Source: an uncultured archaeon (GTDB lineage: Archaea; Thermoplasmatota; Penumbrarchaeia; JASLWR01). Taken from it: a stretch of 64,000 nucleotides of DNA. The notes under the pieces are model-generated. The model was not told the origin of the DNA. It did no database searches and worked only from the letters and a program-made list of their open reading frames with translations. The DNA lies in assembly GCA_964342815.1 (NCBI GenBank), contig CAYFHS010000011.1:57938-121937 (forward strand). The letters run 5' to 3'. Of the stretch, positions 1 to 64,000 are shown piece by piece. The stretch's first letter is position 1, and each line of letters starts with the position of its first letter. Position numbers and translations under genes: made by a program.

Positions 1-2782
1 CTATTGGCGGCGAGTTTTCCATGGCAACATCGATCTTCGAGATGTGGACAGTTATGGTAAACTCGCTCTTTTGTGCTTCTATTTCCAGATATTTGCAGGC
101 GATATTGGAGCCAGTTCCAGATAATTCAATTGAATCGGATAGACCCACTGCACCAACCACCCCGCCGTTGTCCCAACCAAAGTAATCGCCACCGGGACTG
201 CCGATCTCAGATATTTCGCCGGTCCCTTCTTCGAGAATGGCGGCAAGATCGGGGGAGAATGAGAAGCGAATCCCCAAACCACCCTCTATTCCCCGGGTCA
301 GCGAATAATGCGCGATTATTTTATTTCCGTTCAATCTCATGGTCTTTGATATGCCTTCATACGAGAATGTCACGGTCCCCGCTTCAGCATCAGTATGGGA
401 CTGGTAAATGTCGTTCTCGCTCCCCATGTCGCTGAATGAAAAGGTCTTGCTGCCTTCGAGGTATTCTTCTCCCGGGGTTTCGGCAGCACCCATATTATCG
501 CCGTTGTAATGACTGTTTGTTGTGGTAGACGTGACGGCATCGGTCATAGCATCCCCCTCGTCTAGCCAGCCCGTAGGTGTATTTCCCACTATCTGATGGC
601 CAAGAGAGTCGAAGGCATAGGCGAGCTTGCCGCCCCTCTCCTCAAAAACTGTATAAATAAATTCATTTGATATTATATATTCATTTGCCCCGTCCAGATC
701 CACGTCTACGACAGAAATTTCGGTACTCTTGGAAGTGGATTCAAACCACTCATTGGCGTAATAATAAACGGCGGCGCATCGGACATGGGCCGCCTGCTCT
801 TTCTGCCAGTATGGTATATAAATGTCGGGCCATTCACCCTCAAACCACGCCGTCTCGTACAGGCCGTTACAGAATGTCTTCATGGCCAGTTCATACAGAG
901 GACTTTCGTTCTGGATATGTGAAATCAGGGCCCATGTATCCCCAAGAATGGTTCCGGGAGTGGAGTGGTCGCCCATCTTCATGGTGCAGTCCTTCGGAAT
1001 GAAATCATAATAGGAATCGTGAGTGATCTCGTTTTCCGGGTCATAATACCAGGCATCATACATGTTGCCGGAGTTGTCTTTATGGTTAAGGCTACCGGTC
1101 TTTCCCGAGAGCCAGAAATAGCTGCAGTCATCCACGTCGACGGTGCCTTCCGGGGTCCAATCCAGAAAATTTTCCATAGGCTGGGCCGAGATCCAGGGAT
1201 GTGTGGCGATCCATGCAATTGTGTTCTCGTAGCGGTCCACAGATTCGGCACCGCCCCACAGAGGTATGTTGCCGCAGGTCTTTTCCCAGTCGTCCATGTA
1301 CAGTGAATACTGTTCCTGGTCGGGACTTTGTGCAAGGGTAATAAAACTCTCCCGAAGGCCGAAAGCAAGTCCACCATCGTGATTGTTGTGAAACTGTTCC
1401 TGGACGTTTCCGGGGGCGCTTCCCCTTCCCCTGTTGCTGATGAAAAGAAGTTTCAGGCCGTTATCTTCCTCGTAGAGCTTGTGCTCGTTTACATATCCTT
1501 CGGGTTCCCCATACCAGATAAAGCCGTCCTCCGTGTCAACCATCACGGCCTCATAGCCGCCTTTTTTGACCAGGGTCTCGTAGCCGTCCCAGAAAACCCT
1601 TTCCGGCATCCAGCAGAACGGTAACGCAGAGTCGTTGTAATAATATTCTATCATGTCTCTTGCGTAATCCATACTCCATAGGTTCACGGATTCCGGCAGG
1701 TACTGGGGTATGTACTCGTCATAGAATCCGCCCACCATATGAACGATATCGTCGTCCACCAACGACCGTAGAAAATCGTTGAAACCGGGGTCGAACCACT
1801 GGGCACCCTCGGCAAGGGTTCCTGACACATGAAGATTCACAGGTACGCCCCATTTCTCGTGTATCTCAGGGACTCGTACAAAACCGAGACCCGAGGAATC
1901 CCTTATGAAATCCTTTACGTTCTTCAGGAACTGATTTCCGTGGTGGAAAATGCCGAGTTTTGCCGTTCCCCTGGTACCGGGATTTTCCCTTGATACAGTA
2001 CCATTGATGTAACCGTCCTCCCACGGCAGACAATCAGGTACGGCATCGACGACGTCTGCCTTATCGGCGATCTCGCCTGCGCCGCCATTGGTGCCGTCCT
2101 TGGTGGTAAAGAATTGAAAATTTATCTCCGCTGGATGAATATATCCGTTGTCTGCAAGTGCGGACATGTCCAGAGCGAACTCCACGGAATCATACTGGCT
2201 GTGATATTTGGCATCTAAGAAGGTGGAATTGTGCGTGGACCAGTCCGGATAGTAGACGGCATAATGCGAAGCGTCGTACAGGGCTACCGCAAGCTCCCAG
2301 GGGCTGTCTGTCCTGCACTCGATATAATCGGGGAGCCATTCCTGGCCTCCCGGGGCGAAATCCAGTAATATATAAATGTCGAGATATGCGGCCTCGGCTT
2401 CGTATTCGAGGTCCAGAAGGTCCGCTCTCAGGTAGAGCGTTTCGGTGTTTGCTCTTGCGTAGCACGCTAGCAGATCGCGGCTGTTGTCCTTGCCGTCTTC
2501 GAGGTTGTAGCGGTCTGTTAGGGAAGGGTCCAGTGAGATGAGATCGTCGTAGGTCCAGTCGCGGAAATCGCCATCGATGGAAATGTTATTACCGTTTCTA
2601 TGTATGTCACCTGAATCATCCATTTCAGACGGCGGCATATCGGATGCGGATGTGTAGAAAATATTCGGGCGGACGAAGGATGCAGGGCTGCTTCGGTCCG
2701 GGGCCGAAATACCCAATGTTCCAACCAGGAGAAACAGGATCACCCCAACGGCAAAGAAACGGATGAAACAATTTCCGGTCAA
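1..2782 (-). CDS. Secreted glycoside hydrolase family 57 (amylopullulanase/alpha-amylase-like); 3' end runs off the window
   Basis: Not in the ORF track because it is open to the left edge; translated by hand. The TTG start at 2782 overlaps the malK stop (TTGA). Signal peptide (FIRFFAVGVILFLLVGTLGISA), an N-terminal DOMON/CBM9-like segment, and GH57-type motifs HHGNQ, VNLHVSGTL, CWMPERVFWD, HKLY. The frame was open in the blocks I checked down to base 2. Confidence 0.8.
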   Translation of the reverse strand, partial: MTGNCFIRFFAVGVILFLLVGTLGISAPDRSSPASFVRPNIFYTSASDMPPSEMDDSGDIHRNGNNISIDGDFRDWTYDDLISLDPSLTDRYNLEDGKDNSRDLLACYARANTETLYLRADLLDLEYEAEAAYLDIYILLDFAPGGQEWLPDYIECRTDSPWELAVALYDASHYAVYYPDWSTHNSTFLDAKYHSQYDSVEFALDMSALADNGYIHPAEINFQFFTTKDGTNGGAGEIADKADVVDAVPDCLPWEDGYINGTVSRENPGTRGTAKLGIFHHGNQFLKNVKDFIRDSSGLGFVRVPEIHEKWGVPVNLHVSGTLAEGAQWFDPGFNDFLRSLVDDDIVHMVGGFYDEYIPQYLPESVNLWSMDYARDMIEYYYNDSALPFCWMPERVFWDGYETLVKKGGYEAVMVDTEDGFIWYGEPEGYVNEHKLYEEDNGLKLLFISNRGRGSAPGNVQEQFHNNHDGGLAFGLRESFITLAQSPDQEQYSLYMDDWEKTCGNIPLWGGAESVDRYENTIAWIATHPWISAQPMENFLDWTPEGTVDVDDCSYFWLSGKTGSLNHKDNSGNMYDAWYYDPENEITHDSYYDFIPKDCTMKMGDHSTPGTILGDTWALISHIQNESPLYELAMKTFCNGLYETAWFEGEWPDIYIPYWQKEQAAHVRCAAVYYYANEWFESTSKSTEISVVDVDLDGANEYIISNEFIYTVFEERGGKLAYAFDSLGHQIVGNTPTGWLDEGDAMTDAVTSTTTNSHYNGDNMGAAETPGEEYLEGSKTFSFSDMGSENDIYQSHTDAEAGTVTFSYEGISKTMRLNGNKIIAHYSLTRGIEGGLGIRFSFSPDLAAILEEGTGEISEIGSPGGDYFGWDNGGVVGAVGLSDSIELSGTGSNIACKYLEIEAQKSEFTITVHISKIDVAMENSPPI

Positions 2783-3906
2783 TACACTGCCCTCCCTTTG
2801 TTGTCGAACACATGCCCTTTCTTGCTGGCCAGTTTTATTTGGCACGTATCTCCTATGGCAAAACCAAGGTCGGCATTCACCTCGGCGCATATTTCGGTAT
2901 CTCCCGTGCGGATAAAAATATAATCTTTGCTGCCCAGGGCTTCCAGCCCGAAAACGGTTCCGGGTATATTTCCTTCTGGAGATTCGCCTGTTTCAGGAAC
3001 TGCAATAACGTTTTCGGGACGTATTCCGTAACTTGCGTCGGTGGAGCTGAGTTTTGCCTCGTAAACCGCCTTGGCAACATTCAGGGGCAGATCGAATTTT
3101 TGTTGTTCAAACTCGAAAAAATATCCTTGTGAGTGCGGGGTCAGGCTACCGTGAATGATGTTCATTGCCGGGCTGCCTATAAAGGTGGCAACGAATGAAT
3201 CCGCCGGTTTATTGTATGTGCTAAGCGGCGGCGCGTACTGTTTGAGTAAACCTTTATCGATGATGGCGATCTTGTCCGCAAGGGTCATGGCTTCCATCTG
3301 GTCGTGTGTAACATAGATTATCGTGGCGCCCAGCTTTTTGTGAAGCCTTTTCAACTCCTGTCTCATTTTGGTGCGCAGCTTTGCGTCGAGGTTGGAGAGA
3401 GGTTCGTCCATGAGGAAAACGGTGGGATTCCGCACGAGAGAGCGCCCGAGAGCCACCCGCTGCCTCTGTCCGCCGCTGAGCTGTTTCGGCTTTTTTTGTA
3501 ACTGGTCGCTTATTCCAAGCAGTTCGGCGGCATCGTTCACGCGTTTTTCGATCTCACGCTTTGGGTAGCGTTTTTTCCGCTTTCCCTCGACGAAATATCC
3601 TGCTCTGAGGGCGAAGGCCATGTTGTCGAATACTGTCATATGCGGGTACAAAGCATAGCTCTGGAAGACCATTGCGATGTTGCGGTCTCGCGGTTCGAGA
3701 TCGGTAACGTCTCGGCCGTCGATATATATTCTACCCTTGGTGGGAGTCTCCAGTCCCGCCACCATCCGCAGGGTAGTGGATTTCCCGCAGCCCGAGGGAC
3801 CCACCAGAACCACGAAACTGCCGTCCTCGATAACCAGATCAACGTCGTTAACCGCGTGAAATTTACCGTAGCTCTTTGTAACGTGTTCCAGTACAACTTT
3901 GGCCAT
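2779..3906 (-). CDS. malK: Sugar ABC transporter ATP-binding protein (MalK/MsmK/UgpC family)
   Basis: Walker A GPSGCGKST, signature LSGGQRQRVALGR, LMDEPLSNLDAKLR, YVTHDQ, C-terminal TOBE domain. Start set at ATG 3906 behind SD AGGTG(TGAT); the track starts at 3972. Confidence 0.93.
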   Translation of the reverse strand: MAKVVLEHVTKSYGKFHAVNDVDLVIEDGSFVVLVGPSGCGKSTTLRMVAGLETPTKGRIYIDGRDVTDLEPRDRNIAMVFQSYALYPHMTVFDNMAFALRAGYFVEGKRKKRYPKREIEKRVNDAAELLGISDQLQKKPKQLSGGQRQRVALGRSLVRNPTVFLMDEPLSNLDAKLRTKMRQELKRLHKKLGATIIYVTHDQMEAMTLADKIAIIDKGLLKQYAPPLSTYNKPADSFVATFIGSPAMNIIHGSLTPHSQGYFFEFEQQKFDLPLNVAKAVYEAKLSSTDASYGIRPENVIAVPETGESPEGNIPGTVFGLEALGSKDYIFIRTGDTEICAEVNADLGFAIGDTCQIKLASKKGHVFDNKGRAVY

Positions 3907-4147
3907 ATGATCACACCTGCCGAAGGGACGAATCCCGAGTGTAAACGCGCAGTAATATAAAATAATTGTCATGGGGCGGTGTTGGATAAGTTGGGAAAAA
4001 CACTATTCAAGATTAGTAAATATTTTCTGACGATAGCAACGTTCCAAAATACATTGTGACACTAATATCAATGAAAAGGATTAATACATTTTCTCAATCA
4101 ATCTAATTATGTATTAGATCGATAATTTTCAGAGATCATCATTGAAT

Positions 4148-5023
4148 TTAGAGGATTCTACGCTGTTTAACAACAATTAGAACCATAATAACAAGAATGA
4201 CCCAAAGCAATAACGACAGATCAAATCCCGGTGTCTCTTCCTGTTTATCGGGTTTGTCATTCGAATCATCATCGCTATCATCATCCGAAGGGGTACTATC
4301 ATCGTTATCCTCATCGGAATCGTCATCCTCTCCTGTGTTATCATCGGGCAAATCCTCAACTTCGTATTTATCGGGGATACCATCTTCATTCGAGTCCCTT
4401 AAAAGCGGGACCTTCACGTAACTGGACCCATCAGTGAATATAAAGATATCATGGCGACGTTGCTGAACGCTAATACCCAGCTGCACTTCGATGGTAAGGA
4501 TTAGGTAATTATCTATCATCTCCTTGTCCAGGGTAAATGAACAATAATACATATCGGTCCCGTTTTCTTTGACATCGGTAGTGCCTCCACGAGGTTCCTG
4601 CTTTATCGTACTTGCCTGGATGGATTCATTATATGTTTTGTTTACCTCATGTAATCGAACATTCCAACTATTGATCTCATTAGGTGTAGAAAGATGGATG
4701 AAAACTTCACACAGCGATGACGTATTCAGGTACAACTTACCGTATTCGGCGTCGCTGTTGTGACCTCCGTAGGGTTGAAATGCCAGTTCAAATCTTCCGG
4801 AGGGCACTAGGAGCGCCGACTCGTTATAATGATATTCGGGCGTTATCACATTTTCATCATCTACATCGAGGAAATGGTCCGGGGCCGCATTTTCATCATA
4901 CAGTAAATAAAGATTGTCACTGTCAAATTGTCCGTTTACGATTCCTGCGGCGGCATCCACGGAATCTATTGATACGAACAATGCAATTATCAGGCATATT
5001 ACAGAATAATATACTATTTTCAT
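4148..5023 (-). CDS. Secreted protein with acidic linker and PGF-CTERM-like sorting signal
   Basis: N-terminal signal peptide, D-rich linker, C-terminus TPGF + hydrophobic helix + KQRR. Confidence 0.8.
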   Translation of the reverse strand: MKIVYYSVICLIIALFVSIDSVDAAAGIVNGQFDSDNLYLLYDENAAPDHFLDVDDENVITPEYHYNESALLVPSGRFELAFQPYGGHNSDAEYGKLYLNTSSLCEVFIHLSTPNEINSWNVRLHEVNKTYNESIQASTIKQEPRGGTTDVKENGTDMYYCSFTLDKEMIDNYLILTIEVQLGISVQQRRHDIFIFTDGSSYVKVPLLRDSNEDGIPDKYEVEDLPDDNTGEDDDSDEDNDDSTPSDDDSDDDSNDKPDKQEETPGFDLSLLLWVILVIMVLIVVKQRRIL

Positions 5024-5251
5024 GGGATTCCTCGTTTCGTTTGGTGAACGTACTATGGTACTATGTTTTTGTTATTATATAAGAATAGTGTAAATTTTAG
5101 TTATTATCTCGACAATTTCGCATAACTATGATATAAACGGACTGGTAGGATTTCACTCGTCCAAGTAGCATTCAAGCTCAGTAAATCCATCGTTGCTAGG
5201 CGTTATTCACCCAGCATCGATACCGCTTCGGTGAACCTTATTGCTACGAAA

Positions 5252-8200
5252 CTAACCCAACTCATCCATCAGGTCATCGAAATCTATCTCATCGGACGGT
5301 GGAGCTTCAGGTGGCGGAGGAGTGTCCGACGGTTCCGCTGCCGGTTCTTGTTCGATCGAAGTCGGCGGCGAGCTTTCTTCACCCCACTCATCCTCTCCGA
5401 TCTCATCCGCTTCTATTGAATTCTCGGTCATGTCGAACATTTCCTCCTCCAGTTCTTCCTCGAGAGCATCTGCCGGGTTTTCATCCACTTCACCCCAATC
5501 ACTTCCCGTGTCTCCCCCGGGTTTGTCCGTTGCTTCCTCGAAAACAAGCTCGGAACTTTCTTCGGGAATGTCCGGCTCCGCTTTCACTTCTGGTTCTTGT
5601 TCCGGGGGTTGGGCCATACCTTTCTCCACCGTTATTTCTTCCTTCACTTCCGGTTCCTCGAAAGCGTCCACAGGGATCTCTTCGATAATCTCGTTTCCCG
5701 GTGAATCCTCCTCCTTCGGTATTTTCACCGTCGTTTCATCATTTATCACTTCCCGGTCGGGTGAATCATCAGCCTGTGGGGCATGGTCCGCTTCTCCCGG
5801 CTCCTCCGTTTGGCTAACTTCACCCATTGGATATTCTGCCATTGGCATCATGGGCGGCTGCATGCCTTCCCAATATTTGTATTTCTTCTTTTTGTGCTTC
5901 TTCTTCATCTTCTTTCTTCTCTTATCGAAGAGGTCCTTCAACTTTATTGCCTCTCGGACGTCCACCACGCCGCCGTTTATCATGAGGTCCGCACGTGAAT
6001 CCCAGAAACGGTCGATCTCTTTACGAGTCTCGGCCGCTTCGATTCCGTTTTTCATAAAATGGTACCTGCGCCATTTCCAGAGCTGACCTAAAACCAGCAG
6101 ACCGATCAGTATCGGGCTCGACAATCCCAGCACTTCAAGGAAGTTAAAAATATATTTCGTAGGCAGTTTGTAGCTGAAAAGCTGGATCCAACCGCTTTCG
6201 GCGTCCTTCGGATACCTGTCGTCCTCGTCCGGGATCCCATCATTGTCATCGTCGGGGTCCGCATTATCGCCAGTGCCGTCCTTGTCGAAATCACCGGATT
6301 CCTGTGGGTCCTCGGAGAACAATAGCGACCGGTTCGTCCCGTAAGCGTCGAAGCTGTAACCTGCAGGTTCATCCATGTCCGGCACACCGTCGTTGTCATC
6401 GTCGCTGTCTTCATTATTACCAAGGCCGTCGCCATCCGTGTCCTTAGATTCGTTGGCATTGTACGGGAAGGCATCGAGATAATTTACTACCTCATCGCCA
6501 TCGATATCCTGGTCTGTGTTGTCACCCACTCCGTCGCCATCCGTGTCGATTATCTCCCGTGGATTCAGCGGGAAAAGATCCATGTCATCGGATATATTGT
6601 CATTGTCGTCATCCGTATCGGCATTGTCGCCCACGAGATCGCCGTCCGTATCCTGCCATTCGTTGGGATCGGTGGGGAACGGATCCGATGTGTCGGGAAT
6701 GAGATCATTGTCGTCATCTGTATCGTAGGAATCCGGGACCAGATCACCGTCCGTGTCCAGAGGTGTCGATAAGGAACTTGTGTAATCCGTCTTCTCCGCT
6801 ATCTCCAGGGCATCCGAATAACCGTCGTTGTCATCGTCTGTGTCGCTGTTGTCGCCTATTCCGTCGCCGTCATTGTCGGCCCATTCGTTCGGATTCTTCG
6901 GAAACGCGTCATTGATGTCACTGGTGTTATCGTTGTCGTCGTCGGTATCGGCGTTATCCCCTATTCCGTCGCCGTCGAAGTCCGACCGCTCGGTCCGGTC
7001 ATAGGGAAATGCGTCATCATCATTCAGAACCCCGTCGTTATCATTGTCGTTATCCAGTGTATCGGGAATTCCGTCACTGTCTGCATCCGGCGGCGTGGAA
7101 TTGCTGTCCAGGGGATCGTACCCCGCGCTGGTTTCCATAATATCGCTGATATTGTCGTTATCGTCGTCATCATCGCGGTTGTCACCCACTCCGTCACCGT
7201 CGAAATCCTCCCATTCGTAGGGATCGTCCACGAAGATATCGCTGTTATCGCCGTGCCCGTCATTGTCCGTATCGTTCCATTCGGTACCATCGAATGGGAA
7301 TGCGTCACCATTGTCCCCGTAACCGTCCTTATCACTGTCCATCCATTCATAGGGATTTTTCGGAAAACGGTCAGAATTATCGCCGTAACCGTCGCTGTCG
7401 GTATCTTTCCATTCGTTCCGATTCTGCGGGAATGCATCGCTGTTGTCCCCCACTCCATCGCCGTCGCTGTCCCTCCACTCGCCCGGATTATTCAAGAATT
7501 GGTCGCCATTATCGCCATGTCCATCACCATCGGTGTCGTTCCATTCGTTCTCGTCGAAAGGAAACGCATCCCCGTTGTCGCCGTATCCATCGCTATCGCT
7601 GTCCATCCACTCGTAGGGATTCGCAGGGAAAAGATCGCTATTGTCCCCGTGTCCATCGCTATCGCTGTCCCTCCATTCGTTGATGTCCTGGGGGAATGCA
7701 TCTCTGTTATCACCCACTCCATCCCCATCCGAATCCAGCCACTCGGTGGGATCCAGCGGGAAAACATCGCCGTTATCTCCATGTCCGTCACCGTCGGTGT
7801 CATTCCATTCACCACCATCGAAAGGGAATGCATCCCCGTTATCACCGTAACCATCGCTATCACTGTCCATCCATTCAAAGGGATTCGCTGGATACAGATC
7901 GCTGTTATCTCCATGTCCGTCGCTGTCTGTATCGTTCCACTCTGTGTTGTTGTACGGGAACATATCTCTGTTATTACCGTATCCGTCGTTATCGCTATCC
8001 ACCCATTCCAGGGGATCAACCGGGAAAACATCGGAATTATCTCCGTGTCCGTCGTAATCGGTGTCATTCCATTCGCTATTGTTGTAAGGGAACATGTCCC
8101 TGTTGTTACCGTATCCGTCGTTATCGCTGTCCACCCATTCCAGTGGGTCCGTCGGGAAAACATCGGCATTATCCCCATGTCCGTCGTAATCGGTATCATT

Positions 8201-10744
8201 CCACTCGGTGTTGTTATACGTGAACATGTCCCTGTTGTTACCGTAACCGTCACCATCACTGTCCACCCATTCAAGAGGATCATAGGGAAATTCGTCACCG
8301 GTTACCACGTTGTACTGGATTCCCCTTATAACAACCTTCGAGCCGGGAACGTTATCTCCAAAACCGTCCCCGTCCGAATCCCTCCACTGTGTCTTCTCTG
8401 ATGGAAATGCATCTGAGAACGTATCTCCGAAGAAATCACCGTCGGCATCCACATATTCCAACCGGTTCCATGGAAGCTCGTCGAAAAAGTCCCCGTATCC
8501 GTCCGAATCGCTATCCAGCCACTCTGTGGGATCTATTGGAAAATCGTCCTGGTCGTCTGCAAATCCATCGCTGTCCGAATCCTCCTGAAATATTCCCTCT
8601 CCCTGGTTGATCATAACGGTTATGGAATACTTGCCACCCACGGCTGAAAGGGTGGCGATATCCAGCTTCCCGTCGAAATCGACGTCAGCGAGCTGTATTT
8701 CCAAGGGCTCCTCGTTAACCGTATAGTCCGTTCGGGAGCCGAATGTCCCGTCACCCTTGTTAATGAATATACTTACCGTATCGTCCTCCTTGTTGGCGGT
8801 TACGATATCCGGGAATGTGTCTCCGTTCACGTCCCCCACGGCAACTGCGGAGGGATTGTTTCCGGTGGTATAAGTCCTTTTGTTATTAGCCCCAAATAGC
8901 CCCGCTGAATTGTAATAGACCTCCATATTGTTATTGGATTCGGATACACCAATTATCTCCGCACGGTTATCCCCCGTCAGATCGGACACGGCAAAGGCAT
9001 CTATGGCGATAGCATAATCATCACTCAGTGCGAGGCCGCCGGTTCCGTCCGCACGCCAAACCGTTATCCTTTTACCATTTGATACTACAACATCAGAAAA
9101 ACTGTTATCCGTAACGTCACCCACTTCGCTTCGCTCAGGACCTATTATGGTGGTGTGGTTGGAATTCCATACCGCCACACCGTTTACGGTATCATATACA
9201 CTTATATTGTCCTGCTCAGTGTTTACTACAACTATCCTGGCAGTTTCCTTGAGGTAGCTTAAATCGTTTGTTGAACCGTTCAGTACGAGATTGTTTGCGC
9301 TTGAGAAATTACCGAATCCCCCGTTGGGATATATCTTCAGTAGCTTCTGACCCTTTATCGTTATAATAATGTCATCTCCGTTCTTGGCATCGGTATTCCC
9401 CAATACCAGTGATGTCGGTACCCCCTGTGTGGCAATGTTCGTACGGTTTCCGAATAAACCCACAAAATTGTCCGTCTTTACTGTGATCTGAAGCCCGTTA
9501 GTCACAACGAGATTCAGCCCGAATGCAGCCATGTTCAGATCGGCAAAGGCGAATTTATTAGGTTTCTGTGTTAGAGCGAAATCCCTTCTACCCGTGAAGA
9601 AACTGCCCAAACCGTTGTTTGCCAGGATGGTGACGTACGGCGTACCGAAGGGATGAATGTTCCATGAACAGTAGTTAACTGTAACAACATCGATATCGGA
9701 ATCTGCATCCATATCCGCCACCTTGATATCCTTTGGAAACGTGCCCACAGGATAGTTTATGCTCTTTCGGAATTTCCCGTCCCCGTCATTATAAAGGACT
9801 GTGATAGTATGATCGTTTTCATTAGATGTCAATATGTCCATGTCCCCGTCAGCGTCGACGTCTCCAGCCGTTACAGAACTGGCTCCCCTTCCTACTAGGT
9901 TCTCGTTCCGAACAATCCCGTTTCCGTTGAATCTTAGGATGGTGACCCTATCGTTTCCGCAAGTGATTATGTCCCCCAACCGGTCCCCGTTGATATCTAC
10001 AATAGTAACGGAGTTGGGTTTGTTGGATGTTCTGAAATCAATCTTGGGGTTGAAACCACCAGCCCCGTTATTAAGCAGCATCGAGACCTTGCTGTCGTTC
10101 TTGTTGGCAGTGACAATATCGAGATGGCCATCGTTGTTGATATCTCCCACATCCACTCCCTGAGGGTTCTGCCCCACCCCTAACGGAATCGCACCTCCGA
10201 AAGCCCCGGCTCCGTTGTTCTTCAATATTGCTACCTGGCCGACCTCGTAGAGCGAAGCCACAATGTCTGGACCGTTATTCTTGTCCACGTCACCCACTGC
10301 AATCTTCCAGGGGGCTGCTCCAACCGCGTATTCCGTGTGGTTACCGAAGCCTCCCGAACCGTTATTAAGGAGAACGGACACCGAATCGTTGCCGGCATTG
10401 GCCACGGCAAGGTCCTCATACCCGTCGCCGTTGAGATCCGCCACAACGACGTACCGTGGATAATTACCAACCGAGTAATTGGTAACAGTCAGGCCGTTGC
10501 CTTTGTTCAAAAAAACTGATACATTGTGCAATTCGATGTTCGCAGTAACGATATCGGTGCCGTTACCCCGGTCGAAATCCCCGGTATCTACGGAAATTGC
10601 ACCTTCGCCGGTGTTGAACCACCCGGTGCTGCTGTCCACCTGTTCCCCGTCAACTTGATCGGGGACGATTGCCAGAATTCCAAGTAAGCTGTTCGCAACG
10701 AGAATAATCCAGATAAATATCGCTGTTGTTCTTTTCATTTCCAT
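5252..10744 (-). CDS. 1830-aa membrane-anchored surface protein: FG-GAP/VCBS repeats, thrombospondin type-3-like Ca-binding repeats, TM helix, charged disordered tail
   Basis: Signal peptide, repeated GD(L/V)NGDG..D(L/I)(A/V)VAN motifs, long run of DSDGDGxGDNxDxFP repeats, TM LGLSSPILIGLLVLGQLW, then KKKK and an E/P-rich tail. Confidence 0.9.
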   Translation of the reverse strand: MEMKRTTAIFIWIILVANSLLGILAIVPDQVDGEQVDSSTGWFNTGEGAISVDTGDFDRGNGTDIVTANIELHNVSVFLNKGNGLTVTNYSVGNYPRYVVVADLNGDGYEDLAVANAGNDSVSVLLNNGSGGFGNHTEYAVGAAPWKIAVGDVDKNNGPDIVASLYEVGQVAILKNNGAGAFGGAIPLGVGQNPQGVDVGDINNDGHLDIVTANKNDSKVSMLLNNGAGGFNPKIDFRTSNKPNSVTIVDINGDRLGDIITCGNDRVTILRFNGNGIVRNENLVGRGASSVTAGDVDADGDMDILTSNENDHTITVLYNDGDGKFRKSINYPVGTFPKDIKVADMDADSDIDVVTVNYCSWNIHPFGTPYVTILANNGLGSFFTGRRDFALTQKPNKFAFADLNMAAFGLNLVVTNGLQITVKTDNFVGLFGNRTNIATQGVPTSLVLGNTDAKNGDDIIITIKGQKLLKIYPNGGFGNFSSANNLVLNGSTNDLSYLKETARIVVVNTEQDNISVYDTVNGVAVWNSNHTTIIGPERSEVGDVTDNSFSDVVVSNGKRITVWRADGTGGLALSDDYAIAIDAFAVSDLTGDNRAEIIGVSESNNNMEVYYNSAGLFGANNKRTYTTGNNPSAVAVGDVNGDTFPDIVTANKEDDTVSIFINKGDGTFGSRTDYTVNEEPLEIQLADVDFDGKLDIATLSAVGGKYSITVMINQGEGIFQEDSDSDGFADDQDDFPIDPTEWLDSDSDGYGDFFDELPWNRLEYVDADGDFFGDTFSDAFPSEKTQWRDSDGDGFGDNVPGSKVVIRGIQYNVVTGDEFPYDPLEWVDSDGDGYGNNRDMFTYNNTEWNDTDYDGHGDNADVFPTDPLEWVDSDNDGYGNNRDMFPYNNSEWNDTDYDGHGDNSDVFPVDPLEWVDSDNDGYGNNRDMFPYNNTEWNDTDSDGHGDNSDLYPANPFEWMDSDSDGYGDNGDAFPFDGGEWNDTDGDGHGDNGDVFPLDPTEWLDSDGDGVGDNRDAFPQDINEWRDSDSDGHGDNSDLFPANPYEWMDSDSDGYGDNGDAFPFDENEWNDTDGDGHGDNGDQFLNNPGEWRDSDGDGVGDNSDAFPQNRNEWKDTDSDGYGDNSDRFPKNPYEWMDSDKDGYGDNGDAFPFDGTEWNDTDNDGHGDNSDIFVDDPYEWEDFDGDGVGDNRDDDDDNDNISDIMETSAGYDPLDSNSTPPDADSDGIPDTLDNDNDNDGVLNDDDAFPYDRTERSDFDGDGIGDNADTDDDNDNTSDINDAFPKNPNEWADNDGDGIGDNSDTDDDNDGYSDALEIAEKTDYTSSLSTPLDTDGDLVPDSYDTDDDNDLIPDTSDPFPTDPNEWQDTDGDLVGDNADTDDDNDNISDDMDLFPLNPREIIDTDGDGVGDNTDQDIDGDEVVNYLDAFPYNANESKDTDGDGLGNNEDSDDDNDGVPDMDEPAGYSFDAYGTNRSLLFSEDPQESGDFDKDGTGDNADPDDDNDGIPDEDDRYPKDAESGWIQLFSYKLPTKYIFNFLEVLGLSSPILIGLLVLGQLWKWRRYHFMKNGIEAAETRKEIDRFWDSRADLMINGGVVDVREAIKLKDLFDKRRKKMKKKHKKKKYKYWEGMQPPMMPMAEYPMGEVSQTEEPGEADHAPQADDSPDREVINDETTVKIPKEEDSPGNEIIEEIPVDAFEEPEVKEEITVEKGMAQPPEQEPEVKAEPDIPEESSELVFEEATDKPGGDTGSDWGEVDENPADALEEELEEEMFDMTENSIEADEIGEDEWGEESSPPTSIEQEPAAEPSDTPPPPEAPPSDEIDFDDLMDELG
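7190..8590 (-). repeat. Intragenic tandem 66-bp (22-aa) TSP3-like repeats with 132-bp and 264-bp higher-order periods
   Basis: GAACAT anchors at 7958/8090/8222 (132-bp period); GTCCATCCA anchors at 7337/7601/7865 (264-bp period). Confidence 0.9.
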
Positions 10745-10878
10745 ACCTCACTTTCTGTAGAATAAAAAACATTTTACCAGAGATATATGTGGTTTTATAA
10801 AAATGATGCTTTGTATGTCTAAAATAAATGGAAAATGAACAGTGATTTAATAAAATTATTGAGGGGACTGACTTTCTT

Positions 10879-11712
10879 TTAAATGCTCAAACTCATGTAT
10901 TCATTCTTTAATAACAACGCGTCGTCTTCAATACTGGGACTCTCGCAGATCACCACACCAGCACAGTCGAAATCCTTCATGGTTTTTACCAGATCCCTGT
11001 AGTTCAGATCCGATTTTTCCAGCTCCAGGTGTCTCTTTTCCCCTCTCGGGCCGTATTCGATACCGGAGATGTGTATGTGGAGATTCTTCAATTCGTCAGC
11101 ACCCAGTCTTGTCTCCATCTCCTCGAAAACATTAGCGAAATCCTCGTAGGTATTGTATGCGCCGTTTAGAGCGTGAAGATGTGCAAAATCGATGCAAGGG
11201 TGAATGCCTTCGATCTCCTCGCAGAGGCGCAGTATCTCGGGGAGCTTTCCGAAGGATTTTATCTTTCCCATAAGTTCGGGACATACTCTGACATCGTTAT
11301 TTTCCGCAGCTAGTGTTTCCACAACCTTTTCAAGGGCCTCTTTCATGATGTCATAAGTCTTATTTGTGTCATTCTCGTAATAATAACCAGCGTGGAATGT
11401 GATGGACCTGCCGCCGCACTTCTTTAAAATCCTTGCCGTGTTCAATATTCTTTCCATGGATTTGATTCTCACATCGTCCTTCTCCGAGGCTAGATTGACG
11501 TAATAGGGGCCGTGAGCCGTGAGAACGACCCCGCTTTCCCGTGCGGCCACACTGGCTTTTTCCGCCAATGAATCACTCATTCTGACGCCTCTGACGAATT
11601 CCAGCTCCATGGCATCAAGTCCCAGTTCTCTTACCCTCATTATTCCCTCGGGAGTCCCTCTCTTCTTTGTGCTGAGAGGAATCCCCGCTGTACCGAAACA
11701 CAATCGCTCCAT
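10879..11712 (-). CDS. Archaeal endonuclease IV-like / AP endonuclease family 2 TIM-barrel protein
   Basis: MERLCFGTAGIP, ELEFVRG, HGPYYVNLAS, FHAGYY, ELMGK, IDFAHLHA, HIHISGIEY, HL, ESP zinc-ligand pattern. Confidence 0.85.
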   Translation of the reverse strand: MERLCFGTAGIPLSTKKRGTPEGIMRVRELGLDAMELEFVRGVRMSDSLAEKASVAARESGVVLTAHGPYYVNLASEKDDVRIKSMERILNTARILKKCGGRSITFHAGYYYENDTNKTYDIMKEALEKVVETLAAENNDVRVCPELMGKIKSFGKLPEILRLCEEIEGIHPCIDFAHLHALNGAYNTYEDFANVFEEMETRLGADELKNLHIHISGIEYGPRGEKRHLELEKSDLNYRDLVKTMKDFDCAGVVICESPSIEDDALLLKNEYMSLSI

Positions 11713-11953
11713 GTCAAAACCCCAAGTAAACCGGATGAATCGAGATTCACCCGGAAATAAAATGCATTATGACATAAATCTATATAAAAAAGTAACGGTA
11801 TATACTGTTGATAAACACCCGGGGGGGGGTCGTTTAGCATTTATTTTCAGTGATCAAAAATAAGCTATCGTACCGAAATCTCGGAGATTAATTAGGATAT
11901 ATCCGGGATGACCCGAAATGTCTTTGCATCGAAAACAGTAAAGGGGTGACCCA

Positions 11954-12289
11954 ATGGCGGACAAGCTGACAGAGGACTCGTCAAAGTACAAATCGCTTAT
12001 CGAGGAGTATTACAAGGGACAAATCGTGAGAGCGCTGGTTGTCTTACAGGTACAAGCCGATAAAGGCGACGAGATTGCAATGACCCTTTCGAAAGTGAGT
12101 CATGTAAAAGATGTCTTTCTGGTAACGGGAGAAGCAGATATCATACTGAAGGTAACATTCGAACGTCCCGAGGAACTCATGTCATTTATCATGAAAGACG
12201 TATCGAAGCTTCCGGGCGTCATCGACTCCAAAGTATTGATGATCCTCACGAGCTATAAAGAAATGGGAAGAATCGTAATAGAGGAATAG
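11954..12289 (+). CDS. Lrp/AsnC ligand-binding-domain protein
   Basis: RALVVLQV...VKDVFLVTGEADIILKV...LPGVIDSKVLMIL RAM-domain pattern; SD GGGGTGA. Confidence 0.8.
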   Translation: MADKLTEDSSKYKSLIEEYYKGQIVRALVVLQVQADKGDEIAMTLSKVSHVKDVFLVTGEADIILKVTFERPEELMSFIMKDVSKLPGVIDSKVLMILTSYKEMGRIVIEE

Positions 12290-12318
12290 GTCAATGGATT
12301 GCGAATGGCATAAATCCC

Positions 12319-13335
12319 TTAAAAGAAATCCAGCCGAATCTGCCTGTGGGCAGGGTTGATTGCTTCTATCTTTTCAATATACTTTTTGATTGTGGATTCC
12401 GTGAACTGGTGTCCGTCCATGTAGAGTTCTAGCAAGCGGTCGATCTGGGGTCTTTTCCATATCAGCTCGTAATCGGTGCTGGCTTCGGGGTTCAGAAATA
12501 TGTTTCGGATCTCTTCGTAATGCTCTATCTCGTAACCTGTTTCCGCTATGACATCCTCGAGTTTACCATGCTTCTTTATCAGTTTTAATGACTTCTTTGG
12601 GCCGATCCCTTTTATCCCTTCGTTAAAATCGGTTCCTATCAATATGGCCATGTCCACCAACTGTTCACGTGATATGCCGTGGGTTTCAAGTACCTCTGAG
12701 AGCCGTATCTTCTCGATATTCACCGTTTTGTAATGCCGTTTACCAGGCATCTTCCTTCTCCCTGACATGGTAATATTTCTTATGAGAGTAGTGGAGCCAA
12801 ACAGCAGGGAATCGAAATCCTGCGAGCCAGTAGCATACACTTCACCCTTTGCTGTCATTAAGCTGGCCTGTGCCTCCCCGTCCGATGTCGCCTGCACCCA
12901 GGGTATCCCCATGAGTTCGATAACATGTTTTGTCTCCCGAACCATTTCGTGCGTGAAATGGGATGTCTGCTGCGCCTTCGATCTCGCTCTTTCCATGTCC
13001 CCTTCCAAAAGAGCCTCCTTCCATTGCTCCATTGCCTCTTTCTTCCTCATGATCCTGTACGTAATGGTGCTCTCCTTCAAGGGATGTGGTGCACCATCGA
13101 AGACAAACACAGGCTTGATCCCGGCTTCAAGGAGATTGGAGGTTCGGCTAAGGAGGCCCATGAGGTGAGATACCACGTTATCGTTGTCATCGGTGAGCGG
13201 TCGTCCGTCCCTCAATCGAATGGAGGCTAGGAACTGATATATCATGTTGTAAGTGTCGAGAGCTATGATCTTTCCCGATAGCTCATCTAGAGAAATTGTC
13301 TCTGGCTCAAGCAGTGTTTTCAGGTTGATACCCAT
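12319..13335 (-). CDS. fen: Flap endonuclease 1
   Basis: MGINL..., ALDTYNMIYQFLASIR, PVFVFDG, DGEAQAS, SQDFDSLLFG, ILIGTDFN.GIKGIGPKKSL, C-terminal PIP box RQIRLDFF. Confidence 0.97.
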   Translation of the reverse strand: MGINLKTLLEPETISLDELSGKIIALDTYNMIYQFLASIRLRDGRPLTDDNDNVVSHLMGLLSRTSNLLEAGIKPVFVFDGAPHPLKESTITYRIMRKKEAMEQWKEALLEGDMERARSKAQQTSHFTHEMVRETKHVIELMGIPWVQATSDGEAQASLMTAKGEVYATGSQDFDSLLFGSTTLIRNITMSGRRKMPGKRHYKTVNIEKIRLSEVLETHGISREQLVDMAILIGTDFNEGIKGIGPKKSLKLIKKHGKLEDVIAETGYEIEHYEEIRNIFLNPEASTDYELIWKRPQIDRLLELYMDGHQFTESTIKKYIEKIEAINPAHRQIRLDFF

Positions 13336-13582
13336 TACTTCACCTTCTTCACACAGTAAAGCGGAGGCCTTTAATCAAGACCTGCTTCTGATATGATATC
13401 GCACGGAGTGTAATAAAGTTTACGGGCAGGAAAGCACCCATGCAAAAAGCCTTTCCCCCCTCCATGTCAATTGAGTAAAAACGATTTTGAATAATACGAA
13501 AAAGGCCGCGCTAACTATAAAAATACGTAAGATATATAGTTTGGAAAGAAATATAATAAGGTAAAAGAAAAGATATACTCCC

Positions 13583-16192
13583 TTGCATCACTTTCATGGG
13601 ATGATATTCATGTTTACAAGGCGCCCGATGGACACATTTTTCTCAATACTGATCCTGGTTCCGGTCATATTGATCTGTTTTCAGATGATTGGAAATACCG
13701 ATTTTTCTTTTTCGCGCAGCGCAGCTGCGGATGATTACTGGAAAGCTTATTGGGATTCGGACTTCGACAATTGGGACTATATGAACCTCACTATCGACGC
13801 GGAAGGTAACCTCACCCTCGAACAGGTCTTGGGGAACTACACCGGTTCCGGGAACGCCACTTCCACTCCCATGAATGCCGGTGCAGATGGAATATGGAAA
13901 ACGCTTAGCTGGAATGCCACAACAGAGCAGAACACATCGGTCAAGTTTCAAATAAGGAACGGTACAACCATGACCGAGTGTATTTCAAACGCGTTCTCGG
14001 GTCCCTTTGGCTCTGATTCATACTACGCCATATCAGGAAGTGCGATCAGCGGGCACCAAAATCGGGGGGAATGGATACAGTACAAGGTTTTTCTAAATAG
14101 CACAAATAATAGTATGACTCCCGTACTTAGCAATGTCAGCGCCACTTTCAATTTTTTTCCACGGATGCACGGCGGAGTTAGCCTGGTTTATGGTTACGAG
14201 GGAAAGTCGTACAATTTCACCAGCAGTTATTTCGACAGCAATAACGCACCGCCTTCCCTGATCGAAGTTGTAATAGACGGGGTGGGCCATGGAATGAATG
14301 AAAAAGACGGCAATGATACCGATCATTCCGACGGGAAGCAATATGTCTACAACACTCCTTTGGCGGCGGGACAGCATTCCTACTGGTTCATAGCCTCCGA
14401 CGGAGAGCTGAATTGTTCCACCGATGCTATGACTATAACGGTGGAGGAAGAAAGTGACGATGATGACGATGACGACGACGATGATCCGGTGTTGGCGGAT
14501 TTAAAATCCATTGATATCTTTCCCAAAAACGAGATAGTATTTATCGGTGGAACAATCCACTTCAATGCCGAGGGAATAAACAAAACCGGAGGGCATTTGG
14601 TGATAAATCCCACTTGGGCGGTCAACGGCGGTGGGACCATCGACGAGTACGGGCTTTTTACAGCTAGCTCAGACGGAAATTGGTACGTATATGCAAATGT
14701 TTCCGGGGTGCCGGGTCGCACAACGTTCACCGTAAGTGATGGGAAGCTTCATACTCTAATAATCACCCCAAAATCCACCAGCGTCCCCCTTGGTGGATGG
14801 TTTACTTTCACTTTTGAAAGTCTCGATAAATTCGGTCTTTCAGTTAACATTGAACCAGTATGGTCCGTGAACGGGGGCGGGAGCATAGAAAGCAATGGGG
14901 AATTCTATGCATCGAAGCTGGGAACATGGACCGTGTACGCCAATGCTTCAGGTATCAGCGGGACTGCCACCATAAGCGTGGGCGGGCTGCACCGGATCGA
15001 GCTTCATTCCAATGAAACATCGGAAAATGAAACAATTATCAATGTAAGCGAGTCAATAAAATTCACTGCAAAAGGGTATGGTTCGGATGGTAACGAGATA
15101 AACTTCACCCCCGTATGGTCCGTTAATGGGGGCGGTACAATAATAAATGGAACTTTCACTGCCACGGGATCCGGCAGGCGTATTATAACCGCAAGTTTCG
15201 GTGATGTGGCAGGAAGCGTGAACATCACGGTTGTAAGGCCGGATATTCCCCAGGATACGGATGATACAACCAATGAGGATTCTGCCAATGATGGCGAGTC
15301 CGAGCGAAGCGTGGACAAATTCAGAAAATGGGCGAAAAATAATTTTCCCACCATAATGTTGTTACTGGTAATGCTGCTGCTGTTCTTCTCGGTTATTATA
15401 TACATTGTATTTAGGAAAAAGGCAACTGAAGATGAAGCTGAAATTGAATATTCCGATGAAGATTGGGCAGAAGAAGTATCTTCTGATGAAATGACCTGGG
15501 GGAAGTCTTTAATACGGGAGGAGACGATTGAAATGGAAGATACGAACGAGTGGGAGGAGCTGGATACAATAAGCGAGTGGGATACTTGGACTGTCACAGA
15601 TTATGACCTTGAGTCTGCCAAACCAGTGAAGAGAAGATATCGACGAGAACGAAGAGGACGATACAGGCCGGAGAGGGATAACAAGATCGAATGGGACACT
15701 GGGCCCGTGGGTAGGGGTAAGAAAAAGACCTGGAGCCGATACAAACCCCCGGTGAAAAAGAGGAGGGGTAGGAAAAAGAAGAAACGCGAAGGGAAGTCCC
15801 GTAAGGAAGATTACCTTGATGAGGGTGACCTGCTGGATTACGATGATGCGGAAGATGAAGTGATCGATTACGAGGAGGAAGACCGCAGTTATGAGGATGT
15901 CCAGTTGGAGTTCGATGATGCGGAAGAAAAAGTGATCGATTTCATGGAGGAAGACCGCAGTTATGAGGATGACCGGCCTGAGTTCCTCGAAGAAGATGGG
16001 GAGGATGAGGAGGATGAGGATGAAGAAGAGGATGAAAGGGAATATGGAGAGGATGAAGGGGAAGATGAAGATGACAAACCAGAGCTTGAGGAGGAAGAAG
16101 AGGAATTTGAATTGGATGGAGGGGACGTTGATTTCTGGGAAGAAGAAATACTCGACGATAATGAAGAGGCTGATTTTTGGTATGACGGATAG
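13583..16192 (+). CDS. Membrane-anchored surface protein with Ig-like (Big_2-like) repeats and a long basic-then-acidic cytoplasmic tail
   Basis: Signal peptide, three (I/V/F)xPxW(S/A)VNGGG(T/S)I repeats, TM MLLLVMLLLFFSVIIYIVF, RK-rich then E/D-rich tail. The true start may be 13598-13628. Confidence 0.8.
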   Translation: MHHFHGMIFMFTRRPMDTFFSILILVPVILICFQMIGNTDFSFSRSAAADDYWKAYWDSDFDNWDYMNLTIDAEGNLTLEQVLGNYTGSGNATSTPMNAGADGIWKTLSWNATTEQNTSVKFQIRNGTTMTECISNAFSGPFGSDSYYAISGSAISGHQNRGEWIQYKVFLNSTNNSMTPVLSNVSATFNFFPRMHGGVSLVYGYEGKSYNFTSSYFDSNNAPPSLIEVVIDGVGHGMNEKDGNDTDHSDGKQYVYNTPLAAGQHSYWFIASDGELNCSTDAMTITVEEESDDDDDDDDDDPVLADLKSIDIFPKNEIVFIGGTIHFNAEGINKTGGHLVINPTWAVNGGGTIDEYGLFTASSDGNWYVYANVSGVPGRTTFTVSDGKLHTLIITPKSTSVPLGGWFTFTFESLDKFGLSVNIEPVWSVNGGGSIESNGEFYASKLGTWTVYANASGISGTATISVGGLHRIELHSNETSENETIINVSESIKFTAKGYGSDGNEINFTPVWSVNGGGTIINGTFTATGSGRRIITASFGDVAGSVNITVVRPDIPQDTDDTTNEDSANDGESERSVDKFRKWAKNNFPTIMLLLVMLLLFFSVIIYIVFRKKATEDEAEIEYSDEDWAEEVSSDEMTWGKSLIREETIEMEDTNEWEELDTISEWDTWTVTDYDLESAKPVKRRYRRERRGRYRPERDNKIEWDTGPVGRGKKKTWSRYKPPVKKRRGRKKKKREGKSRKEDYLDEGDLLDYDDAEDEVIDYEEEDRSYEDVQLEFDDAEEKVIDFMEEDRSYEDDRPEFLEEDGEDEEDEDEEEDEREYGEDEGEDEDDKPELEEEEEEFELDGGDVDFWEEEILDDNEEADFWYDG
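15841..15971 (+). repeat. 72-bp (24-aa) intragenic duplication DDAE(D/E)(E/K)VID(Y/F)xEEDRSYED
   Basis: CGATGATGCGGAAGA... at 15841 and 15913. Confidence 0.9.
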
Positions 16193-16351
16193 AATTCAAT
16201 AATTTCGGCAATACATGTAATTGAGTTAAATTGCATTATTCGGCTTCATATGAATAAATTGCTGCACGATCGACGGTAAAAGATACACGAGATGTTATAA
16301 CTTTCAGGGCTTGTGTCCTGTTGCGACATGATATGTATAAAGGTGTAGGAT

Positions 16352-17302
16352 ATGAGCGGGAAAGATCCTCAAAGCGAATACGATAACTATCTGGACGTAG
16401 CCATGGATATCGAGAATATGAAGATACGGGGCGCGGGCAAGATCGCGAGAATGGGCGCCTTCGCACTTCGCCTCTTTGCTGAGAAATATTCGAACGACGA
16501 GGCAGATTATTATGAAACGTTAACGAAAGCTGCTAAATTACTGTACGATACCCGACCTACAGCGGTATCTCTCGAAAACGCGCTTTTATCGGTACTCAAT
16601 TACGTGAGACCCGAGGAGAAGTTGGATGTTATGTTGTCCCAAACCATTGAAGGCGCGAATATTTTTATTCGGGAAGCATTCGAGTCCCGTGCGGAGCTTA
16701 CCCGTTTCGGAGCGGGACTCATCAAGGAGGATTACACCGTACACACCCATTGCAATTCAACTGCTGCCGTCGAATGCATTGTACGGGCCCATAACGACGG
16801 GAAAACGGTAAAAGTGCACTCTACGGAATCGCGGCCCCGGTATCAGGGGAGGATCACTGCAAGGGAGCTTGCGGCCGCTGGAATAGAAGTGAATATGCTG
16901 GTTGATTCGGCGGCTAGATTGTATATGGAGGATGCAGACCTTGTCATGGTGGGTGCGGATACGGTAGCCAGTGACGGCAGTCTCTACAACAAGGTTGGCA
17001 CGTGGCAGATAGCTCTTGCGGCCAGGGATTCCGGGGTGCCATTTTATACAGTTGCCGAGACTTTCAAGTTCTCACCCCGCACCCGTAGCGGAATCGAGAC
17101 CAAGATCGAGCTTAGAGATCCTAGAGAGATTGCAGACCCGGGGGACTTCCCCGGTGTTACAATTCTGAACCCTGCATTCGACAGGACCCCCGCATCGCTG
17201 ATAACTGGTATAATTACCGAGCAGGGAATAGTTGCTCCCGGTGAAGTTCCTGCTGTCATAGACCGGAAATTTGCTGGGAAGAAGGTCGATTTCTTCTACT
17301 GA
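16352..17302 (+). CDS. Ribose-1,5-bisphosphate isomerase (eIF-2B alpha/beta/delta family)
   Basis: MKIRGAGKIAR, TRPTAVSL, HTHCNSTAA, TESRPRYQG, VDSAAR, VGADTV, NKVGT, AETFKF, PAFDRTP. Confidence 0.88.
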   Translation: MSGKDPQSEYDNYLDVAMDIENMKIRGAGKIARMGAFALRLFAEKYSNDEADYYETLTKAAKLLYDTRPTAVSLENALLSVLNYVRPEEKLDVMLSQTIEGANIFIREAFESRAELTRFGAGLIKEDYTVHTHCNSTAAVECIVRAHNDGKTVKVHSTESRPRYQGRITARELAAAGIEVNMLVDSAARLYMEDADLVMVGADTVASDGSLYNKVGTWQIALAARDSGVPFYTVAETFKFSPRTRSGIETKIELRDPREIADPGDFPGVTILNPAFDRTPASLITGIITEQGIVAPGEVPAVIDRKFAGKKVDFFY

Positions 17303-17323
17303 TCTTTAATGATATGTGGTTAC

Positions 17324-18259
17324 ATGATATCGTGCAGCAGGTGTGGAAAAGATGCCGTTACTTTAATCAGGTACAGCGGCGCCCATCTCTGTAAAAGACA
17401 TTTCAATGAATTTTTCATAAAAAGGATACGTAAAGAGATTAGGTGGCAGGTTGATCTCCGTCAAAAGAGGAACATAGCAGTTGCAGTATCCGGGGGAAAG
17501 GATTCCGCAGCGGTACTATGGTCGCTGAAGGAAATACTGGGAAAGAATCCCGAGATCAAGCTAACGGCCGTTACCGTGGACGAGGGTATAGAGGGGTACC
17601 GGCCTCCGAACATTTCAGCCGCCAGCAAGTTATGCGAAATGATAGACGTACCTCATGAGATCATTTCTTTTTCAGACGTAGTCGGTTTGACCATGGACAA
17701 AACATCCCGGATGGCCGAGCCGTTGACGCCGTGCTCTTACTGCGGGGTGTGGAGGAAAAAATGCCTGAACCAGCGAGCAATGGAGCTGGGGGCGGACGTG
17801 CTTGCAACGGGACATAATCTCGATGATATGGCGCAGTCCATAGCCATGAACGTGTTCAACGGCGACGTAGCTCGATTGATACGCATGGGACCTCACAGGC
17901 GAGTACTGCCGGGACTGGTTCCCCGAATAATGCCGCTTCGGACCATTCCGGAGAAGGAAACCTATCTGTGGGCTTATCTTAATGAAATTCCGTTCAAGGA
18001 TTCCGAATGCCCTTATGCCGCCACAGCGCACAGGGGACTTTTCCGAGAGATAGTAAACAAGGTGGAGAAGAACACACCGGGGACCCGACACCGGCTGCTG
18101 GGGAGCTACGATGAGATATACAGATGTATGGCAGATAGGAATAAACCTTCCGAGCTGAATAATTGCGTAATATGCGATCAGCCAACGTCACAGGAAACCT
18201 GCAAAGCGTGTGAGATGGAGAAAGGTGTTAAAGAGCGGTTAGTTGAGAATGAGGATTAG
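17324..18259 (+). CDS. tRNA 2-thiolation protein, TtuA/NcsA (TIGR00269) family
   Basis: N-terminal CSRC...LCKRHF Zn finger, PP-loop AVSGGKDS, VDEGIEGYR, CSYCGVWR, ATGHNLDD, ECPY, C-terminal CVIC...CKAC. The track starts at 17309. Confidence 0.9.
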   Translation: MISCSRCGKDAVTLIRYSGAHLCKRHFNEFFIKRIRKEIRWQVDLRQKRNIAVAVSGGKDSAAVLWSLKEILGKNPEIKLTAVTVDEGIEGYRPPNISAASKLCEMIDVPHEIISFSDVVGLTMDKTSRMAEPLTPCSYCGVWRKKCLNQRAMELGADVLATGHNLDDMAQSIAMNVFNGDVARLIRMGPHRRVLPGLVPRIMPLRTIPEKETYLWAYLNEIPFKDSECPYAATAHRGLFREIVNKVEKNTPGTRHRLLGSYDEIYRCMADRNKPSELNNCVICDQPTSQETCKACEMEKGVKERLVENED

Positions 18260-18261
18260 GT

Positions 18262-18774
18262 ATGAAAATACTCGTACACGGTTTTGGCCCTTACCAAAAA
18301 TGGCGTGACAACATCACTGTGAAGGTCCTTGGGCATTTGAAAGACCGCAAGAATCTCGCAACAAAGATTTTCGATGTGGCTTTCGATTCTGAGATGTTCC
18401 TCAGGGAGATTCGCGAGAACGCCCCCGATGTGGTCATCGGCATGGGCCAACATCCCCGGGCCCGTAAGATACGAATCGAGCGAACCGCGGTGAACCGCCG
18501 AAGAAACTCCCGCGACGATGTGGCGGAAAAAATTGATCCGGACGGTCCTGATAAACTTCATGTTTGTCTAAAGATACCTGCGGGTCCCGGTCTCCGGATA
18601 ACTTACAATGCCGGGGATTACGTCTGCAACTTCTCTATGTACGTTCTTGGTCGGTACTGCGTCGAGAGGAACATAAGATACGGTTTTTTGCACGTCCCCA
18701 TGAAGATGGATCCGAAGGTGGCCGCGGGGATAGTCGATGGAATTATTGATTTCGTAGAAGGAGCTTGTGTATGA
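18262..18774 (+). CDS. Pyroglutamyl-peptidase I (peptidase C15) family protein
   Basis: KILVHGFGP, IGMGQ, IRIERTAVN, AGDYVCN, GFLHVP. Confidence 0.85.
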   Translation: MKILVHGFGPYQKWRDNITVKVLGHLKDRKNLATKIFDVAFDSEMFLREIRENAPDVVIGMGQHPRARKIRIERTAVNRRRNSRDDVAEKIDPDGPDKLHVCLKIPAGPGLRITYNAGDYVCNFSMYVLGRYCVERNIRYGFLHVPMKMDPKVAAGIVDGIIDFVEGACV

Positions 18775-18822
18775 GGTGACTCTGATGAAGTTTCCGATCC
18801 AAATATCGAAAACTTTCGATTA

Positions 18823-20808
18823 TTATCTATCTTTTGATTTGTCCTTTTTTCTTCGCATATAGACCCATGTGAGAACTGAGATTATGGCAATTGCCGTAAT
18901 TACATGAATACTATTTGCATAGAATCTCCAACTAAGGGGAGGTTTTTCCTTTTGCATAGTTTTGTGGGGCTGGACAAGTTTTGATTTGTAATCATCGAAA
19001 AATACTTCATCTTCATCAAAATCAGTATTTTTAATCTTAATGCTTGAATCCTTCTCGAGGGAAAACTGAACTATATCTCTCATTTCTCCTTCCCAATTCT
19101 CATATTTACCTTTACCATGGTAGAAAATGGTGCTATTAATTATCATTGCTGAAGAGTTATCTAATTCCAAAGAACCATAATAACCATCGATTGAACTATT
19201 TATTATAAATAGTGAGCTTTCTCTTGCTGTTAATCCCCAATCCAATTCGGAATTGATTTTGCTGTTGACAATTACTATTGATGATCCTTGACAATGTAGA
19301 TTGGCAGATCCACTACCTTTTATCTCATTGTTATTCATGTATATATTGTTATTATTAAACCAAATTCCGCCACTCACATTTTTCAGCAGATTATTTTCAA
19401 TTATTGCCCTAAAGACATATGGTGATTCTCGAAAAAGATACGATATCATAGAAATGTCTCCTGTATCTATAAGTGAATTATTTTTTAGAAGACAGGGACC
19501 ATCTATCAGAATTGATACTCCTGTATTTTGGTTAATTTCATTATTTAAAATGTATGATAGGCCCTTCACTTGAATTCCAAATTCTAAATATAAAAATTTA
19601 TTATTTATTATATGAGACTTTTTAAAAGAGGATCGAAGTCCGGATCCACTATTACAAAATATATTTTTTGTAACCATTAAATCCTCTCCCCAACCATATA
19701 CAGGAGTACTATCAAAAATGTTATTTTCTAATATGTGAAATCCATAAGCGAAGGAAATCCTCTGACATGAATAAAATTTATTTGTGGAGAGTGTCATATT
19801 GGTATAAGAACAAATTAATGAGTTTTTATAGAAAGAACAGTTTTCAAACTCCGCGAGTCCCCCATAGATATTCAACCCTTCAGAATAACTTAGATTACAA
19901 TTATTAAGAGAAATGTTACCAAAAACATTTATTTCGTATCGAGGAAACCACCATTCATTTTTCACATTTGAAGTATTTATGGAAGAAATAGAGGAATTGT
20001 TTGCCTTGAGTTCCCCACCTTCACTAACGAATATTCCGTAACTTTTTTGACTTGATTCATTCACCTTGATTGTCACATTTTCGAATAATAATTTGGCACC
20101 CTTTAACACGATCATATTTTTGTCTAGCAGAATCTCCTGGTTTTCAATAACAGTAGTATTTTCCACGATCCAATCCTCAAGAGCCGGTTTAGGGTAATCT
20201 ATTAATCCCGTTTTATTGATAAGTGTCATGCCCCAATATTTTGAGTAGAGCGGAGGGGATGTAATAAATGGAGGCATTATTATATCAATATGAATTACTC
20301 TGTTCAAAGGTAAAAAAAACCTAATACTTCCTTTCATAGAAGGATTGAAATTTCCATCGAATCTTAATGTTATTGTTGTATTTTGAGTAATAATTCTTGA
20401 TTCCCATTTGTTATCACGATCCTCAATATCTATTATATTCATTTCCTTAACAAGGAATTCATAATATGATGAATTGAAAATATAATCCTCAAATTGGTTA
20501 TTCCCCTCACGGTCGATATAAGTAAAATATATTTTTAAATCATTTATGTTCAATGGAACCGATCCGGGTAGCAATCCCAATTTAACATCAATTGAGGTGA
20601 TGTTACCTTCTTCAAAATTAGCTAAAACGTTTTTGACATGTATGCATTGAAATTGATTTTCTGTATTGAGTGACACCGAATATTCAGGATGGACAATTAA
20701 ATTATTTTCTTCTTTGTCCGAGAAAAAATGTGTGGCCGAGAATATCGTGATCAATAATACCACTACAATAAAAATTGCAGCATATTTCTTCTTTTTCGAT
20801 TTCATCAT
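18823..20808 (-). CDS. AT-rich membrane protein: archaellin-like globular domain, right-handed beta-helix repeats, C-terminal TM
   Basis: Signal anchor; segment ITSIDVKLGLLPGSVPLNINDLKIYF...IEDRD...NPSMKGSIRFF resembles the archaellin core; many I.NN.(F/I) beta-helix repeats; TM IHVITAIAIISVLTWVYM followed by RRKK. Confidence 0.7.
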   Translation of the reverse strand: MMKSKKKKYAAIFIVVVLLITIFSATHFFSDKEENNLIVHPEYSVSLNTENQFQCIHVKNVLANFEEGNITSIDVKLGLLPGSVPLNINDLKIYFTYIDREGNNQFEDYIFNSSYYEFLVKEMNIIDIEDRDNKWESRIITQNTTITLRFDGNFNPSMKGSIRFFLPLNRVIHIDIIMPPFITSPPLYSKYWGMTLINKTGLIDYPKPALEDWIVENTTVIENQEILLDKNMIVLKGAKLLFENVTIKVNESSQKSYGIFVSEGGELKANNSSISSINTSNVKNEWWFPRYEINVFGNISLNNCNLSYSEGLNIYGGLAEFENCSFYKNSLICSYTNMTLSTNKFYSCQRISFAYGFHILENNIFDSTPVYGWGEDLMVTKNIFCNSGSGLRSSFKKSHIINNKFLYLEFGIQVKGLSYILNNEINQNTGVSILIDGPCLLKNNSLIDTGDISMISYLFRESPYVFRAIIENNLLKNVSGGIWFNNNNIYMNNNEIKGSGSANLHCQGSSIVIVNSKINSELDWGLTARESSLFIINSSIDGYYGSLELDNSSAMIINSTIFYHGKGKYENWEGEMRDIVQFSLEKDSSIKIKNTDFDEDEVFFDDYKSKLVQPHKTMQKEKPPLSWRFYANSIHVITAIAIISVLTWVYMRRKKDKSKDR

Positions 20809-21249
20809 ATATTATGCCTCTTTCAATAGTTCAAGTCATGAATTCATTACTTTATTAACATCAACGTCTTTGGATATAGTTTTTACGGTTCCAGACCTTC
20901 AGGTATTCGCCCAACGTGTTCTACCTCCAGGTACGTTTGTAGACAATTCTCTACCAACAATAGTTCAAAATTCGTCAGACGTTTCACGAGTCATCTAAAA
21001 AATACATGTAATGATAAGTCGGCAATGTCGGCAGAAAGGGGGGTGGATGTCACCCCTTTAAGATATATTTGGTGTAGTAACGCCATCCCAAGCCCCCACC
21101 CAACTTCTGCGCTGGCCTGGCCGCTCCCCCCAGGCCTGCTCGAAGTTTTTAATAGACATGATGGTCTTTTAATATAATAACGGAAAGTAAGACACCTATT
21201 GGTCAAATAGGAAATTAGAAATATATTCCATTAGTATATGATTTATCGG

Positions 21250-21281
21250 GTCGGGCCTACGTTTCTTTCGTCGCAGGCCCT
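21250..21281 (+). repeat. Palindromic intergenic repeat family 1, short copy
   Basis: GTCGGGCCTACGTTTCTTTCGTCGCAGGCCCT; matches the copies at 45202, 46822 (reverse) and 51270. Confidence 0.8.
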
Positions 21282-21575
21282 TTTTAGAGATAATTAACTA
21301 ACGGTAAAACGTAAATTTTAACTAACTCAATTGATGTGCTTACCAAATGGTTTGGACCTTTAACGTGAGATCGGAATTTGTATGTTATGGATATATTACT
21401 GAAATTCATCTTTTCCCCTATTTGTAGTATCATCGTCAATATTGTCAATGGTGAAAAGCTCGACAGAAAGTTGGGCTTTGTAGCTTGACAATGTTCGCGG
21501 AATCGCGGTCCCGAAAGGCCGATTCAGCAGAATCCAAGGACAAAGAAAAAATATCTAAAACGACTTAATGGGCCT

Positions 21576-22298
21576 GTGACAGAATTCGAAACAATACCTG
21601 CCCACATTGCCTTTATAATGGATGGCAACGGCAGGTGGACCCGTAAACACGGCTATGAAGAGCGAACCCGCGGGCACGAAGCGGGTGCTGCCAACGTGGC
21701 GAAGATAGTTACAGCCGCAGACGACCTCGGAGTAAAATACGTGACCTTCTATACTTTTTCCACCGAGAACTGGACACGCCCGAAAAGCGAGGTGGATTTT
21801 ATCCTTCTGGACCTTCTCGTTAGATATCTTCACAAGGAACTGCCCTTTATGATGGACCGCAATATCAGATTCAACGTTATCGGCGATTGGGAAGGTATTC
21901 CCAAGGTGGTAAAATTATCCCTCGATGACGTGATGTATGCTTCCAGGGAAAATTCGGGTTTGATGATAACTCTCGCAATCAATTACGGTGGTAGGCGGGA
22001 GATGCTGGACGGTATCAAGGACTTTGCGAGATCCGCTGTCGAAGATCCCACTTTGATCGAGAAAATGGATGAGGACGGGTTCAGAAAATATCTATATGAT
22101 CCGGAGCTTCCCGACCCCGACCTACTGATACGGACCGGCGGGGACCTGCGGATATCCAACTTCTTTCTGTGGCAGTTATCCTACACGGAAATATATGTCA
22201 CAGACGTCCTGTGGCCGGATTTCGGACCCCCGGATCTTTTGAATGCCATCGAAGATTATAACCGGCGTCATAGGCGGTTCGGGGCGCTTCCGCTATAG
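21576..22298 (+). CDS. uppS: cis-prenyltransferase (undecaprenyl/polyprenyl diphosphate synthase)
   Basis: HIAFIMDGNGRW, GHEAG, YTFSTENWTRP, AINYGGR, PDLLIRTGG..RISNFFLWQLSYTE, LWPDF, RRFG. Confidence 0.95.
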   Translation: MTEFETIPAHIAFIMDGNGRWTRKHGYEERTRGHEAGAANVAKIVTAADDLGVKYVTFYTFSTENWTRPKSEVDFILLDLLVRYLHKELPFMMDRNIRFNVIGDWEGIPKVVKLSLDDVMYASRENSGLMITLAINYGGRREMLDGIKDFARSAVEDPTLIEKMDEDGFRKYLYDPELPDPDLLIRTGGDLRISNFFLWQLSYTEIYVTDVLWPDFGPPDLLNAIEDYNRRHRRFGALPL

Positions 22299-22422
22299 CG
22301 GAATCAGCACTATTTGGTCATAAACGATTTTTTCTCGGCCATCGGCCAATCTTACTCCAATGAGCTTATATAGGGGGTGAAATGTATTTTTTAATAGGAC
22401 AATAATTTAAAAGGTGGTGAGC

Positions 22423-25047
22423 ATGAGAAAGATATTTTTTCCCATAATGGTGATGATATTCATGGGGCTTGCATCATTCCCCGCCAGCGCTACCAGCGCA
22501 ACCGCCGAGCCGGGACTTGCTGGTAATTTTACAGATGCCGTCGATCTCTGGTATCTTGGTCCCCTGAGCTATCGTAAAGCGGGTCTCAATATCGAGAATC
22601 CCAACAACGTGGTGAAGCTCGTCACAGGTATCCAGATGACCTTCAACCTCAGCGACGCTCCTCAGTATTCCGCAAAGGTAAAAGTCCAGAGGGACAATTT
22701 GGACAACCGAAACGATGCTTTTATCGAGCACCAGATCACGGGTTTCCATTTCGGCAACGAACGGACGCAGAATTTTTTCTTTTCCGAGGACGAATATCTC
22801 ATGGTGGACGATGACTACAATATACAGTTCCAACCCACGAAACCCCAGCATATTGAACTCCAGTGCCTGGAGGGGGACGGAGTGGAAGAAAAATCGTTCT
22901 TCTGGGACCCTATTACAGGAGATTGGGCAACGAACGTACCCGAAAGTCCCAATTCTCCCAACATAGTGGGTGAGGAATGGGCCATGAGCGCATTGGTGGA
23001 AACCGCTGGCCGTCTTTCTATGGACATTCCATTCCAGAACTCCGTTAGCTCACCTGACCTTGTTGACGGATTCTATGTGAACCTCGACAAGGACAAGACC
23101 TATGTTTTCTTTCTGGAACATTCTCCCGCTGCAAAGTTCCGGATTTACGTTTACGGGGACCGTGACATGAACGGCATACCGGGAAAATTGAATGGCGATA
23201 CCCTGATAGCGAGCAGTTCGGGTTCCGGGGTTCTTGAGATGCTCACCATGGGGGCTCAGTATACGGGGCGATACTATATTCTGGTGAAACCGCAGGAAAG
23301 TACAGGGGGCATATACGAACTGAAGTTCACCGAGAATAGCAATCCTGTTGCGGTGGCAGGGGAGGATATGTATGCGAACTTGATGCTAGACGGGAGTATT
23401 GTTGTGAATTTTGAAAATACGCTGTCGTATGATCCCGACGACGATCTGAACAACAACAAGGAGATCGACCAGTCCGAGACGGATGATTTGGAATATTACT
23501 GGGATTTCGACCATATCGACGATGTGCCAGAGGTCTTTGCCAACTGGGACGGGAATGGGCAGAGAGTAATGGAAAGGTTCGGCAAGGGCGGGAAATACAC
23601 GGTTACGCTTGCAGTTGTCGATCCTTACGGCGCGTATGCTATGGACACTTTCGACCTGTATCTGAACTATATCCCGGTGGTGAAGATGGAGATCGAGGGA
23701 TTGGTTAAGGGAACCGCCGACGTTGGGGAGAAATTGACCTGCTTGTCGGAAGGTACTTATGATCCCGATGATGACCTGAACGGAAATGGGATTATAGATG
23801 GTTCTGAAACTGATCATCTCTCATACGGCTGGGACTTCCACGATACAATTGATAAGAACATGGACGGAAACTACACTAACGACACTGATGCTTTGAACAA
23901 GATGTGGTTGATGAAATATACCACGCCCGGAGATTACAGAGTGACGCTGAATGTCTGGGATGATCCGGAGCCGGGTGACCGGGGCCACAACTCCGCCTAT
24001 ATTGATATCAGTATCATCGATCCCATTGACATAATGAAGTATTTCGGTAAGGAAGTTGATGAAATCGTGAAGCACGACCATGACCTCTCGACGAATCCAT
24101 ACGACGGGACAACGACATCGGATGATGTAGCAGTAAGCACCATGAGGGGAAGCGAGGGGAATATCTACTCCGTGGGAGGGTATAACATGATAAATATAGA
24201 CGCCATCACTGCCCGGGAAGAAGAAGACTGCCTGAAATTGACCATGGCCACGAAGGGGAAGTTATTGGCTGATCAGCCGGATGAAGCAACAGCCATTTAT
24301 TCTTTATACATGGTAGAGGCAGAGGTGGACAAGCAGTTCATCGAACCTGCGATTACCACGGATAACCTCGAGAATATGGGGATCGAATATCTCTACCGAT
24401 TCACCTTCACTAACGGAGAATTGACCGGAGCGTCCACAATTGATCATGAGATCGAATTCACGCTAAATTGGACTATTGAGGATGACGGTTACACATTGGT
24501 AATAAAGATCCCTACCCAGGAATTGATTGCTATTGAGGGAGAGATCGACCTGGACGATGACGAACTGATCGATGTGTTCGGTGTTGCCTCCTATACTATC
24601 ATCACTACTTCCATGGGGGATATAGTTCAGCACTATGCCCGCGATGCCGCCGGTTCGCATAGTTCCGGGTATCCGAAGGATTTCTGGCCTACGCCCTTTG
24701 TTCCCCCACCTCCCGAAAATGATAAGGATGATATCGCCGGGGGCAGCATGCTGTGGATAATCCTTCCAGTGCTGGGAGGAGTCATCGGACTGGTGGTCAT
24801 TCTCATGGTGATACTGATGATAAGGAAAAAAAAGGGGGTGGGAAACGGTTACAGGGAATACACCATCACAAAGCCCGGTACACATTCCGGTTTCTCCATA
24901 GGAGCTCCGACCCCCCCTTCATCCCATCGGCAGATATCAGCTCCTACTATATCGCAACAACAGCCAACACCCCCACAGTACGGTGGCGGAGGAGGGTGCC
25001 CGCAAAAGCAACCGTACTCAATGCATTTCGGGGCACTGCCGAAATAA
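22423..25047 (+). CDS. PKD-domain surface protein, copy 1 (TM plus low-complexity S/P/Q/G tail)
   Basis: Signal peptide, PPC-like segment (TGRYYILVK), two PKD-like domains (YYWDF...[11 protein letters not shown]; YGWDF...GDYRVTLNV), [25 protein letters not shown]. The track starts at 22414. Confidence 0.85.
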
Positions 25048-27433
25048 GCTCCTACTTTCATTATACACAATTTTAATTCTACGGTCAATCTTACTCCAAA
25101 GAGGTTATATAGGAGATGAAACTTATTTAATAAATGTAAGCAAATTTTCCAATGGGCGTAATACCATGAAAATGGCTATTTTTACCCTGGTGACGGTAAT
25201 ATCGATCATGATTGCATCCTCCACCGCTAACGCGACCAGCCCAACTGCCGACCCGGGACTTACCGGCAATTTTATCGATGCGGTTGATCTCTGGTACATG
25301 AGTTCCCAGAGCTACAGGAAGGCGGGTTTGAACATAGAGAATCCCGACAACGAGGTGAAACTTATAACGGGGATCCAGATGACCTTCAATCTCAGCGACG
25401 CACCCGGATACAGCGGGAAGGTATTGGTGCAGAGGGACGGCCTGGGCAACGATAGTGATGCTTTTGTCGAGCACCAGATCACAGGATTCAACTTTGGTAA
25501 CGAAAAGACACAGAATTTTTTCTTTTCCGAAGACGAATATCTCATGGTGGATGATGATTACAACATACAGTTCCGACCGATTAGACCCCAGCACCTGGCG
25601 CTCCAGTGCCTGGAGGGAGATAAGGGGGGCAAATCGTACTTCTGGGATCCGAAGACCGGGGATTGGGCGACCAACGCACCCACAGACCCAACGTCCCCCA
25701 ATATAGCGGGGAAGGAATGGGCAATGAGCGCATTGGCCGAACCGGCAGTTCGTCTCTCCAGGGACATTCCGCATAAGAACTCCTTTACATCACCAGACGT
25801 GGTAGATGGTTTTTACGTGAATCTGGACATGGACAAGACTTACCTATTCTCTCTCGAGCACTCTACGACGACAAACTTCCAAATGCATGTTCACAGGGAT
25901 CGGGATGTAAATGGGGTACCTGGAAAAATGGACGCAGATACTCTCGTAGCAAGCAGTTCGGGGTCAGGAGACCAGAAGAAGGTCACTTTGATAGCCCCGT
26001 ATACCGGTCGATACTATATACTGGTGAAATCACCACAGGGCAGTACGGGAGGAATATATGAGCTTAAATTCACCGAGAACCATAATCCAGTTGCTGAGGT
26101 TTGGGATAATGTGTATGCTAATTTGCAGCTCGGCAAGAGCGTTGATGTTAAATTTGAAAATACGCTGTCATATGATCCAGATGACGATCTCAACAACAAT
26201 AAAGAGATCGACCAATCCGAGACAGACAACCTGAAATACTACTGGGACTTCGATAATTCCAACGGCGTTCCCGAGGACTTTGAAAACTGGGATAAGAAGG
26301 GGCAGAGCGTGGAGGGAACGTTCAGCAGCGGCGGGAAATACAACGTGACCCTTGCCGTTGTCGATCCATACGGTTCCTATGATACAGATTTCTTTCACCT
26401 ATATCTTAATTACATCCCTGTCGTGAAAATGAAGGTCGATGGGTTGATAGACGGCGTTGCCTACGTCGAGCAGAAATTAACCCTCTCGGCGGAAGGTTCC
26501 TACGATCCCGACGATGACCTGAACGGTAACGGTGTGATAGACGGTTCGGAGACGGATCATCTCTCTTACAGATGGGATTTCTACGATAAGATCGACAAGA
26601 ACATGGATGGAAATTACACCAACGATACGGATGCATCGAACAAGATGTGGCTGGTGAATTATAACAAGCAGGGAGATTACAGGGTGACGTTGAATGTTGC
26701 GGATGAAGACGAATACGGTAACAGAGCCTATAACTCCACCTTTCTCGATGTTACTGTCATAGATCCTGTGGACATGACGAACTATTTCGGGGTGGGAGAT
26801 GATGATTCCATCAAGCATAAAAATGATCGATCAACGAATCCCTACGATGGTGTTTCAACACCTGATGATGTCGCTGTAAGGACCATGAGCAGTTCCAATG
26901 AGAAAACCTATTCTGTGGGGGATTACAACGAGGTCAATATCAAATCGATATCCGCGGAGAAGGATGGACACTACCTCCGGCTGACAATGACCACTGAAGG
27001 GAAGATACTGGTGGATGAGCTTGATAATGCAGCGGCAAATTATTATTTCTATATTGTGGAGACGAAGGTTGACCAGCAGTTTTCGGAACCTGCTATAACC
27101 AAAGATAACTTCGAGAATCAGATGTTCGAATATCTCTACATGTTCACCTTTATAAATGGAGTTTGGACAGGAGTATCCTCCATAGATTACGACTTCAAGT
27201 TCAATCCGAATTGGAACCTCGAGGATCGCGGTTACACGTTGGTCCTGAATATTCTCACTCAGGATTTGAAAATGCTTAAGGAAGAGATCGACGTGGAGGA
27301 CGACGAGTTGATCGATATCTTTGGTGTAGCAACATATACAATAACCACTACTTCCAATGGGGAGACCGTACAGCACTTTGCCCGCGACGCCGCCGGAGCA
27401 AATCCGTCGGCATATCCGAAGGATTTCTGGCCG
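22423..27433 (+). repeat. Tandem gene duplication, 2743-bp offset
   Basis: The starts (22423/25166) and the late anchor GCCCGCGA(T/C)GCCGCCGG (24637/27380) are both exactly 2743 bp apart. Confidence 0.9.
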
Positions 27434-28111
27434 CCCACTTCTGTTATCGATACTGACGGTGATGGACTAACCGATATCGCAGAGCTGGAACGCGGAACCG
27501 ATCCGAATAATCCGGATACGGATGGCGACGGCATTCCGGATGGGATGGACGATAAACCATTCCTTGCCTCCGAGGAAGAATCTTACATAGAGATAATCAT
27601 AATTATCGGTATTGGACTTGTCTTTTGTATTCTGATTCTGGTGATTTATACGCGATTGAATAAGAAGATTATCCTGGAAAATGAGACTCGGAATACGATA
27701 TTTGCCTATATAAATCAAAATCCGGGCGTACACTACAGGAAGATAAAGAAAAAGCTCGGTATATCCGATAGTACTTTAACGCATCATATTCGAAAATTGC
27801 GAGAAACCGAGATGATCAAAATACAATACGAAGGCAATTTCAAGTTCTTCTATCCCCAATGGATGAATGAGGATCTTTCCCCAATGACGCCAATACAGAA
27901 GAAAATTCTCGAAGTCATCAGGAAGAAACCTGGGAGTACGATACAGCATCTGGCCCTGGAGCTGGGGAAAAAACCACGGACTATCAGGTACCATGTGAAC
28001 AATATTGCCGATAAGGGTCTAATTGATTCGAAGAATGTGGATAATAGAACCCACTGGTTCGTGAAGATGGGGATGACGAAAGAATATGTGTCCAAGGAGG
28101 AACTGACCTGA
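25166..28111 (+). CDS. PKD-domain surface protein, copy 2, with TSP3 repeat, TM and cytoplasmic tandem winged helix-turn-helix (COG3398-like)
   Basis: Collinear with copy 1 up to YPKDFWP, then DTDGDG repeats, [21 protein letters not shown], and two wHTH units ([38 protein letters not shown]; [38 protein letters not shown]). Start reset to ATG 25166. Confidence 0.88.
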
Positions 28112-28128
28112 ATTTACTTTTTTTCCAA

Positions 28129-28686
28129 TTATTTTCCCGAAAAATCCCGATGAGGTACCCACAAAAACAATAACACGGTAAGGGCAAGGGAAACCAGAGC
28201 CGCAGTTTTCGAATTTATATCCACTAGATAAAGACAAACAGGTACGGCCACCACTATCCCGATAAAGGCCCCCAGGGCTATGTCGCCCGGATCATGGGCC
28301 TTGAGAGCATATCTCGAATAGGCAGTAGCAACGGTCATCAGGCCCAGTATCGCCGGCAATATCCAGTGGATCCGAATGGAGAACCACCCTGCGATCAAGG
28401 CCATGGTAAAAGCCAGCTGGGTGTGGTAGCTTGGCCGGGAATACCTTGCAAGGGGATCCAATATTTTTCCGCCAGGTTTCCATTTTCCATGTGCTCGTTC
28501 CTTCCTTATCAACGCTTTCAAAATATAGTTCAGCAGGGTGGTGGCAATAAAACCCACACTCCCTGACAACAGCAGAGCATAGAATCTCCCGGAGCCGTTT
28601 ACGAGAACCTCGCTTAACAGCACCGCACCCACGGTAGCGGTAAAAAGAATTTTTCCGAATCTGTCGAATATTGTATGCCAGGACAC
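28129..28686 (-). CDS. PAP2-family membrane phosphatase
   Basis: Variant PAP2 motifs KALIRKER, RPSYH, SRYALKAHDPGD; multiple TM helices. Confidence 0.8.
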   Translation of the reverse strand: MSWHTIFDRFGKILFTATVGAVLLSEVLVNGSGRFYALLLSGSVGFIATTLLNYILKALIRKERAHGKWKPGGKILDPLARYSRPSYHTQLAFTMALIAGWFSIRIHWILPAILGLMTVATAYSRYALKAHDPGDIALGAFIGIVVAVPVCLYLVDINSKTAALVSLALTVLLFLWVPHRDFSGK

Positions 28687-28732
28687 GACTTTTCTGTAAG
28701 CCGGGAGAATTAATAAAATTTTGTGAATTCTT

Positions 28733-29806
28733 TTATCTTACGTCCAAACGTATCTTTTTTACCGGGGCCAGTAGGGTTTCATCCAGGCAAATGCAGTGGA
28801 GCCCGAACCTTTTTGGAAATGGAATGAAACCTGCTTTGAGAAAGGGGATTGTGGAAAAATAACCCATTTTCGGAACAAGGGACAGTACAACTCCACTCTC
28901 CTTCGCCACGGCGATGGCAGTGAGAAGATTTTTCTTTATTCCTTCTTCTCCGTACAGCCAGTCGAACCAGGCAACCTTTACCGATTTTCTGGTCACCAGC
29001 GTTCGGACCTTGAAATGCATTACCGTAAGTAGTTTACCATTCAGAATGCGGCCCACCGTAAAGGAATCCGGATCGCCGAGTTCTCTGCGTAGTTCGTCAT
29101 GAGACCAAATGCGGTCCCACTTGAAGCAAGGGACGGAAAGGTACAGAATCCGAGAGACGTCCGAAGGACCGAGGACAGCATCATTGGGGTAGCTTGAAGG
29201 AATGGCGGATACGTTTTCGAGAGCCCTGTTAATGAGCGCTGTGATTCCACCTTTTTTGTTACTCAGAAACCCCATCTTCATCTTTTTTCCAACGAGTTTA
29301 CGAGCGGGAATATCATAGCCCACCCTTTCGGAAAAGGAATCCGGATCGATAATCTTTCCGAGCCAACTGCCGCTGTGTAATGGGAACATCCGGGGATAAC
29401 ATTTTTTATAGACCGAGCTCCCCATTCCCTCATCGTCGAAATACGGGAGGATTTTTTTTATTCCCACCCGCTGGTTCCGCTTCACGATCTCTCTTACAAG
29501 GATGGATGCGATATTTTTTCTACGGTATTCCGGCAGAACCGATAGATATGTGGGAATGGCCGTTTCCGATATCGTACCCAGAATATTAATTTTTCTCGGG
29601 AAGGATACGTTCACTCCTACCAGTTTACCTTTGGAATACGCTCCCAGCCATACGGACCCCTCCTCGTTTTCGAACTGCCTTTCCAATATCCCGGGCTCAT
29701 ACCGAAAATACCCGTCTTCACCGTAGTCGGCGGACCACGCCCGGTCCATCAACTGTGACACGGCCGCCATTTCATTTATTCGCAGAGCTCGCACATTTAT
29801 TTCCAC
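28733..29806 (-). CDS. Tandem-GNAT acyltransferase with N-myristoyltransferase-like architecture
   Basis: Motif A LSVLPEYRRKNIASILVREIVKR and a second GNAT half at the C-terminus. Likely start GTG 29806; the frame is open to TTG 29893 through the repeat unit. Confidence 0.75.
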   Translation of the reverse strand: MEINVRALRINEMAAVSQLMDRAWSADYGEDGYFRYEPGILERQFENEEGSVWLGAYSKGKLVGVNVSFPRKINILGTISETAIPTYLSVLPEYRRKNIASILVREIVKRNQRVGIKKILPYFDDEGMGSSVYKKCYPRMFPLHSGSWLGKIIDPDSFSERVGYDIPARKLVGKKMKMGFLSNKKGGITALINRALENVSAIPSSYPNDAVLGPSDVSRILYLSVPCFKWDRIWSHDELRRELGDPDSFTVGRILNGKLLTVMHFKVRTLVTRKSVKVAWFDWLYGEEGIKKNLLTAIAVAKESGVVLSLVPKMGYFSTIPFLKAGFIPFPKRFGLHCICLDETLLAPVKKIRLDVR

Positions 29807-29845
29807 AAGGCAAGGGAACCGAAGATAACGATTTATATTTTTCCA

Positions 29846-30244
29846 GGAATTGTCATGTAAAGGTGACCCATGCTGGCTCACCAAACTTGTCAAAACGGTC
29901 CAGGTATTCCCGTCTTTACACGTAAAGTCAGGAACATTTGGACTGACTTCTTGGTAAAGTTGAGCCAGAATGGATCGGCTTTACACGTAAAGGCGACCCA
30001 CACTGGCTCCCGACGCAATATCGAAGATACTGCTAGGGGTGCGTAGCAATCACTATTGCGAGCATTAGCAGAACTCGTTCTGCAATATCGGAGAAACTTG
30101 TTTCTCCACCACCTGTCGGTACGCAAGTACCGAAGGAGCAGGAGCATACTAATGCTCTGGAGCCCGTAGATTTCATCTTGAAATTGAGGGATCAGGGCAA
30201 TCTCTGATTGTCCAGAGTGAAACGGGCTCGCCAAACTTGCAAAG
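29846..30244. ncRNA. Candidate structured ncRNA or non-autonomous palindromic element (repeat family 2, composite locus)
   Basis: Four consecutive closed stems plus internal hairpins (one with a GCAA tetraloop), built around family-2 units in both orientations; no credible CDS. Confidence 0.5.
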
Positions 30245-30282
30245 TAGTGACTTTACAAGAAAACTTTATTAGCCTCAATGGA

Positions 30283-31320
30283 ATGGTCTTCTCAATGAGC
30301 CGTGTACCACGCAAGGTACGGTTAAAACTGCTGGATGAATACGGGTATGTCCCTGTTGCGAGAGCCATGGCCAGCGATGAACTCACTCATTTTTCACTGA
30401 CCGGGGTGAAAGGATTTCTGGGATATCTGGAAAAAGGCGGTTCCTTTCTCGTACCGGGCGAACCCTTATGTGACGTGAGCGACGCCAAAGACCTATTTTC
30501 GGAATTTATCGATCATTCATCGACCCAAAAGAGAAAGATTTGCTTTTTCGGCTGTTCCGAAAGGTTGAGCGGGTCCGCAAGATCCGCTGGCTATGCGGTG
30601 ATAAAGTTCGGCGAGGAGGCAGTTGTTGATATTTCCGGATTTTCTCTCCAGGGGAACGCAATGGAGAATGTCCGAAGAGGATTCAACCATGCCAATAATG
30701 TGGGAATATTGGTTTCTGAGTATATTCCGGAACGTAAAAGAGATCCGCTGATGGAAAACGAATTTCATCTGATATCGGATGAATGGCTCAAGGACAAAAA
30801 AACCCCGGAGCTAGGTTTTCTGCTGGCCCCTATGGAGCTTAACCGGCTTGAGGGACGCAGGATATTTACCGCACGGACAAAGAACCGAATTGAGGGATTC
30901 GTCATTCTCGATCCAGTAAGATCCAGGGAAGGATGGTATACCGATATCATGCGCAGGAGGCGAGACGCACCCAACGGTGTCAATGAAAAACTTTTGGTGG
31001 AAATTATAAAAAATCTGGATGGCGAGGGCGCAAAGAATCTCTTTTTAGGAATGGTTCCGTTCATTGGATTGGACCCGCAAATACGGGAACATGGGAAAGC
31101 GACGAAATTGATGAATTCCCTCAAGGGCCGGATCGATTTTCTTTACCCCATTGAATCCGAATTCTTCTTCAAGGATAAATTCCGACCGCGTTGGGAAGAT
31201 GTGTTTATCTATGTTTATCCCAAACTTACGACCAAGATGATTTACGGTATAATAAGCGCTTTCCTGCAGGGCGGATTTGTTCGTCTGATTAAACACCGTG
31301 TAAGAACGTTGGGAAAATAA
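30283..31320 (+). CDS. Stand-alone DUF2156 / MprF-LysX C-terminal aminoacyl-tRNA-dependent transferase domain
   Basis: VPGEPLC, ICFFG, KFGEEAVVD..FSLQGNAMENVRRGFNHA, GWYTDIMRRRRDAPNGVNEKL, LFLGMVPF, FFKDKFRPRWE..F. No N-terminal flippase TM domain. Start 30283 or 30295 (track: 30208). Confidence 0.85.
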   Translation: MVFSMSRVPRKVRLKLLDEYGYVPVARAMASDELTHFSLTGVKGFLGYLEKGGSFLVPGEPLCDVSDAKDLFSEFIDHSSTQKRKICFFGCSERLSGSARSAGYAVIKFGEEAVVDISGFSLQGNAMENVRRGFNHANNVGILVSEYIPERKRDPLMENEFHLISDEWLKDKKTPELGFLLAPMELNRLEGRRIFTARTKNRIEGFVILDPVRSREGWYTDIMRRRRDAPNGVNEKLLVEIIKNLDGEGAKNLFLGMVPFIGLDPQIREHGKATKLMNSLKGRIDFLYPIESEFFFKDKFRPRWEDVFIYVYPKLTTKMIYGIISAFLQGGFVRLIKHRVRTLGK

Positions 31321-31401
31321 AAAAGTCTCCGATTAACTTCTGAGAAAGGATTAAGTATAAGTGCGGTATATGACCTGTATATTATTCCAGGGTGTGTATA
31401 A

Positions 31402-32184
31402 ATGCGCTGTATGATATGCAAATCAGCTATGACCTCAAAGCAGATCGAGAACGTTGAGATCGACCTGTGCCTGAATTGCGGCGGTGCGTGGCTGGACGGG
31501 GGCGAGCTGGAAGAGGTAAGTGGAGTGGATCTGCAGCTGCATAGAAGATTGACCTGCCCAAAGTGCGATTTCCCCATGGATATCAGAACCGTGCGGGGTA
31601 CCGAAATCGACTGGTGTGCAAGATGCGACGGTGTCTGGCTCGATACCGGAGAGTTCGAACGGATCACCGGAATTGCTCCCGAGACCGAGCGTGGCGACTC
31701 ATTTTCAAAATTCAAGAACGCCATAATGTTTACGAGAAACATGTCCAATGCAGTGGAATGGGGCAAGGACGATAAGATATCGCGGGTCGATTCGAAAATA
31801 CTCATCGAGGATATTTTCCTAATGCACAACAACGGCTGCCTGGTGGCTCATGCAACCAGACGCCTGAAACCCAGCATGGACGTGGATATTCTGGGCGCGA
31901 TGCTGGTGGTAATACAGGATTTTGTCAAGGAAGCGTTCCAGGACGAGTCGAAATTCACCCTTAGAAATATCACTTTTGGGGACAAGAGCATAGTGATAAA
32001 CAAGGGGCAGTGGGTCATTCTGGCGGTGGTTCTCGGCGGCAAGGCGAACAAGTACCTGCATCACAAGATAAGGGATGCCATCGAGGAGATCGAGGAAAAA
32101 TACTGCACCGTGCTGCCTCAGTGGAGCGGTCTCATCGACGACCTGCGCGGTTGCAGGGACATCATTGCCGGGATATATGATTGA
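31402..32184 (+). CDS. Double zf-TFIIB-type Zn-ribbon protein with C-terminal longin/roadblock-like domain
   Basis: CMIC...VEIDLCLNCGGAWLDGGEL and CPKC...TEIDWCARCDGVWLDTGEF; C-terminal IEDIFLMHNNGCLVAH...DILGAMLVVIQDFVKEAF...ITFGDKSIVI...WSG. Confidence 0.75.
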   Translation: MRCMICKSAMTSKQIENVEIDLCLNCGGAWLDGGELEEVSGVDLQLHRRLTCPKCDFPMDIRTVRGTEIDWCARCDGVWLDTGEFERITGIAPETERGDSFSKFKNAIMFTRNMSNAVEWGKDDKISRVDSKILIEDIFLMHNNGCLVAHATRRLKPSMDVDILGAMLVVIQDFVKEAFQDESKFTLRNITFGDKSIVINKGQWVILAVVLGGKANKYLHHKIRDAIEEIEEKYCTVLPQWSGLIDDLRGCRDIIAGIYD

Positions 32185-32264
32185 TTCATTTTTTTCTTAT
32201 CCATTCGAGATTTATCCCACGAGACTGCCGACCCCTGGAAAACGACGGACTCCTCTATTGAAAG

Positions 32265-35200
32265 CTACCGTTCCTTATAATCTCCCAGTATTTCCGAGAA
32301 AAGCGATGTGTCGTCAAGTTCGTTCTCGACATTATACTTTCCCGATATCGATTTTTCCCGGTCAAATTCATCATTATAGCCAATGGAATTCGCGTACTGC
32401 ATACTGGAAGAAATTTCATCCGCCGTGACCTTCTCGATTGTTATTTTCTCTTTACCTCGTCGTCTTTTTATAAAAAAGATCGATAAACATGCACCAATAA
32501 AGAGCACCAATATAACGGGAATGATGATGCACATTCCACCCTTAACATTAGTCCCGAAGGTCTGAGAGCTTTCAGTGCTTTTTTCGAGAGTGATCTCGAT
32601 ATGATCGTATGCGGTCACACCTTCGAAGGTCCCTGATACGGTTATCTTTCCCGTGGTACTGATCAAAACCTTCTTTCTCCCGGTGAAGAATCCGTTCTCA
32701 TCGATATTTCCTATACCGCCTTCCACGTCCCATTTGTAAAAAACTACCCCCTCGGGGATGGGCTCGCCATTGACGTCGTACGCAAGAACCTCGAACTGGT
32801 GAGATTTCCCGCCCTTGAGAGTTAGTTCTCTGCTAACAGCTTCAATCCGGGAGAGCGGTGGATAGTAATCTACAACTGCATCGGTCACAGCTGTATTCCC
32901 AACTTTATCCCGTACCTTCAAATAGAACGTCTTTTGACCTCCGCGAACGTTGCCGCCGTACTCTGAAAGGTTCCATCCCCGCTTCCTTCCTGTCCAATTC
33001 TCCCACGGGCTCCATGACGTTCCATCATTACTGAAGCACATTTCGCCCAGACCCGAAGCTTCGTCCATAGCGTGCACATCCAGATCGATGGACAGTGAGA
33101 ACGTCTTTTTTTCCCTTCCCTTGAGCCTTAGAGATAGCTCAATAGGCGGCGTCAAATCAATGTTGAATGAAATCGTCTTTTCAATAGAATTATTGGCCCC
33201 GTCGTAGGCCCGTATTCTGAGAGAATGCGCCCCTTCGCTTAGATCGTAAAGACTCTCTACTTCAGCACTCCCCAGTCCATAAAATTCATCATCGTCCAGC
33301 TTTATCTCGTATCGAGCAGCGGAAAAATTGTCCCCTCCTTCCCATCTCACCTCCACCGTGCCGTTGCCGAGCCATTCACCGTTCGCCGGAGCCGAAATTG
33401 CAAGATCCGGCTCATCAGTGTCGATAGAGAAAACGTGAGTTCCGCTATCTCCGATATTCCCGGCCCCATCCACCGCCTTCACGTAAAATATGTGCTCCCC
33501 GCTTGCCTGCGGCGGCAGTTCCACCGACGTCGAGCTATAAAATGTCCACGGAAATCCGTCTATCTTGTAATAATACCCCGATAAACCGCTGATGTCGCTT
33601 GGTGCAGACCATATGAACAGTGGCGTGTCGTCGGAGGACCACCCTTCCGTGTTATCATCAGGTAAGGGTATGCCTGGCGCCGAAGTATCGATCCGGTAGG
33701 GGCCGGCAGAGTAAAAACCATCGGCCCAATTCCCGGCGCGGTCCACGGTCTTGACATTGAGATACCACTCTCCGTCAGCCAATTCCGAACTTTTGATAAT
33801 TCCATTCGAGGCATTTGCTTCTACGATCATATCCGGCTCGAGCAATCCGTTATCCCATTGGTAGCTGTAGCCCCCGATACCGCTGAGTTCATCCGCGGCG
33901 CCGCTAAGATTTATACGAATTGTATTGTTGTTCGACCACTCCGATATGTTATGACCTGCTGATTTCGCACCGTCGGGATTAGTGGGTTTTGTTCTGTCTA
34001 TACGGATCGGAATTGAACTGGTAGCGGTCTTGTGCACTGCATCATACGCTCTAACGAAAAGGGTCGTGTTAATCTCTTCGTCGAAATAGACCGGACTCTC
34101 ACCCTCGACCCAGTCGCCGTTCTCTCCTACACGGTACTCGTATTTCTCGATTCCAAGAGGAAGGTCGTCCCACGGTTCATCCCATGAAACATACGGAGAA
34201 TCTTCACCGGACCATCCGTCCCCGCACCCATGGCCGATCAGTTCGGGAGCCGCAGGATTATTTTTGTCTATTCGGTCGAAAAAATATTTTATGAACCCGG
34301 CGGTTGTCCTCTGGGCACGTGGGAACTGGGCTTCTGTTACCAACCCGTACTCGTCACCGTATTGTCCGTTTATGGACACTTTCTCCGTCCTGTATCCCCA
34401 ACTCGGATTTATGTTGTCCGTGACCAACCTCAATTTCAGGGTCTCACCCGCTATCTCCCCGGTATCCACATTTCTCTCGTCCATATCGGTGTAATCCTTT
34501 TTCAGATTTCCCGATGAATCGTGTATGTACAGGTGGTCGCCAAGGTCCAGACTTATACGGTCAAAAATTATCTGAATATACTCTGAATCATGGTATGTTA
34601 TGTTCCATGAACTGTCCAGATCGTTGGGAAGGTCATGAACCGTTTCCAGTTCATAGTTCTCGTCATCGATCTCCCATATAGCGTCGTTCACGTAGAGATA
34701 ATATTTGAGGCTCTCGTGCGCATTGAAATCCACGAATTTCGCTGGACCCTCCCCGAAGTGTACTGGCTGGTATAACGAGCTTGCTGCGGGCAGGTCCGAA
34801 TAATAGATACCCCCGCTCTCCACCAGATAATTATGGTCGTTATCGGAAACCCAATTCTCATAGCTCGTGTGAGCGGAATAGACCGGTCCGCCGCCGGCTC
34901 CGAAAGAATGATGGGGTACGCAGAGGTCCTGTACCATATGAGCGGCCCAGCCGAGAGAGTACATGGCGTCGCTTAACTGCTGGTCGGTGGAGCCGTCGCC
35001 CCAGCTCACCAGGGCGTCCGTGAACTTATACGAGCAAAACTGTGCGGCCTGGTAGGACGGTTCCAGCACAAATTCCCAGAACCCGTCGTACTCGGCGTGG
35101 TTAATGGGATGCATAAAATGATTGATGGAGCCGTTCCATACCGTGGGATCGTCATTATCCGAACTGCCTCTTTTCATAGTATTGAGATAGCTCTTTCCCC

Positions 35201-35420
35201 AAATGTTGTCGGTCCCGGAAAGAAAATCCGAAATTCGCCTAAAACCGTCGTTTCGCAGTATTATCTGCGCCTGTTGATACGACAGTTCATGGGTGTCATC
35301 GACCCCCTTGTTATCATCGTCGCAATTGTATCCGGTGGTACCGGGAACTTGCATGTTGATGAACGTGAGTAATAGGATAATCGCTATTATTATCGGCAAA
35401 TAAACCGGGTTTCTGTCCAT
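32265..35420 (-). CDS. Membrane-anchored Zn-dependent phospholipase C/P1-family enzyme with CUB and Ig-like domains
   Basis: HFMHP, LGWAAHMVQDLCVPHH, HTSYENW zinc-ligand spacing; CUB-like segment (IQIIFDRISLDLGDHLYIHD); several Ig/FN3-like repeats; C-terminal TM. Confidence 0.82.
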   Translation of the reverse strand: MDRNPVYLPIIIAIILLLTFINMQVPGTTGYNCDDDNKGVDDTHELSYQQAQIILRNDGFRRISDFLSGTDNIWGKSYLNTMKRGSSDNDDPTVWNGSINHFMHPINHAEYDGFWEFVLEPSYQAAQFCSYKFTDALVSWGDGSTDQQLSDAMYSLGWAAHMVQDLCVPHHSFGAGGGPVYSAHTSYENWVSDNDHNYLVESGGIYYSDLPAASSLYQPVHFGEGPAKFVDFNAHESLKYYLYVNDAIWEIDDENYELETVHDLPNDLDSSWNITYHDSEYIQIIFDRISLDLGDHLYIHDSSGNLKKDYTDMDERNVDTGEIAGETLKLRLVTDNINPSWGYRTEKVSINGQYGDEYGLVTEAQFPRAQRTTAGFIKYFFDRIDKNNPAAPELIGHGCGDGWSGEDSPYVSWDEPWDDLPLGIEKYEYRVGENGDWVEGESPVYFDEEINTTLFVRAYDAVHKTATSSIPIRIDRTKPTNPDGAKSAGHNISEWSNNNTIRINLSGAADELSGIGGYSYQWDNGLLEPDMIVEANASNGIIKSSELADGEWYLNVKTVDRAGNWADGFYSAGPYRIDTSAPGIPLPDDNTEGWSSDDTPLFIWSAPSDISGLSGYYYKIDGFPWTFYSSTSVELPPQASGEHIFYVKAVDGAGNIGDSGTHVFSIDTDEPDLAISAPANGEWLGNGTVEVRWEGGDNFSAARYEIKLDDDEFYGLGSAEVESLYDLSEGAHSLRIRAYDGANNSIEKTISFNIDLTPPIELSLRLKGREKKTFSLSIDLDVHAMDEASGLGEMCFSNDGTSWSPWENWTGRKRGWNLSEYGGNVRGGQKTFYLKVRDKVGNTAVTDAVVDYYPPLSRIEAVSRELTLKGGKSHQFEVLAYDVNGEPIPEGVVFYKWDVEGGIGNIDENGFFTGRKKVLISTTGKITVSGTFEGVTAYDHIEITLEKSTESSQTFGTNVKGGMCIIIPVILVLFIGACLSIFFIKRRRGKEKITIEKVTADEISSSMQYANSIGYNDEFDREKSISGKYNVENELDDTSLFSEILGDYKER

Positions 35421-35788
35421 TTTTAACCACTTTTACAAAGATTTCGAGCATCAAAACCCGACCGATATTATAAGCCCATTATCCGATATATATCTTGTTG
35501 GTGAAATAACGCATTGGTTTGGGATTTTGACTTTCTGTCAAAGGGACAAATTCTGCAATGCCTGACCCATCCAATATTGCTTATGGAAAATCCATAATCG
35601 ATATTATAATTTATGTTTTTTTAGCCAGACCTTCTATCCGAGAACCGAATGAAGAAAATAATCAGAAATTATCGGTTCGATCCAGAGTATGAAACCAGAC
35701 ATTGGAATTATTAAAATGAAGAAGTTAACATATGTTAAAAAGGAAATGCAAATAACATAAATACCCATAATACCATAAATTAATTTAT

Positions 35789-36520
35789 ATGGAAGAAAGA
35801 ACGAGGGGAGTTATTCAGTTTTTTGGAATTTTCTTTTTGGTCGTAGCGACAATACTAATTATGGCGCTTTCAGGTTACCTCAATCCAAAACCTGGTGAAT
35901 ACATTGGAGACCTGGATGATGTTGATGATACTATTGACCTTGGAACCGTGGAAGTGAGAGAATATAAGGGCAAGAAACTTGGCTCCATTGACGATTTTCG
36001 GGAAAATTCCATCAGGGGACCCCAGTATATCAATGAAAGCAGTTATAGACTTAAAATAACCGGATTAGTTGATAAAGAGCTGGTCCTTACCTACGATGAG
36101 GTCTTGAAGATTACCCCGCATTACCGAAAAGTAGTGACCCTTAACTGTGTGGAGGGATGGAGCGTAACTATCCTTTGGGAAGGACTCCTGCTCAGAGACC
36201 TTATAGAATTGGCCAATGCGACTGACGAGGGAAAGGTCATTATCTTCAAAGCATATGATGGTTATTCAACGTCTCTTGCTTTGGAGTACTTCTACAATAA
36301 TGATATACTTATGGCTTATGGCATGAACAATGTAACCATTCCACCCGAGCGAGGATTCCCGTTCCAACTCGTAGCTGAATCCAAGTGGGGTTACAAATGG
36401 ATAAAATGGATCACGGAAATCGAAATTTCCGATGATATAGATTACGAAGGTTATTGGGAAGAGAAGGGATACAACAACGAAGGTGACCTGGACGGTCCCC
36501 ACCGGGATAACGACTATTGA
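35789..36520 (+). CDS. Molybdopterin-dependent oxidoreductase (sulfite oxidase/MsrP-like Moco domain)
   Basis: YRLKITGLV, LNCVEGWS, WEGLLL, DGYSTSL, ERGFPFQLV, WGYKWIKWITEIE, GYWEEKGY; N-terminal TM. Confidence 0.88.
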   Translation: MEERTRGVIQFFGIFFLVVATILIMALSGYLNPKPGEYIGDLDDVDDTIDLGTVEVREYKGKKLGSIDDFRENSIRGPQYINESSYRLKITGLVDKELVLTYDEVLKITPHYRKVVTLNCVEGWSVTILWEGLLLRDLIELANATDEGKVIIFKAYDGYSTSLALEYFYNNDILMAYGMNNVTIPPERGFPFQLVAESKWGYKWIKWITEIEISDDIDYEGYWEEKGYNNEGDLDGPHRDNDY

Positions 36521-36875
36521 TCGCGATTCTTCAGCTAAGAAGGTTAGAGATGAACTCCGGCAGTGGGATACATTATATCCACCACAGTAGTTCATTAGAC
36601 TTTTTTATCGAGAATTGGTACTTTTATCTCTTCCAAGCATCATAAATTGACACTTTCTTTCGCAAGTCCTCTTTGGTATGTACTTCGGAGATACAACAAT
36701 TTTACTTTCACTCACCCCCCTACAGCCTTTATATATTTACCACTCCCTCTAGTGATTGCTTACAGCAGAGGTGAGAAAATGAACGTAAGCGGTAAAAAAG
36801 AAATGGTAAATCGAGAAACAAACACAAAGAAACGAGAAATAGAATCGGATTTTTTCAGAAAGGGGGGCGGCTTCA

Positions 36876-37340
36876 TTGAGCGTGATTCTGTACGGGCGTG
36901 AGAGATTCGGTAAGCTGGCCGACTGGCTTATCACGAAGGACATGGGACGAGACCCGTTCTTCGATACCTTCACCTATGAAGAAAAGGCGGATATATTCTG
37001 GACGGAAAATAGAATATGGGCAGGTCGCGATTTCGACGTGGATGACTACAGAAGATCGAAGCTTGCGCAGTGGGCGGACCGGCTGTTCATCGCCAATCAA
37101 CTCGCCAGTTTCTATACCTACGACGACGAAAACCCAAAACTGGAACGGATCGAAAAAAGTGATATAAAAAACGGCTCGGGCATGACCACCAAAGGAGTTC
37201 TTGAGGTACTTGAAGGAATTCATTATAATATCTATACCAACGGCGGCAACTGCTTTTTGGGGAACCGTGACGAGAAAAAGCTCCGATGGTATATCCGGCA
37301 GCTGAAGGACAAGCTGCTGGCGGCTGTCAGTGGAACCTGA
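36876..37340 (+). CDS. Hypothetical protein
   Basis: 154-aa ORF with TTG start behind a G-rich SD and protein-like composition; no family recognised with confidence. Confidence 0.6.
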   Translation: MSVILYGRERFGKLADWLITKDMGRDPFFDTFTYEEKADIFWTENRIWAGRDFDVDDYRRSKLAQWADRLFIANQLASFYTYDDENPKLERIEKSDIKNGSGMTTKGVLEVLEGIHYNIYTNGGNCFLGNRDEKKLRWYIRQLKDKLLAAVSGT

Positions 37341-37418
37341 TATTGAAAGATATCATCAGTATTGGTGCAGAGGTCAAGGATGCAAGGTGATAAAATATTT
37401 ATATCCTTGAGCGTATGC

Positions 37419-37799
37419 ATGATCATGCAGGAAAAACTGGTACCCATCTTTAACAGGTTGAAGAAGATTTTGAAACGGTATGAGGATCCACTGAAACCAA
37501 AGTTTGATCTGGACAGCAAGTACGACCTCTGGTCCTTTAAAGACGTTGTTATTTTAGGTAGAAAGAGAAAAGAGACATATTTCGCCGGTTTGATCATTCA
37601 AAGCAGCTACGTAGGGTTCTATTACATGCCGATCTATATCGATACGGAACTTGAGGAAGTATTCGAACCGGAGTTATTGAAACTCAAGAAGGGCAAATCT
37701 TGTTTTCACATCAGGATTTTGGACGATAAGCTTGAAGAACAGATAATCAATGCTCTGGACACGGGATATGAGCTGTACAAAAAACGAGGGTGGATTTAA
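37419..37799 (+). CDS. DUF1801/YdhG-like protein
   Basis: YFAGLIIQSSYVGFYYMPIY...ELLKLKKGKSCFHI pattern. The track starts at 37362. Confidence 0.7.
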   Translation: MIMQEKLVPIFNRLKKILKRYEDPLKPKFDLDSKYDLWSFKDVVILGRKRKETYFAGLIIQSSYVGFYYMPIYIDTELEEVFEPELLKLKKGKSCFHIRILDDKLEEQIINALDTGYELYKKRGWI

Positions 37800-37845
37800 A
37801 CGTCTTGATGGACAAGCTGTTGAATGCCATGGTGTAATATAATCT

Positions 37846-38126
37846 TTGGATCGGGCTTGCGCCGACCCTGGAGGCAAGCCTCCTTCCACATCATTATTGT
37901 TTTTGGTTCGGGCTTGCGCCCATTGCATTCCGTTGCACGCTTCGCTATGATGCATTGGAAATGCATCTGCATCCTCGGGATGCTACCCTACGGATGCATC
38001 AAAGATGCAACTGCGTCCTCGGCAAGTGCCCACTACGTTCCGCAACACTTACGGCGTTGCTGCATCCTCGGGACTACCGTCCCTACGGATATGCCTGCGG
38101 ACGTTTGCTGGAGCTCGCAAGCCCTC
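37846..38126 (+). repeat. Palindromic repeat family 1, long form with twin hairpins and a ~200-nt structured interior
   Basis: TCGGGCTTGCG...CGCAAGCCCTC termini; upstream GGAGGCAAGCCTCC hairpin; internal repeat TGCATCCTCGGGA...CCCTACGGAT twice. Confidence 0.75.
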
Positions 38127-38151
38127 TTTATTTTAGATCCCCTGGGTATTA

Positions 38152-40467
38152 TTACCCGGCAGTTCTCTCTCTCAAGGTCTTCTCGGTGTCCACCTTTTTT
38201 GCATATCTTATGGGAATAGTGGAGGACAGGAGCACGAATGCAATACCTGAAATCAACGTTATTAAGGTAGCCCCCATTATGAAGACAACCGGATAGGTGA
38301 ACAGTATCTTTGCCATCACAATGGCGAATAACTTGGCAAATAGGTACGCAAAGGGCACACCGATCAATCCAGCAAAAACACCGAGGACCGCCATCTCCAC
38401 AAGAAGACTTTTGGCCACTTGCCATTTGGATATGCCCAGAGTGTTCAATGTGGCAAATTCAATATCCCGCTCCATGGTTGAGATTATCACTGCGGAGCCT
38501 GCCACCACAAAGGTAATAATGGCACTGAAGAAAAAGAATCCATAGAATATTCCGTTGGCCTGCTCGAGGAGATCGTCGAAAGACTGAACTATCTGCTCCT
38601 TTATGGAAACCTTGGTAACGACAGGATTCAGACGAAGCTCCCGGGCCCGCTCTTCAGTAAGTTCCGGGTTCTTCATTTTGATATATACACCGGTGCAGTT
38701 CTCTGTTGGAAAGAAAAGCTCAAGGTTGTCCTGGTTTGTATATACTGCCTGCTGGACGATATCATTGACAATGGCGCTGACGGTGAGTTCCTTGGAAACC
38801 GAGCCAACTCCAAGAGTGACCTTGTCACCAACACCAACATCCAGCTCGTCCGCCACGGTATTGGTTATCACTGCCCCCGATAGATCTACGTTTCCTTCCA
38901 TGGCCTGGAAATCACGCACTCGTTCAATATCTTTACATCCCATAAACACCGCGCCGGTTGAACTGGTCCTATAAGTTACTGCCCCCACTATACCCGTGTA
39001 CGGAATAATATATTCTGTATCGTTGGCAAAGAACGGGTCCAGCTCATCCACGGCTTCCACGGAAACGGGTTCGAAAAAGTCCGCCCTCATATCCCAGGTT
39101 TGTGAATCAACACCGTCTCTTATATAACCCCATGCCGAATCGATCATTATCAACCACGAACCGGCCATACCAATGGTCATTCCCACCACCAGAACCGTTA
39201 TTCCAAGCCTTGCAGGGTTCCTGGTGATGTTCCGGAAACCCATGAGCGTTGTTCTGGAAAGGAAGGATGGCCCGAACTTCAGGGTGGTTATCTTGCTTCG
39301 GGGTTTGTAATCCAGTGCTTCCCGTACCGTGGCTCTGGTTATGAGGGTCACGGGTATGGCAACAGAAAGGAGTACGGTGACCAGCGTATAGATAGTCCCA
39401 AGGATGAACGGCAGGGGTGATAAGGGAAATGCTATCTCGATGCTTCCGATCATATCCATGGTAACGGAGGTAATGCCATAGGTAAACAAGAATGAAAGAA
39501 TAATTCCAAAGAAAAGACCCACTCCCGCCAGTACCAGACCCATCAGCATATATGCCCGCACTATCTTGCCCCGTGAATAGCCCAGAGACATCAATACCCC
39601 AATAAACCTGCTGTCGTTGAGTACCAGTCGGTACGATGTCATCATTATGGATATAAAACCCACTATCATGAAAATAACGGAAAACAAGGGCATCATGTAG
39701 TTCATCTTGTCCACGCCCATCTGCATAAATACCACGGTGAAATGATCCTTCTGAAGGGTAACGCTCTTTATCTGAAGTGTCTCAAGAGAACCCACAATAA
39801 TTTCCTGGTCCTGCCCGTCTTCCATGATGATTACCAGGTCATTTACTCCTGAAACATTGAGTATGCCGTGAAGGTCCTCGAGACCCATGTACAAAGCCAC
39901 AACGTTTCCGGGGACCGGAACCGATGTTTCGGCCATGTACCCGGCTAGGGCATATTCTGCGTTCTTCACCACGCCCGTGATGTTTATTTCCACCTGCTGT
40001 CCTGAGATGAGGAATGTGCCAAGTTCACCGGAATCGGCGCCGTATGCCTCCATTCCCGCGATCACTATCCCCTCGCCTGTGGCTTCGAAGAGATGGCCGG
40101 ACTTGAGGGTCATAACATTTATGTCCTGGCGCGCGGGATCTTGCATGCCTATAATGAAAGCCGGATATGTCTCTCCCTGATATGTATAGAACGCCATCAC
40201 CTTGAGGCGCATATCGTAGGTTTTCAGGTCCTGGTCTATAAGTCTAGACTCCAGGTCGCTCTGGTTCACCGGCTCGGAGAATTCGACGAAAATGTCCGGC
40301 ATTTTGGAATTCTCCAGCATTGTCTCGGTGCTGTGATCAAACACATCCGCAGAATAAAGTCCCGTGATGAAAGTTGCCACGGCCATGGCCACCACAAAAG
40401 AAATTCCCACGGTACGGAGTTTCATTCGTCCGATCTTTCTCAGCACCATCAAATTGATCTTTTCCAA
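38152..40467 (-). CDS. ABC transporter permease, FtsX/MacB-like (two-repeat)
   Basis: Two MacB-periplasmic + FtsX halves (IGVLMSLGYSRGKI; ATLNTLGISKWQV); TTG start behind SD GGAGAGGTGA. Confidence 0.88.
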   Translation of the reverse strand: MEKINLMVLRKIGRMKLRTVGISFVVAMAVATFITGLYSADVFDHSTETMLENSKMPDIFVEFSEPVNQSDLESRLIDQDLKTYDMRLKVMAFYTYQGETYPAFIIGMQDPARQDINVMTLKSGHLFEATGEGIVIAGMEAYGADSGELGTFLISGQQVEINITGVVKNAEYALAGYMAETSVPVPGNVVALYMGLEDLHGILNVSGVNDLVIIMEDGQDQEIIVGSLETLQIKSVTLQKDHFTVVFMQMGVDKMNYMMPLFSVIFMIVGFISIMMTSYRLVLNDSRFIGVLMSLGYSRGKIVRAYMLMGLVLAGVGLFFGIILSFLFTYGITSVTMDMIGSIEIAFPLSPLPFILGTIYTLVTVLLSVAIPVTLITRATVREALDYKPRSKITTLKFGPSFLSRTTLMGFRNITRNPARLGITVLVVGMTIGMAGSWLIMIDSAWGYIRDGVDSQTWDMRADFFEPVSVEAVDELDPFFANDTEYIIPYTGIVGAVTYRTSSTGAVFMGCKDIERVRDFQAMEGNVDLSGAVITNTVADELDVGVGDKVTLGVGSVSKELTVSAIVNDIVQQAVYTNQDNLELFFPTENCTGVYIKMKNPELTEERARELRLNPVVTKVSIKEQIVQSFDDLLEQANGIFYGFFFFSAIITFVVAGSAVIISTMERDIEFATLNTLGISKWQVAKSLLVEMAVLGVFAGLIGVPFAYLFAKLFAIVMAKILFTYPVVFIMGATLITLISGIAFVLLSSTIPIRYAKKVDTEKTLRERTAG

Positions 40468-40482
40468 TGGATCACCTCTCCT

Positions 40483-41211
40483 TCAATTCTCCAGTATAGG
40501 TGACCCATTCTGGCTCACCATACTTTCAAGCGGGAGCTTTTCAAGTCTAAGCACACCTTTTCGCAGTATCAGGGTTCGGTCCACGTACTGCTTCAACCGG
40601 GGGTTGTGTGATACGATGAGGAAGGTCATACCCAGATCGTGCTGGAGCTTGTTCATCAGCTTCATGACCTTTCCTTCCCGATCCTCGTCAAGGTTTCCGG
40701 TGGGCTCGTCTGCCAGCACAATGGCCGGCTCCTTTGCCAGGGCACGGGATATAGCCACCCTCTGCTGTTCGCCCCCTGACAGTTCCTGAGGGAAGTTATT
40801 TATCTTGTCGCCAAGACCCACCAACTTCATGTACTTCATTGCCCTCTTCCGGACCTCCGCCTTGTCCTTGATAAGATTCTCAAGTCCCAGCTCCACGTTC
40901 TCGAGGGCCGTGAGGGTTGGTATCAAGTTATAGAACTGGAAGATGAAGCCTACGTGGTCCCGCCTGAATCCAAGGAGGGACTTGTTATGCATTTTCATCA
41001 GGTCCTGGCCTGAAACCTCCACTTCCCCGGTGTCTGACTTGTCGATCCCTCCCAGAATATTGAGAAGGGTGGTCTTGCCGCTTCCCGAAGGCCCCATGAC
41101 CATTACCATCTCTCCCTTTTTTAGCTTTAGGTCCAGTCCTTTAAGCACTTTGGTGGTCTCGCTTCCGGTCTTGTAGCTCTTATGCAGGTCGGAAATTTCT
41201 ACCGTTTTCAT
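40483..41211 (-). CDS. ABC transporter ATP-binding protein, LolD/MacB family
   Basis: GPSGSGKTT, GFIFQFYNLIP, LSGGEQQRVAISRAL, ADEPTGNLD, VSHN. Start set at ATG 41211 behind GAGGTGA. Confidence 0.93.
   Translation of the reverse strand: MKTVEISDLHKSYKTGSETTKVLKGLDLKLKKGEMVMVMGPSGSGKTTLLNILGGIDKSDTGEVEVSGQDLMKMHNKSLLGFRRDHVGFIFQFYNLIPTLTALENVELGLENLIKDKAEVRKRAMKYMKLVGLGDKINNFPQELSGGEQQRVAISRALAKEPAIVLADEPTGNLDEDREGKVMKLMNKLQHDLGMTFLIVSHNPRLKQYVDRTLILRKGVLRLEKLPLESMVSQNGSPILEN
40494..40529 (-). repeat. Palindromic repeat family 2 unit forming the last codons of the ATPase gene
   Basis: TTGAAAGTATGGTGAGCCAGAATGGGTCACCTATAC versus TTGACAAGTTTGGTGAGCCAGCATGGGTCACCTTTAC (29893-29857): three substitutions and one indel. 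Confidence 0.8.
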
Positions 41212-41308
41212 TAACATCACCTCTAGTTCGTTATTAGGGATATGCACGTTAAAGTTGAATTATATTGTGCCGTTCATAGAGGGTAGTTTATATAGTTTTA
41301 TCGTTTTA

Positions 41309-41968
41309 ATGGAAAATATGAGAAAAGTGATCGTTGAATTAAAGCCCTTTCCTTTCATAAAAGATATGCAGAAAAAAATGTTTGAAAAGATAGATTCCAT
41401 AAGGCTTCTCGAACTGCTGAAACTGGATTTCGAGCACGGTTTGAAGGTGGGCCTTATTGAATTGAGCCTGAAAAGGGGGTACGCCGTTGAGGATGTTGAA
41501 CTGCCGGAGAATGTTAAATTGGTGGATATTCTGAAAGTGGAAGGCGGGAAATATACGGGAATCGTAAAGGTGGAGGTACCCAAAGAGTTCAAAAAGATGA
41601 TGAAGCAGTTCGACCTCGATCTTATCTGGGATACGCCAATGGTGATGTCACGGGACAAAATCGTTTACAGCTGTATTGGGGATGAGGGAAATATAAAAAA
41701 ATTTCTGGAAGTCACGAAACTTATCGGCGAAGTGGTGGATGTCATCTTCCAGCGCGGGGTATACCAGGAACACAATGTTCTGTCAAGCCTTACGGAGAGG
41801 CAAAAAGAAATTGTCCTTACTGCCAAGAAGAACGGGTATTACAATTATCCGAGAAAGACCACGCCTGAAAAACTGGCAGGGGAACTGGGTATCAGCAAGG
41901 CGACCACTCTGGAACATTTACGGAAGGCGGAAGTACGTATAATGTCGAACTTGCTTGCCGGTTTTTGA
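41309..41968 (+). CDS. HTH_10 (Bat-type) transcriptional regulator
   Basis: C-terminal LTERQKEIVLTAKKNGYYNYPRKTT.EKLA.ELGISKATTLEHLRKAE; divergent from the ABC operon. Confidence 0.88.
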   Translation: MENMRKVIVELKPFPFIKDMQKKMFEKIDSIRLLELLKLDFEHGLKVGLIELSLKRGYAVEDVELPENVKLVDILKVEGGKYTGIVKVEVPKEFKKMMKQFDLDLIWDTPMVMSRDKIVYSCIGDEGNIKKFLEVTKLIGEVVDVIFQRGVYQEHNVLSSLTERQKEIVLTAKKNGYYNYPRKTTPEKLAGELGISKATTLEHLRKAEVRIMSNLLAGF

Positions 41969-42209
41969 TTTTAATTTATAATAACTCAATTTTTCGACCC
42001 AGGTTACAATATATTCGCAATCAATAGATTCTATTTTCTATGACTCGATTTTCAGGATCCTTTGCAGGCCTGTTTCCATTATCTAAAGCTCAAAGTGAAC
42101 CGTGGCGATTCCCTTGTCCATTAATTTCTCATATCGGAATAACCCAGCCGGAAAGAATATTAAACATGGGCAAATTCCGCGCCGGAAATCAAACTTCGGT
42201 GGGCAATAA

Positions 42210-42791
42210 ATGTCATTTGCAGAAATCTTCAACTCAGACTGGTTCAGACTGGTATTCATTCCTCTCTTCATAGTTCTCGCGCGTATCGTAGACGTCTCGC
42301 TGGGTACCCTTCGAATAATCTTCGTATCCAAGGGGATGAAATATTTGGCTCCGGCCCTTGGGTTTGTTGAAGTGATCATCTGGCTGCTGGCCATCGGCCA
42401 GATCATGCAGAACCTGTCAAATGTGGTGAATTACATTGCCTACGGTCTTGGTTTTGCCATAGGTAACTACTTGGGTATACGGATCGAGGAAAAACTTGCC
42501 ATGGGTTTTGTGGTACTCAGGGTGATAACCAGGAAATCCGCACAGGAGCTGAAGAGCTATTTTACCCGCTCCGGATACAAATACACGATACTGGACGCAA
42601 TGAGCGACGAGGGACCCGTTCATGTAATATATATTACTGTTAAGAGGAAAAATCTCCGAGAGATGATCCCCAATGTCAAACGATACAATCCCAAGGCCTT
42701 CTACACTGTGGAGGATCTGAAATGCGTAAGCGGGAACGTTTTGTCACAGAGGCGCAAATCCAATGGTTTCAAGATAATCATGCGGAAATAG
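42210..42791 (+). CDS. UPF0316/DUF2179 membrane protein
   Basis: LARIVDVSLGTLRIIF...LGFVEVIIWL...YIAYGLGFAIGNYLGIRIEEKLAMG plus an ACT-like C-terminus. Confidence 0.88.
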   Translation: MSFAEIFNSDWFRLVFIPLFIVLARIVDVSLGTLRIIFVSKGMKYLAPALGFVEVIIWLLAIGQIMQNLSNVVNYIAYGLGFAIGNYLGIRIEEKLAMGFVVLRVITRKSAQELKSYFTRSGYKYTILDAMSDEGPVHVIYITVKRKNLREMIPNVKRYNPKAFYTVEDLKCVSGNVLSQRRKSNGFKIIMRK

Positions 42792-42897
42792 ACCGCGCTT
42801 TTCCTGCGATTATTGGGGGGAATTTTGTTCATCAAGGGAAATTTATGAAAAATTGAATTAAATCCAAATAAAAGCACCACTCTATCCCCCACCATAC

Positions 42898-43986
42898 ATG
42901 CCAGCAATTCAGGTTCACTACGCTTTCGGTCTCATGCTCGCCTATTTTCTCGGATATCGGGGCAAGTCAAATATGAAAATCAGCATATTCTCTCTTGCCC
43001 CTGATTTCGACATACTGTTGAGCATCCCGTTCATGATAATTCTGTCATTTGTCAACGTGAATCACAGCACATATGTGTGGCTGAATTTTCTCTTTGCACA
43101 CCGGGGTATCTCGCATACCTTTCTCATGGTACTGGTGATCATGGGTATAGTATACCTTATAACCAGGAACAGAAAAACCGTTATCAATGCAGGCATTCTG
43201 ATGCTGTCCCACCTCATCCTGGACTACACAATTACCTGGGAGCTGAAACCGCTCGCTCCCTTTTATATGGGCCGCATGGAGTCCGGCACTGTTGAATTCA
43301 TGGACCCTGTAATTAACATTTTAACGTTAATATTCATCATCCTATTCATATTCCACAGGGTTGTAAATTCGGAGAAATACCGGAAAAAACACGGCGAAAA
43401 ATATCTGAGGTTAAGGAATAATTTCAGCCGAATAGTAAAGTATACTTTCGTATTTTTGTGCGTGTTCATGCTAGTACTATTCACCGGAAAGGGCATCGGC
43501 CTGTATTCTCGTGCAGGCTGGAAGGATGCGGACTATCACGAGACAGTTGCTTACGGAATGTATGATTTCGTCTACTGTACGGAGGAAAACGATACCCACT
43601 GGGAAGTGGTTAGCTTCGGTCTTTTCTCGCTAGATGAGGAAATAAGTTACGTCGAGAAGGTGGATATCCGGCAAAATGATACGAATCGCCTTTTGGATTT
43701 CGGTATTTCACTCAATGAGCTTGTGGAGAGATGCCACGGCCTTCTGGATACACAGGCGGGAACCGATCAGATGCTGGACTATTACGCTTTGAAAATTGTA
43801 ATAAAGAACGATGGTACGGTCAAGGTCAATGCATTTGATGCCCGCGTGGGCGGATCCGGCGCTACCCAGGCTCATTCCAGCGGTTATGTATTCGAGTTCG
43901 AGAACGGGGACCTGTCCGATTTCAGGGCATTTCGCGATGGCCGCGGTTTCGGTCAGGGAGAGGTGCCGCGTTATCAGTTCGAGTGA
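42898..43986 (+). CDS. Membrane metal-dependent hydrolase (YdjM/DUF457-like)
   Basis: HY.FG, LAPDFD, HRGISHT, SHLILD, LAPF motifs with TM helices. Confidence 0.8.
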   Translation: MPAIQVHYAFGLMLAYFLGYRGKSNMKISIFSLAPDFDILLSIPFMIILSFVNVNHSTYVWLNFLFAHRGISHTFLMVLVIMGIVYLITRNRKTVINAGILMLSHLILDYTITWELKPLAPFYMGRMESGTVEFMDPVINILTLIFIILFIFHRVVNSEKYRKKHGEKYLRLRNNFSRIVKYTFVFLCVFMLVLFTGKGIGLYSRAGWKDADYHETVAYGMYDFVYCTEENDTHWEVVSFGLFSLDEEISYVEKVDIRQNDTNRLLDFGISLNELVERCHGLLDTQAGTDQMLDYYALKIVIKNDGTVKVNAFDARVGGSGATQAHSSGYVFEFENGDLSDFRAFRDGRGFGQGEVPRYQFE

Positions 43987-44074
43987 ATAAGCAGTTTTCT
44001 CATCTGATTCAACGTTGAATTTCGAAATTGATCCGGCTTCACAATTGGGCAGTGAATTCGTAGGAAAATATTAA

Positions 44075-44665
44075 ATGGGAATGAATATGACGAAAAAGAT
44101 CCAGTTCGACGGCGCTTCACTTGGAAATCCAGGTTCCATGGGTATAGGAGTTGTATTATTCGATGATAACGAGATAATCGATAAGATATCGGAAAAATTA
44201 CCTGGAATCGGTACGAACAACCGGGCCGAATACACTGCGCTTCTGAAGGGTATAAGAAGGGCAAAAAAGCTCGGCTGGAAAGAGGTCTGCATAGAAGGAG
44301 ACAGCAAGCTGATAATCAACCAGGTCAACGGTATTTTCGCTGTACGAAAACCCCATTTAAAACAACTTCATCGAGAGATTATGGCCGAGTTGTCGGAATT
44401 CGACTTTTATGAATTGAAATGGATTCCCCGAGAAAACAATGCCAAGGCTGACGCCCTGTCGAAGGGAGCCGTAGTTCCGAAGAAAGAGCTGGCTGAAAAA
44501 GGTAATGAATGCGGCGAGAAGTGTCCGAAATGCGGTTCCACCTGTACATTAAAGTGGCAGACATTTAAAAATAAGACACGGCATATCCGAATGGAATGCC
44601 CGATCCATGGATTTATAAGCTACGTTCCCCAAAATGAAACGAATGTAGGTATAGCTGATAAATAG
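44075..44665 (+). CDS. rnhA: Ribonuclease HI with C-terminal Cys/His Zn-finger-like extension
   Basis: FDGASLGNPG, TNNRAEY.AL, IEGDSKLII.Q, WIPRENNAKADAL; tail CPKC...CPIH. Confidence 0.88.
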   Translation: MGMNMTKKIQFDGASLGNPGSMGIGVVLFDDNEIIDKISEKLPGIGTNNRAEYTALLKGIRRAKKLGWKEVCIEGDSKLIINQVNGIFAVRKPHLKQLHREIMAELSEFDFYELKWIPRENNAKADALSKGAVVPKKELAEKGNECGEKCPKCGSTCTLKWQTFKNKTRHIRMECPIHGFISYVPQNETNVGIADK

Positions 44666-44708
44666 AATTTTTCATGTCGAAAATTATGCGGCCAACTTTA
44701 ATAATAAG

Positions 44709-45086
44709 TTGATCAATGGAAATAACATGTTTCAGATGGAACAAGGAGTTCAGACGGACTGTATCTACTGCAATGAGGTTTATCCGGAGTTAAAGGGCAA
44801 ATGCCCGGTATGCGGTAATAGAGGGCCGAAGTTCACGCCTGCGCAGATGATGGACCGCGAGTCGTCACAGAGGGCTGTTCTTGACCGCTTGCTTTCCCTG
44901 GCGGAGGGCGAGCGTGGTATTAATAATAACGATGATAAGTCTGCTGTATTGGCTTATCGGAGAGAAATTATTGGAGTACTAAAGTCCATAGTTATATATG
45001 ATTTTGAGCTGAAGGGGGCCCTCGTTTGTAGGATACGTGACCTGGATCGGGAGTTTGAAATAGATCCTGAAAAGGGTGAATATTAG
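44709..45086 (+). CDS. Hypothetical Zn-ribbon protein
   Basis: CIYC-x10-CPVC near the N-terminus; the start may be 44727. Confidence 0.6.
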   Translation: MINGNNMFQMEQGVQTDCIYCNEVYPELKGKCPVCGNRGPKFTPAQMMDRESSQRAVLDRLLSLAEGERGINNNDDKSAVLAYRREIIGVLKSIVIYDFELKGALVCRIRDLDREFEIDPEKGEY

Positions 45087-45087
45087 A

Positions 45088-45111
45088 TAATAATAATAAT
45101 AATAATAATAA
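45088..45111 (+). repeat. (TAA)8 microsatellite
   Basis: Eight perfect TAA units starting 1 nt after the TAG stop at 45086. Confidence 0.95.
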
Positions 45112-45137
45112 CGAAGCCGTAGTGGATATTTCTTATG

Positions 45138-45236
45138 GCTCGGCGTACCGCCGAGCTTGGGGGCAAACCCCCCTTTTAGCTTAGATTCATAATATTTTTT
45201 ATGTCGGGCCTGCGTACTTTAACGTAGCAGGCCCTC
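45138..45236 (+). repeat. Palindromic repeat family 1: twin hairpins, AT spacer, stem-loop
   Basis: GCTCGGCG-TAC-CGCCGAGC; GGGGG-CAAA-CCCCC; TGTCGGGCCTGCGTACTTTAACGTAGCAGGCCCTC. Confidence 0.8.
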
Positions 45237-45284
45237 TTCATTTTGAAGATACCGAAACCTAAAATCCATAGAGATATACTGCTG

Positions 45285-46700
45285 TCATCCACCGATCTCA
45301 AGGGCCAGCGTACCGAACATCACTCCACTGAGAAGCCAGGATTCCTTATTCACGTGCTCAATGGTATCCCACTGGGTGTGATATTCCACTGACGAGCCCC
45401 ATTCTCCCATTGCGAAGGATCCATCGATCCCTCTTTTCATGAACGGAGCGGCATCCGGACCGCCGCCACCTTCCGAAATATTGATCTTGTATTTACTAGC
45501 CATTATCGGGTACTTTTCGAACATCCTATCCTTTATATCGCTCAGCTTATTTTGGTACTCCTTGTTGGATATGGTGACCTCGAGAGTGTCCACGCGGGCC
45601 AGGTTCACGTCGTTCATATCGAAGTTCATACAAATTATGCCTTTTCCCTTCACCTCTTCCTCATGGGCCTTTACATATTCGAACGCACCAAGCAGTCCCT
45701 TTTCCTCCGCATCGGCTGATATGAATCTCATGGTCTTTTTCAGATCATATTTCGCCATCTGTCTCGCCATCTCCATGATGGTTACAGTTCCCACCGCGTT
45801 ATCCACCGCGCCGGGATTGATGTACGTCGTGTCCCGATGTGCTATAGCATAGATAATACCGCTGTTCTTATCAGACCCTGGCACGTCTCCTACCACGTTA
45901 TGGATATTGTTCTTTGCTATGGTGGTGTCGAAATTTAGCTGGATCCGTACTGTACTTGTACCGAGAATAGGGATGGTTCTAGCGTTACTAATGGCGTCCT
46001 TAATCTCGTCCCCTACCTTTTTCGAGACCGCACAGGTCGGTACCACGGCATTCGGATTCGCGTCCGGATATGGAATACCGTCCCCGTTCTCGTCGCTGCC
46101 GTACAGCCCCCCTACATATGGTGGATATCCCATGGACTTTCCCGCACGTAGATTCTGAACGATAACTGCTCTAGCTCCATGATCGGCTGCACGGGGTAAT
46201 GCCTGTTGAGTCGTGATTACCGCCTTTCCGTTGACGTCTAACCCCTCAAACGATTCCTCACTGCCGTCACCCACGTCGACGATATCCAGGGTGATCTCTC
46301 CGTTACTTGATCCGGAATACTGGTAAAGAACAAAATCCCTGATGTGGACGTAATTTGTTTCACGATTTCTCAGGCCGTAGATTATCAGTGACAATGAAGC
46401 ACGGTTCACTTCGAAGGTCGTGACCTCGTGCGCTTCTATATGTACGTTTGCAAGGCCAGCCTCTGAAAACCGTTTCTCAACGTACTCGGCACCCAGGAGG
46501 CCATTGGCCGTACCCGGAACCCTTGGGCCGATATCCGTCAGGTTCTGCATGTCCACATATGCCTCATCATAATCGAAATCAACCAGATCGACGGTAATGC
46601 CGCCGTGGGAACCACCGAAGGAAAAATACGCGATTCCCCCGAACAGTACCAGCGCTGCCACAGCAACTGCGATTATCTTTTGAAACTTGCTTATTTCCAC
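45285..46700 (-). CDS. Membrane-anchored M28 family metallopeptidase with PA domain
   Basis: Signal anchor, GPRVPGT, NVVGDVPG, AHRDT, GAVDNAVG, AEEKGLLGA, PDAAPF, YHTQWDT. Confidence 0.9.
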   Translation of the reverse strand: MEISKFQKIIAVAVAALVLFGGIAYFSFGGSHGGITVDLVDFDYDEAYVDMQNLTDIGPRVPGTANGLLGAEYVEKRFSEAGLANVHIEAHEVTTFEVNRASLSLIIYGLRNRETNYVHIRDFVLYQYSGSSNGEITLDIVDVGDGSEESFEGLDVNGKAVITTQQALPRAADHGARAVIVQNLRAGKSMGYPPYVGGLYGSDENGDGIPYPDANPNAVVPTCAVSKKVGDEIKDAISNARTIPILGTSTVRIQLNFDTTIAKNNIHNVVGDVPGSDKNSGIIYAIAHRDTTYINPGAVDNAVGTVTIMEMARQMAKYDLKKTMRFISADAEEKGLLGAFEYVKAHEEEVKGKGIICMNFDMNDVNLARVDTLEVTISNKEYQNKLSDIKDRMFEKYPIMASKYKINISEGGGGPDAAPFMKRGIDGSFAMGEWGSSVEYHTQWDTIEHVNKESWLLSGVMFGTLALEIGG

Positions 46701-46821
46701 GGCGGTTTGATATGATTGTCGTTACTTAAGTATTATGGTCTCTTTGGATGTTGGGAATGGGTACGGCAGTTGTGCTGAGATGTGTTATTCCAGAAATTAC
46801 ATCTCTCTCAGTTTTCTTCTT

Positions 46822-46928
46822 CGAGGCCTGCGACGTAAGAAACGCAGGCCTCGTTAACACCTAAAAGAAGAATTTCAAATTTACAAATGGTCGGTGATCC
46901 ACCGACCAAGAGGGCGAACCGCCCTCTT
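46822..46928 (-). repeat. Palindromic repeat family 1: reversed stem-loop plus twin hairpins
   Basis: The reverse complement has the core GGCCTGCGTTTCTTACGTCGCAGGCC, identical to the 51.27 kb copy; twin hairpins GGTCGGTG/CACCGACC and AAGAGGGCG/CGCCCTCTT at 46889-46928. Confidence 0.85.
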
Positions 46929-47101
46929 CCAAAATTTTGTTCATATGTCGAAATACCAAACTCCAGCTCGATTCCTGCTTGATCTCTACCCTCCAAAGCA
47001 TACGCGAAATCGTTGGTCGATCAAGATTTCTACCGTTGAAAATATATATGATGAAAACCTTATTTTACAATATACAACAACTCAATCATCACGGAGTTAC
47101 C

Positions 47102-50100
47102 ATGTATTCCAAAAGAGCTGTTACTCTGGCATTGACTTTGCTACTTCTCTCTTCATATTCTATCATCGCTTTTAATCCTGCCCCAACGGGGTACAGGGAA
47201 GCGCTCCTGTCTCATAGCATCGTACTAGGTGAAAATGATCCATACATAAGAACCAGATTTGCAGGTGGGGATGGTACTGAGGAAAATCCTTATCAGATAT
47301 CGAATGTATCGCAGTTGCAGGATATGAACTTGGATCTGTATGCCAACTATACTCTTATAAATGATATTGATGCAAGCGAGACTACTGGTTGGAACTCTGG
47401 AAAAGGATTTGCACCGATTGGAGATGATTATAGCAACAAATTCTACGGGAAACTTGATGGTCAAGGATACTATATCGCAGGACTTTTTATTAATCGACCG
47501 TCAGATATTTACGTTGGCCTTATCGGGTGTATTGGCAGTGGAGGATGTATCAACAATATTTCTATAGTTAATGGCGATGTTATAGGTTATTCGGAGGTTG
47601 GGGGGTTGGCGGGAATGAACCAGGTAGGAGGGACTGTGCTAAATTGTAGTGTGGGTAGCAATGTCTCTGGATATTGGGATACAAATTATTTTGGTTCAGT
47701 CGGAGGACTAATTGGAGATAACAGAGGTACTGTGGAGAACTGCAGCGCAACAGGTACCGTATTCGGTGATTGGACAATTGGAGGTCTTATAGGATGGAAT
47801 CACTTAGGTGCGGTAAAGAATTGCTTCGCCACAGGCGAGGTGACCGGGCGTGTTGAAGTCGGAGGTTTTATGGGTGGCAATCGCGGTAATGTTAATAATT
47901 GCTACGCTACAGGTAAAGTGTCCGCTGAAGGGTATGTCGGCGGACTTATAGGGGAAAACGAAGGAATGATTGAGAATTGTCACGCGAGTGGGGACACATC
48001 GGCTAATATTAGAGCTGGTGGATTGTGTGGAAGAAATGAGGGAACTATTAAAAAAACCTATGCAACAGGAAATGTCATAGGTTATAGAATAGTTGGAGGG
48101 CTTGTTGGGGAAAACAATGGCACCCTTATTTCCAGCCATGCAACAGGGGATGTGTCCGGCGACTACCGCGCAGGTGGATTAGTGGGTTTTAATGATGGTT
48201 CGGTGGAAAAATGTTATGCAATAAATAACGTCACCGGAAGATCTCTAATTGGTGGATTCGTTGGATATAATATAGATGGAATAGTATTAAATTCATTCTA
48301 TTGTATTGATTATTCAATGGTAAATGAACAAAATCTGGTTACACCTTATGGCATCTACAAAGTGCAATTCGATGATTGGTTGGACAACGACAAAAAGCTT
48401 AGTATTAATGATCATATGAAAAAGATACAAAATACTGATTACTACGCGATAACAAATATATCCGATCTCAAGGATATGCTCTCTTTTGCGATATCCGAGG
48501 ATTATAAATTCCAACAAACCGCGAACATTGACCTATCATCTGAACCAGGTTTTTATATACCTATTTTTAATTCTTTAGAATATAATGGAAACAGAAATTC
48601 AATATCGAATATGTCCATATCTATCTTGAACAACAGAATCGGTGTTTTTGGTTATTTTGGTCGCAAAGGAAGAGTATTACAATTTAATTCCTCTGAATGC
48701 AAAGTGTCTGGATATGGTTATGTAGGTGGATTAATTGGACACAACTTCGGAACAATAATCAACTGCTCCGTTACAGGATATGTTTCTGGAACTGATTCCT
48801 ATATTGGTGGCCTTATAGGAAGAAACCTTGGGACTGTGTCACACTGCCAAACATCCACTAATGTTAGTGGGATTAATTATGTACACTATAATTTGGGCGG
48901 ACTCGTGGGTGAGAATAAGAATATTGTGGAAAACTGTTTTGCAATTGGAAATGTGTCTGGGTATAGGTCGGTAGGTGGGCTTATCGGACAAAACACCAAT
49001 GGAAATATGAAGAATTGCTATGCAATAGGAAACGTTTATGGATATCATTCTGTAGGGGGGCTTATAGGAGGGAACTCTTATGGAAATGTGAAGAATTGCC
49101 ATACTACCGGTAATGTCACGGGGGATGAATACGTTGGCGGTCTTGTCGGTATTCAATTTCATGGGGAGGTTGAGAATTGTTTCGCGATTGGGGGTGTGAC
49201 TGGAAACGATAGAGTTGGTGGACTCGTGGGGGACCTTTCTCAGGGCAAGTTATTATACAGTTATGCAACTGGATCTGTGACTGGAGGTTTTTCAATAGGT
49301 GGTCTTGTAGGAAAAAATGAGTATGGTAATGTGGAAAACTGTTACGCGATTGGATCTGCAACTGGAATTGAAATGGTTGGTGGACTTGTAGGCGAACATT
49401 TCGGTGGTGAAGCGCAGTATTGTTATGCAATTGGTCCGGTGAGCGGTAGTACTTCAGTTGGAGGGCTCATTGGCGATACCCCATTTGGTGGTGTGGAGAA
49501 TTGTTTCTGGAACGTAAAAACGACAGGCCAAACAGATAGTGACGGTGGCACAGGAAAAACAACGGCAATGATGATGAATAAAAATACATATACGGATGCT
49601 GGATGGGATTTAACAGAAGTGTGGGTTATTGGGAATGAGAAAACCTATCCACACTTGCGGTCTATTTATAGCGAACCTGTCATACTGACGAAAGATGAAG
49701 AAACTGCTATCCAGGATTTACCATATGAAGTAAAATATAAAGCTGAGATTTCAACACTCCCAGGAACGATAAATACGGCAATATTTTCCCTCACAACTAA
49801 TGCAAGTTGGTTATCTATCACCCATAATGGTACGCTCTTTGGGATACCTGAAAACAAGGATGTTGGTTCCTTCTGGGTAAATGTCTCCGCTACTGATTTG
49901 GTGGATTGTGTGGATTTTCATAACTTCAGCATTGTGGTTTCAAACATCAATGACCCGCTTGTCATCACGACTAACAATGTCATAACAGCTACAGAGGATG
50001 AGCTCTATAGTGTGCGCTATAACGCTCTGGATATCGACCCAAGCAAGGATGTCTTTATCTGGTCACTAAGCACGGATGCAAAATGGCTGACTATTGATTC

Positions 50101-51148
50101 ATCAGATGGCTGGCTTAATGGAACACCAATAAATTCAGATGTTGGTGTCCATGAAGTGAATATCTCTGTTACTTCTAATGCAGACGAATCTTGTTTTATA
50201 AACTTTTCATTAGTAGTGACGAATTCGCCGCCATTGATAACTACAATATCATACACAAATGCGACTGAGGATGAACTCTACTTTTCTGATTTCAACTGTG
50301 ATGACGATGATCAAGGGGCTATAACTTGGCACCTATCGACAAATGGAACTTGGCTCTTTTTTGATGGTACGAGTGGGGAATTGTATGGAACTCCCTCGGA
50401 TGATGATGTCGGTCAGAATTTAATCTCGGTCTCAGTGGACGATGGTAATGGCGGTATGGATTGGTATAACTATACTTTGGAGATAGTGAATGTTAATGAT
50501 CCACCGATAATCAATACCACACCCCCAAAAAATGCAACTCCTTATGAACATTATTTCATTTATTTCGAAGCAATAGATGAGGACCCGACAAATGATGTGC
50601 TAAATTGGTCCTTAATGACCAATGCTACATGGTTAATGATAAAGTCACGAAGCGGATATCTCTCAGGGATAGCTATGTCTGGATTTTTCTGGGTGAATGT
50701 GAGTGTTTCCGATGGCAATGGGGGAATGGATTTTATCAATTACACTTTAATGGTTAGGGACATGCAAAATAAAAAAGACACTGATATGGATGGAGTTCCC
50801 GATTTGGATGATGCCTTCCCCGACGATCCTGCAGCATCCATCGACTCCGACGGAGACGGAATGCCAGATGAGTGGAATCCTGGGATGAATCAAAGTGATT
50901 CAACATCGTATATCCCGTTAGAATTAGACCCGTATCCAAACGATCCGGATAATAAACCTCCTGATGACGATAGTACTGAAATCCCAAGTGATAGCAGTTC
51001 AAGGACTTGGATTTGGATTTCGTTGATTGTTGTGGTGGTTATTTTGATTGCAGTTTTTATTGCCGTAATGGTCAAAAGTAAAAGGAAGCCGCTGGAAAAG
51101 GAAGAAAAAGATGATCTTGGTAGAATTGAACTCAGTGAAGACAATTAG
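47102..51148 (+). CDS. GLUG-repeat surface protein with cadherin/He_PIG-like Ig repeats, TSP3 motif and TM anchor
   Basis: FAGGDGTEENPYQISNVSQLQ; many VGGL(I/V)G.N.G.V.NC.A.G.V.G repeats; (W/S)L.....G.L.GTP repeats; DSDGDG; C-terminal TM. Start reset to ATG 47102. Confidence 0.9.
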   Translation: MYSKRAVTLALTLLLLSSYSIIAFNPAPTGYREALLSHSIVLGENDPYIRTRFAGGDGTEENPYQISNVSQLQDMNLDLYANYTLINDIDASETTGWNSGKGFAPIGDDYSNKFYGKLDGQGYYIAGLFINRPSDIYVGLIGCIGSGGCINNISIVNGDVIGYSEVGGLAGMNQVGGTVLNCSVGSNVSGYWDTNYFGSVGGLIGDNRGTVENCSATGTVFGDWTIGGLIGWNHLGAVKNCFATGEVTGRVEVGGFMGGNRGNVNNCYATGKVSAEGYVGGLIGENEGMIENCHASGDTSANIRAGGLCGRNEGTIKKTYATGNVIGYRIVGGLVGENNGTLISSHATGDVSGDYRAGGLVGFNDGSVEKCYAINNVTGRSLIGGFVGYNIDGIVLNSFYCIDYSMVNEQNLVTPYGIYKVQFDDWLDNDKKLSINDHMKKIQNTDYYAITNISDLKDMLSFAISEDYKFQQTANIDLSSEPGFYIPIFNSLEYNGNRNSISNMSISILNNRIGVFGYFGRKGRVLQFNSSECKVSGYGYVGGLIGHNFGTIINCSVTGYVSGTDSYIGGLIGRNLGTVSHCQTSTNVSGINYVHYNLGGLVGENKNIVENCFAIGNVSGYRSVGGLIGQNTNGNMKNCYAIGNVYGYHSVGGLIGGNSYGNVKNCHTTGNVTGDEYVGGLVGIQFHGEVENCFAIGGVTGNDRVGGLVGDLSQGKLLYSYATGSVTGGFSIGGLVGKNEYGNVENCYAIGSATGIEMVGGLVGEHFGGEAQYCYAIGPVSGSTSVGGLIGDTPFGGVENCFWNVKTTGQTDSDGGTGKTTAMMMNKNTYTDAGWDLTEVWVIGNEKTYPHLRSIYSEPVILTKDEETAIQDLPYEVKYKAEISTLPGTINTAIFSLTTNASWLSITHNGTLFGIPENKDVGSFWVNVSATDLVDCVDFHNFSIVVSNINDPLVITTNNVITATEDELYSVRYNALDIDPSKDVFIWSLSTDAKWLTIDSSDGWLNGTPINSDVGVHEVNISVTSNADESCFINFSLVVTNSPPLITTISYTNATEDELYFSDFNCDDDDQGAITWHLSTNGTWLFFDGTSGELYGTPSDDDVGQNLISVSVDDGNGGMDWYNYTLEIVNVNDPPIINTTPPKNATPYEHYFIYFEAIDEDPTNDVLNWSLMTNATWLMIKSRSGYLSGIAMSGFFWVNVSVSDGNGGMDFINYTLMVRDMQNKKDTDMDGVPDLDDAFPDDPAASIDSDGDGMPDEWNPGMNQSDSTSYIPLELDPYPNDPDNKPPDDDSTEIPSDSSSRTWIWISLIVVVVILIAVFIAVMVKSKRKPLEKEEKDDLGRIELSEDN

Positions 51149-51204
51149 AACCAACTTTCGCATGGTGACGTGAAGCGTTTGTCGCAATTTACATAGAAAA
51201 ATCC

Positions 51205-51302
51205 TTCTGCTGCCGCAGAAGTCAGGGGCAAGCCCCCTTCATTTTTATTTCTATTTATTTTATTTTGGTGTCGGGCCTGCGTTTCTTACGTCGCAGGCCC
51301 TC
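51205..51302 (+). repeat. Palindromic repeat family 1: twin hairpins, AT spacer, stem-loop
   Basis: TTCTGC-TGCC-GCAGAA; GGGG-CAAG-CCCC; GTCGGGCCTGCGTTTCTTACGTCGCAGGCCCTC. Confidence 0.85.
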
Positions 51303-51418
51303 AATAAAGAGAAAATATATCCAAAAAATTGAAAGTAATTCGTGATAACAAACGAGATACACAAATAAATGAAAATCGTGTTCAACCAGACGGCATATAT
51401 AACGAATCAGGTGCTATA

Positions 51419-52168
51419 ATGAAGGGCATGAAATATTTTTATGAACTCTACTCGGGCCTTCCGCGAGGCGGTCCCGGGGATAACGGATCGACCCGTAAAG
51501 CTTATTCATTCATGACGGGCCTGCCGGAACAACCGAAGATTCTCGATATCGGATGCGGTCCCGGGATGCAGACCCTGGAGCTAGCTAGGATTTCCAACGG
51601 TAAAATAATCGCTCTCGATAATTACCAGCCCTTTCTCGATAAGTTGATGGAAAATGCCCGACGTGAAAAATTGGCCGACCGGATCGACCCGAAGAACCAA
51701 TCCATGCTCGAAATGGATTTTGGACATAAGAAATTCGATGTAGTGTGGTCGGAGGGGGCGCTGTACTTCATGGGTTTTGCCAAGGGTTTGGAGCGTTGCC
51801 GTCAGCTGCTGAAACCCGGTGGATACCTTGCGGTGACCGAAGCTGTTCTTTTCAGACCCGACCCGTCGCAGCCGGTTGTGGAATTCTGGGAGAACGAATA
51901 TCCCGCCATCACGCTTGTGGACAGTAATATTGAGATGATCCGAAGCGCAAAGTACCGCCTCATTTCGCATTTCCCGTTACCCGTATCTTCATGGCTGAAT
52001 AATTTTTACGATCCCATGGAAGTGCGTATTCACGAATTGATGGAAAAGTACGTGGGAAATAAGGTGGCACTGAATATCTACGAGACCTCGCTCAAGGAAA
52101 TCTCAACCTACAAACAGTATTCGGACTATTTTGGTTATGAGTTTTTTATTGTGCAGAAAATCGTATGA
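51419..52168 (+). CDS. Class I SAM-dependent methyltransferase
   Basis: LPRGGPG, ILDIGCGPG, FDVVWSEGALY, LLKPGGYLAVTE. Start reset to ATG 51419. Confidence 0.9.
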   Translation: MKGMKYFYELYSGLPRGGPGDNGSTRKAYSFMTGLPEQPKILDIGCGPGMQTLELARISNGKIIALDNYQPFLDKLMENARREKLADRIDPKNQSMLEMDFGHKKFDVVWSEGALYFMGFAKGLERCRQLLKPGGYLAVTEAVLFRPDPSQPVVEFWENEYPAITLVDSNIEMIRSAKYRLISHFPLPVSSWLNNFYDPMEVRIHELMEKYVGNKVALNIYETSLKEISTYKQYSDYFGYEFFIVQKIV

Positions 52169-52268
52169 GGAATCATTTTCTGTTCTCCATCAATAGAAAT
52201 GAATCGGCAATTACCGTGATAATTAATTGTAAAATAGTGATAAATACAATGAGCGAACTGACGCAAGA

Positions 52269-53117
52269 ATGCATTATATCCTTAGAATGACCCGTCCCCT
52301 GACAAGTTTTATGGCGGCATTATCCGTATTGATAGGGGCGCTTGTTATTATCGGCAAGGATGTTATTCTGTATGTTCCGTCCCTGATCCTTTCCTTTTTT
52401 ACCGTTTTTTTCATCTGTGCAGGAGGTTTCGTTCTGAACGATTATCTCGACAGGGAGGGGGATCGGATAAATCACCCCGAACGCCCGATTCCGTCAAATA
52501 ACATCACTCCCAGAAAAGCGCTGGCTCTTTCCATAGGCATATTCATCGGGGGACTTGCCTGCGTCAACTTCCTTGTCTTGTTCTTCAGTCCTCTTTCGGT
52601 TATAATCGTGATCATCGGTGCCGGCGTCCTTGTATGCTACGAGGTGAGATTCAAAAAGATTGGTATTGCCGGCAATGCCATGGTGGGAATTCTCGTTGCG
52701 CTGACATACATATTCGGCAGCTTCGTGGTTCTGCCGCCCGGTGATATATTGAAGCTGAATACCGCGCACATATTGGCTCTTCTGGCTTTCTGCGCCATAA
52801 TGGGCCGAGAGATAATCATGGATATCGAAGATATGAAGGGGGACCTTAAAAGAACTACCCTACCCCGCAAGATCGGAAAGAAGAAATCCGCGGTCATCGC
52901 TAGCGCATTCCTGTTCTTTGCGATCCTAATTACTCCGCTGCCGTTATTCCCGCTTGGGATGCTTAATTTTTATTATCTTCCATTCCTGCTGGTGGGGGAC
53001 GGAATTATGTTATATTCAATATTCATACAGCTCCAGGCACCGGCACTGGCAAGGAAAACCACAAAGATAGCACTTTTGATCTCGTCACTAGGTTTCATTG
53101 TAGGCAGTATGAAATAG
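52269..53117 (+). CDS. UbiA-family prenyltransferase, probable digeranylgeranylglyceryl-phosphate synthase
   Basis: RP at the N-terminus, NDYLDREGDRINHPERPIPS, GREIIMDIEDMKGD...TTLP; multi-TM. Confidence 0.88.
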   Translation: MHYILRMTRPLTSFMAALSVLIGALVIIGKDVILYVPSLILSFFTVFFICAGGFVLNDYLDREGDRINHPERPIPSNNITPRKALALSIGIFIGGLACVNFLVLFFSPLSVIIVIIGAGVLVCYEVRFKKIGIAGNAMVGILVALTYIFGSFVVLPPGDILKLNTAHILALLAFCAIMGREIIMDIEDMKGDLKRTTLPRKIGKKKSAVIASAFLFFAILITPLPLFPLGMLNFYYLPFLLVGDGIMLYSIFIQLQAPALARKTTKIALLISSLGFIVGSMK

Positions 53118-53196
53118 AGCTTGGAAACGAAAATTTTATTCAACCTGCCCTTTTGTATATATATTTCAGAAATTCTCTTTTATCCTCAGGTTACCG

Positions 53197-53553
53197 CTAT
53201 TCGGTCACAGGTATCATACAGAGAAACACGAAATCCTCATCGCCCGTGTTCCTGAACCCGTGATTTTTTGTACCGTCCACGTATGCCGCATCGTCCTCTT
53301 TCACAGGGCTCTCGCCTTTTTCAGATAATAACGCTCCCTGGCCGGAAAGGAAAAAAACCTCATGCTCCCAGTCGTGGGAGTGCAACGGGATGATCCCGCC
53401 CGCTTCCATTGTGAATCGCCGCATCTGGAAGTTGGGCATCCCGTCCTCTTTCCTGAGAAGCCATTGTATCTTCGTACCGATGACGCCTGGGTAATCCACT
53501 TCCTCTTTCATTACGTCTTTTTGTGCCTTTACCAATGAATCCATCTTAGCCAT
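53197..53553 (-). CDS. Cupin domain protein
   Basis: NFQMRRFTMEAGG.IPLHSHDWEHEVF...HGFRNTG...FLCMIP. Confidence 0.88.
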   Translation of the reverse strand: MAKMDSLVKAQKDVMKEEVDYPGVIGTKIQWLLRKEDGMPNFQMRRFTMEAGGIIPLHSHDWEHEVFFLSGQGALLSEKGESPVKEDDAAYVDGTKNHGFRNTGDEDFVFLCMIPVTE

Positions 53554-53613
53554 CTCCGCCTTTTTTCGTTCTTCAAAATTGGACTTTTCTATTATCGTGG
53601 AATCGTTTTCCCT

Positions 53614-54189
53614 TCATTCCAGTGGAAGGTTTTCTTTAATATGCTCAAAGAGCTCCTGGAAGGCCAGGCCTCTATGGGATATTTTGTTTTTTTCCTCGGT
53701 ACTCATCTCCCCGAACGTGATCTCGTGCCCAACTGGCATGAATATCGGGTCGTATCCAAAGCCGTTCTTCCCACGTTCCTCGTCTATCACAGAACCTTTG
53801 CATACTCCTTCGAAGATGTGTATCTTTTCGTTTGCGTCCACAAGAGCCGCAGCGGTCCTGAACTCCGCGCGCTTGTCTCCCTTTTTATTCATCAGATTCA
53901 GGATTCCTCTATTCCCGATTGTACGATAAATATATGCCGAGTACACCCCCGGAAACCCCTCCAGTGCCGACAGGAATAATCCGGAATCGTCAAGCATGAA
54001 GGGTGCCTCCAATCGGTTCTTCAGCCACTGGGCCCCGTACCGTGCGACCTCTCGCAAATTATCAGTCTGTATTTCCGGGTAATAGACCTTGTCCCCCACT
54101 ACCTCGATACCCAGGGTTTCAAATTTATCCTTTACTTCTTTTAATTTACCAGTATTCGATGTTACGAATGTGATCTTCATTTCAATCAT
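53614..54189 (-). CDS. rdgB: XTP/dITP diphosphatase (HAM1/RdgB)
   Basis: TSNTGKLKE, EIQ, DDSGL, GFPGVYS, GFGYDPIF, KNKISHRG. Confidence 0.95.
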   Translation of the reverse strand: MIEMKITFVTSNTGKLKEVKDKFETLGIEVVGDKVYYPEIQTDNLREVARYGAQWLKNRLEAPFMLDDSGLFLSALEGFPGVYSAYIYRTIGNRGILNLMNKKGDKRAEFRTAAALVDANEKIHIFEGVCKGSVIDEERGKNGFGYDPIFMPVGHEITFGEMSTEEKNKISHRGLAFQELFEHIKENLPLE

Positions 54190-54207
54190 TCCTGTTATAA
54201 TAAAAAT

Positions 54208-54897
54208 TTATCTATATCTTGCTCTTTTTTTGATCTCTGCCAGCCTTTCCTTCACTTGTTCCACTCCGGGATTTCGGGATGCATAGCCACGCCAGAAATT
54301 ATCGGTGTATTCCATCAGTGCCGGATGAGTGCTTTCGAATGCTTTGAAAAAAACGTCCAGGTCCTCGCCCATGTTCTCTAGAATCGCCTTTCTCTCGCCA
54401 AGTGAAAGATCGATGAAATACACGGGGATGTCTGCTGGGTCCACAGTCTCTTCTTTCCCTGCGGTCCTTCTCAACTCTTCCGCGTCCTTTTCATAGAAGA
54501 GCATGTTCGAGGTGGTGAGGTCACCATGGGTTATACCGTTCGCATGCATTTTACCCACGTCCATTCCTATCTTTGCCATTACCGCTCCCAGCAGTTTGTG
54601 CTGCCCCATCCCGTCCTCTGGAATAATGCCGTCTATGAAATCCTTCAAACGGCAGCCCTTAATGTATTCCATGACAATGACGCCCTTATTTAGATCCAAG
54701 TATTCGATGAAGGGTGTGAGGATTCCCAGCTCTTTTACTGCATTTAATAGACGCGCTTCCTTTCTGGTGCGGGTTTTCCGAAGTTCGTCATCAAGCTGGG
54801 GAATACGATAGTTCTTTACCACTCTTGTCTTGCGGACAGCCTCTTCACACATAAGATTTATCACGTCGATCTCGGCTTCGGCTCCTTGTCGATACAT
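54208..54897 (-). CDS. bud32: KEOPS complex kinase/ATPase Bud32
   Basis: QGAEAEI, KNYRIPQLD..LR..RT.KEARLL, MEYIKG, HGDLTTSN, IDLSLG, DL.VF..AFESTH, EIKKRARY. Confidence 0.93.
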   Translation of the reverse strand: MYRQGAEAEIDVINLMCEEAVRKTRVVKNYRIPQLDDELRKTRTRKEARLLNAVKELGILTPFIEYLDLNKGVIVMEYIKGCRLKDFIDGIIPEDGMGQHKLLGAVMAKIGMDVGKMHANGITHGDLTTSNMLFYEKDAEELRRTAGKEETVDPADIPVYFIDLSLGERKAILENMGEDLDVFFKAFESTHPALMEYTDNFWRGYASRNPGVEQVKERLAEIKKRARYR

Positions 54898-55109
54898 TTG
54901 TTTTTCGCACCTTCTTATTTTATTCGCGTCCCTGCGGGATACGCATTAATCTATCTGGTGGAATAGGGCCTTTCGGGCGTCCGACAATATGGAAAAGCGC
55001 TTATTTATCTTTTGGGTATATGCAGACAAAATCTTTATTTATCCTGTTTTGGATGATCTATACCGGTTGGATGGATTATCCATCCATAGGAAGTATCGGG
55101 GTGCCAAAC

Positions 55110-57008
55110 ATGAATAATAAACTACTATCAGTACTGATTATAATCGTATTGTTCCTGATGACCAAGGGAGCTGTAAGCTATACGGAACAAAATCAATTCG
55201 GCTCAACAAGAGTCGTTTATCCGAATAAAGATGGTCAAGCGACCAGGGGAAACCTCAGCATCAACGTTCTCATCGATTTCGGTAATACCGAGTATTACTG
55301 GAGCGATTTGAATATTTCGGCGGATAACAATTCGGCCCTCAACGCCACCGAGAAAGCATGCGATATTCTGGAATTCGATTTTAATTATTCGACTTCTGAT
55401 TACGGTGCTTTTGTAAATGGTATTAATGAAATCTTAAACGCTGACGATTGGTCGGAGTCCTGGTTGCTGTATTACTGGAATAAAACTCTCGATATCTGGT
55501 CGCTATCTCCGGTGGGGGCCGGTCAATTTCTAATGGATGATGGGGCCTCCATTGCGTGGATTTACGATCGATGGGGTGATTCACCACCTGTAGCCACCCC
55601 TTCAAACAAAGACCCCGTTCTTATCAAGTCCGACATTTTGATTGATTTCGGGAACGGGACCTATCAATGGGAAGACGTGATTCTGGAGGGAGTGTGGGCG
55701 GCAACGGGACAGACCCAACAAACCGACAATGAATCCGATGCAAAAGGTAGGGTGGTGGCGCTGTCTGCTTTTGAGAAGGCCGTTTCCGAGCTCGGGCTTG
55801 GTCTCAATGTGGTGGACAGCACTTACGGCCCCTATATTTCAGGAGTTGACGGTATAGAGGGTGAGGGAAAATGGTTCTGGGCAGTTTTGGAGTTCGCAAA
55901 CGGTAGCTGGCGGTATGCGGAACTAGGCGCCGGCGAGTTATCCATGAAAGAGGACATGGCTCTTGCCCTGTACTATACTGTTTGGGGATATCCCTTGCCT
56001 GTTGCTAACCCAAAAAACCCTTTTCCGGCACCGGAAAGATTTCAGCCTAAGCTCACGGAACGGGCTGTAGAATACATGGGGAATTACACGTATGAAATAA
56101 ATCTGACCGTGGAGACCGAATATAATTACCCCACGGAAATATCGTTCCGAATCGGAGATCAAAGCTATCCTTTGACCCAGGATCCCACGGACGGGACTTG
56201 GTGGATAACGGAGGTTTACGTCCGCAACAATTTCACATATCATTTCAATTCCACAATGGGCGCATCGTCCGTGTCCACGGCAGCCAACTTATCGTCACCC
56301 GGGACCAGGAACCTTTGGTTGGATCGAAAGAATGCGGGGGAATTTTCGGGCAATAGGGTGCTTTTTGAGGTTACTTCTGGGACTCAAGAAACGTTCTATC
56401 TCGAAAATTCCTACGGGTCCGGTTTGGCGAAGATCACTGTTATGGGGAACGGCACGCTGGTGGCCCGCTCTATGGACTGGGGGGAAGCAAATGGAAAAAC
56501 CGGTGCTGTCGGGGGTGATCTCGAACATCTGGGATTCTTTATGGAGATCACATTGAACGAATTGGAGTGCATGGATGTTGAGATCCCCTACGATGATGCG
56601 CTGCTGCCCGAGGGAGTTGATGAGGAAAAACTCGCACTTTACTTCTGGAACGTTTCTTCCGGAGAGTGGGAGCGGGTAGATAGCACAGATGTCGAAAAGG
56701 AAAAGAATTTGGTTTGGGCCAATGTCACTCATTTGACCATCTTCGCTCCCTTGGCCATGGTAAAGGGACTAGGCGGGGAAGATGCTGAGGATGGAGGGGC
56801 TGACCTTAATATAATAATCCTGATTATCGTCGTGATAACGCTGGTGGTTCTGTTCAGTGTACTGTTGATATGGAAAAAGATAAAAACCACGGATGACGGC
56901 ACGGAAATAAAATCCAGGAATGGCCCGGAAGTGAAATCCGGGAATGGTCCGGAAGTGAAATCCGGGAATGGTCCGGAAGTGAAATCCGGGAATAGCCAGG
57001 ATAAATAA
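55110..57008 (+). CDS. Surface protein with two DUF4430 (transcobalamin-like) domains, PGF-pre-PGF-like region and TM anchor
   Basis: Two modules: IDFGN...YGAFVNGINE...W..Y/W and IDFGN...YGPYISGVDG...WFW; later LALYFWN...W..V.ST.V......VWANVTHLTIFA; TM. Start reset to ATG 55110. Confidence 0.8.
   Translation: MNNKLLSVLIIIVLFLMTKGAVSYTEQNQFGSTRVVYPNKDGQATRGNLSINVLIDFGNTEYYWSDLNISADNNSALNATEKACDILEFDFNYSTSDYGAFVNGINEILNADDWSESWLLYYWNKTLDIWSLSPVGAGQFLMDDGASIAWIYDRWGDSPPVATPSNKDPVLIKSDILIDFGNGTYQWEDVILEGVWAATGQTQQTDNESDAKGRVVALSAFEKAVSELGLGLNVVDSTYGPYISGVDGIEGEGKWFWAVLEFANGSWRYAELGAGELSMKEDMALALYYTVWGYPLPVANPKNPFPAPERFQPKLTERAVEYMGNYTYEINLTVETEYNYPTEISFRIGDQSYPLTQDPTDGTWWITEVYVRNNFTYHFNSTMGASSVSTAANLSSPGTRNLWLDRKNAGEFSGNRVLFEVTSGTQETFYLENSYGSGLAKITVMGNGTLVARSMDWGEANGKTGAVGGDLEHLGFFMEITLNELECMDVEIPYDDALLPEGVDEEKLALYFWNVSSGEWERVDSTDVEKEKNLVWANVTHLTIFAPLAMVKGLGGEDAEDGGADLNIIILIIVVITLVVLFSVLLIWKKIKTTDDGTEIKSRNGPEVKSGNGPEVKSGNGPEVKSGNSQDK
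56903..56993 (+). repeat. 24-bp coding tandem repeat (EVKSGNGP), ~3.8 copies
   Basis: GGAAGTGAAATCCGGGAATGGTCC units at 56903 (diverged), 56927, 56951 and 56975 (partial). Confidence 0.95.
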
Positions 57009-57111
57009 TATCGAACAAGGAGGCACTATAACGAATGCTCCCACTGCGGAAAGCGGTCTAAGAAGAACGAGGGTCCACCTTATTTTCTCTCTCATTCTAA
57101 TTCTCGTTATT

Positions 57112-59001
57112 TTGCCAATAATGGTGCGGTTTTCGTGGTCCGCAGCGGCAGAATGGAGCAGTTTTCGCTCCGATGAGGGGAACAGTGGATTTTCTGATCA
57201 AACAGTCATTGAAACGCTGAACGTAAGCTGGATCAAAGACCTCTCCGGAGGTTGGATCGACCCCTCTCCCGCAGTTGTGAATGGAAGAATATACGTCTAT
57301 ACCAACGGTGAATACGATTTTGCCCGACAACGTCAGATATATTCCTCCACCCTATATTGTCTCGAAGAAACAAACGGTGAAATATTGTGGTCTTCGAAGG
57401 TATCTGATTCCAAGGTTCAGCTATCATCTCCCGCAGTAAATGGAGATATCGTGGCAGTAGGTTCTTCGGATGGAAAACTCTATGCATTCAACTCAACAAC
57501 GGGTGCCAGCCGTTTCACCTTTGAGACCAAAAGCTCTCCGTACGGGATAACCTCTTCCCCCCTCTTTCTCCGGGAAAAACTGGTATTCGGCGGAGGCGAT
57601 GGAATCATCTACTGTGTGGATTTGGAAGGAAAGATGATCTGGTCTCGTGATACCGGGGATATGATATATTTCACCGCTCCGGCATACGTCGGTGGAAAGC
57701 TTTTCATCGGGAACGACGGGGGCAATCTCACCTGTATCAACGCATCCGACGGCACTTCCGTTTGGGTGCATCATGTAGCCGGGCGTATCCGCACAACTCC
57801 TCTCGTCGTCAACGATAGAATAATGTTCAACTGGGCAACATATTCGGGCAATCTCGTAACGGATGGGTGGTTGAAGGCGTTGTATATGAACGGGACAATG
57901 GCATGGGAAGACCATATCGGCGGAACAATATCTTCTCCGGCCAGCGACGAAGATTTATTATTTGTGGCAAACAACGAAGGGTGGCTGAAATGTTATTTCA
58001 TAGATGGGAATATGAAATGGGAATACCGCGCCAATGGCCCAATTCAGTCTTCGCCGGCGCTTACCGCGAACGGTGTTGTCTTCCTCTCGAACATAAATAT
58101 CAGCGGCAATCATTCCACACTCTATTTCCTTGACAAGAGTGGTAGCAGTTATTTCACTTACGAGATCACACCCCACCAGTGGGCGTTGTCATCCCCCGCC
58201 ATTGGCCGCGGCAGCATAGTATTTGCATCCGATAATGGAAATGTATATTGCATCTCGAACGGTAAATTCGGTGATAAGGATGGCGGGATCAACGACGATC
58301 CGGGCGGAAATGAGGAGGATGGCTCGGATGTGTTGGAAACGCCGGGCCAATGGCTGTCCATTACAATAATTATCATTATACCGCTCACTGCAGTATGCAT
58401 GGTCAGGCGTAATGTAAGACCATTTGAAAAGGCAGGTGATGGGGTGTCCGGGGGAACCTTGTCGGAGACGATGGGGAACCGATTGAATGCCTCACGAAGA
58501 AAGACTGTTATGAAGGTATCTGTTTTCTCTGCCGTAATTGTTGTATTTACATGCGCTGTGGTAGTTTCCCTTCAAATCCCCGGTGTGGGATATCGAGGAT
58601 TGCCGCAGTCCGCCGAGGGACTGACCTTGAAGATCGATTTTGGCGGTGTAAGAGCCCCCATCAATCCAGGGAACGAGACCGTATGGACATTTCAGGAGGG
58701 TAAATGGGCTGCCGATACCGGGCAGAGTAATTCTTCAGTGTGGATATTTGATAATATCAGCTTGGAAAAAGGGACCGTGCTCCACTGCCTGGCCGCTGCC
58801 ATGAAGATCGCGGGTACTGATTTGGAGACCTCAGAATATATTTACGGGACATTTGTCCGTTCCATGGCAGGAGTGGAGAATGGAAGAGACGGTAAAAACT
58901 GGCTGTACTGGGTGAACGGTGAATTTGCCAACATGGCAAGCGATGTTTATTACCTCGAGGATGGCGACGTAGTGTTGTGGAAATACGCAAGTGAGTTCTA
59001 G
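57112..59001 (+). CDS. PQQ-like beta-propeller + two TM + DUF4430 protein (real start probably upstream, ATA 57028)
   Basis: Repeated SSP......(V/L)..G..DG..Y(A/C).. propeller blades; C-terminal YIYGTFVRSMAGVENG...NWLYWVNG...DGDVVLWKY. Confidence 0.82.
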   Translation: MPIMVRFSWSAAAEWSSFRSDEGNSGFSDQTVIETLNVSWIKDLSGGWIDPSPAVVNGRIYVYTNGEYDFARQRQIYSSTLYCLEETNGEILWSSKVSDSKVQLSSPAVNGDIVAVGSSDGKLYAFNSTTGASRFTFETKSSPYGITSSPLFLREKLVFGGGDGIIYCVDLEGKMIWSRDTGDMIYFTAPAYVGGKLFIGNDGGNLTCINASDGTSVWVHHVAGRIRTTPLVVNDRIMFNWATYSGNLVTDGWLKALYMNGTMAWEDHIGGTISSPASDEDLLFVANNEGWLKCYFIDGNMKWEYRANGPIQSSPALTANGVVFLSNINISGNHSTLYFLDKSGSSYFTYEITPHQWALSSPAIGRGSIVFASDNGNVYCISNGKFGDKDGGINDDPGGNEEDGSDVLETPGQWLSITIIIIIPLTAVCMVRRNVRPFEKAGDGVSGGTLSETMGNRLNASRRKTVMKVSVFSAVIVVFTCAVVVSLQIPGVGYRGLPQSAEGLTLKIDFGGVRAPINPGNETVWTFQEGKWAADTGQSNSSVWIFDNISLEKGTVLHCLAAAMKIAGTDLETSEYIYGTFVRSMAGVENGRDGKNWLYWVNGEFANMASDVYYLEDGDVVLWKYASEF

Positions 59002-59019
59002 TGAGGTACGGGAAAAATC

Positions 59020-59919
59020 ATGATACCGATATACAGCCCAAAGGACAATTCGATCCATTCAACATCCCTGGGCTGTAAAAGCCTCTATGCAGTGGGGACA
59101 CTGGTATCTGTGATGATAATAAATCACCCCGTGCTGCTGGGACTTGGTTTGCTCTCCATTGCATTCGTGTTCTGGAGGGCGGGGGAGATGGGTAACTGGT
59201 TGTGGTATCTCCGAATTTTTTCCGTGCTCGCTTTGTCTTATTTTCTGATCACAATACTGATCTCCAACCAGGGTGATAATAAGCTGTTCTGGAGGATTAC
59301 TTTCGAAGAGATAGTGTTCGGAATATCAATCATGTTGAAATTGGTACTGAGCCTTTCCGTCTTCATACTCTTTTCACTGACCGTTCATCCGGACGATTTG
59401 TTAAGGAAACTCGGCAGGAAAGCGGTACGCTCGGCACTGGCCCTGTCCATAGCAGTGAGATTGTTTCCCACCCTGATCAAGGATGCTAACGACATCTATG
59501 AAGCTTACCTTTCCAGAGGAATTCCCCTCGATAGGGGGAACTGGCTTCTTCGCTGGATGAGCAGGATCCGTTTGATGATCCCGCTTCTTGTAAATTCGTT
59601 GGAACGAACGAACACTCTTGCGGAATCCATGGAATGCCGTGGATTCGGCAGGCCGACCCGCCTCGCCGCTGGAGGCGGAAATAATAATCCCATTTACTTC
59701 TTCCGCTCCATGAACCCGACTTCCCTTTCCATGGTTGCAATCATTCTTCCAAGTATCTTTATGTTATTATTACTCACACAAATGGGTGCTTGGGGAATGA
59801 AGAGTTCCTATACCACTGATATTGGAGTGGGTTCGAACGAGGTGGTTTTAGGCATTTTGCTGTTGATGGTAATGGCCGCACCCATGGTTTCGCCAGCGCT
59901 GGGAGGTGGGGCGGATTGA
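59020..59919 (+). CDS. ECF transporter transmembrane component EcfT
   Basis: AVRLFPTL..D...I.EA..SRG, PLL..SLER...LAESMECRGF; multi-TM. Confidence 0.9.
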   Translation: MIPIYSPKDNSIHSTSLGCKSLYAVGTLVSVMIINHPVLLGLGLLSIAFVFWRAGEMGNWLWYLRIFSVLALSYFLITILISNQGDNKLFWRITFEEIVFGISIMLKLVLSLSVFILFSLTVHPDDLLRKLGRKAVRSALALSIAVRLFPTLIKDANDIYEAYLSRGIPLDRGNWLLRWMSRIRLMIPLLVNSLERTNTLAESMECRGFGRPTRLAAGGGNNNPIYFFRSMNPTSLSMVAIILPSIFMLLLLTQMGAWGMKSSYTTDIGVGSNEVVLGILLLMVMAAPMVSPALGGGAD

Positions 59920-61793
59920 GGAAAATGGTCGAAATAACTGGGTTAAGCTACTGTTATCCAGGGCAGGCGAGGGACGCATTGAAGGGAATTGATCTAATCG
60001 TTCGTGAAGGTGAGTTCGTCCTTCTCATGGGTCCTTCAGGGAGTGGAAAATCAACACTTCTCCGTGCCATGAACGGGGCGATCCCGCATTTATACGGTGG
60101 CGAAATATCCGGCGATGCGTTCATTTACGGTAGAAACACCCGAAAATATGGGCCAAAGGAGTTCGCAGATACTGTTGGAATAGTGTTCCAGGACCCCGAA
60201 GCTCAGCTGGTCATGACTTCTCCGGAGAACGAGGTTAGGTTCGGATTGGATAACCTGAGCATCGAGACCCGTGAAATTGAGCGCAGGATCGAAGAATCCC
60301 TCGAGATAACGAATATTGGGGATTTTCGTAATAGGTTCATACCGGAAATGTCCGGCGGTGAAAAACAGAAGCTCGCTTTAGCTTCGATAATCGCCATGGA
60401 TACGAAGATATTGCTGCTGGACGAGCCAACCTCACAGCTCGATCCCAAAAGCGCGGAGGAGATACTAGCGATCCTCCGTAAGTTCAATGAGGAGAGGGGA
60501 GTTACAATAATTCTCGTGGAGCATCGTTTGGAAAGGTGCTTCCGGTTCGCCGATCGGGCGGTATTTATGGAGGGCGGGAAAATAGTCCTCGATGATAGGA
60601 TGGATGATTATATAGTAAAAGCCCGGAAAAGAGATGATGTTTTCCTGCCGCCCATTACCTATTTATCGGGATCCCGTGGAAATGAATCTCCCACCACCGT
60701 AAAGACTGCAAGGAAGATAGTCCATAAAGCCCTGCAAAGTAATGAACTGACCTATAAAGCAAGATCGAAACCGGTCAGGACGGGGCGAAATTTGATCCGC
60801 TTATCAAGTGTCGATTTCAGTTACGGGAATCGAAAGGTACTATCGAAGCTGGATTTAACTATCCGAGAAGGTGAGAAGATTGCTCTCATGGGCAAGAACG
60901 GGGCTGGGAAAAGTACGCTGCTTAAGCTCTTGAACGGGATATTGAAACCCAACCGGGGGAATGTGACGGTAAACGGTATGGATACGAGAGGACACCTGAC
61001 ATCAAAACTTTCCAAGGTCTGCGGTTACCTTTCCCAAAACCCTTCAGACTACCTTCACCAGAAAACCGTCGAAAGAGAGATTTTTCTTGGGATCGATAAA
61101 GCAAAGGTGGATCTATCGCATATTGCCTGGATAATCGAATCTCTATCTCTAGAAGAGCTTCTTGACAGATATCCGCGGGATCTATCGACAGGTGAACGGG
61201 AGAGAGTGGCTCTTGCTTCAATTCTTGCCCTTCGGCCAAAGCTTCTTGCTCTCGACGAACCCACCAGAGGAATGGATTACACCCAGAAGGATATATTGAC
61301 AGGAATGCTGAAAGAGAAGCGAGACGGAAAACTAAGCTCCATAGTGGCCACCCACGATGTCGAGTTCGTAACCACCTACGCTACCCGCGTTATAATTCTT
61401 GGTAACGGAAAAATACTTGCTGACGGACCACCTAAGAAAGTTCTTCCCGGCTCCCTCTTGTTCGCGCCGCAGGTGAATCTGGCAACCAGAGCTTTCTCGG
61501 AACTGGGTCTTCGAGAAGATATTATCTGCAAGGGCGAACTGAAATGGTCTTTAGGGGACAAGTCACCACTAAACCCGTTTGGTGAGCGAACAGGGTCACC
61601 TTCATCCGAAAATCCAAGTTCTGTTGGCTTGGCTCGAAAGTTCGGCAAATCAAGGGAGTCGCCTTTGCGCGAAAATCCGTGGAATTTTCCCATTGACCGG
61701 CCCATGGGCGTTTCCTCCAACCTAATTGTAAGACGTAACAGAAGAACAAAAAAGCAGGCAACCACAGCTTCAGATAGGGGGCCGCCCGCTTGA
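59916..61793 (+). CDS. ECF transporter duplicated ATPase (EcfA-A' fusion) with a non-homologous C-terminal extension
   Basis: Two Walker A motifs (GPSGSGKST; GKNGAGKST), FQDPEAQ, MSGGEKQK, LSTGERER, LDEPT twice; TTG start overlapping the ecfT stop. The last ~82 aa come from a repeat-containing segment. Confidence 0.92.
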   Translation: MRKMVEITGLSYCYPGQARDALKGIDLIVREGEFVLLMGPSGSGKSTLLRAMNGAIPHLYGGEISGDAFIYGRNTRKYGPKEFADTVGIVFQDPEAQLVMTSPENEVRFGLDNLSIETREIERRIEESLEITNIGDFRNRFIPEMSGGEKQKLALASIIAMDTKILLLDEPTSQLDPKSAEEILAILRKFNEERGVTIILVEHRLERCFRFADRAVFMEGGKIVLDDRMDDYIVKARKRDDVFLPPITYLSGSRGNESPTTVKTARKIVHKALQSNELTYKARSKPVRTGRNLIRLSSVDFSYGNRKVLSKLDLTIREGEKIALMGKNGAGKSTLLKLLNGILKPNRGNVTVNGMDTRGHLTSKLSKVCGYLSQNPSDYLHQKTVEREIFLGIDKAKVDLSHIAWIIESLSLEELLDRYPRDLSTGERERVALASILALRPKLLALDEPTRGMDYTQKDILTGMLKEKRDGKLSSIVATHDVEFVTTYATRVIILGNGKILADGPPKKVLPGSLLFAPQVNLATRAFSELGLREDIICKGELKWSLGDKSPLNPFGERTGSPSSENPSSVGLARKFGKSRESPLRENPWNFPIDRPMGVSSNLIVRRNRRTKKQATTASDRGPPA

Positions 61794-61799
61794 AATGGT
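61540..61799 (+). repeat. 251-bp segment with two family-2 units, bounded by the 9-bp direct repeat TGAAATGGT
   Basis: TGAAATGGT at 61540-61548 and 61791-61799; units at 61577-61615 and 61638-61678. Confidence 0.65.
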
Positions 61800-62560
61800 G
61801 GATGCCCAAGGGCAGATATTTTGGGGATATTTTTTTATTTTCTCTTCTGGTAGGGCTGGCTGCTTTTCTATTTTTTTCATTTTTTCCGGGAACACCGTCA
61901 TGGATTAGAAAAGCTATGGTAGAGAAATTGGGGTTGACTCTTATCCTCTTCATGGTGCTGTTCCTTTTTTCAATAACGGTCCAGTTCGAGAACCGAAGAA
62001 TAAGCTCGTGGGAACTGGCTCTGGTGGGGATAATGGGTAGTTTCAGCGCGGCCTCCCGAATCCCCTTCGTGCTAATTCCCAATGTTCAGCCCTGTACTGT
62101 AATAATTCTTGCAGTTGGGCTGGTATTTGGTTGGAGAATGGGATTCATGGTGGGGGCGATCACGGGTATGGCTTCGAATTTCTTTTTACCCATGGGACCC
62201 TGGGCAATATGGCAGATATTTGCATGGGGGGTAGGGGGTATGGTGGCTGGTCTGGCGGGTCGGTTCTACCCAAAGGCTGGAATGATCACTCTTCTGATTT
62301 TGGCTGTATTCTGGGGTGTGATATTCGGGATCATCCTCGATATTTATACTCTGGGTATCTTCCTGGCGGCCGGGGACTCTCTCTCCTTTGCCGTCATTGG
62401 GAAAACGTATCTTCCCGCGCTTCCGTTCAACATTCTTCATGTGGGTGGGAATGTAATTTTCGCTCTGTTGCTGGGTCCATCCCTTTTGTGGGTGCTTCGG
62501 AGATTCCAAAAGAGGCACAGGTGGGAAGTTAAATTCTCTCGCGTTGTTGGAAAAACGTGA
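61790..62560 (+). CDS. ECF transporter S component, CbrT-like (predicted cobalamin)
   Basis: SRIPF..IPNVQP.T.IIL..G..FG...GF.VGA.T..ASNFF..MGPW..WQ..AWG; C-terminal HVGGN.IF...LG..L...L.RF. Confidence 0.85.
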   Translation: MKWWMPKGRYFGDIFLFSLLVGLAAFLFFSFFPGTPSWIRKAMVEKLGLTLILFMVLFLFSITVQFENRRISSWELALVGIMGSFSAASRIPFVLIPNVQPCTVIILAVGLVFGWRMGFMVGAITGMASNFFLPMGPWAIWQIFAWGVGGMVAGLAGRFYPKAGMITLLILAVFWGVIFGIILDIYTLGIFLAAGDSLSFAVIGKTYLPALPFNILHVGGNVIFALLLGPSLLWVLRRFQKRHRWEVKFSRVVGKT

Positions 62561-62672
62561 GAGGTAATGTCTTAAGACAATCTACAGAATAATTTTTTAT
62601 AGAAATGTTCCATTAAGTATTTAGCAATTATTTTCCTGCAAAGATGTGGATGAGAAAGGAAGGTGTAAAGAT

Positions 62673-64000
62673 ATGAAAACTAGATACTTGATATTGACCA
62701 TTCTTCTGGTACTTGCTCTTATGATGGCAGGTTGTACCGATGAGAAAGAAGATAAACCTGATGTGATCGAAGAAGACGATGATGATGCTGATGATGATAC
62801 TAATACGGGAGATTATACCCGATATACGATAAAGCAATTGATCGAGACACCCTATTCCTACAAGGGGAAAGACGTCGAAGTAAAGAACGTCAAGGTTATC
62901 AGCATAAAGACGGATTATTCGTGCACTATAAGCGACGCTAGCACTTCCGAGACAATCACTCTTTACGGATATGATGAAGATATTGGCCTGGAATCGGGTA
63001 CCGTTCTTGATGTGAAGGGGATGTTCGAACAGTACCAGAACCAGTATTGGGAAATAAAGATACGGTCAGGGGAGAATGACGAGGTCAAGGTTACAGGAAA
63101 GGAAACGGTAAAATATACACCACTCACCGTTAAGCAACTCATGGATGATCCTGATGCCAATAGCGGATTACTAGTGGAGATCAAGGATGCCACAGTTACT
63201 ACAAAATACATTAGCGGGAAGTTCAATATCTCCGATGCTAGCACATCAGTGAATCTTTTGGTTTATATCGAATACGGCGTGAATGCACCCCATATAACCC
63301 TGAACGATAAGATCGACGTTAAAGGAGAGTTCGTAAAATTCTACGACGAATGGGAGATCAAGGTACGTAAAGAATCCGATGACAATATAACAATTGTCGG
63401 CGCAACCGTGGATACTTACGATGAGGTGACACTTGCAGAACTGTTGAGCGATCTCGACGCGCACGAGAACCAAGCTGTGAAAATAGCAAATGCCACGGTG
63501 GGAGCGAACCCAAAAAATTATAAATTCAACATTAGCGACGGCAGCGGTAATGAAATTATCGTATACACCGACTTCGACGCGCAGGGAGGGATCGCCTCAG
63601 TGTATGAAGGTGATTTCGTAGAAGTGAAGGGACAGGTGATCTATTATGAAAAAGGTGCGTATTGGGAGATAAAGATACGAAAGGATACCAGTGATAAAAT
63701 AACCAAGCTTGGCTCTGGCGGCCCAGCAGAGTACTCTTACCTTGAGACCGATGTAGCCACCCTTCTCGATAATACCACTAACAGCGCGTACCGCGATAAA
63801 TCGGTAAAGCTCATGAGTGTTTTTGTCGTTACGAAAAGCAGCAACTACAATTACATATTCGGCGTAAACGATACAGTGGGGCCATTCAACATCAACCTGA
63901 CCGTATACGGCCAGGAAGTGGATGACCTGGCTAAGAACGACACCGTTAACGTATACGGTTTGTTCCAGTGGTACGGGGATAAGGGCTACTGGGAGATAAA
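62673..64000 (+). CDS. Lipoprotein with at least 4 tandem OB-fold-like repeats; runs off the window
   Basis: Not in the track; translated by hand and open to the edge. Lipobox MMAGC, D-rich linker, and four ~100-aa repeats each ending (Y/E)WEIK(I/V)R (the fourth is truncated at WEI). Confidence 0.8.
   Translation, partial: MKTRYLILTILLVLALMMAGCTDEKEDKPDVIEEDDDDADDDTNTGDYTRYTIKQLIETPYSYKGKDVEVKNVKVISIKTDYSCTISDASTSETITLYGYDEDIGLESGTVLDVKGMFEQYQNQYWEIKIRSGENDEVKVTGKETVKYTPLTVKQLMDDPDANSGLLVEIKDATVTTKYISGKFNISDASTSVNLLVYIEYGVNAPHITLNDKIDVKGEFVKFYDEWEIKVRKESDDNITIVGATVDTYDEVTLAELLSDLDAHENQAVKIANATVGANPKNYKFNISDGSGNEIIVYTDFDAQGGIASVYEGDFVEVKGQVIYYEKGAYWEIKIRKDTSDKITKLGSGGPAEYSYLETDVATLLDNTTNSAYRDKSVKLMSVFVVTKSSNYNYIFGVNDTVGPFNINLTVYGQEVDDLAKNDTVNVYGLFQWYGDKGYWEI

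Follow-up and report, generated by a model that had tools for sequence, protein, structure and literature searches.

The PATEs of Haloquadratum walsbyi carry no transposase gene. They have near-terminal palindromes, generate no target duplication, occur also as "terminal-only" forms of about 52 bp, and can lose their cores through deletions mediated by repeats (PMC3119063). A second kind of repeat in the same species, the small mobile repeat SMR-A, is found preferentially inside the PATE palindromes, and its mobilisation has been called "enigmatic" (PMC3119063). In Bacteria, the GTAG-tagged REPs, together with BIMEs and REPINs, are known with RAYT transposases (PMC3733652, PMC2817692, PMC3116915). 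In the survey of GTAG REPs, the phyla listed are all bacterial, and the elements are linked to RAYTs (PMC3733652). A third point of reference is the single-strand transposition of IS200/IS605 elements of the IS608 type, as summarised in PMC3119063 and PMC6006769. The literature searched offered no description of such repeats in Thermoplasmatota.

Here, the starting point is a stretch of 64,000 nucleotides (the window) from an uncultured archaeon of that phylum. Within the window, positions 29846-30244 had been singled out from the sequence alone as a densely structured non-coding element between two divergent transferase genes. The original prediction offered two interpretations. The element might be a novel non-coding RNA or cis-regulator; alternatively, it might be a non-autonomous element whose excision leaves a short hairpin. 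The reading favoured here, with a probability of about 0.7, is that positions 29856-30258 are a composite insertion of selfish, non-coding hairpin repeats, which probably moved as single-stranded DNA.

Three assemblies recur in what follows. G000 is the window's own (4.35 Mb in 116 contigs, 89% complete), with the window lying on its contig C11. G001 belongs to the same genus, and G003 to another genus of the same family.

The insertion and its empty sites

The features that frame the insertion are these:

29806, minus strand: probable GTG start of a GNAT/NMT-like gene, the left neighbour
29831-29855: conserved left spacer, with 24 of 26 bases in common with the orthologous spacer of G003
29832-29838: left TATA-like run, about 29 nt from the GTG start at 29806
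29850-29854: insertion target TTGTC, within the left spacer
30259-30297, plus strand: conserved right spacer; in the empty site of G003 its counterpart follows on from the left spacer without a break
30265-30271: right TATA-like run, about 27 nt before the ATG at 30295
30283 or 30295, plus strand: candidate ATG of a stand-alone DUF2156 (LPG_synthase_C) gene, the right neighbour

G003 has an orthologous divergent pair, with amino acid identities of 41% for the GNAT-like protein and 54% for the DUF2156 protein. There, the start codons are about 93 nt apart, and the spacer between them (L010:1405-1497) is uninterrupted and, in the part listed above, near-identical to the window's. This spacer is probably a compact, conserved bidirectional promoter region. 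It aligns with the window up to 29854/55 and then again from 30259. The best excision relative to G003 is 29856-30258 (403 nt), the removal of which restores colinearity. Comparison with the empty site leaves no more than 1 nt of ambiguity at the junction, which in turn means that no target was duplicated.

The insertion thus stands immediately 3' of TTGTC, between both TATA-like runs. These runs are presumed to be core promoters, the left one on the strength of its spacing only. Each keeps a suitable distance to its own gene, which suggests that both promoters survived the insertion.

A second empty site is provided by the cargo that the insertion carries (see below). A full-length copy of this cargo composite, 97.7% identical to the window's, lies at C14:64040, where it fills a gap of 288 nt. 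At the same place G001 has 44 nt between flanks that are 81-87% identical, and no modules are present at the orthologous site in either G001 or G003.

The window holds further repeat regions. One is a second hairpin string at 37840-38100, which includes two complete modules of the GTAG double-hairpin type described below:

37930-38000, minus strand: complete GTAG double-hairpin module
38023-38095, minus strand: complete GTAG double-hairpin module

The G003 ortholog of the region 37930-38095, with an 84% identical flank, has no modules. Another, at 6825-8282, lies inside an apparent coding region, where sequences of 132 and 264 nt recur in tandem (69-76% matches); it probably encodes a repeat-domain surface protein.

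A 65-nt unit with cargo at a fixed point

When the 399-nt stretch was used as a query against G000, 74 BLAST matches were obtained. Iterated nhmmer searches of the same assembly delivered 83 hits to a unit of 65 nt, 41 of them full length. Many of the units are arrayed head to tail at intervals of 65 nt, and many are found where contigs end. Each has two hairpins between inverted termini that read GTAAAG...CTTTAC. In hairpin 1, a variable, covarying stem stands beneath a conserved loop of 11 nt. The window's insertion contains three units:

29856-29920, plus strand: unit 1, empty, type A (nhmmer hit C11:87793-87856), with its hairpin at 29862-29882 and the family loop at 29867-29877
29921-29985, minus strand: unit 2, empty, type B, which is the most frequent (full-length nhmmer hit C11:87923-87858 at 74.5 bits)
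29986-30258, plus strand: unit 3, cargo-bearing
29986-30009, plus strand: left arm of unit 3, as far as the fixed cargo point, which follows 30009; an identical arm precedes the cargo in 13 units
30230-30258, plus strand: right arm of unit 3, ending TTTAC(A); a matching right arm is present in the copies on C6, C18 and C4

The 5' flanks of the units read TTnWC, being TTTAC within arrays and TTGTC at three sites, the window's among them. Their 3' ends read TTTAC, and no target duplication is seen at units. Otherwise, the pattern of the left arm was found only in one MAG titled "uncultured archaeon". Elsewhere in the window, at 40496-40560 (C11:98433), there is a solitary, degenerate type-A unit that has kept the conserved loop while its right half is altered.

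In 13 units the cargo starts directly after the conserved loop and stops just before the returning stem. Because the nesting point is identical in all of these, the split hairpin that brackets the interior in the window is a general property of the unit family. The pentamer that flanks the cargo, GGCTC or GGCAC, follows the type of the host unit, and at least five distinct types of cargo occupy the fixed point. The idea of a non-autonomous element whose excision leaves a short hairpin was, in its essence, right: the interior of 220 nt occupies a single, constant position within a 65-nt unit, and empty units are common.

Nine units of the 65-nt type share a further, near-identical internal hairpin segment after the conserved loop. 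These sites, all in G000, are C1:297005, C2:32647, C4:150396, C8:104156, C12:24026, C20:32492, C27:71, C36:44439 and C60:6269. They seem to form a homogeneous composite subfamily that spread as one piece.

The interior of unit 3 (30010-30229) is itself repeated in the genome, with shorter or longer versions on C16, C18, C6, C61 and C32. The copies differ by whole hairpins or modules. That on C18 has lost the part between two 13-nt direct repeats, those on C16 and C32 have an additional segment of 63 nt, and that on C6 begins four modules later. Within one string, modules may occur in either relative orientation. In the window, the cargo is made up as follows, the scores being those of a covariance model, R1, of the GTAG double-hairpin module:

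30009-30111, plus strand: cargo modules M1-M4, with hairpins at 30015-30033, 30045-30059, 30068-30083 and 30090-30107
30106-30156, plus strand: partial GTAG module, with GTAG mutated to GTCG and without the 3' purine-rich strand (15.7 bits, E 0.006, a weak match)
30157-30232, plus strand: complete GTAG double-hairpin module (77.6 bits, E 1.7e-22)
30166-30169: GTAG of the complete module
30170-30184: its hairpin 1
30185-30187: its TGA
30195-30213: its hairpin 2
30214-30225: its conserved 12-nt strand

The share of the GTAG family in the window's cargo is the last 1.7 modules; where the partial module has GTCG, other copies read GTAG. For M1-M4, nine aligned homologous copies from G000 and G001 show compensatory changes in the stems and loop indels of 2 nt. 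Loop indels of 1, 2 and 4 nt, together with whole-module differences between copies, exclude a coding function. A 114-aa open reading frame on the minus strand (29890-30234) is spurious, as no reading frame is kept between copies.

The folding of the stretch may now be considered in the light of these repeats. All stems of the original prediction exist in the window (29962-29968/30003-30009, 30014-30020/30054-30060, 30060-30068/30149-30157 and 30160-30167/30222-30229, plus three enclosed hairpins). So do the short hairpin at 29862-29882 and its split copy, 29992-29996/30228-30232, with one compensatory pair, as well as the GGCTC duplication at either end of the 220-nt interior. The long hairpin at 29962-30009 arises because unit 2 is inverted relative to its neighbours.

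Folding was compared with that of dinucleotide shuffles, which it exceeds by a wide margin. As RNA, 29846-30244 reaches -151.6 kcal/mol, against -110.9 +/- 6.1 kcal/mol in the shuffles (z -6.6); for the minus strand z is -8.1, and no shuffle reached the value of either strand. As single-stranded DNA, sub-elements also out-fold their shuffles; the complete module 30157-30232, for example, gives z -3.7.

The three long-range stems that had been read as domains fare less evenly. All three are present here, but 30014/30054 and 30060/30149 are not kept in homologous copies, which have local hairpins in their place. The stem 30160-30167/30222-30229 holds up only in part. With the help of G.U pairs, most copies can form the five inner base pairs; the three outer ones are open in 12, 8 and 6 of the 15 copies examined. 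The conserved structure of the cargo is a row of local hairpins.

A comparison with Rfam gave no match at gathering score anywhere in the 64-kb window. Ranked by E-value, the region 29700-30400 gave miRNA-type chance hits only (E 0.5-9, 15-18 bits against cut-offs of 50-94). The possibility raised at the outset that the stretch would turn out to match Rfam or a known IS end came to nothing, and the possibility that it has no homologs was turned into its opposite, homologs being very numerous.

The GTAG double-hairpin module and its possible readings

The module is about 75 nt long. It has a 3-bp stem, YCY/RGR, and an asymmetric GUA/GA internal loop that has GTAG on its 5' side and YGA on its 3' side. 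This loop is, presumably, akin to a bulged-G or loop-E motif; a kink-turn reading was rejected on inspection, since its register leaves hairpin 1 unpaired. The layout is completed by variable hairpin 1, a 3-bp closing helix (P3) enclosing one A, variable hairpin 2, and a conserved, purine-rich strand of 12 nt.

Perfect YCY-GTAG-hairpin-YGA-RGR sites number 42, against 2-10 in scrambled controls. In an alignment of 15 copies, paired cells make up 94.5%, and both sides vary in 17 of the 21 pairs. The covariation score was reached by none of 500 shuffles, and sliding the partners lowers pairing to 28-51%. Because hairpin 2 and P3 played no part in the selection of copies, they provide an independent test of covariation.

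The model R1 finds at least 141 copies in G000, at least 129 in G001 and at least 128 in G003, all lower bounds, with 130-150 of some 1,200-1,500 candidates per genome scored. Elsewhere in the class, it finds 2 copies in G002 and between 0 and 2 in each of 33 other genomes searched. The family is, then, very abundant and lineage-restricted. A strict pattern of the module gave 0 hits in metagenomes; a looser one gave 17 contigs, 8 of which have true modules, and marine metagenome contigs are among the carriers.

The two strands of the module are not equivalent. Of 107 distinct copies, 99 fold more stably on the GTAG strand than on the complement; the mean difference is 4.2 kcal/mol (Wilcoxon p 1e-17), and G.T pairs outnumber A.C pairs by 11 to 2. 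This bias in stability, together with the excess of G.T pairs, means that one strand has been selected to fold.

Modules also form dimers, 12 of them head-to-head, 4 tail-to-tail and 16 direct. They use the classes of intergenic region roughly as these are available. Between genes that run in the same direction, 27 modules are sense and 27 antisense, and neither a TATA-like box at a fixed distance upstream nor an oligo-T run downstream was seen. A comparison of the 5' flank with the module's own 3' end gives an excess of identity (38 of 107, against 14.7 expected) that is confounded by subfamilies with longer common flanks, and so does not fix the ends of the module.

An enzyme that might mobilise these elements was sought in several ways. 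G000 yielded no Y1 transposase (PF01797) and no TnpB (PF07282), and a tblastn-type search of it with a relative's TnpA gave, at best, E 0.02. G001 and G003 do have Y1 proteins, which match the IS200 equivalog at 99-115 bits; against the NCBIfam model for RAYTs they score 22-26 bits, where the cut-off is 80. These are ordinary IS200-type copies with hairpins unlike those of the units or modules. No modules flank the relatives' Y1 genes, and no REPtron was found. Over 37 genomes, the presence of Y1 does not track the abundance of modules; G014, for example, has 15 Y1 matches and 0 modules.

The IS200-type transposase genes of the relatives (163 aa, NF033573), at L034 (G003:C1) and L035 (G001:C158), come with end hairpins of their own. 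Both copies have TTTAC before the left end and TTTAC at the right end, a pentamer common to the target and the 3' end of the units. G000 itself has almost no multi-copy protein genes. Its largest multi-copy family has 8 members of about 165 aa with only a weak winged-helix hit in Pfam (L108:796-1293, that is G000:C11:46595-47092, plus seven paralogues), and one member ends 33 nt before a 65-nt unit. As a candidate transposase the family was rejected, for it bears no transposase signature.

It is conceivable, if somewhat doubtful, that the double hairpin represents a novel class of element in archaea, either one mobilised by a family of enzymes so far not connected with hairpin repeats or an abundant structured RNA. 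This suggestion draws on the GUA/GA loop, on the placing of hairpin 2 inside a covarying closing helix, on the 12-nt strand and on folding of one strand. It draws also on the presence of well over 100 copies in each of three genomes that have no common pattern of Y1 or RAYT transposases.

Another proposal is that modules are functional structured RNAs (protein-binding RNAs or decoys, for example) transcribed from many loci, with the 400-nt stretch as one multi-module RNA. Against this, the orientation of the modules relative to neighbouring genes is even, the TATA-like box and the oligo-T run are missing, both orientations occur inside one string, and strings gain and lose modules. Their positions, moreover, are not conserved between genera or species, and Rfam has no match. 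The structural evidence is, of course, what an RNA would show as well, namely strong covariation, conserved unpaired GTAG and YGA, a conserved 12-nt purine-rich strand, stable tetraloops, and a recurring GUA/GA loop that resembles the bulged-G type. Strand-specific folding with many G.U pairs likewise fits RNA equally, as G.U or as G.T. On balance, a structured RNA is unlikely.

Much less likely still are folded single-strand sites of the attC kind, recognised by a tyrosine recombinase and left over from a cassette system. One locus does look like a small cassette bounded by repeats. On C4 of G000 (L082, G000:C4:130800-132700), where a transposase between the two inverted modules had been considered and rejected, the segment holds a HicB-like/HicA toxin-antitoxin pair instead, exactly between modules that are 824 nt apart:

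L082, 468-544, plus strand: GTAG module
L082, 755-988 and 960-1211: open reading frames of the HicBA pair
L082, 1368-1444, minus strand: GTAG module

Structure kept while sequence varies, and folding of one strand, would likewise suit attC-like sites. Most modules, however, are single or in gene-free strings rather than at the borders of cassettes, inspection of the copies by eye showed no R''/R' box of the GTTRRRY type, and the scatter of over 120 copies in each genome does not resemble a cassette array.

Least credible of all is a role specific to this locus, in which the block would serve the divergent GNAT-like and DUF2156 genes as a cis-regulator, leader or insulator. The block does occupy the very space that separates the two presumed core promoters. 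In G003, however, the orthologous pair does without it, and every part of the block is a dispersed repeat that also occurs in unrelated contexts. An archaeal bulge-helix-bulge intron, in which two 3-nt bulges and a 4-bp helix between them would span both junctions of the insert, was also rejected, by inspection: the insert begins with bases that pair with its own end and not with the downstream flank, so that the junctions 30003-30016 and 30220-30236 cannot form that structure. Thus, the idea of a novel RNA or cis-regulator belonging to this locus did not survive, since the stretch is multi-copy and absent from the G003 spacer, and since the modules have no promoter, terminator or bias in orientation to genes.

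Proposed movement of the elements and comparison with known systems

Under the preferred reading, a composite insertion of selfish repeats, the history of the locus might run as follows. A 65-nt mini-element with GTAAAG/CTTTAC ends would have inserted just 3' of TTGTC, between the divergent core promoters and without target duplication. Further copies of the unit would then have stacked onto the palindromic ends of the first, one in each orientation. One unit carries the string of small hairpin modules, nested at the fixed point in hairpin 1, and the same composite is present elsewhere in the genome. The elements would spread as folded single-stranded DNA, as mini-elements derived from IS200/IS605 and REPs do, and would be mobilised in trans by an enzyme absent from this assembly. 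The single-strand style of IS200/IS605 is suggested by the TTnWC flanks, the TTTAC ends, the tandem and inverted stacking on palindromic ends, and the lack of duplications. At this locus, the elements would have no dedicated function.

The negative searches for a mobilising enzyme run counter to this proposal, and so does the orientation of the modules. A mechanism acting at replication forks predicts that orientation is linked to GC skew or gene strand, and the modules show no association with either, although the test is weak in a fragmented archaeal assembly whose skew mostly mirrors the coding strand (rho 0.82).

For the locus itself the result is deflationary, in that no new regulatory RNA lies between the two transferase genes. 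For annotators there is a warning: what looks like an "ornate" intergenic structure in these genomes is a mosaic of repeats. The clear cases of filled and empty sites, on the other hand, make a concrete system for asking how hairpin repeats without a transposase move in archaea.

Such layouts have precedents. The BOX elements of Streptococcus pneumoniae are strongly folded intergenic repeats with fixed end modules and a variable number of internal modules. They are bacterial, consist of other modules and have no GTAG tag, and the resemblance to the window's repeats is one of layout only.

With IS200/IS605 elements the repeats described here have several features in common: a pair of subterminal hairpins, a position 3' of a short specific oligonucleotide, a lack of target duplication, and one strand that folds. 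They differ in that the sequences of the hairpins, and the spacing from hairpin to end, are unlike those of the relatives' IS copies, and in that G000 has no Y1 gene and Y1 no phyletic link to the repeats.

The likeness of the modules to the GTAG REPs is closer. Both have an unpaired GTAG 5' of a short palindromic hairpin, covarying stems and frequent G.T pairs. Both are present in at least 100 copies, mostly intergenic, with clusters and head-to-head dimers. The modules also have a conserved 3-nt tail beyond the hairpin, as in the GTAG-1 and GTAG-2 families. Here, however, the host is an archaeon and the module is bipartite, with hairpin 2 in a closing helix and a conserved 12-nt strand. A RAYT gene flanked by REPs, typical of the bacterial elements, is not present. 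An element similar to REPs, but bipartite, fills the intergenic DNA of an uncultured marine archaeal clade in which no RAYT-type enzyme was found.

By analogy, the closest archaeal precedent would be the PATEs and SMR-A of H. walsbyi, with the 65-nt unit in the role of the PATE and the hairpin-module cargo in that of SMR-A. The likeness drawn here is one of layout. The units have the near-terminal palindromes of PATEs, no duplication, and insertion beside a short conserved oligonucleotide. They differ from PATEs in having inverted termini of 6-8 bp, and G000 holds no IS605-type parent with matching ends, while the IS200 copies of the relatives share only TTTAC. The nested material, for its part, is a variable string of hairpin modules where SMR-A is one element of about 110 bp. 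The cargo nevertheless has a constant place inside another mini-element, which recalls the way SMR-A attack PATEs. The stretch is, then, best read as archaeal hairpin repeats, similar in kind to REP/BIME and PATE/SMR, that form a nested insertion.
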